This document shows positions 1 through 64,000 of a stretch of 64,000 nt of DNA, piece by piece. The notes below the pieces were generated by a model that did not search any database, had not been told where the DNA came from, and saw only the letters and a program-made list of their open reading frames with translations. The stretch's first letter is position 1; each line of letters starts with the position of its first letter. Source of the stretch: Salpingoeca rosetta. Lineage: Eukaryota > Protista > Choanoflagellata. The stretch lies in assembly GCA_033442325.1 (NCBI GenBank), contig JAWQFM010000031.1, positions 655,497 to 719,496 of the forward strand. Reading direction: 5' to 3'. The translations under genes were made by a program, and so were the position numbers.

Positions 1-46516: not shown

Positions 46517-47818
46517 TTAGGCTTCCTCCTGTTCCTGTTGGTCTTCTGTCCCTGCCTGCTTGCCCTCACAGTGCTGCTCTGTACGTCGATTGTCTTTCTC
46601 AACTGTTTTCGCTCTCCCGCCAACTCCCTCTGCCTCTTCGCTATCATCCACCTGCACTCTGTCACCGTGAGCATGGTCATCGCTATCACCATCAGCGTCG
46701 TCATCAACAGCAGCGTCGCTATCACCATCAGCGTCATCGTCGTCGTCATCAGCGTGGTGGTCGTTCCTGCTGCCACCACCGCTCAGGATGCTGGAGAGCT
46801 GCTTCAGCACACTCGACCCCATGTTCTCCACAGAGAGGCCAATGTTGAGGGCGGCGCTCGTGTGGGTGAGCGCGCGGTCAAAGTCATCTGCCATGGTTGC
46901 CTGGGCGCTCGTCTTGGTCGTTGCGGCATCGCGCAGCTGCTTGCACAGGATGTCCAGCTGCTGCTTCTGCCGCGTGTCCATGTCCGCCAGCCCGTTCGGT
47001 AGGCCCTCGTCCATGCGCTGAATGTACGCCGCGTGCTGCTGCGCAATCGCGTGCAGGCTTGCCTCAGCCTCCATGCACGCGTGTGCGTCTTGCTGCAGCG
47101 CGTCGATCAGCCCTTTGGCGTACACCGCGTGCTCCCGCAGCTGGATCACCTCGCGATACAGGTTAGAGCACACGCTGTGCACGGACTCAACCTGCTTGGT
47201 CTGGGCGCTCTTCTGGCCCTGCAACGACGCCACCGCGCTCGAGTGACGATGCACGGATGTCGCCAGCACCCGCTGCAGTTCTGTCGCCTGCACCGTTCGC
47301 TGCTTGTTGAGCGTCTCGATTGTTGCGCTCTGCTCCGCCACCTTTCCCTCCAAGTGTGCAATGCGCGACAGCAGGTGCCGCACAAACTGGCTCTCCCGCA
47401 TGGAGCCAGGCGCGCTTGTGCCTGGCGAAGATGACGCCATGGGCGATGCCGTCGATCCTACCGTTGCAGACGCAGAGAGCGGCGTCTTGTGGACAGATGC
47501 CGTCGCCGCGGTGAGAAGATGCGCATCAACACCGTCACTGTTGGCGGACACAAGCCCGGCAACCAGTTGTTGTTGTTGTTGTTGTTGTTGTTGGTGGTGG
47601 TGGTACTGTTGGTGGTGGTGTGAAGGTGTGCGCCTCTTGCTACCGCTACTGGTGCTGGTGTTGGTGCTGGTGCTGCTGCCGGTGCCCGGGCCAGACCGGC
47701 GGCGCACAGATATGCTTCGCAGCCGCACCTCCAAGTCATCACCACCACCACCAAGTGCTGGTGTGGACGACGGCACGCTTGGTGTGGCTGGAGCTGGTTC
47801 GTCGCCCATAATTCGCAT
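46517..47818 (-). CDS. Uncharacterised coiled-coil protein with low-complexity N-terminus and acidic tail
   Basis: Open frame from ATG 47818/47809. Heptad-like LLSRIAHLEGKVAEQSATIETLNKQ... segment; codon usage like neighbouring genes. Confidence 0.7.
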   Translation of the reverse strand: MRIMGDEPAPATPSVPSSTPALGGGGDDLEVRLRSISVRRRSGPGTGSSTSTNTSTSSGSKRRTPSHHHQQYHHHQQQQQQQQQLVAGLVSANSDGVDAHLLTAATASVHKTPLSASATVGSTASPMASSSPGTSAPGSMRESQFVRHLLSRIAHLEGKVAEQSATIETLNKQRTVQATELQRVLATSVHRHSSAVASLQGQKSAQTKQVESVHSVCSNLYREVIQLREHAVYAKGLIDALQQDAHACMEAEASLHAIAQQHAAYIQRMDEGLPNGLADMDTRQKQQLDILCKQLRDAATTKTSAQATMADDFDRALTHTSAALNIGLSVENMGSSVLKQLSSILSGGGSRNDHHADDDDDDADGDSDAAVDDDADGDSDDHAHGDRVQVDDSEEAEGVGGRAKTVEKDNRRTEQHCEGKQAGTEDQQEQEEA

Positions 47819-48049
47819 TCGACAGCACAAAAAAAATAGAGCAGCAGGGCTTGCTTGCGTGCAGGCACACACACACAGGCAGTTTGTTTTGGTTTGGTTG
47901 TTGGGTTTCAGTCTTCTCAGTGAGCGTGAGCGTGTGGGCGCGGAAGGTGAACTTAGGAACTTCAAACCAAGCCCTCCCTTCCAAGCAGCAAGCAGGCTTC
48001 CATCTTTCTTTGTTTGTCGCGCCCAGACATACACCCACGCATCGCCACC

Positions 48050-48608
48050 ATGGCGAACAACAACAACGACAACAACAACGAGCAATATGCCTTTTACATC
48101 TCAATGAGTCGCGCAAAAGAAGATGAGCATGATGCGCTGACGCTGAAGACCAAGGCGACGACGCTGAAGACCACACTAGAAAGTTCACCGCGCGTGTTGT
48201 CCGTGTTCCTGCCTACTCAAGCTCAAACAGAAGAATCGGCGAGAGAAGCCCTGCAACAGTGCAGTACGGTCATTGTGTTGGCGACAAGCAAGTATGGAAA
48301 GGAGTCAACCAATGGACAGGAGAAGCCAGCTACTGGATGGACCTCGCGGGGCGAGCTGGAGTTCTTGAAGCAGAACATGCACAAGCCACGTGTGCTCGTG
48401 AAGGTGCACGATGATCAGTGGCTTCCAGCCAATGTTCGCGAGCTTGCTGGAGGAACAAATGAGGTGCGGTGGAAAGTGACAACGGGAGATGCTGACGCCG
48501 TGCGTGCCCACCTGTCCAAGGTCGTAAACTTCATTCTCAATCCCCATGAAAATCAGCAGCAGGTGAGGTTGTGTGTGCATGCAAGTGTGCGTGTGCGTGT
48601 GCGTGTGC

Positions 48609-48660
<52 letters not shown>

Positions 48661-51600
48661 GACTGCTTGTCTTGTGTGAGACGAGCGAGTGACCTGTGAG
48701 CCTTGTGAGCGCGTGGTGTCGTTGTCATTGTTGTGCGCTTGTTGCTTCGTTGTCATCATCTCATCGCCGCAATCTGGCGCCTACGCCTCGTTTGATTTGA
48801 CAAACGTCAGCCTGCCGAGGCGTATGGAGTGCAACCAATGCAGCTCCCCCAGCAACCACAACAGCCAGAGCAACCACAGCCACATCAACACAAGCAGCTG
48901 AAGCAACAACAACCAAAGCAACCGCAGCCGCAGCCGCAGCCGCAGACACAGCAGCCGAAGCAGCAGCCGAAGCAACTACAACCAAAGCAACCGCAACCGC
49001 AGCCGCAGCCGCAGCCGCAGACACAACAGCACAAGCAGCCCAAAAAACAGCAACAGCAGCAACAGCCGCCACAGCCACAACCGAAGCAGCAGCCGAAGAA
49101 ACAACCGAAGCAGCCGCAGCAGCAACCACAGCCGCCACCACACAAACAATCACAGCAACCACAGAAGCCACAACCACATCCGAAGCAGCCACCACACAAA
49201 CAATCACAGCAGCAACAGCCGCCACAGCCACATCCGAAGCAGCCACCACACAAAAAATCACAGCAACAACAGCCGCCACAGCAACAACAGCCGCCACAAC
49301 CACATCCGAAGCAACTGCAGCAACACGAGCAGCCACACAAACAATCACAGCAACCACAGAAGCCACAGCCACAACCGACGCAGCAGCCGAAGAAACAACC
49401 AAAGCAGCCGCAGAAGCCGCAGCCACTACACCAACTGAAGCAGCCACCACACAAACAATCACAGCAACCACAGAAGCCACAGCCACAACCGACGCAGCAG
49501 CCGAAGAAACAACCAAAGCAGCCGCAGAAGCCGCAGCCACACAAACAATCACAGCAACCACAGAAGCCACAGCCACAACCGACGCAGCAGCCGAAGAAAC
49601 AACCAAAGCAGCCTCAGCAGCCCCAGCAAAAGCCAAAGCAGCTACACCACAACAAGCAGTCGCAGCAACAACAAGGACACATGAAGCCAACACCATCTGC
49701 AAGCGTCCAACTTGCTTGTGTTGGTGCCTTCGTTGGCCTGCTGCTCCTTGTGGTCTCCTTGTGGTACTTGCTCGCGGCACCCGGTCACCTGGAGAACTTT
49801 GATTGCCGAAACGCAACCAACGTTGCGTACTTTCTCGAGCGTGGGCTCACGGAGGCAGGCGACGTGCTGGACTGCAACTGTATAACGTTCAGTCAGCTCA
49901 AACGCGTGCACGGGGACGTCACCATTGTAGCTGGCGTGACAGCCGTCAACTTTGGCTCAATCACTGCAGTCGGTGGCGCCATCACTGGCTGGGACGCAAG
50001 GGCGCTGGAACAGGTTGACTTTGGCGACCTGCGCGTGGTGGGCGAGCACGTCCAACTCCGCACGGATGCGCTCACGCAATTTCGCCTCGAAAACATCGAG
50101 AGGATTGGCGGAACCCTGGATCTGAGACGCAACCCCCTCGTCTCCATCGACTTTGGCGCCCTTTCCACGGTGGGCGGGTCGCTTCGTCTGGGGCGAACAG
50201 CTTTGGACACCATCGACCTGAGCAACGTCACGTACATTGGCGGGTCACTGCACTTGGACCACAACCCGCGATTAACGCGAGCGTACTTCGGGAAGCTGGC
50301 CAAGTTTCACCATGACGTGGATCTGTCGCGCACCAACATCACCAGCATTAGCTTCGCCGGTGCAGCAGGCCATGGGCCGCATCATCTTACACCACTGCCC
50401 TGCCCTCACCCACATCGACATGGGAAACATATCGCTGATTGGGCACGACCTGCTGCTTGCTGACACCGCCGTCACATCGGTCCACCTCCAAAAGGTTCAG
50501 CGAGTCGGGGGCTCCATCAACATGGAGAACAACCCGCGTCTCAGGTACATTGACTTTGGCAACTTGGCATACATCCACGAGCGGCTCGACATCAGCAACA
50601 CCAGCGTGCGCAAGTTCCGCTTCGACGACGTCAGCTTCGTTGGGGGGCACATGCACTTTGCAAACAACCCGCACCTCGTCACCGTCCACTTTGGGAACCG
50701 CCTCACATCTTACAAGGGCTGCCTGTGCATTGATAGCCCTGCCCTCAGGTGGGTGAACTTTGGCGCCATCACCACCGTCAAAGGCGACATTGACATTGCT
50801 TCCTCGGATCTTCTTCTGGAAGTCAACTTCCGTGGCGTCAGGAGCGTAGCAGGCCACGTCATCCTCACGGGCGAGGTCTTTCGAGTTGACTTTGGTCACA
50901 TCACTCACATCGGCGGCCACGCACGGCTGCGCAGCCCACGACTGAATACAGTTGTTGGCTGGGACCTTGCCACGATCAACGGAGACCTGCAGCTGGTGGC
51001 GGCTGCCATTTCGCAACTGGAGCTGCCGCAGTTGTCCCACGTGGCGGGCGGGTTGTATCTGGCACACAACGGCCTGACCAGAGTACAGTTCCCACAGTTG
51101 TCACGGGTAGGCGGTCACATTCGCCTGGGGAACAACAGCTTAACGCATGTTCACTTTGGTGGCTTGGCACACGTTAGCGGGCACCTTGATCTCTCCAGCA
51201 ACAAGATGGTGCGGATCAGCTTCGGCAACATTGCACATGTCGGTGGCACCCTCAACATCTCCCACAACCCGTTGCAGGTCGTGAACACCGGCCACCTTCA
51301 GCACGTGAGCAGGGACGTTCTGGTGACCTCTGAAACGTTGGTTGCGCTGGAGCTGAGTCAGCTCACGCACGTGGGTGGTTCGCTCACGGTGGTGGCGGAG
51401 AACCTGGTCACCATGAACTTTGGCGCGTTGACGAGCGTCAACCACAGCCTCATCATCGCCGTGCACAAGCTGCCCCATCTCAGTTTTGGTACCATCCGCA
51501 CTGTTGGGCGAGACCTCTTCATCGTTGGGCACAAGTGGGCGCGTGGCGGGTTTGCGTTGCACTTCCTGAGCATGCTCTACTTTGACTTTGGCGGCGACCA

Positions 51601-51787
51601 TTTGTCCAGCGTGGACGTGGGCAGCATCGAGCATGTTGGTGGCGACATTGTGGTGGGCGCCAACGGGCTCACCACCATCGATGCAGCCTCCATCAAGCAC
51701 GTGGCTGGCAGCGTTCGTGTCCTTTCAACTCCCTGGATGAATTACGTCATGACCCGTGTTGGATCCGCCTTTGGGCTCGGGCCCTAG
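48050..51787 (+). CDS. TIR-like domain - Q/P/K-rich linker - TM - LRR/receptor-L-domain repeat protein (type II receptor); frameshift at about 50359
   Basis: Exon 1, 48050-48562 (GCCACCATGG context, 171 codons, CAG|GTGAG), encodes YAFYISMS..SVFL..AREALQQCSTVIVLATSKYG..WTSRGELEF..KPRVLVKV (TIR_2-like pattern). Phase-0 acceptor at 48811. TM LACVGAFVGLLLLVVSLWYLLA at about 49711-49776. Many 22-23-aa LxxIDFGxLxxVGGxLxLxxN repeats continue across two frames. Confidence 0.72.
48838..49680 (+). repeat. Gln/Pro/Lys-rich coding minisatellite with near-identical units (HKQSQQPQKPQPQPTQQPKKQPKQP x3)
   Basis: Nucleotide unit ccacacaaacaatcacagcaaccacagaagccacagccacaaccgacgcagcagccgaagaaacaaccaaagcagcc recurs three times between about 49330 and 49615. 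Confidence 0.9.
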
Positions 51788-52296
51788 CTAAGCTCTGCGG
51801 GAATGGCGGGAATCTTGTCTGGGAATGGCCAAGTTGTTCTTGCAAACAAAGAACAAGACAGCTACACATGTGTAGAATAAGAGAATAAAAAGAGCGACGT
51901 CATCTGTGATGTGTTGGGTGTGCACGCGTGCAAGTAGGGCTATGCGTTTTCGCGGTTCGGTGTGTGAGTTAATAAGTATGGGGTTGTGTGTGCGTGCTGG
52001 TGCGTTGCTGCGTGCGCCATTCGCTATTGGCAGTTCGTGTATGAAGGGGCCACGAACGAAACGTCCACATAGTCTGCGGGCTGTTCAGTAAAACAACACC
52101 CTTGTGCAATCTCACATGATTTGAATGAACACGACGCATGGGTGGGAGGCAGAAAGCAACGGTACACGAAAAGAGAACATGATCGTGAGAAGAGGGGAGG
52201 TGGGAAAGCAAAGAAGAAGGAAGTGGCCCTACATGGCTGATTCACGAAATTGGCAAGAAAACAACACAAACACGAAAACAACAGTGGCAGGAAGTA

Positions 52297-54836
52297 CTAA
52301 GGAGTCAACGCGGGCAGCTCGTCAGCCTGCTGTTTGGTTGCACAAAGGAAGCGCAGAACCAGGTTGCGTCGTGCGGAAGAGGATTGATACACAAGCTGCG
52401 CCGACAAAAACCGAAGCAAGAGGTTGTTTATCGTCGGGACATCTTGGCTTGGTGATGTTGCGTGAGACTGCTGTTGCCCGAGTTGCATTTCAAGCAACAT
52501 CCATTGTGCACTTGTGGTAACTCGGTGGTGTGGCCCAAGAGTGGACCGCAAAATTGGAAGTGCCTTGCTTAGGAAGTGACGGGCGCTGTCGTACTCTCCA
52601 GTTTTGAAATATGCACTGCCGAGGTTGTGGAATACACTTGCCGTGTCTGGGTGATTGTCACCGTGCGTGTCCGGTAGTATCTGCAGGCGCTTGTTGAAAT
52701 ACTTGATCGCACTGACGTATTCACCAGTCTTCATGTATGCCTGGCCTAAAATGAGTAAGGTCTTGTCCGTGAGTGGGTGCGCACCCAACTTGAGCTCGTA
52801 GATATTGAGAGCCTCCTTGCAGCTCTTGATTGCACGGACATAGTCGCCTGTCTTGAAATAAACGTCTCCCAGGCACCCATATGTGCCTGCGATATCAGCG
52901 TCACTATCGCCCGGTGCGTCCAAAAAAGCCTCGAGCGCCTGAGTGAGGTGTTGGATCGCTTGATCATACTCTTTGTGGCTGGCGTACGCGGCTCCCAAGC
53001 GACCCTGTGACGCTGCTATTGCTTGTGAACTCTCGCCAGGCATTCGCTTACTCAGTAGCCATGCATTGCGAAAGGCGACAATTGCCAAGTCATGCCTGCC
53101 ACTTTCGTCATACACGTCGCCCAATTCGTGGTACGCAGCAGCCGTGGCTGGGTGCTCCTCGCCCAGTGCTTTCACCCTAACCGCCTGTGCCTTCTGAAAG
53201 TACATTGCTGCGCGGTCGATCTGGCCTCTGCTCTTGTACACGTCGCCCAATTCGTGGTACGCAGCAGCCGTGTCTGGGTGCTCCTCGCCCAGTGCTTTCA
53301 CCCTAACCGCCTGTGCCTTCTGAAAGTACATTGCTGCGCGGTCGATCTGGCCTCTGCTCTTGTACACCTCGCCCAAGCTGTGGTATGTCTTTGCTTTCGA
53401 CAAATTATCCTCTTTCAGCTTGGTTTCTATCTTTGCGGCTTTGTGCAGCTGCTTGAGTGCGTTCTCGTCATCCCCTATTTTGAAATACACGAGGCCCAGG
53501 TTGTGGTACGTGCATGCAGTGTCGGGGTGGTCTGGCCCAAGCTTCTTGATGCGAACCTCGAGCGCCTTCTTGTAATGCTTGATCGCTCGATCGTGTTCCC
53601 CTTTGTTGTCGTACAGGTGGCCCAGGTTGTGTTCCGTTGCTGCGGTGTCCGCGTGGTCGTCACTCAGCTTGTCGGCTTTGATATTCAGGCTCTTCTTGAA
53701 GTATTTTTCGGCTTGGACGTAGTTGCCTCTGCTGTTGTACATTTGTCCCAGATTGTTGTACGTGCTTGCTGTGTCTGGGTGGTTCTCACCGAGCTCCCTC
53801 ACCCGAATTGACAGAGCTTTCTGATAGTAGCTGTCCGCGGTATCACAGTCTCCCTTGTCGTGATGTGCCAGGCCCAGGCTGTGGTATGTTGTGGCGGTGT
53901 CTGTGTGCTCCTCGCCAAGGGTGCGGCGCTGGATTTCAAAGGCCGTCTCAAAGTTCTTGATCGCCTCGTCGTACTTGCTTTGATGGTACCACGCTTTACC
54001 GAGGCCGTGGTAGGTGTTTGCTGTGGATGGATGGTCGTGACCAAAAGTGCTCTCCTTAATCTTCAGAACTTCCTGAAGGAGTTCGATTGCGCGATCATAC
54101 TTGCCCTTGTTGACATACGCGCGCGCCAAAGTGTTGTTGACTTGTGCTGTGTTGGGATGAGTGTCTCCGACGGTGTCACGACAATAGGCCAGGCAGCTGT
54201 TGAAGAAGTCCTCTGCTGCGTCATGCTCTCCAAAGTACGCCATGACCAGGCCGACGTGGTTGCACAACGTTGCAAACTGGTGTGTGTTGTTATCCCCAAC
54301 CTGCTCAGCCTCCTCCACGAATGACCTTGCCATGGCAAGGCACCATTCTCGCAGCTGCCCTTTCACAGCCTTGTTCAAGCGTAGGAAGCCAACGCCGTCC
54401 CTAATCGCCTTGAAGATCATCTCCTTGTCCTCTTCCTTGAATGCGCTGGCCTTCTCTGCTTGCACCGCCACCAGCATGTTCGTGATTGCCCTGTGGTCTT
54501 CAAGCACAGCTTCCCTCAGCTTCATGCGCTGGTGCTGCGGCAGCCTGATCTCCAATTCAACGTGGCTTTCCTGGCTGATGGCGCAGAAGATCTCCCACAG
54601 GCACCACGCGCGTGTCAGTGCGATGGGGTTGTTCCATGGCGTCAACACCAGCAGCACATTGCCAATGGATGCAATGGCACTCTTGAAGGTCGTGCTCCAC
54701 CTTGTCATGTGCATGAAGGGGGGGATCAAGCGTGCGAGAGTGAATAAGCATGTTCGTTTGTTTGTGTGCTGTATGTATGCATGTGTGTGTATGCATGTGT
54801 GTGGATGCATGCGCGCGCGTGTGTGTGTTCGTGAGA

Positions 54837-54915
<79 letters not shown>

Positions 54916-55547
54916 TGTGTGTGTGTGTGTGTGTGTGGTGATGTGAACTTGGGTTTTCTTGCCATCGCAAGTGTCAGAATGCCAGAATGCGCGCGGCTGA
55001 AATCAAACAAAACCCTTCGTCAGCGTGCTGCTGTGACACCATTTCGCTGTTGTGCTGGTATGCCACACCACACACTTAGCAACCAGGGCAGTCACCCCTT
55101 GTCGCTGACTCACCAGTCGTCAGGAAGCGTGGCTTTCACATCCTCGTGCTGGTTGATCGAGAGAATGTCTAACCAGAAGAACGTCGCTTCCTTGGTTCTG
55201 TCTTCATCCGTGTGCTTCTCCTTCGCCTCCTCGGCGTACTCCAGCATGGCGGTGAGGACGTCAAAAATCTTGTACTGCCACGCGTGCGACACGAACACCG
55301 TGGCTGGTCCCACCTCCTCAGGTTTTTTTTTGCGCAGCCGGTCGACGTAGGAGCACTTCCATTCCTTTGTGAGGTGGAGCACAAGCTTGTTGCACGCCTG
55401 ACGTGTGGTGAGCTCCTCATAGTTGTTGGGATAATAATCCTTCAGCAGTGCCATGAGCCGCTTGATCCCTTCGACCGACACCCCGGCCATGCACATGGCG
55501 GCGCCTGCCATTGTTGGTGCGCTTGCAGTTGGCTTTGGATCGGACAT
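52297..55547 (-). CDS. HET/TIR-like N-terminal domain + array of 42-aa kinesin-light-chain-type TPR repeats (2 exons: 55547-55114, 54700-52297)
   Basis: ATVFVSHAW, FFWLDILSINQH, W|WSTTFKSAI, PWNNPIALTRAWCLWEI. Then repeats of LGEEHPDTAxxYxNLGxxYxxxGxYxxA. Confidence 0.88.
53111..53362 (-). repeat. Near-perfect 126-nt tandem duplication of one TPR unit
   Basis: 53111-53236 and 53237-53362 are identical except one base (HPAT vs HPDT). Confidence 0.92.
54835..54936 (+). repeat. (GA)n-(GT)n compound microsatellite in the TPR gene intron
   Basis: Directly visible. Confidence 0.95.
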
Positions 55548-55895
55548 GGTGGATAGAAGTGCAGGGTTGTCTGTGCTGGGTGAGTTGTCTCTCTGTGGTT
55601 GGGTACTAGGGTTGTTGATGGTCCAGACCTTCTTGCTCGAGTGCTCTTGGGTGTAGGCAAGGGTGGCGTTGAGAGTGGGACTTGAGGAGCTTGCTTGAGC
55701 TGTGTGGGTGTCGTCTACTCGTCGACTCGAGGACTCGTCTCTTCTCTGGTTGAGTGGTTGTAGGGTTGTGGTTCAGATCATGTGCAAGGAAAATGGTGGA
55801 CAGAGCACACTGATTCGCAGCGTTTCTTGTGTGACATGACTGTGCGAAAACGCAGAATATTGAGAATGATGCCCATGATGTTTCTTGCGGAGAAG

Positions 55896-55977
<82 letters not shown>

Positions 55978-55993
55978 GTGCGTGCGTGCGTGC

Positions 55994-56056
<63 letters not shown>

Positions 56057-56669
56057 CCCGCGCTGTCCCCCGCGCCCATCACCATTCTCCCGTTTCAATG
56101 CTTGCCAACGGCAAGCAAAGGAAGCAGCCACGAATATCTAATGCATCGTCCAAGCACAAAAAAGACCACGCGAGCATCAACAGCTATGCACACAAACAAA
56201 AAAAAACACGCACACGTATGAATGGCTAGCATTGCTGAGGGGAAAAAAGTACAACACACGCAAGGCACGAAGGTGCACGCAACAGAAAGCAACAAACAAC
56301 AACAGACAACAGACAACAACAGTGCAACAAGAACGATGACGAGCAACTGGGGGATCGATTACGATGACAAAGTGGACAACCAAGACCAAGAGGACACAAT
56401 GGCAAAGGGACGTGATGTGACATGCCATTGGGCCTCCCTTTCGGAGCGCAACTGAAACATCCGCTCGCAGCAAGGGGGAGGGCAGGGGCACTGCTGACAC
56501 CGGGCAGCAGCAGCGGCAGCGACCAACACGGCAGGACAGCAATCAAACGAAACACGAGGCACAGCACGCAAACGATATTCAACAACGCCACGACAACACA
56601 GAAACGCAACACACCCGTGACAACACACCCAATTCCACGACACAAACAAAGCCGGGAGGGGGTAAGAAG

Positions 56670-56945
56670 TTAGAAGGGGGGCACGTCTGCTGCGCCCTCG
56701 TATGGGGCCGGGACATCGCCCTGGTCCGGGAACTGCTCGTATTGGACCGAGGGGGAGGGGTCGGCCTGGCCCATGTAGTCGTACGTCTCAACCTCGGGCT
56801 CAGACATCTTGCGGAACGAAAAGAACGCAGAGCCCATCTGTCGCATGGATAAGAGAGCGTTGGGGGGAGGAGAGGAGATGTGAGCATGATGTGGTTGTGT
56901 GTGATTGTGTGTGTGTGTGTGTGCGTGCGTGGTTGTGTGTGATTG

Positions 56946-56983
<38 letters not shown>

Positions 56984-58318
56984 AGTTGACATGTGTCGAC
57001 AAAGTTCGCCAAACAAGAACAAGAACAGCAACAAAGAGTAGCAACAGGAACAAGACCAAGAACAAGAGCAAGAGCAAGAGCAAGAGCAAGAGCAAGACCA
57101 TCCCCACCAACTACAACAAGAACAAGGAGAACCACCAACAACGACACCACCGCCACCACCATCGCCCTCGTGCAACGTACCCAGAGGAACCAGCTGAAGA
57201 CGCTGAATGCGACAGCGGAGTTGCCCGCGTTGACGTATTTGTTGGAACCGCTCTTGTTCACCTTGCCCCACTCCGCAGCCAGCACAATCATCGTGATGAA
57301 CCACATCAGCGAGCTGCAGCAAGGAAACGTGTGAATGGGAGGGGTGTGTGTGTCGATGTATGTGTGTGTATGTGTGAGTGTGAATGTGTGTGTATGTGTG
57401 CGTGTGAATGTGGACGTGTGTATGTGTGAGTGCGAATGAGAATGAGATGTGCATATGTGTGTGTATGTGTGAGTGTGAATGTGTGCGTGTGTGTGTGTGA
57501 TGAGCAGAAGAACCTGGCAGCAGAACAGCATGCGTGCCACGAAACTACACAAGCACGGTGGAAAACCCAGTCCATCCACCACACATCCGACACAAATACA
57601 CCGTACACACAGACACAGGCACACACAAAGCCTCCTTACGTCACTCCATCCCCCTTCTCTCCATCTTCTGTGTGTTTGCGCTCACTCACAAGAACGCGTC
57701 GAGACCGAAGACGGCAATGCTGACGACGCGCTGGTTCTGTGCAAAGAGGCTGGAGGTGACCGAGATGAAGCCGACAGCCAGGATGAGGGACGCGGCGATG
57801 AAGGCCATGACACCAATGGCGATACCGAGCCCGTTGGCATCCTCGTTGCTGTTGAAGATACTGCTGCCGCCAACCTTGCCATTGTCAGCAATAACACCAA
57901 ACACAATGATGGCGCACAACTGCACGAGTGCGGTGTTGTGAGTGTGTGCGATTGTATGATTGTGTGTATGATTGTGTGTGTGTGTGTGTGTGGATGCAGG
58001 AGTGAGCGAATGAATGAATACATGCGTGCGTGCATGTGGGCGCAAAGCAAGTGTGCTTGTGTGTTTTTGTGTGCTTTTGTTGTTGCATTGCAGAGGCAGG
58101 GTGGACAGATGGTTGCCTCTCTCTCTCTCTCCCTCTCTCCAGCCAGCGTGTGGTAGCTGTCCACGCAACCGAGCAAAACGGACACAAGAAGTCACCATCG
58201 CATTCAAACGCTCAAGTCACCCGTCTCCCCCTCTTCTCTCTCTCAGTGAAGGACTCACAATCTCCAACATCCGTAGGATGGTGGCGGGCTGGAGGAAGAA
58301 GGACTGAGCCGCAGTCAT
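56670..58318 (-). CDS. MARVEL-domain protein, synaptogyrin-like (4 exons)
   Basis: MTAAQSFFLQPATILRMLEI|LCAIIVFGVI..IFNSNEDANGLGIAIGVMAF..|SLMWFITMIVLAAEW..AGNSAVAFSVFSWFLW|MGSAFFSFRK.. followed by a Tyr/Pro-containing tail; four TMs. Confidence 0.78.
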
Positions 58319-58714
58319 TGTCGCTGTTGCTGTGTGATGATGATGATGTTACACAAAACCGTCGATGTCGTCTGCACAGTATGTTATGACGAAACAAATG
58401 CATCAGCATGGTGCTTGGTGAGGCTTGGGACACAAGCACAAGACGCAACAGCTGAACCAAAACGACATGAACACCCAGCTAACACTACCCCAGCAATCCC
58501 ACGACGTCGTGGTTCCTGTAGCACAGCAGAACCATCCGCATCATTCAACCAGCACCATCTCAAGCGACACCACATCCAACACAGCACCACCACCTCGCAC
58601 CTTGGACGCGCTGATGTTGGATCGTCGCCACCAGAAGGAAGGAAGAAAATTCTTTTTTTATTTATTGTTGCGATGATTACGACATCACAAAGTGTAGTTT
58701 GATGACACTCGGAT

Positions 58715-59473
58715 ATGATGGATGAGCAGCAGCCGTCGCAGCAGCCGTCGCAGCAGCAGCAGCCACCAGCAGAGGTGTGCGTGACGGACCTGCCTGGTGA
58801 GTTGCTTTCGTCGATCCTGTGGCTGGCTGGGAACGTGTATGTGATCGACAGCGTGTATGCGAAAGTGTGCCGGGCCTTTTACCATGCAGCACGCACCCGC
58901 CCGCTGCGCAGTCTCGTCCGCAAGCGACTTGCCCTCGACTTTGTTCAGGTGTGCGCGTGTGATGTGCGATGTGATATGCGTGCGTGATGTGATGTGTGTG
59001 CTGTGATCTTGAGCGGTGACGGTGGCGCTGTGACGTGCACGTGATGTGATGTGGTGCACGTTGCGACTTGGCGCGCAAGGCTGAGCACCACCCAACATCC
59101 CACACCCACACACACACGCACACACACACGCAGATCCAGGACGAGTTTGACATTGTCATCTCGCCGGAAGGGTTTGGACGCTTATTGCAGCGCATGCCGT
59201 TCATTGAACACATTCGATTCACGTCAGAGCTGCCAGAGGACATTGAAACGTACCTGTACACCTTAGAGCGCTTTGTGCGTGAGCAGCCGCCTTCCTGTGA
59301 GTATTTGGGAGGTTGAGAGGGCGTGAGCGAGGGTTCTTGGGTGAGACCACGCACCTTGTACGGGTTGTGTCTGCGTCTCTGGGCGTGGGTTGTGGGTATG
59401 TTTTGTGGCTATGGTTTGTGATTGGGGATGCACGCTTGTGTTACTGTGCTTCACACACACACACTTACGCTCA

Positions 59474-59550
<77 letters not shown>

Positions 59551-60451
59551 ACACACACAGCTTGGAGAGCACGTCTGTAGCCGGTGAGTTCTCGTCATCC
59601 GACGTCGCGCATCTCTTCGCGTCGCTGCAGATGGCAGACTTCAGCTACATGCGCTTTGAATCCGTGGTGAGTTCGCGTGTGTGTGTATGTGTGTGTGTAT
59701 GTATGTGTGCGTGTGCGTGCGTGTGCGTGTGTTCTGTGGTGGAGCTTGTTCATTGAACGTGCCGCACTGCCGTCAACCTTGCACACACACACTCACACAC
59801 ATACACACATACGCCTCTTCTTCAGCGTCTTGCTGAGTTTGCGGCTGCGGCGACGCAGCTGCGGTATCTTGACTTGGACGAGAACATGGTGGATGAGGCC
59901 ACGGCCATTGCCTTCGCATCCGGCTGCCCAAACCTCACATTCGTCTCCCTGGTCAGAGCATGCGATGTTGCAAAACAAGGAATGTGTGTGTATGTGCGTG
60001 TGTGTATGTGCGTGTGCACGTGCACCGTAGCTTTTATATGATGCTTGACACATAACTTCACCACAAACACAATCCTCCACGTTCCCCCCACATGCCACAC
60101 AATAACCAAACACCGCCCACCCCCCTCTTTTGCTTGTTGGACAGGATGGGCAGGGTCAGGGCGACGCGCTGGTGGCGGCCCTGGCCAACAACTGCCCGCA
60201 CGTGCGCTATCTTTGCATCCGGTTCTGTGATGAAATGACGGACAACGCATTCAAGTCCCTGCAGCAGTTGCGCAATTTGGAGTGGCTGTGCATGAAGAAG
60301 GCGTTTGATGTGTCACCGCAAGCCGTCATGGACTTTTTTTCCAGCGGCGCCGCGCAGCACTTGACACGCATTGATCTCACCGAATGCAACAACCTCTCAA
60401 ATGAAGGTGGGAAAGACTGTGTGTGTGTGTGCGTTTGCGCGTGCGCGTGCG

Positions 60452-60527
<76 letters not shown>

Positions 60528-61351
60528 CGCGTGTGTGTGTGTGCGTGCGTTTGCGCGCGCGCTCACGCGCGTGTGTGCGNNNNNNNNNNNNNNNNNNNNN
60601 NNNNNNNNNNNNNNNNNNNNNNNNNNNNNNNNNNNNNNNNNNNNNNNNNNNNNNNNNNNNNNNNNNNNNNNNNNNNNNNNNNNNNNNNNNNNNNNNNNNN
60701 NNNNNNNNNNNNNNNNNNNNNNNNNNNNNNNNNNNNNNNNNNNNNNNNNNNNNNNNNNNNNNNNNNNNNNNNNNNNNNNNNNNNNNNNNNNNNNNNNNNN
60801 NNNNNNNNNNNNNNNNNNNNNNNNNNNNNNNNNNNNNNNNNNNNNNNNNNNNNNNNNNNNNNNNNNNNNNNNNNNNNNNNNNNNNNNNNNNNNNNNNNNN
60901 NNNNNNNNNNNNNNNNNNNNNNNNNNNNNNNNNNNNNNNNNNNNNNNNNNNNNNNNNNNNNNNNNNNNNNNNNNNNNNNNNNNNNNNNNNNNNNNNNNNN
61001 NNNNNNNNNNNNNNNNNNNNNNNNNNNNNNNNNNNNNNNNNNNNNNNNNNNNNNNNNNNNNNNNNNNNNNNNNNNNNNNNNNNNNNNNNNNNNNNNNNNN
61101 NNNNNNNNNNNNNNNNNNNNNNNNNNNNNNNNNNNNNNNNNNNNNNNNNNNNNNNNNNNNNNNNNNNNNNNNNNNNNNNNGAGTCGTGACGCGTCTCATC
61201 GCGAAGACACCTGCACACTCACGGTGGTGGTGATGTGGAGAGGGGGGTGCTGTGGTGTGGCAGTGGTGGTGGCAGCAAGGAGAGCGAAGGCACAATGTGA
61301 CGGGACAGCTGTCGATGGCACACTCACACACAAAAAAAAAAGGAGAAAAAC

Positions 61352-61440
<89 letters not shown>

Positions 61441-61678
61441 CACGCCTCATGGACGCGAGGCTGATTAGAGTATCTCTCCCATCAGCTCCTCATTTATCAT
61501 GGTGACGCCTGTTTTGTTGCATCACACGTTTCTGCGTTGCGTCAGATGCTGTGCTTGAAGCAGTGCAATCTCATCGATGACAGAATGGTGTACGAATACA
61601 ACAAGGTGCGCACACGGAGACGCAAGACAGCATCAAGCCATGCTGTTTTTGCCACGCTTTCGTACCCACACCAACACG

Positions 61679-61718
<40 letters not shown>

Positions 61719-61752
61719 CACACACACACTCTCGCACACACACACACACACT

Positions 61753-61811
<59 letters not shown>

Positions 61812-62049
61812 ACACACTCATGAAGAACACACACTGACGGACGCACACACAAAAAACACACACACACACACACACACACAGGCGCGGCCAGAGCTGACGA
61901 TTATTGAGTATTTTGGACAGCGGCTGATGTCCGCGAGCGAGGAGCAGATGTTTGAAGACAATCTTGGATACTTCACCATGAGCATTTTCGAAGACTTCCC
62001 AGACATGTTCAGTGACGATGCCCTGCCTTACCTCATGCCCGCTGAATAG
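58715..62049 (+). CDS. F-box/LRR (FBXL-type) protein; part lies in an N gap
   Basis: F-box-like [22 protein letters not shown]. Cys-containing LRRs: [64 protein letters not shown]. Confidence 0.8.
60580..61180. other. Assembly gap (N run); other gaps at about 10708-10807 and 62107-62206
   Basis: Runs of N flanked by CA/GT microsatellites. Confidence 0.98.
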
Positions 62050-62055
62050 GGTCCA

Positions 62056-62106
<51 letters not shown>

Positions 62107-62244
62107 NNNNNNNNNNNNNNNNNNNNNNNNNNNNNNNNNNNNNNNNNNNNNNNNNNNNNNNNNNNNNNNNNNNNNNNNNNNNNNNNNNNNNNNNNNNNNN
62201 NNNNNNCCAGTTGGGCGAACGCGGGCACGTTCATCATCACGCCG

Positions 62245-62959
62245 CTAGCGCTGTTGAAGGGGAGGTGCAGAGTAGCGCACAGACTGTTGCTGCTGCTGGT
62301 GGTTGTGGGTTTGGTGTTGGGATGGGCGTGGTGCATCACGTGTCGATGACGATGATGACGACGATGTCGGTGCGTGTGCGTGTGTGTGTGCGTGTGTGTC
62401 TGTGTTGATGTTGAGAGGGGCGCGTGTCGTGTGCTCGCGACCACCAGCCCGGCCAACAGTCGCAGCACCCTTCCTCCTGTTCCCACCATGGCCATCGCTG
62501 GCCTTGGAGGTGTGCACGGGCCCAGCAGCAGTGACGCGAACACTGGCGCCGAGCGGGTTGCTGCGCAGAGACTTTGTACGCTGCACGCGCATCGACTTGG
62601 ACATGGCCTTGCGACCAGCACCACCAACACCTCCAGCACCACCACGGCCCATCGTTGCGGCCGACGACGTTGCTGTTGTTGACGATGATGCTGTTGAGGA
62701 TGATGACGCCTTGCTGCCGAGTGCGAGGGCGCGTGCGCTCTTTACAGCGCGATTGAGCAGCTCGCACCACCGGTCCGCCTCCTGCAATGTGATGTGGGGT
62801 GGGGTGGGGGAATGGGTGGTGTGAACATGTGTGGGCAATGGTGGTGGTGGTGGTGGTTGTGGTGGTTGCGGTTTGGGTTGGATTGGCACAGCAAGCAAAG
62901 GCGCCCGCAGACAGACGGACAGACAGGCAGGCGGGCAGATAGGTGGAGAAGCAGACATC

Positions 62960-63049
<90 letters not shown>

Positions 63050-63200
63050 CACCTGCTGGTTGTCGCATTGGAAGGTGTGCTGGCGCTTGGGTGTGTCAAC
63101 AACAAACGTCCCGCGTCCGTGTTTGACAATCTGTGTCTGTGCGCAGATGTTGATGTACCCGAGTGCGGGCTCGTTGTAGTACGTCTGCTTCTTGAAGTAC
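62245..63200 (-). CDS. 3' part of a PH-domain protein (upstream exons not identifiable in the window)
   Basis: Exon 63200-63053 YFKKQTYYNEPALGYINI..GTFVVDTPKRQHTFQCDNQQ joins exon from 62781 EADRWCELLNRA (PH C-terminal Trp helix). Confidence 0.7.
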
Positions 63201-63404
63201 CTGATTATGGGGGAGGGGGGTGTTTGTGTGGTGTGGATGTTGAGTGAGGGGCAACATAGGACGGAACAATGTCAGGATGTGGATAACCGAGCAAAATCAG
63301 ACAGCCAGGTAGACAGGTCGACAACAGGTAGACGGACAGGCAGACACACACACACACACACACACACAGACAAAGCAGACACACACACACACACAGACAA
63401 AGCA

Positions 63405-63496
<92 letters not shown>

Positions 63497-63497
<1 letters not shown>

Positions 63498-63738
63498 ATG
63501 CACGCCTCATGGACGCGAGGCTGATTAGAGTATCTCTCCCATCAGCTCCTCATTTATCATGGTGACGCCTGTTTTGTTGCATCACACGTTTCTGCGTTGC
63601 GTCAGATGCTGTGCTTGAAGCAGTGCAATCTCATCGATGACAGAATGCTGTACGAATACAACAAGGTGCGCACACGGAGACGCAAGACAGCATCAAGCCA
63701 TGCTGTTCTTGCCACGCTTTCGTACCCACACCAACACG

Positions 63739-63771
<33 letters not shown>

Positions 63772-63837
63772 GCACACACACACACACACTCATGCACACA
63801 CACACACACACTCACGCAGACACACACACACACACAC

Positions 63838-63884
<47 letters not shown>

Positions 63885-63900
63885 GCACACACACTCGCGG

Positions 63901-63942
<42 letters not shown>

Positions 63943-64000
63943 GGGCGCGCCGAGAGCTGAGTATTATTGAGTTTTTTGAGCAGCGGGTGACGTCCGCGAG
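63497..64000 (+). repeat. Second, degrading copy of 61437-61940 (3' end of the F-box/LRR gene)
   Basis: catgcacgcctcatggacgcgagg...gatgctgtgcttgaagcagtgcaatc... is repeated nearly exactly. Mismatches and indels accumulate after the CA tract. Confidence 0.9.

What the first reader, a model, noticed from the sequence alone, without database searches (positions are those of the whole stretch)
48050..51787. 'Inverted Toll-like' receptor: N-terminal TIR-like domain, Q/P/K spacer, single TM, C-terminal LRR/L-domain ectodomain
Seen: three ORF-track pieces join into one gene through a clean phase-0 GT-AG intron (48563-48810). Exon 1 has the beta/alpha pattern of a TIR_2-type domain (YAFYIS, SVFL, EALQQCSTVIVLATSKYG, WTSRGEL), with a Glu at the position of the catalytic Glu of NADase TIRs. 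There is no signal peptide, one TM, and then more than 20 repeats of LxxIDFGxLxxVGGxLxLxxN resembling receptor L-domain/Ecm33-type solenoids. Known: animal TLRs are type I (LRR outside and N-terminal, TIR inside and C-terminal), and many TIRs are oligomerisation-activated NADases. Inference: this is a type II sensor with the same two functional modules in reversed order, i.e. an independently assembled pattern-recognition receptor in a probable bacterivorous animal relative.
Basis: partly seen in the sequence, partly recalled or inferred. Interest (0 to 1): 0.88.

Follow-up and report, generated by a model that had tools for sequence, protein, structure and literature searches.

The report
Frameshifted reversed-order TIR–membrane–LRR receptor gene
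This Salpingoeca rosetta gene has the parts of a Toll-like receptor in reverse order (TIR-like domain inside the cell, one membrane helix, leucine-rich-repeat rod outside), but this copy is the most diverged of at least 8 such genes, carries a real 1-base frameshift and is barely transcribed.

Summary
Exon 1 (48050-48562) folds as a TIR-type domain. A leave-one-out profile of its paralogues scores it E 6e-12, and that family's profile hits only TIR domains among its significant matches to solved structures. Glu102 aligns with the catalytic Glu86 of Roq1. It is followed by a GT..AG phase-0 intron (48563-48810), a 298-residue Q/P/K linker (net charge +40), one membrane helix (residues 470-494) and about 28 short LRR/L-domain repeats that fold as an LRR solenoid.

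At least 8 S. rosetta loci have a TIR-like exon upstream of such repeats on the same strand. Six were read in full and show the same exon-intron-helix-repeat layout; two have public spliced models (PTSG_03080, PTSG_02597) with an extra SH2 domain. This makes the one-gene model likely, although no RNA read crosses the junction.

Three points weaken this copy:
- The third ORF piece joins only through a 1-base frameshift near 50359, and contigs from two further sequencing studies show the same extra base.
- It lacks the SH2 domain and the C-terminal cysteine cap, and its TIR domain sits on the longest branch of the family tree.
- RNA is at trace level.

It is most likely a recently disabled or truncated family member. 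The scan has noted two better paralogues on other DNA. The family architecture appears undescribed in the papers searched.

The parts
48050..48562 (+). Exon 1: 171 codons, N-terminal TIR-superfamily domain (folded core about residues 12-165). Putative catalytic Glu102 at 48353-48355.
   Evidence: Translation. Leave-one-out paralogue HMM 45.6 bits, E 5.9e-12. Family profile A2 hits the TIR domains of Roq1, RPV1, RUN1 and SARM1 in PDB. AF2 pLDDT 79.9. Foldseek top hits are TIRs. VIA-align Z 13.6 to the IL-1RAcPb TIR.
48563..48810 (+). Intron, 248 nt, GTGAGG...TCAG, phase 0, holding a (GT)n microsatellite. A second in-phase GT (AAG|GTCGTA at 48521) lies at the position homologous to the paralogues' donor.
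   Evidence: Sequence. Six paralogue loci read in full show a (GT)n-bearing intron directly after the TIR exon, confirmed by public spliced models for two of them. No junction read in this gene.
48811..49704 (+). Exon 2, first part: 298-residue low-complexity linker (Q 121, P 82, K 43, H 17; net charge +40), predicted cytosolic.
49705..49779 (+). Single transmembrane helix, residues 470-494 (signal-anchor, N-in/C-out predicted).
   Evidence: Kyte-Doolittle maximum 2.5 and the only segment of its kind. N flank +4, C flank -3. Eight N-x-S/T sequons after it, none before.
49780..50358 (+). Ectodomain part 1 (frame 1): cysteine N-cap (DC...DCNC) homologous to that of PTSG_03080/PTSG_02597, then about 8 repeats.
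   Evidence: Recep_L_domain weak hit.
50359..50360 (+). Frameshift site: one extra base in gccGGtgcag. Ignoring one G keeps the 23-residue repeat lattice.
   Evidence: X1 and X5 contigs identical to the window, 0 gaps. No convincing frame-restoring intron.
50461..50463 (+). Stop codon reached in frame 1 if the frameshift is read as written, giving a 721-residue product with a 35-residue out-of-frame tail.
50360..51787 (+). Ectodomain part 2 (frame 2): about 20 further repeats in 475 codons without a stop, then the stop at 51785-51787. No C-terminal cysteine cap.
   Evidence: AF2 pLDDT 86.2, beta-solenoid. VIA-align Z 21.5 YopM, 19.8 InlF, 19.5 InlJ. Atlas neighbours are Receptor-L-domain clusters. 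Remote homologues carry PF01030. No cap found in any frame downstream.

Best explanation
The locus is a member of a family, so far seen only in Salpingoeca rosetta, of type II single-pass membrane proteins. Each has an N-terminal cytosolic TIR-superfamily domain (on the TIR_2/DUF4062-NIR border, here with Glu102 at the catalytic position), a linker, one signal-anchor helix and an extracellular rod of short LRR/receptor-L-domain repeats.

Inferred mechanism for the family: a ligand or surface that clusters the ectodomains brings the cytosolic TIR domains together. TIR domains need self-association to act, and would then cleave NAD+ (ADPR/cADPR-type signal or depletion) or nucleate TIR/SH2 signalling.

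This particular copy has a genuine 1-base insertion near 50359 that ends the reading frame at 50463, after about 8 of about 28 repeats. It lacks the SH2 domain and the C-terminal cysteine cap of its paralogues, has the most diverged TIR domain, and is transcribed at trace level. It is therefore most likely a recently disabled paralogue, or at best a truncated one.

Shown: domain folds, family membership, the frameshift, low RNA. Inferred: splicing of exon 1 to exon 2 (by paralogy), topology, any enzymatic or sensing function.
For: Identity:
- Organism and paralogues: (PTSG ids).

TIR nature of exon 1:
- Leave-one-out HMM E 5.9e-12.
- The A2 profile hits only TIR domains at E below 0.07 in PDB: Roq1 1.3e-5, SARM1 0.0035.
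- Foldseek's top hits are TIRs, E 2e-5. VIA-align Z 13.6/13.1/12.4 to IL-1RAcPb, RUN1 and SARM1 TIRs over about 130 residues.
- Atlas neighbours are mostly TIR_2 clusters.
- Paralogues pass the TIR_2 cut-off (C8 31.2, C9 29.1, C4 28.4 bits) or the DUF4062 cut-off.

Glu102:
- Paralogue FEELRYI aligns to Roq1 residues 84-90.
- Roq1 E86 is the catalytic Glu (10.1101/2020.08.13.246413).
- The same column of A2 is E in 21 of 26 sequences and E102 in the window protein.

One-gene model:
- Six other loci read in full show TIR exon, (GT)n intron, K/R-flanked helix and repeats on one strand; a seventh (C13) has a TIR-like match upstream of such repeats on the same strand.
- Public spliced models PTSG_03080 and PTSG_02597 show TIR_2-SH2-TM-repeats.
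- The ectodomain N-cap is shared with them.

Topology:
- Net +40 linker, single helix, 8 sequons against 0.

Ectodomain fold:
-. Paralogue Pfam LRR_5 up to 110 bits and Recep_L_domain up to 45 bits.

Defect:
- X1 and X5 contigs show 0 gaps across 50359.
- About 24 reads in X16 and almost none in X15 over unique parts, while the neighbouring gene's 3' end has depth 20-38.
- Terminal branch 3.55 against a median of 0.65.
- No cysteine cap downstream.
Against: - No read or contig crosses 48562/48811, so the splice is inferred.
- The protein itself passes no Pfam threshold and finds nothing by single-sequence search in 1.84 billion representatives or in PDB.
- By fold alone TIR is tied with DNPH1/nucleoside 2-deoxyribosyltransferase-type hydrolases (Z 12.6 against 13.6).
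- The 475 codons after the frameshift contain no stop and fold with pLDDT 86. The lesion is therefore very recent, or the distal part is still used in a way not seen here.
- All laboratory cultures are, to my knowledge, descended from one isolate, so the three data sets are not independent strains.
- No function of any family member has been tested.
Confidence: 0.58

Rival explanations
1. Functional truncated variant. The gene is expressed as written and makes a 721-residue type II protein with the TIR domain, linker, helix, N-cap, about 8 repeats and a 35-residue novel tail. It would act as a short receptor or as a decoy or regulator of its full-length paralogues.
For: - The frameshift is fixed in every data set laid.
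- The upstream part is intact, with the conserved Glu102, Leu103 and Lys112.
- A few X16 reads and X5 contigs lie on both exons.
Against: - Trace expression.
- The long stop-free, well-folding distal ORF argues that the full length was selected until very recently.
- Longest TIR branch of the family.
- No paralogue with so short an ectodomain was seen.
Confidence: 0.17
2. Intact full-length receptor. The frame is restored in the mRNA (cryptic splice, slippage) or the extra base is a culture-specific lesion, and the 1162-residue protein functions like its paralogues as a surface sensor with a TIR output.
For: - The distal 475 codons are open and fold as a regular solenoid.
- Twenty GT..AG pairs could in principle restore the frame.
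Against: - All candidate donors are poor (GTACTT, GTTTCA, GTGGAT, GTCGCG, GTGCAG) and would cut through coding repeats. The best candidate (50360-50504) leaves the lattice 4 residues short.
- The RNA-like X5 contig runs 49915-50631 unspliced.
- No insertion or deletion variant at 10% or more in any run.
Confidence: 0.12
3. Two separate genes: a TIR-only protein (exon 1 read on into the intron to the stop at 48677-48679, about 210 residues) and a TM-LRR protein starting at the ATG at 48838.
For: - No junction read.
- Both ORFs have possible starts and stops of their own.
- X5 has a contig on 48036-48186 but none on 48305-48787.
Against: - Seven other loci place a TIR-like match directly upstream of the repeats on the same strand; the six read in full have an in-phase GT..AG intron, and two have public spliced models.
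- The read-through tail of exon 1 is only translated (GT)n.
- The donor is GTGAGG, which is close to the usual GT[AG]AG donor consensus (general knowledge, not measured on S. rosetta here).
Confidence: 0.07
4. The N-terminal domain is not a signalling TIR but a nucleoside/nucleotide N-glycosidase of the DNPH1/MilB (NDT) kind, or a purely structural flavodoxin-like module. On this reading the protein is an adhesin-like surface protein rather than a sensor.
For: - DNPH1 and MilB score within Z 1 to 1.5 of the best TIRs.
- The ectodomain's nearest relatives outside the species are bacterial surface proteins.
- More than 160 matches to such repeats across the genome suggest a general surface-protein repeat.
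Against: - Sequence profiles choose TIR only: no NDT protein appears in the PDB profile search.
- Paralogues pass Pfam TIR_2, TIR or DUF4062.
- DUF4062 is itself reported as a TIR-like NADase with the same Glu (10.64898/2026.05.01.722283; 10.64898/2026.09.04.749371).
Confidence: 0.06

Closest known systems
Toll-like receptors of animals and choanoflagellates (LRR - TM - TIR, type I)
   Same: Same three kinds of module: an extracellular LRR-type solenoid, a single membrane helix and a cytosolic TIR-fold domain. TLR ectodomains are found by local 3Di similarity, and IL-1R/TLR TIRs are among the best fold matches.
   Different: - The order and topology are reversed: no signal peptide, N-in signal anchor, TIR at the N-terminus.
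- The repeats are short 22-23-residue L-domain/BspA-type units (TM-score to TLR ectodomains only 0.15-0.3).
- The TIR is of the TIR_2/DUF4062 kind.
- There is a 298-residue Q/P/K linker.
- Richter et al. 2018 (PMC6040629) define choanozoan TLRs by the order LRR, TM, TIR.
S. rosetta PTSG_03080 (860 aa) and PTSG_02597 (728 aa), plus unannotated paralogues at C35, C10, C30, C9 and C13
   Same: Same family. The N-terminal TIR-like exon is followed by a (GT)n intron, a K/R-flanked signal-anchor helix, a cysteine N-cap and xLTSIDFGxLxxVGG-type repeats.
   Different: - The two annotated paralogues carry an SH2 domain between TIR and helix and end in a cysteine-rich C-cap.
- The window gene has a low-complexity linker instead, no C-cap and a frameshift.
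- Its TIR domain is only 22-29% identical to theirs.
DUF4062 / NIR TIR-like NADases (human TEP1, NWD1/2; bacterial Swarozyc, Avs2, Vulcan, Vesta)
   Same: DUF4062 is the best Pfam match of exon 1. Several paralogues pass its cut-off. The domain is N-terminal with a Glu at the catalytic position. NIR is reported in 96% of choanoflagellates (10.64898/2026.09.04.749371).
   Different: - This protein is below the DUF4062 threshold.
- Eukaryotic NIR proteins are described as mostly NLR-like and cytosolic. Neither preprint contains the word 'transmembrane'.
- The receptor-type paralogues score better on TIR_2 than on DUF4062.
Enzymatic TIR domains: SARM1, plant TNL/TIR (RUN1, Roq1, RPS4), SPARTA TIR-APAZ, ThsB
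   Same: Same fold (Z 12-13). The family profile matches them by sequence. Glu102 aligns with Roq1 E86. Plant TNLs also have an N-terminal TIR and a C-terminal LRR.
   Different: These proteins are cytosolic and are oligomerised by SAM, NB-ARC or Argonaute modules. Here oligomerisation would have to come from the membrane-anchored ectodomain. No activity has been tested.
Receptor L-domain / BspA-type LRR surface proteins (EGFR/insulin-receptor L domains, fungal Ecm33, bacterial EndoS-LRR and T9SS-sorted proteins; YopM, internalins by fold)
   Same: Same repeat chemistry and solenoid fold. Remote homologues carry PF01030, paralogues have PF01030 and PF13306 hits, and the fold scores Z 21.5 to YopM.
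   Different: None of these is joined to a cytosolic TIR through a signal-anchor helix. The window protein itself is just below the PF01030 cut-off.

Membership tests
TIR superfamily (Pfam clan STIR: TIR, TIR_2, DUF4062...) | Flavodoxin-like alternating beta/alpha fold of about 130-160 residues matching solved TIR domains | tested here: met
   AF2 pLDDT 79.9, with strand/helix elements in the order E15-19, H26-45, H61-70, E73-78, H99-108, E114-118, H127-133, E137-140, H148-163. Z 13.6 (136 residues, rmsd 3.0) to the IL-1RAcPb TIR; RUN1 13.1; SARM1 12.4. DNPH1 is tied within about 1 Z.
TIR superfamily (Pfam clan STIR: TIR, TIR_2, DUF4062...) | Score above the curated Pfam cut-off of TIR, TIR_2 or DUF4062 | tested here: not met
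   Window protein: DUF4062 17.4 bits (cut-off 24.7) and no TIR_2 hit. Paralogues do pass: TIR_2 28.4-31.2 bits, TIR 23.9 bits, DUF4062 up to 34.3 bits. The window protein matches the paralogue profile at E 5.9e-12.
Enzymatic (NADase) TIR | Glutamate at the start of helix alpha-C, in the W/F-x(3,4)-E-L motif | tested here: met
   Glu102 lies in GELEFL, in the first turn of helix 99-108. By transitive alignment it is equivalent to Roq1 E86. This is a sequence alignment only, not a superposition of side chains.
Enzymatic (NADase) TIR | NAD+ cleavage that depends on that Glu and on self-association | not testable with these tools
   Needs an enzyme assay.
Toll-like receptor | Signal peptide, N-terminal extracellular LRRs, TM helix, C-terminal cytosolic TIR (type I) | tested here: not met
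   The order is TIR, linker, TM, repeats. The N-terminus is polar, and the only hydrophobic helix is at residues 470-494.
S. rosetta type II TIR-TM-LRR family | TIR-like first exon, in-phase intron directly after it, K/R-flanked signal-anchor helix, cysteine N-cap and 22-23-residue repeats on the same strand | tested here: met
   SH2 domain and C-terminal cysteine cap are absent.
S. rosetta type II TIR-TM-LRR family | Exon 1 spliced to exon 2 in mRNA | tested here: inconclusive
   No junction reads at the reporting threshold, and too few reads to see one. Public spliced models exist for two paralogues.
LRR / receptor L-domain solenoid | Right-handed solenoid of short L-x-x-I/L-x-F repeats; Pfam PF01030, PF13306 or LRR hits | tested here: met
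   Fold: pLDDT 86.2, Z 21.5 YopM, 19.8 InlF, 19.5 InlJ. Pfam on this protein is just sub-threshold (20.2 vs 21.8 bits), while paralogues score 45 bits (PF01030) and 110 bits (PF13306).
Type II (N-in) membrane protein | No cleavable signal, one helix, positive-inside rule, glycosylation sites only on the C-terminal side | tested here: met
   Linker net charge +40, flanks +4 and -3, 8 N-x-S/T sequons against 0. This rests on hydropathy and charge only; no topology predictor or experiment was available.
Intact, expressed gene | Uninterrupted reading frame and transcript support | tested here: not met
   One extra base at about 50359 is present in the X1 and X5 contigs. About 24 reads in X16 and almost none in X15.

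The most novel reading that the evidence does not exclude
The S. rosetta TIR-(SH2)-TM-LRR genes are true surface sensors built independently of TLRs. Ligand-driven clustering of the outside solenoids would switch on an inside TIR NADase or signal generator, coupled to phosphotyrosine signalling through SH2 in some members. The window copy would be a recently broken or truncated decoy member, showing birth-and-death turnover typical of immune receptor families in the closest relatives of animals.
Probability: 0.2. Interest if true: 0.8.

Novelty: new variant of a known kind. Interest (0 to 1): 0.45.

Why it matters
TIR domains and LRR ectodomains are the two halves of Toll-like receptors, and choanoflagellates are the reference point for how animal innate immunity began. 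A family that joins the same halves in the opposite order, with an enzyme-type TIR domain (sometimes with SH2) inside the cell, would be a second, independent way of wiring an outside sensor to a TIR output. It is directly testable because S. rosetta can be genetically manipulated. This copy adds little as a receptor, because it is frameshifted and nearly silent. It does document the size of the family (at least 8 TIR-LRR loci and at least 38 copies of the TIR-like domain) and its turnover. The intact paralogues PTSG_03080 and PTSG_02597 are the ones to test.

Tried and rejected
- **Single-sequence searches of exon 1.** phmmer against 1.84 billion representatives gave 0 hits, and phmmer against PDB gave only noise. 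The domain is recognisable only through its paralogue profile.
- **Homologues of intermediate length.** A search for proteins of 371-1181 residues carrying the TIR-like domain found only S. rosetta ARM-fused paralogues. No other species was found at this sensitivity. This is weak evidence for lineage restriction, because the search is word-based and length-limited.
- **RNA evidence.** Reads were laid once on 47500-52300 with two raw RNA runs and two contig runs. No junction appeared at 48562/48811. The listed joints (47655/49046 and similar) are cross-matches of CAG/CAA-type low-complexity sequence, not splices.
- **A frame-restoring intron around 50359.** Twenty GT..AG pairs keep the frame open, but all have poor donors and cut through repeats. 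Rejected.
- **A C-terminal cysteine cap.** I looked in all three frames of 51640-52320 and found none.
- **An SH2 exon inside the intron.** Impossible: the intron is 248 nt and mostly (GT)n.
- **TLR ectodomain hits by Foldseek.** TM-scores of 0.15-0.3 and rmsd near 20 Å show generic LRR similarity, not kinship.
- **HET-like reading of the neighbouring TPR gene's N-terminus.** No Pfam support.
- **Literature.** Six searches found no paper describing a TIR-TM-LRR type II protein. Richter et al. 2018 list TIR+SH2/Arm/Ank proteins as intracellular and lacking a TM helix.
Full report
**What is there**

The window is G000:C31:655497-719496 of a 55.4 Mb genome. Protein hits name the organism as Salpingoeca rosetta (PTSG identifiers).

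On the + strand an ATG at 48050 opens 171 codons that end CAG|GTGAGG at 48562/48563. An acceptor tcAG ends at 48810, and reading continues in phase 0 from 48811. The 248-nt intron is mostly a (GT)n microsatellite. A second in-phase GT, at 48521 (AAG|GTCGTA), lies where the paralogues have their donor. Either donor keeps the frame.

Exon 2 encodes:
- a 298-residue linker (Q 121, P 82, K 43, H 17; net charge +40);
- the only strongly hydrophobic segment of the protein, residues 470-494 (49705-49779);
- 669 residues of roughly 23-residue repeats, with 8 N-x-S/T sequons against none before the helix.

**The frameshift**

The frame-1 ORF runs on to a stop at 50461-50463, while the repeats continue without a break in frame 2 from about 50351. 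Ignoring one G of gccGGtgcag (about 50359) restores a perfect repeat lattice.

The extra base is present in contigs of three runs' worth of data. Contigs of run X1 (DNA-like, even depth about 11; 49584-52300) and of run X5 (another study, RNA-like depth profile; 49915-50631) match the window with no gaps or differences. No run shows an insertion or deletion variant.

I enumerated every GT..AG pair that would restore the frame. All twenty have poor donors and cut through coding repeats. The gene as it stands therefore encodes 721 residues. The 475 stop-free codons after the frameshift still fold as a regular solenoid (pLDDT 86.2), so the lesion is recent.

**Exon 1 is a TIR-superfamily domain**

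On its own it is nearly unrecognisable:
- Pfam gives only DUF4062 at 17.4 bits, below the cut-off.
- phmmer finds nothing in 1.84 billion representatives or in PDB.

Its own genome holds at least 38 copies of the domain. A profile of 25 paralogues built without it scores it 45.6 bits, E 5.9e-12.

That family is TIR by several tests:
- The profile's matches in PDB below E 0.07 are all TIR domains: Roq1 1.3e-5, RPV1, RUN1, SARM1 0.0035.
- Paralogues pass the curated cut-offs of TIR_2 (28.4-31.2 bits), TIR (23.9 bits) or DUF4062 (up to 34.3 bits).
- The AlphaFold model (pLDDT 79.9, pTM 0.76) is matched best by TIR domains in Foldseek (E 2.4e-5).
- VIA-align gives IL-1RAcPb Z 13.6, RUN1 13.1, RPS4 13.0, SARM1 12.4 over about 130 residues.

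DNPH1 and MilB N-glycosidases are tied within about 1 Z. The 2026 preprints on DUF4062/NIR report the same pattern. The language-model neighbours are mostly TIR_2 clusters.

**The catalytic Glu**

A paralogue's FEELRYI aligns with Roq1 residues 84-90. Roq1 E86 is the catalytic glutamate (10.1101/2020.08.13.246413). In alignment A2 that column is Glu in 21 of 26 members and is Glu102 of the window protein, next to the invariant Leu103. In the model it lies in the first turn of helix 99-108.

**The ectodomain**

Pfam hits on this protein are just below threshold (Recep_L_domain 20.2 vs 21.8 bits). Supporting evidence:
- Remote homologues carry PF01030.
- Longer paralogues score 45 bits on PF01030 and up to 110 bits on PF13306, the BspA-type LRR.
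- Atlas neighbours are Receptor-L-domain clusters.
- An exhaustive structural search matches the model to short-repeat LRR proteins: YopM Z 21.5, InlF 19.8, InlJ 19.5, LRIG1 17.8.

Foldseek's TLR ectodomain hits have TM-scores of only 0.15-0.3. They show LRR-ness, not TLR kinship.

**One gene or two**

RNA does not settle it. Two raw RNA-seq runs give almost no reads on the unique parts: about 24 in X16 and almost none in X15, against depth 20-38 on the neighbouring gene's 3' end. Nothing crosses the junction.

Paralogy does bear on it. TIR-like matches lie directly upstream of L-domain repeats on the same strand at C35, C10, C30, C4, C8, C9 and C13 as well as here. In the six loci I read in full, the TIR exon ends in a GT that opens a (GT)n intron, and the next exon has a K/R-flanked hydrophobic helix followed by repeats.

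Two of them have public spliced models: PTSG_03080 (860 aa) and PTSG_02597 (728 aa). Their layout is TIR_2, SH2, TM helix, cysteine N-cap, repeats, cysteine C-cap. The window protein shares the N-cap pattern (DC...DCNC). I therefore rate the one-gene model likely. The two-gene rival gets 0.07.

**How this copy differs**
- It has no SH2 domain; a Q/P/K linker stands in its place.
- It has no C-terminal cysteine cap in any frame.
- It carries the frameshift, and RNA is at trace level.
- Its TIR-domain terminal branch is 3.55 changes per site, against a median of 0.65, the longest in the family tree. Its placement next to the TM/coiled-coil paralogue 96 kb away (C31:607583) may be long-branch attraction.

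Together these point to a recently disabled or truncated paralogue.

**Mechanism (inferred)**

TIR enzymes need self-association to form the active site, as stated in the preprints read. In a type II protein the only module able to bring the TIR domains together is the membrane-anchored ectodomain. The most economical model for the family is therefore ligand- or surface-induced clustering outside the cell, driving TIR assembly inside. The output would be NAD+-derived, or TIR/SH2 scaffolding. Nothing here tests this.

**Literature**
- Richter et al. 2018 (PMC6040629) define choanozoan TLRs by the order LRR, TM, TIR. They list TIR with Arm, Ank or SH2 only as intracellular proteins lacking a TM helix.
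- The DUF4062/NIR preprints report the domain in 96% of choanoflagellates, mostly in NLR-like proteins, and never use the word 'transmembrane'.
- The S. rosetta TIR shown to make cADPR (representative F2UPN6) sits at residues 1034-1255 of a 1352-residue protein, so it has a different layout from the N-terminal TIR-like domains of this family; sequence relatedness was not tested.
- I found no description of the reversed architecture.

The scan itself has noted two other paralogues on other DNA (s1-432383 and s1-432410). Those notes agree with my reading but are not independent evidence.

**Verdict**

The family is a new variant of a known kind, a TIR-coupled surface receptor with reversed order. 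This locus is its weakest member.

Noticed in passing
window 52297-55547 (- strand): A tail-to-tail neighbour gene. Exon 1 is 55110-55547, followed by an 837-codon ORF with 11 or more TPR_12 repeats (444 bits). Motifs in its N-terminal part (FWLDILSINQ, TRAWCLWEI) recall HET/TIR-like domains, but Pfam gives no hit there. Its 3' end is clearly transcribed, with strand-specific depth of 20-38.
   Followed up: partly
G000:C31:607583-609200 (locus L003/L040), 96 kb upstream on the same contig: Another type II TIR-like protein. The TIR_2-like exon (E 8.6e-4) is followed by an intron, a TM helix and a coiled-coil rather than an LRR ectodomain. It is the nearest relative of the window's TIR domain in the tree, though this may be long-branch attraction.
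   Followed up: partly
G000:C23:384301, C35:355576, C35:480187, C35:543267, C17:622262, C26:766460: The same TIR-like/DUF4062 domain is fused N-terminally to ARM repeats (4 loci), to MLLE plus three RRMs (a PABP-like protein with a 1303-residue ORF), and to a region ending in leucine-rich motifs that got no Pfam hit (C26). At least 38 copies of the domain exist in the genome, a large lineage-specific expansion.
   Followed up: partly
paralogue loci L069-L074 and window 48563-48810: In the six paralogues read in full and in this gene, the intron directly after the TIR exon holds a long (GT)n/(TG)n microsatellite. It is read as VCVCVC in ORF tracks, and at C10 it is even read through as one 2367-codon open frame.
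   Followed up: no
proteins P0012-P0057: Outside S. rosetta, the closest relatives of the ectodomain repeats that carry a source name are bacterial (Verrucomicrobia, Polyangiaceae, Myxococcus, Aequorivita and Winogradskyella); most other hits are unnamed metagenome proteins. Many carry PF01030, LRR_EndoS and, in some, the PF18962 C-terminal domain (T9SS sorting domain, named from memory). Whether this reflects gene transfer or convergence was not examined.
   Followed up: no
window 47646-47680 and 49046-49130: Very high read depth, many loose ends and 'opposite strand' joints between these two places in all runs. A T>C difference at 47661 is also seen in every run. Both stretches are CAG/CAA-type low-complexity coding sequence, so these are most likely cross-matches from many loci rather than real rearrangements.
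   Followed up: no
window 46517-47860 (- strand): A divergently oriented upstream ORF encodes a coiled-coil protein with poly-Q/H and acidic runs and no significant Pfam family. It would share a roughly 200-nt promoter region with the TIR gene.
   Followed up: partly

Follow-up and report, generated by a model that had tools for sequence, protein, structure and literature searches.

A divergent TIR-type receptor candidate beside a TIR/HET-like TPR gene in Salpingoeca rosetta: neighbours from two large gene families

Results

Two convergent genes, tail to tail

We analysed a 64,000-nucleotide stretch of the genome of the choanoflagellate Salpingoeca rosetta (the window), in which two genes, here called A and B, lie next to each other. 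They are convergent, as originally predicted, with gene A on the forward and gene B on the reverse strand, and their stop codons (at 51787 and 52297) face each other. The features of the two genes are as follows, with the evidence for each in brackets.

48050-51787, forward strand: gene A
48050-48562, forward strand: gene A exon 1, an N-terminal TIR domain of 171 aa, predicted to be cytosolic (fold model, Foldseek, VIA, hhalign)
48563-48810, forward strand: gene A predicted intron, GT..AG (sequence read directly; TRF)
48811-49704, forward strand: gene A exon 2 part 1, a Q/P/K-rich low-complexity linker of 298 residues (composition, TRF)
49705-49779, forward strand: gene A single predicted transmembrane helix (hydropathy)
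49780-50358, forward strand: gene A putative ectodomain, first part, with L-domain/BspA-LRR-type repeats of about 24 residues (frame of ORF 48829-50463)
50355-50366, forward strand: frame change within gene A exon 2 (from ORF 48829-50463 to ORF 50312-51787)
50360-51787, forward strand: gene A putative ectodomain, second part, about 475 aa of repeats plus the stop codon (weak Pfam matches, stop counts)
51788-52296, no strand: tail-to-tail spacer, 509 nt between the stops of genes A and B
55547-52297, reverse strand: gene B
55114-55547, reverse strand: gene B exon 1, an N-terminal helical subdomain and the first half of a TIR/HET-like domain (62 genome matches, paralogue model)
54701-55113, reverse strand: gene B intron, 413 nt, GT..AG, phase 2 (sequence; position kept in the family)
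54262-54700, reverse strand: gene B exon 2, N-terminal part, the second half of the TIR/HET-like domain, including LTRAWCLWE (family conservation)
52297-54261, reverse strand: gene B exon 2, C-terminal part, about eleven KLC/NPHP3-type TPR_12 units and a tail motif (TPR_12 E = 2.4e-136)
53111-53376, reverse strand: recent tandem duplication of one 42-residue TPR unit (TRF: 126 nt x 2.1 copies, 98% identity)

The original prediction had placed the two genes in an intron-poor block. This description is not distinctive, since long single reading frames occur elsewhere in the window as well, among them a PL8 lyase (1149 aa), a RhoGEF, an SH2 protein and a frame of 1370 aa. Scanning the long flanking reading frames for TIR, TPR and other immune-type Pfam families returned none of these, and many of the frames have no Pfam match at all.

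Gene A begins with a divergent TIR domain on its own exon

Exon 1 of gene A encodes a self-contained TIR-type domain that ends at a GT donor, and in two paralogues (L004 and L005) the TIR exon likewise stops just past the domain. An AF2 model of the exon (pLDDT 77.6) adopts a five-strand parallel beta/alpha flavodoxin-like fold, for which Foldseek returns SARM1, IL-1RAcPb and a B. cereus TIR as top matches (E from 4e-5). Residues 11-167 align by VIA with DNPH1, IL-1RAcPb, RPV1 and the RPS4 TIR at Z 12-12.7 (120-134 residues, rmsd 2.5-3.4); because DNPH1 and MilB score equally, this match holds at the level of the superfamily only. In profile comparisons, hhalign relates profile A3 to S. rosetta TIR_2 exons with a probability of 96% (E = 2e-9, Glu aligned), and profile A2 finds the SIGIRR TIR among PDB sequences at E = 0.0026. 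The conserved Glu of the TIR 'C..E' motif, at the catalytic position in helix alpha-C, has its counterpart in Glu102; among eight subfamily rows this position is Glu in seven and Asp in one. Fold, profile homology and Glu102 thus bear out the claim that gene A carries a TIR-related domain on its own first exon, and we conclude that exon 1 encodes a true but divergent member of the TIR superfamily.

The divergence is considerable. Pfam finds neither TIR nor TIR_2 in exon 1, reporting DUF4062 alone, at 17.5 bits and hence under the cut-off of 24.7, and a phmmer search with the exon against 1.8 billion representative proteins returned zero matches, itself included, so that the exon is apparently missing from public protein sets. 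Four members of the subfamily do pass the Pfam cut-off for TIR_2; because most members fall under the cut-offs, domain-based surveys miss these.

A linker, a predicted membrane helix and a solenoid follow the TIR domain

The predicted intron of gene A, which contains a (GT)n microsatellite at 48585-48661 (TRF), ends at an in-frame AG at 48810, with an alternative in-frame acceptor at 48843. Exon 2 opens with the linker, where Q, P and K account for 121, 82 and 43 of the 298 residues and which TRF resolves into recent tandem repeats (units of 114 nt, 1.8 copies and 100% identical, and units of 90 nt that are 96% identical). Behind it lies the most hydrophobic 19-mer of the protein (mean Kyte-Doolittle hydropathy 2.51), flanked upstream by Lys-rich sequence and downstream by pieces that contain 9 Cys and 8 N-glycosylation sequons. 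The N-terminus holds neither a signal peptide nor a hydrophobic stretch. To judge from these sequence features, gene A would encode a membrane protein of type II orientation. Paralogues with this order of N-terminal TIR, membrane helix and ectodomain exist.

The repeats downstream of the helix, which had been described as LRR/L-domain repeats, total about 670 residues of L-domain/BspA type. That description stands: Pfam matches in gene A itself are weak (LRR_8 at 2.6e-4, Recep_L_domain at 8.3e-4), and the paralogue L004 clears the cut-offs for LRR_5 and Recep_L_domain. A word-indexed search with the second ectodomain piece found just 9 distant relatives at 24-33% identity, no S. rosetta protein among them; distant homologues carry PF01030.

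Gene A as assembled is not open throughout

Exon 2 of gene A had been taken for one long exon. As a single open frame it fails: at about 50355-50366 the frame shifts, while the repeat pattern runs on across the change in another frame. A tiny intron can be discarded as the cause: no GT..AG is present there except one of 6 nt, and the repeats carry on to either side. Either the assembly is at fault here, or an inactivating change has occurred recently and the copy may be truncated.

Could gene A be a recently inactivated pseudogene, so that no two-part module would be possible in this strain? The upstream frame does meet a stop 35 codons beyond the break (50461-50463), and searches of two large protein libraries turned up no protein that corresponds to gene A. 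On the other hand, both halves of the exon are stop-free over 500 and 491 codons, the first part of the ectodomain having 0 stops in its own frame against 2-9 in the other two and the second part 0 internal stops against 10-18, and therefore any break must be very recent or an assembly error. Runs of N in the scaffold near gene A also speak against inactivation, and even a truncated product would retain, besides the TIR domain and the membrane helix, about 200 residues of the repeats. We regard inactivation as a serious but somewhat unlikely possibility.

Gene B joins an unnamed TIR/HET-like domain to a TPR array

Gene B was searched and aligned exon by exon. Its intron, which contains (GA)n/(CA)n microsatellites, interrupts the N-terminal domain inside a Trp codon, so that the predicted mid-domain split is real. 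The same intron position recurs in 9/9 paralogues read across the junction, with no intronless copy among the nine. Exon 1 carries the motifs ATVFVSHAW and FFWLDILSINQ, exon 2 (54700-52297 overall) continues the domain, and across the family F, H, A ... R, W, C, L, W, E are invariant. Gene B retains 34 of 35 family-conserved residues, the 35th being the Trp whose codon the intron splits.

The domain was modelled from the paralogue L049, where the intron is free of stops and was read through; pLDDT exceeds 90 outside the loop formed by the 63 intron-coded residues and is under 50 within it. With residues 70-312 of this model, VIA gives Z 5-6, the tool's background range, to NDT and TIR domains, the TIR matches being IL-1RAcPb, SARM1, RPP1, MyD88 and ThsB, and every alpha/beta match a TIR or NDT-type chain or an unnamed protein. 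Foldseek E values are at least 0.1. Comparing the N-domain with TIR, hhalign yields P = 0.003 at a probability of just 10%, with the motifs and the Glu in register. Neither phmmer against PDB sequences (for the gene B-type domain) nor the Pfam TIR models (for gene B) return a match, a search of ESM Atlas restricted to named clusters gave no usable match, and the nearest Atlas clusters are unnamed protist families.

The prediction that this domain is HET/TIR-like holds in part. The blocks FVSHAW, FFWLDILSINQ and TRAWCLWE are conserved in the family and, by eye and with the HET-TIR alignment of PMC4986451 as reference, may resemble HET blocks. Pfam HET, in contrast, has no match at E <= 10 to exon 1, to the N-terminal part of exon 2 or to the read-through paralogue; it also has none over the genome, a weak result as the control matched nowhere either. 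A search with the N-terminal part of exon 2 found 45 relatives, none identical to the product of the window, and PF06985 is in the precomputed Pfam list of 0/45; public records call these relatives only TPR proteins. What stands is an unnamed TIR/HET-like domain that spans about 265 residues and has a WCLWE motif whose Glu is invariant; what falls is membership of Pfam HET PF06985.

The N-domain runs directly into the TPRs, with no NACHT/NB-ARC NTPase between them. Gene B has neither a Walker A motif (G....GK[ST]) nor a PH domain, and Pfam gives TPR-type families only: TPR_12 in 11 stretches, as had been anticipated of a TPR array, and TPR_NPHP3 at E = 3.9e-65. The array, with ten LGxxHPxT signatures, is of the KLC/NPHP3 type, and a tail motif, NLLLRFL..., occurs twice and is present in paralogues. 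The tandem units in the linker of gene A and in the TPRs of gene B confirm the repeat instability that had been noted in both genes.

Neighbours drawn from two large families

The genome holds 38 loci of the gene A-type TIR subfamily, 62 of the gene B-type family (exon 1 matches) and 85 TIR-superfamily loci in all. The original prediction read the locus as a candidate innate-immunity island, possibly a two-part module, and proposed a genome-wide co-localisation test, with adjacency at chance level counting against it. That is essentially what we find. Within 10 kb of a B-type locus lie 3/38 A-type loci against 0.82 expected (p ~0.05), a figure that rises to p = 0.19 without the discovery locus, and 4/85 TIR-superfamily loci, where 1.9-2.2 would be expected (p = 0.12-0.17). 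At 30 kb the count of the latter is 10, with 5.3-6.1 expected (p = 0.04-0.08). Note that these p-values are uncorrected across several thresholds and gene sets and, apart from p = 0.19, include the locus that prompted the test. With 1.9-2.2 pairs expected genome-wide, at least one would occur with a probability of about 0.85-0.89 (Poisson). There is, then, a mild excess of close A-B pairs that does not clearly exceed chance. Neither the closest paralogues of gene B (on C25, C4 and C16) nor that of gene A (on C35) has such a partner within about 95 kb or more. As both families are large and scattered, one pair this close is expected by chance, and the reading as an immunity island is therefore not supported.

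Discussion

What brought genes A and B together? We judge that they are probably independent genes, each from a large, dispersed and fast-evolving family, that came to be neighbours by chance; the accumulation of both kinds of gene in birth-and-death regions towards chromosome ends may have helped. It would be a different matter if a membrane TIR receptor (A) and a cytosolic TIR/HET-TPR protein (B) had been kept together by joint work, A for instance making an NAD-derived signal or recruiting B via heterotypic TIR contacts. The two are indeed direct neighbours, both N-domains keep a Glu at the catalytic position, close pairs are in mild excess, and a second tail-to-tail pair exists on C23, where a B-type gene and a Roc-COR-TIR gene lie 3 kb apart. 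Against this, the excess does not reach significance when the discovery locus is omitted or all TIR loci are considered; the pair has never been duplicated as a unit, though both families expanded; two of the three other close TIR/B-type pairs have intervening genes and share a strand, and the TIR architectures differ. Further, profile comparison of the two N-domains reveals no relation specific to them (E = 0.22), and gene A is frame-broken as assembled. A functional sensor pair therefore strikes us as improbable.

Looser clustering at the regional level, without functional coupling, fares a little better and is still unlikely. Here, chromosome-end regions prone to recombination would gather members of both families, and birth-and-death evolution with segmental duplication would place them close to each other more often than uniform chance. 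B-type loci are indeed concentrated near contig ends (22/62 at 100 kb or less against 8 expected), the window and this locus lie about 85 kb from one, the neighbourhoods on C17 and C29 have a duplicated membrane-protein gene in common, and the excess below 30 kb drops under a null that retains each distance to the contig end (p from 0.04 to 0.08, and from 0.01 to 0.03). However, A-type TIR loci are not enriched at ends (4/38 against 4.9 expected), and a small excess remains under the end-preserving null.

What the analysis shows is the layout of the genes, the folds and homology of their domains, the sizes of the families and the positional statistics; the topology, the enzymatic activity and any immune role of either gene are what we infer. 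Gene A would be a candidate Toll-like receptor of reversed order, with a cytosolic TIR domain, a disordered linker, a helix and an extracellular L-domain/LRR solenoid. Ligand binding outside might cluster the TIR domains inside, which could then signal by TIR-TIR contact or NAD+ cleavage. Gene B would be cytosolic, its TPR array binding a ligand or guarding a target and then releasing or oligomerising the N-domain.

The building blocks of gene A, a leucine-rich-type solenoid outside, a single helix and a TIR domain inside, are those of Toll-like receptors and of the choanoflagellate TLR-like and 'Kinase TLR' proteins, for which Richter et al. 2018 (PMC6040629) give the order LRR-membrane helix-TIR only. 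In gene A the order is reversed (TIR, linker, helix, C-terminal repeats) and a signal peptide absent; the repeats are of the L-domain/BspA (LRR_5) type, unlike typical TLR LRRs, a Q/P/K linker is present and the TIR domain falls under Pfam cut-offs. A literature search on reversed-order TIR receptors and on S. rosetta subtelomeric TPR families returned nothing relevant.

Within the TIR/DNPH1/MilB N-glycosidase superfamily (SARM1, plant TNL TIRs, ThsB), the model of gene A exon 1 aligns over its whole domain (Z 11-12.7), with Glu at the catalytic position, and the gene B domain may share the core, at the background-range Z given above, its invariant Glu lying in a WC-x-x-E-type motif. The gene B domain differs from others of the superfamily in its length and in two helical additions, a subdomain at the N-terminus and a long extension at the C-terminus. 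Dyrka et al. 2014 (PMC4986451) describe HET homologues outside fungi, a sequence from S. rosetta among them, and relate HET to TIR. Like fungal HET-NACHT-WD/TPR/ANK proteins, gene B sets an N-terminal domain before a hypervariable array with a recent unit duplication; unlike them, it has no NACHT/NB-ARC in between, and the Pfam model of fungal HET matches neither gene B, its paralogues nor, with the caveat of the control that matched nowhere, the genome. TEP1, NWD1/2, TTC41 and NPHP3, whose TeTIR domains are treated in a preprint (bioRxiv 10.64898/2026.09.21.753143), carry a NACHT ATPase. Gene B, although its TPRs match TPR_NPHP3, lacks one, and a TEP1 TeTIR chain is not among the PDB matches listed for the gene B-type model.

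Paired or clustered immune genes, such as head-to-head NLR pairs in plants and defence islands in bacteria, are immediate neighbours as A and B are. A and B, however, are convergent instead of sharing a promoter, their pairing is not conserved among paralogues, and their co-localisation is statistically marginal. The adjacency of A and B, in sum, should not be taken to point to a module. We consider it a long shot that some TIR-type receptors of S. rosetta, here and on C23, are kept beside NTPase-less TIR/HET-TPR sensors as working pairs, in which a membrane- or GTPase-gated TIR would yield a signal to be read or amplified by its TIR/HET-TPR neighbour. If true, such pairs would be an early eukaryotic counterpart to the NLR pairs of plants or the defence islands of bacteria; it would mean that cooperating immune sensors cluster in the genomes of the closest unicellular relatives of animals, and would provide a tractable locus for the wiring of TIR signalling before the MyD88 and NF-kB pathways. 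Whatever the status of the locus, the families of gene A and gene B are good candidates for NADase assays and knockouts.

Gene A encodes a TIR domain and has a predicted type II layout

Gene A lies tail to tail with gene B, and the original prediction had joined the two into one possible immune recognition module. Both genes are real and their domains had largely been read correctly, beginning with the TIR-related domain on gene A's own first exon.

Parts of gene A
48050 to 48562, + strand: exon 1, from the ATG, 171 codons, ending in phase 0 and followed by GTGAGG
48809-48810, + strand: acceptor AG (alternative 48842-48843), which puts the downstream long ORF back in frame
49705-49779, + strand: predicted membrane segment, the only strongly hydrophobic stretch (mean hydropathy 2.51)

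Exon 1 is a TIR domain at the superfamily level. Pfam returns DUF4062 alone (17.5 bits against a cut-off of 24.7), and phmmer finds no match among 1.8 billion proteins. We built a subfamily (A-type) outward from three weak gene A paralogues; its eight-member profile, with the signature ..KYG..T.SKFST.EEL..I...KPFFLVKMC, recovers 38 loci in the genome, four of which pass the Pfam TIR_2 cut-off. Aligned by hhalign with canonical S. rosetta TIR_2 exons, the profile reaches a probability of 96% (E = 2e-9) and aligns gene A Glu102 with the Glu that TIR domains conserve in their 'C..E' motif. A four-sequence profile run against PDB sequences matches the SIGIRR TIR (E = 0.0026). The AF2 model of the exon has a five-strand flavodoxin-like fold (pLDDT 77.6), for which Foldseek ranks SARM1, IL-1RAcPb, a B. 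cereus TIR, SEFIR and ThsB at the top (E 4e-5 to 1e-3) and VIA-align gives Z 12-12.7 to DNPH1, IL-1RAcPb, RPV1, RPS4 and RUN1 (120-134 residues aligned, rmsd 2.5-3.4) and Z ~11.5 to SARM1.

The intron contains a (GT)n microsatellite, and exon 2 opens with a 298-residue linker (83% Q/P/K) whose tandem units barely differ (114 nt x 1.8 copies, 100% identity). Beyond the membrane segment lies a region of ~670 residues built of repeats of ~24 residues, with 8 N-glycosylation sequons and 9 Cys. Gene A has no N-terminal signal sequence; our inference is a type II protein whose TIR domain and linker are intracellular and whose repeats are extracellular. In Pfam these repeats yield only LRR_8 and Recep_L_domain, both sub-threshold; the paralogue in genomic stretch L004 is above the cut-off (LRR_5 1.4e-14, Recep_L_domain 1.6e-11), and distant homologues of the ectodomain carry PF01030.

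Gene A had been described as having a single intron and one long repeat exon. The intron stands, with GT/AG borders, but the long exon does not stay in one frame: at ~50355-50366 it switches from ORF 48829-50463 to ORF 50312-51787, and the repeat pattern runs on across this point in the other frame, the stop of the upstream frame (50461-50463) lying past the switch. The two halves, 500 and 491 codons, contain no stops, against 2-18 in the alternative frames. Since both are stop-free, the switch must have arisen very recently or reflect an error in the assembly.

Two A-type relatives are named here by the stretch in which they were read (G000, the S. rosetta genome; C numbers, its contigs).

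L005:4983-7920 = G000:C31:607568-610505, + strand: N-terminal TIR type II membrane gene
L006:4857-8720 = G000:C17:622265-626128, + strand: one 1287-codon open frame

Gene A, L004 (TIR, membrane helix, then LRR_5/L-domain) and L005 have the N-terminal TIR type II layout in common. The L005 TIR exon matches Pfam TIR_2 over 114/122 positions (E = 8.6e-4); its ectodomain is unlike that of gene A, comprising a coiled coil, TNFR_c6 cysteine-rich repeats (E = 8e-14) and a DUF6923/tachylectin-like propeller. Other members appear to be cytosolic: L006, in which an A-type TIR-like domain is fused to a region resembling poly(A)-binding protein (by eye, it has RRM-like stretches and an MLLE/PABC-like segment repeated about five times), a TIR-PDZ-like copy on C17, and a copy on C29 whose partner region was not recognised.

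Gene B joins a TIR/HET-like domain to a TPR array

Parts of gene B
55547-55114, - strand: exon 1, donor G/GTGAGT, two bases into a Trp codon
413 nt, - strand: intron, with (GA)n/(CA)n repeats
54700-52297, - strand: exon 2, beginning with the third base of the split Trp codon

The exons were searched and aligned one by one. As had been predicted, the intron splits the N-terminal domain and a TPR exon follows. Exon 1 has 62 matches genome-wide (the B-type family), and the intron sits at the same point in all nine paralogues read across the junction, mostly filled with (TG)n and in some cases stop-free. Exon 2 encodes about eleven TPR_12 units (E = 2.4e-136; TPR_NPHP3 3.9e-65). Two copies of one 42-residue unit are 98% identical, a duplication that, with the tandem units of the gene A linker, bears out the repeat instability proposed for both genes. 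Gene B lacks a Walker A motif and is therefore no NTPase. The tail motif NLLLRFL.. occurs twice and is followed in some paralogues by a PH-like domain that is absent from gene B. The C-termini of the family (52297-52450 on the - strand, and stretches L001-L003) conserve a double tail motif, NLLLRFxSA...ARRNLxLRFL.

What is the N-terminal domain? It had been called HET/TIR-like; we too take it as TIR/HET-like, but Pfam HET finds no match at E <= 10. Relatives are publicly named only "TPR repeat protein"; neither HET nor TIR appears in the precomputed Pfam lists of any of 45 of them, nor in Pfam scans at E <= 10 of exon 1, N-terminal exon 2 and a read-through paralogue. A genome-wide HET search was blank, as was its own control. 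We modelled the domain on paralogue L049, its stop-free intron read through, from a 38-row alignment. The model exceeds pLDDT 90 except in the intron-coded loop and runs beta-A (FVSHAW), alpha-A, beta-B (FFWFD), loop, alpha-B, beta-C, alpha-C (RAWCLWE), beta-D, alpha-D, with additional helices at both termini. Foldseek gives it no match at E < 0.1, and plant TIRs recur high in the list. An exhaustive VIA search aligns residues 70-312 at Z 4.9-6.1, scores that fall in the range the tool gives for background; each of its alpha/beta matches is a nucleoside deoxyribosyltransferase, a TIR-type domain (IL-1RAcPb, SARM1, RPP1, TIR-1, MyD88, SpbK, ThsB, TRAM, TIRAP) or an unnamed protein. Against TIR_2 exons, hhalign gives P = 0.003 and a probability of 10% and lines up the Glu and all three motif blocks.

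Atlas clusters with the domain are unnamed and come from haptophytes, chlorophytes and oomycetes. This range resembles that of the non-fungal HET homologues reported by Dyrka et al. 2014 (PMC4986451), where HET is related to TIR and an S. rosetta sequence is cited. We read the gene B domain as an unnamed branch in its own right within the TIR/HET superfamily, outside Pfam HET. Of 35 residues conserved in the family, gene B retains 34; the exception is the split Trp.

One relative, P0034 (657 residues, labelled as from the acoel worm Symsagittifera roscoffensis), combines a gene B-type N-terminal domain with TPRs and is 43% identical where the sequences match; it may be a genuine animal member, or its source may be the algal symbiont of the worm. 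Many paralogues are present in the large protein libraries that were searched, but no identical product of gene A or gene B is; the public S. rosetta annotation may lack both genes or model them differently.

Adjacency of the two genes

The window spans positions 655497-719496 of contig C31 (796,024 bp), which places the locus ~85-92 kb from a contig end. The surrounding block had been considered distinctively intron-poor, but several other genes in the window are likewise long single frames, so it is not unusual in this respect. Among 20 other long reading frames of the window, a Pfam scan identifies PL8 lyase, SH2, RhoGEF-PH, carboxylesterase-like, RNA12 and GCKR-like families; 12 of the 20 have no Pfam match, and none matches TIR, TPR or any further family of immune type. 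By eye, an F-box/LRR-like frame at ~60130-60420 adjoins the first of two runs of N (~60600-61100 and ~62200), which account for a GC dip at 60-62 kb.

Neighbours were counted between TIR sets and the 62 B-type loci, with permutations under two nulls, one uniform and one in which every locus stays as far from the contig end as it really is.

TIR-type loci close to B-type loci (set; distance; observed; expected; p)
Gene A and 3 weak paralogues (4 loci); < 10 kb; 1; 0.08-0.13; 0.08-0.12
A-type TIR subfamily (38 loci); < 10 kb; 3; 0.82; about 0.05
A-type subfamily without the discovery locus; < 10 kb; 2; 0.80; 0.19
All TIR-superfamily loci (85); < 10 kb; 4; 1.9-2.2; 0.12-0.17
All TIR-superfamily loci (85); < 30 kb; 10; 5.3-6.1; 0.04-0.08

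The genome-wide co-localisation lends no clear support to an immunity island: within 10 kb, the excess of A-type pairs is borderline and loses significance once the discovery locus is removed or all TIR loci are counted. Chance alone should give about two close pairs, so that the genome would contain one or more with a probability of ~0.85-0.89. B-type loci are enriched within 100 kb of contig ends (22/62 versus 8 expected); A-type loci are not (4 versus 4.9).

The other pairs can be weighed individually. Those on C17 and C29 are on the same strand with genes in between, the B-type exon-1 match on C17 (stretch L077) is only partial, and the two neighbourhoods have a duplicated membrane-protein gene in common. 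In L077 (G000:C17:71000-80999) and L056 (G000:C29:14000-23999) a near-identical Thr/Asn-rich membrane protein gene adjoins the B-type copy, which suggests segmental duplication between chromosome-end regions. The sole other direct tail-to-tail TPR/TIR pair seen is on C23, between a B-type gene, whose upstream exon-1 match (~L055:2656-3039) has an internal TAA, and a Roc-COR-TIR gene.

L055:3051-8080 = G000:C23:1191050-1196079, convergent: C23 pair, the neighbour by eye Roc-COR-like with a C-terminal TIR

The closest paralogues are unpaired: those of gene B (C25 and C4, 63-66% identity) and that of gene A (C35) have no partner within ~95 kb or more. The "island" is best explained as chance, or as a loose regional neighbourhood of two abundant families.
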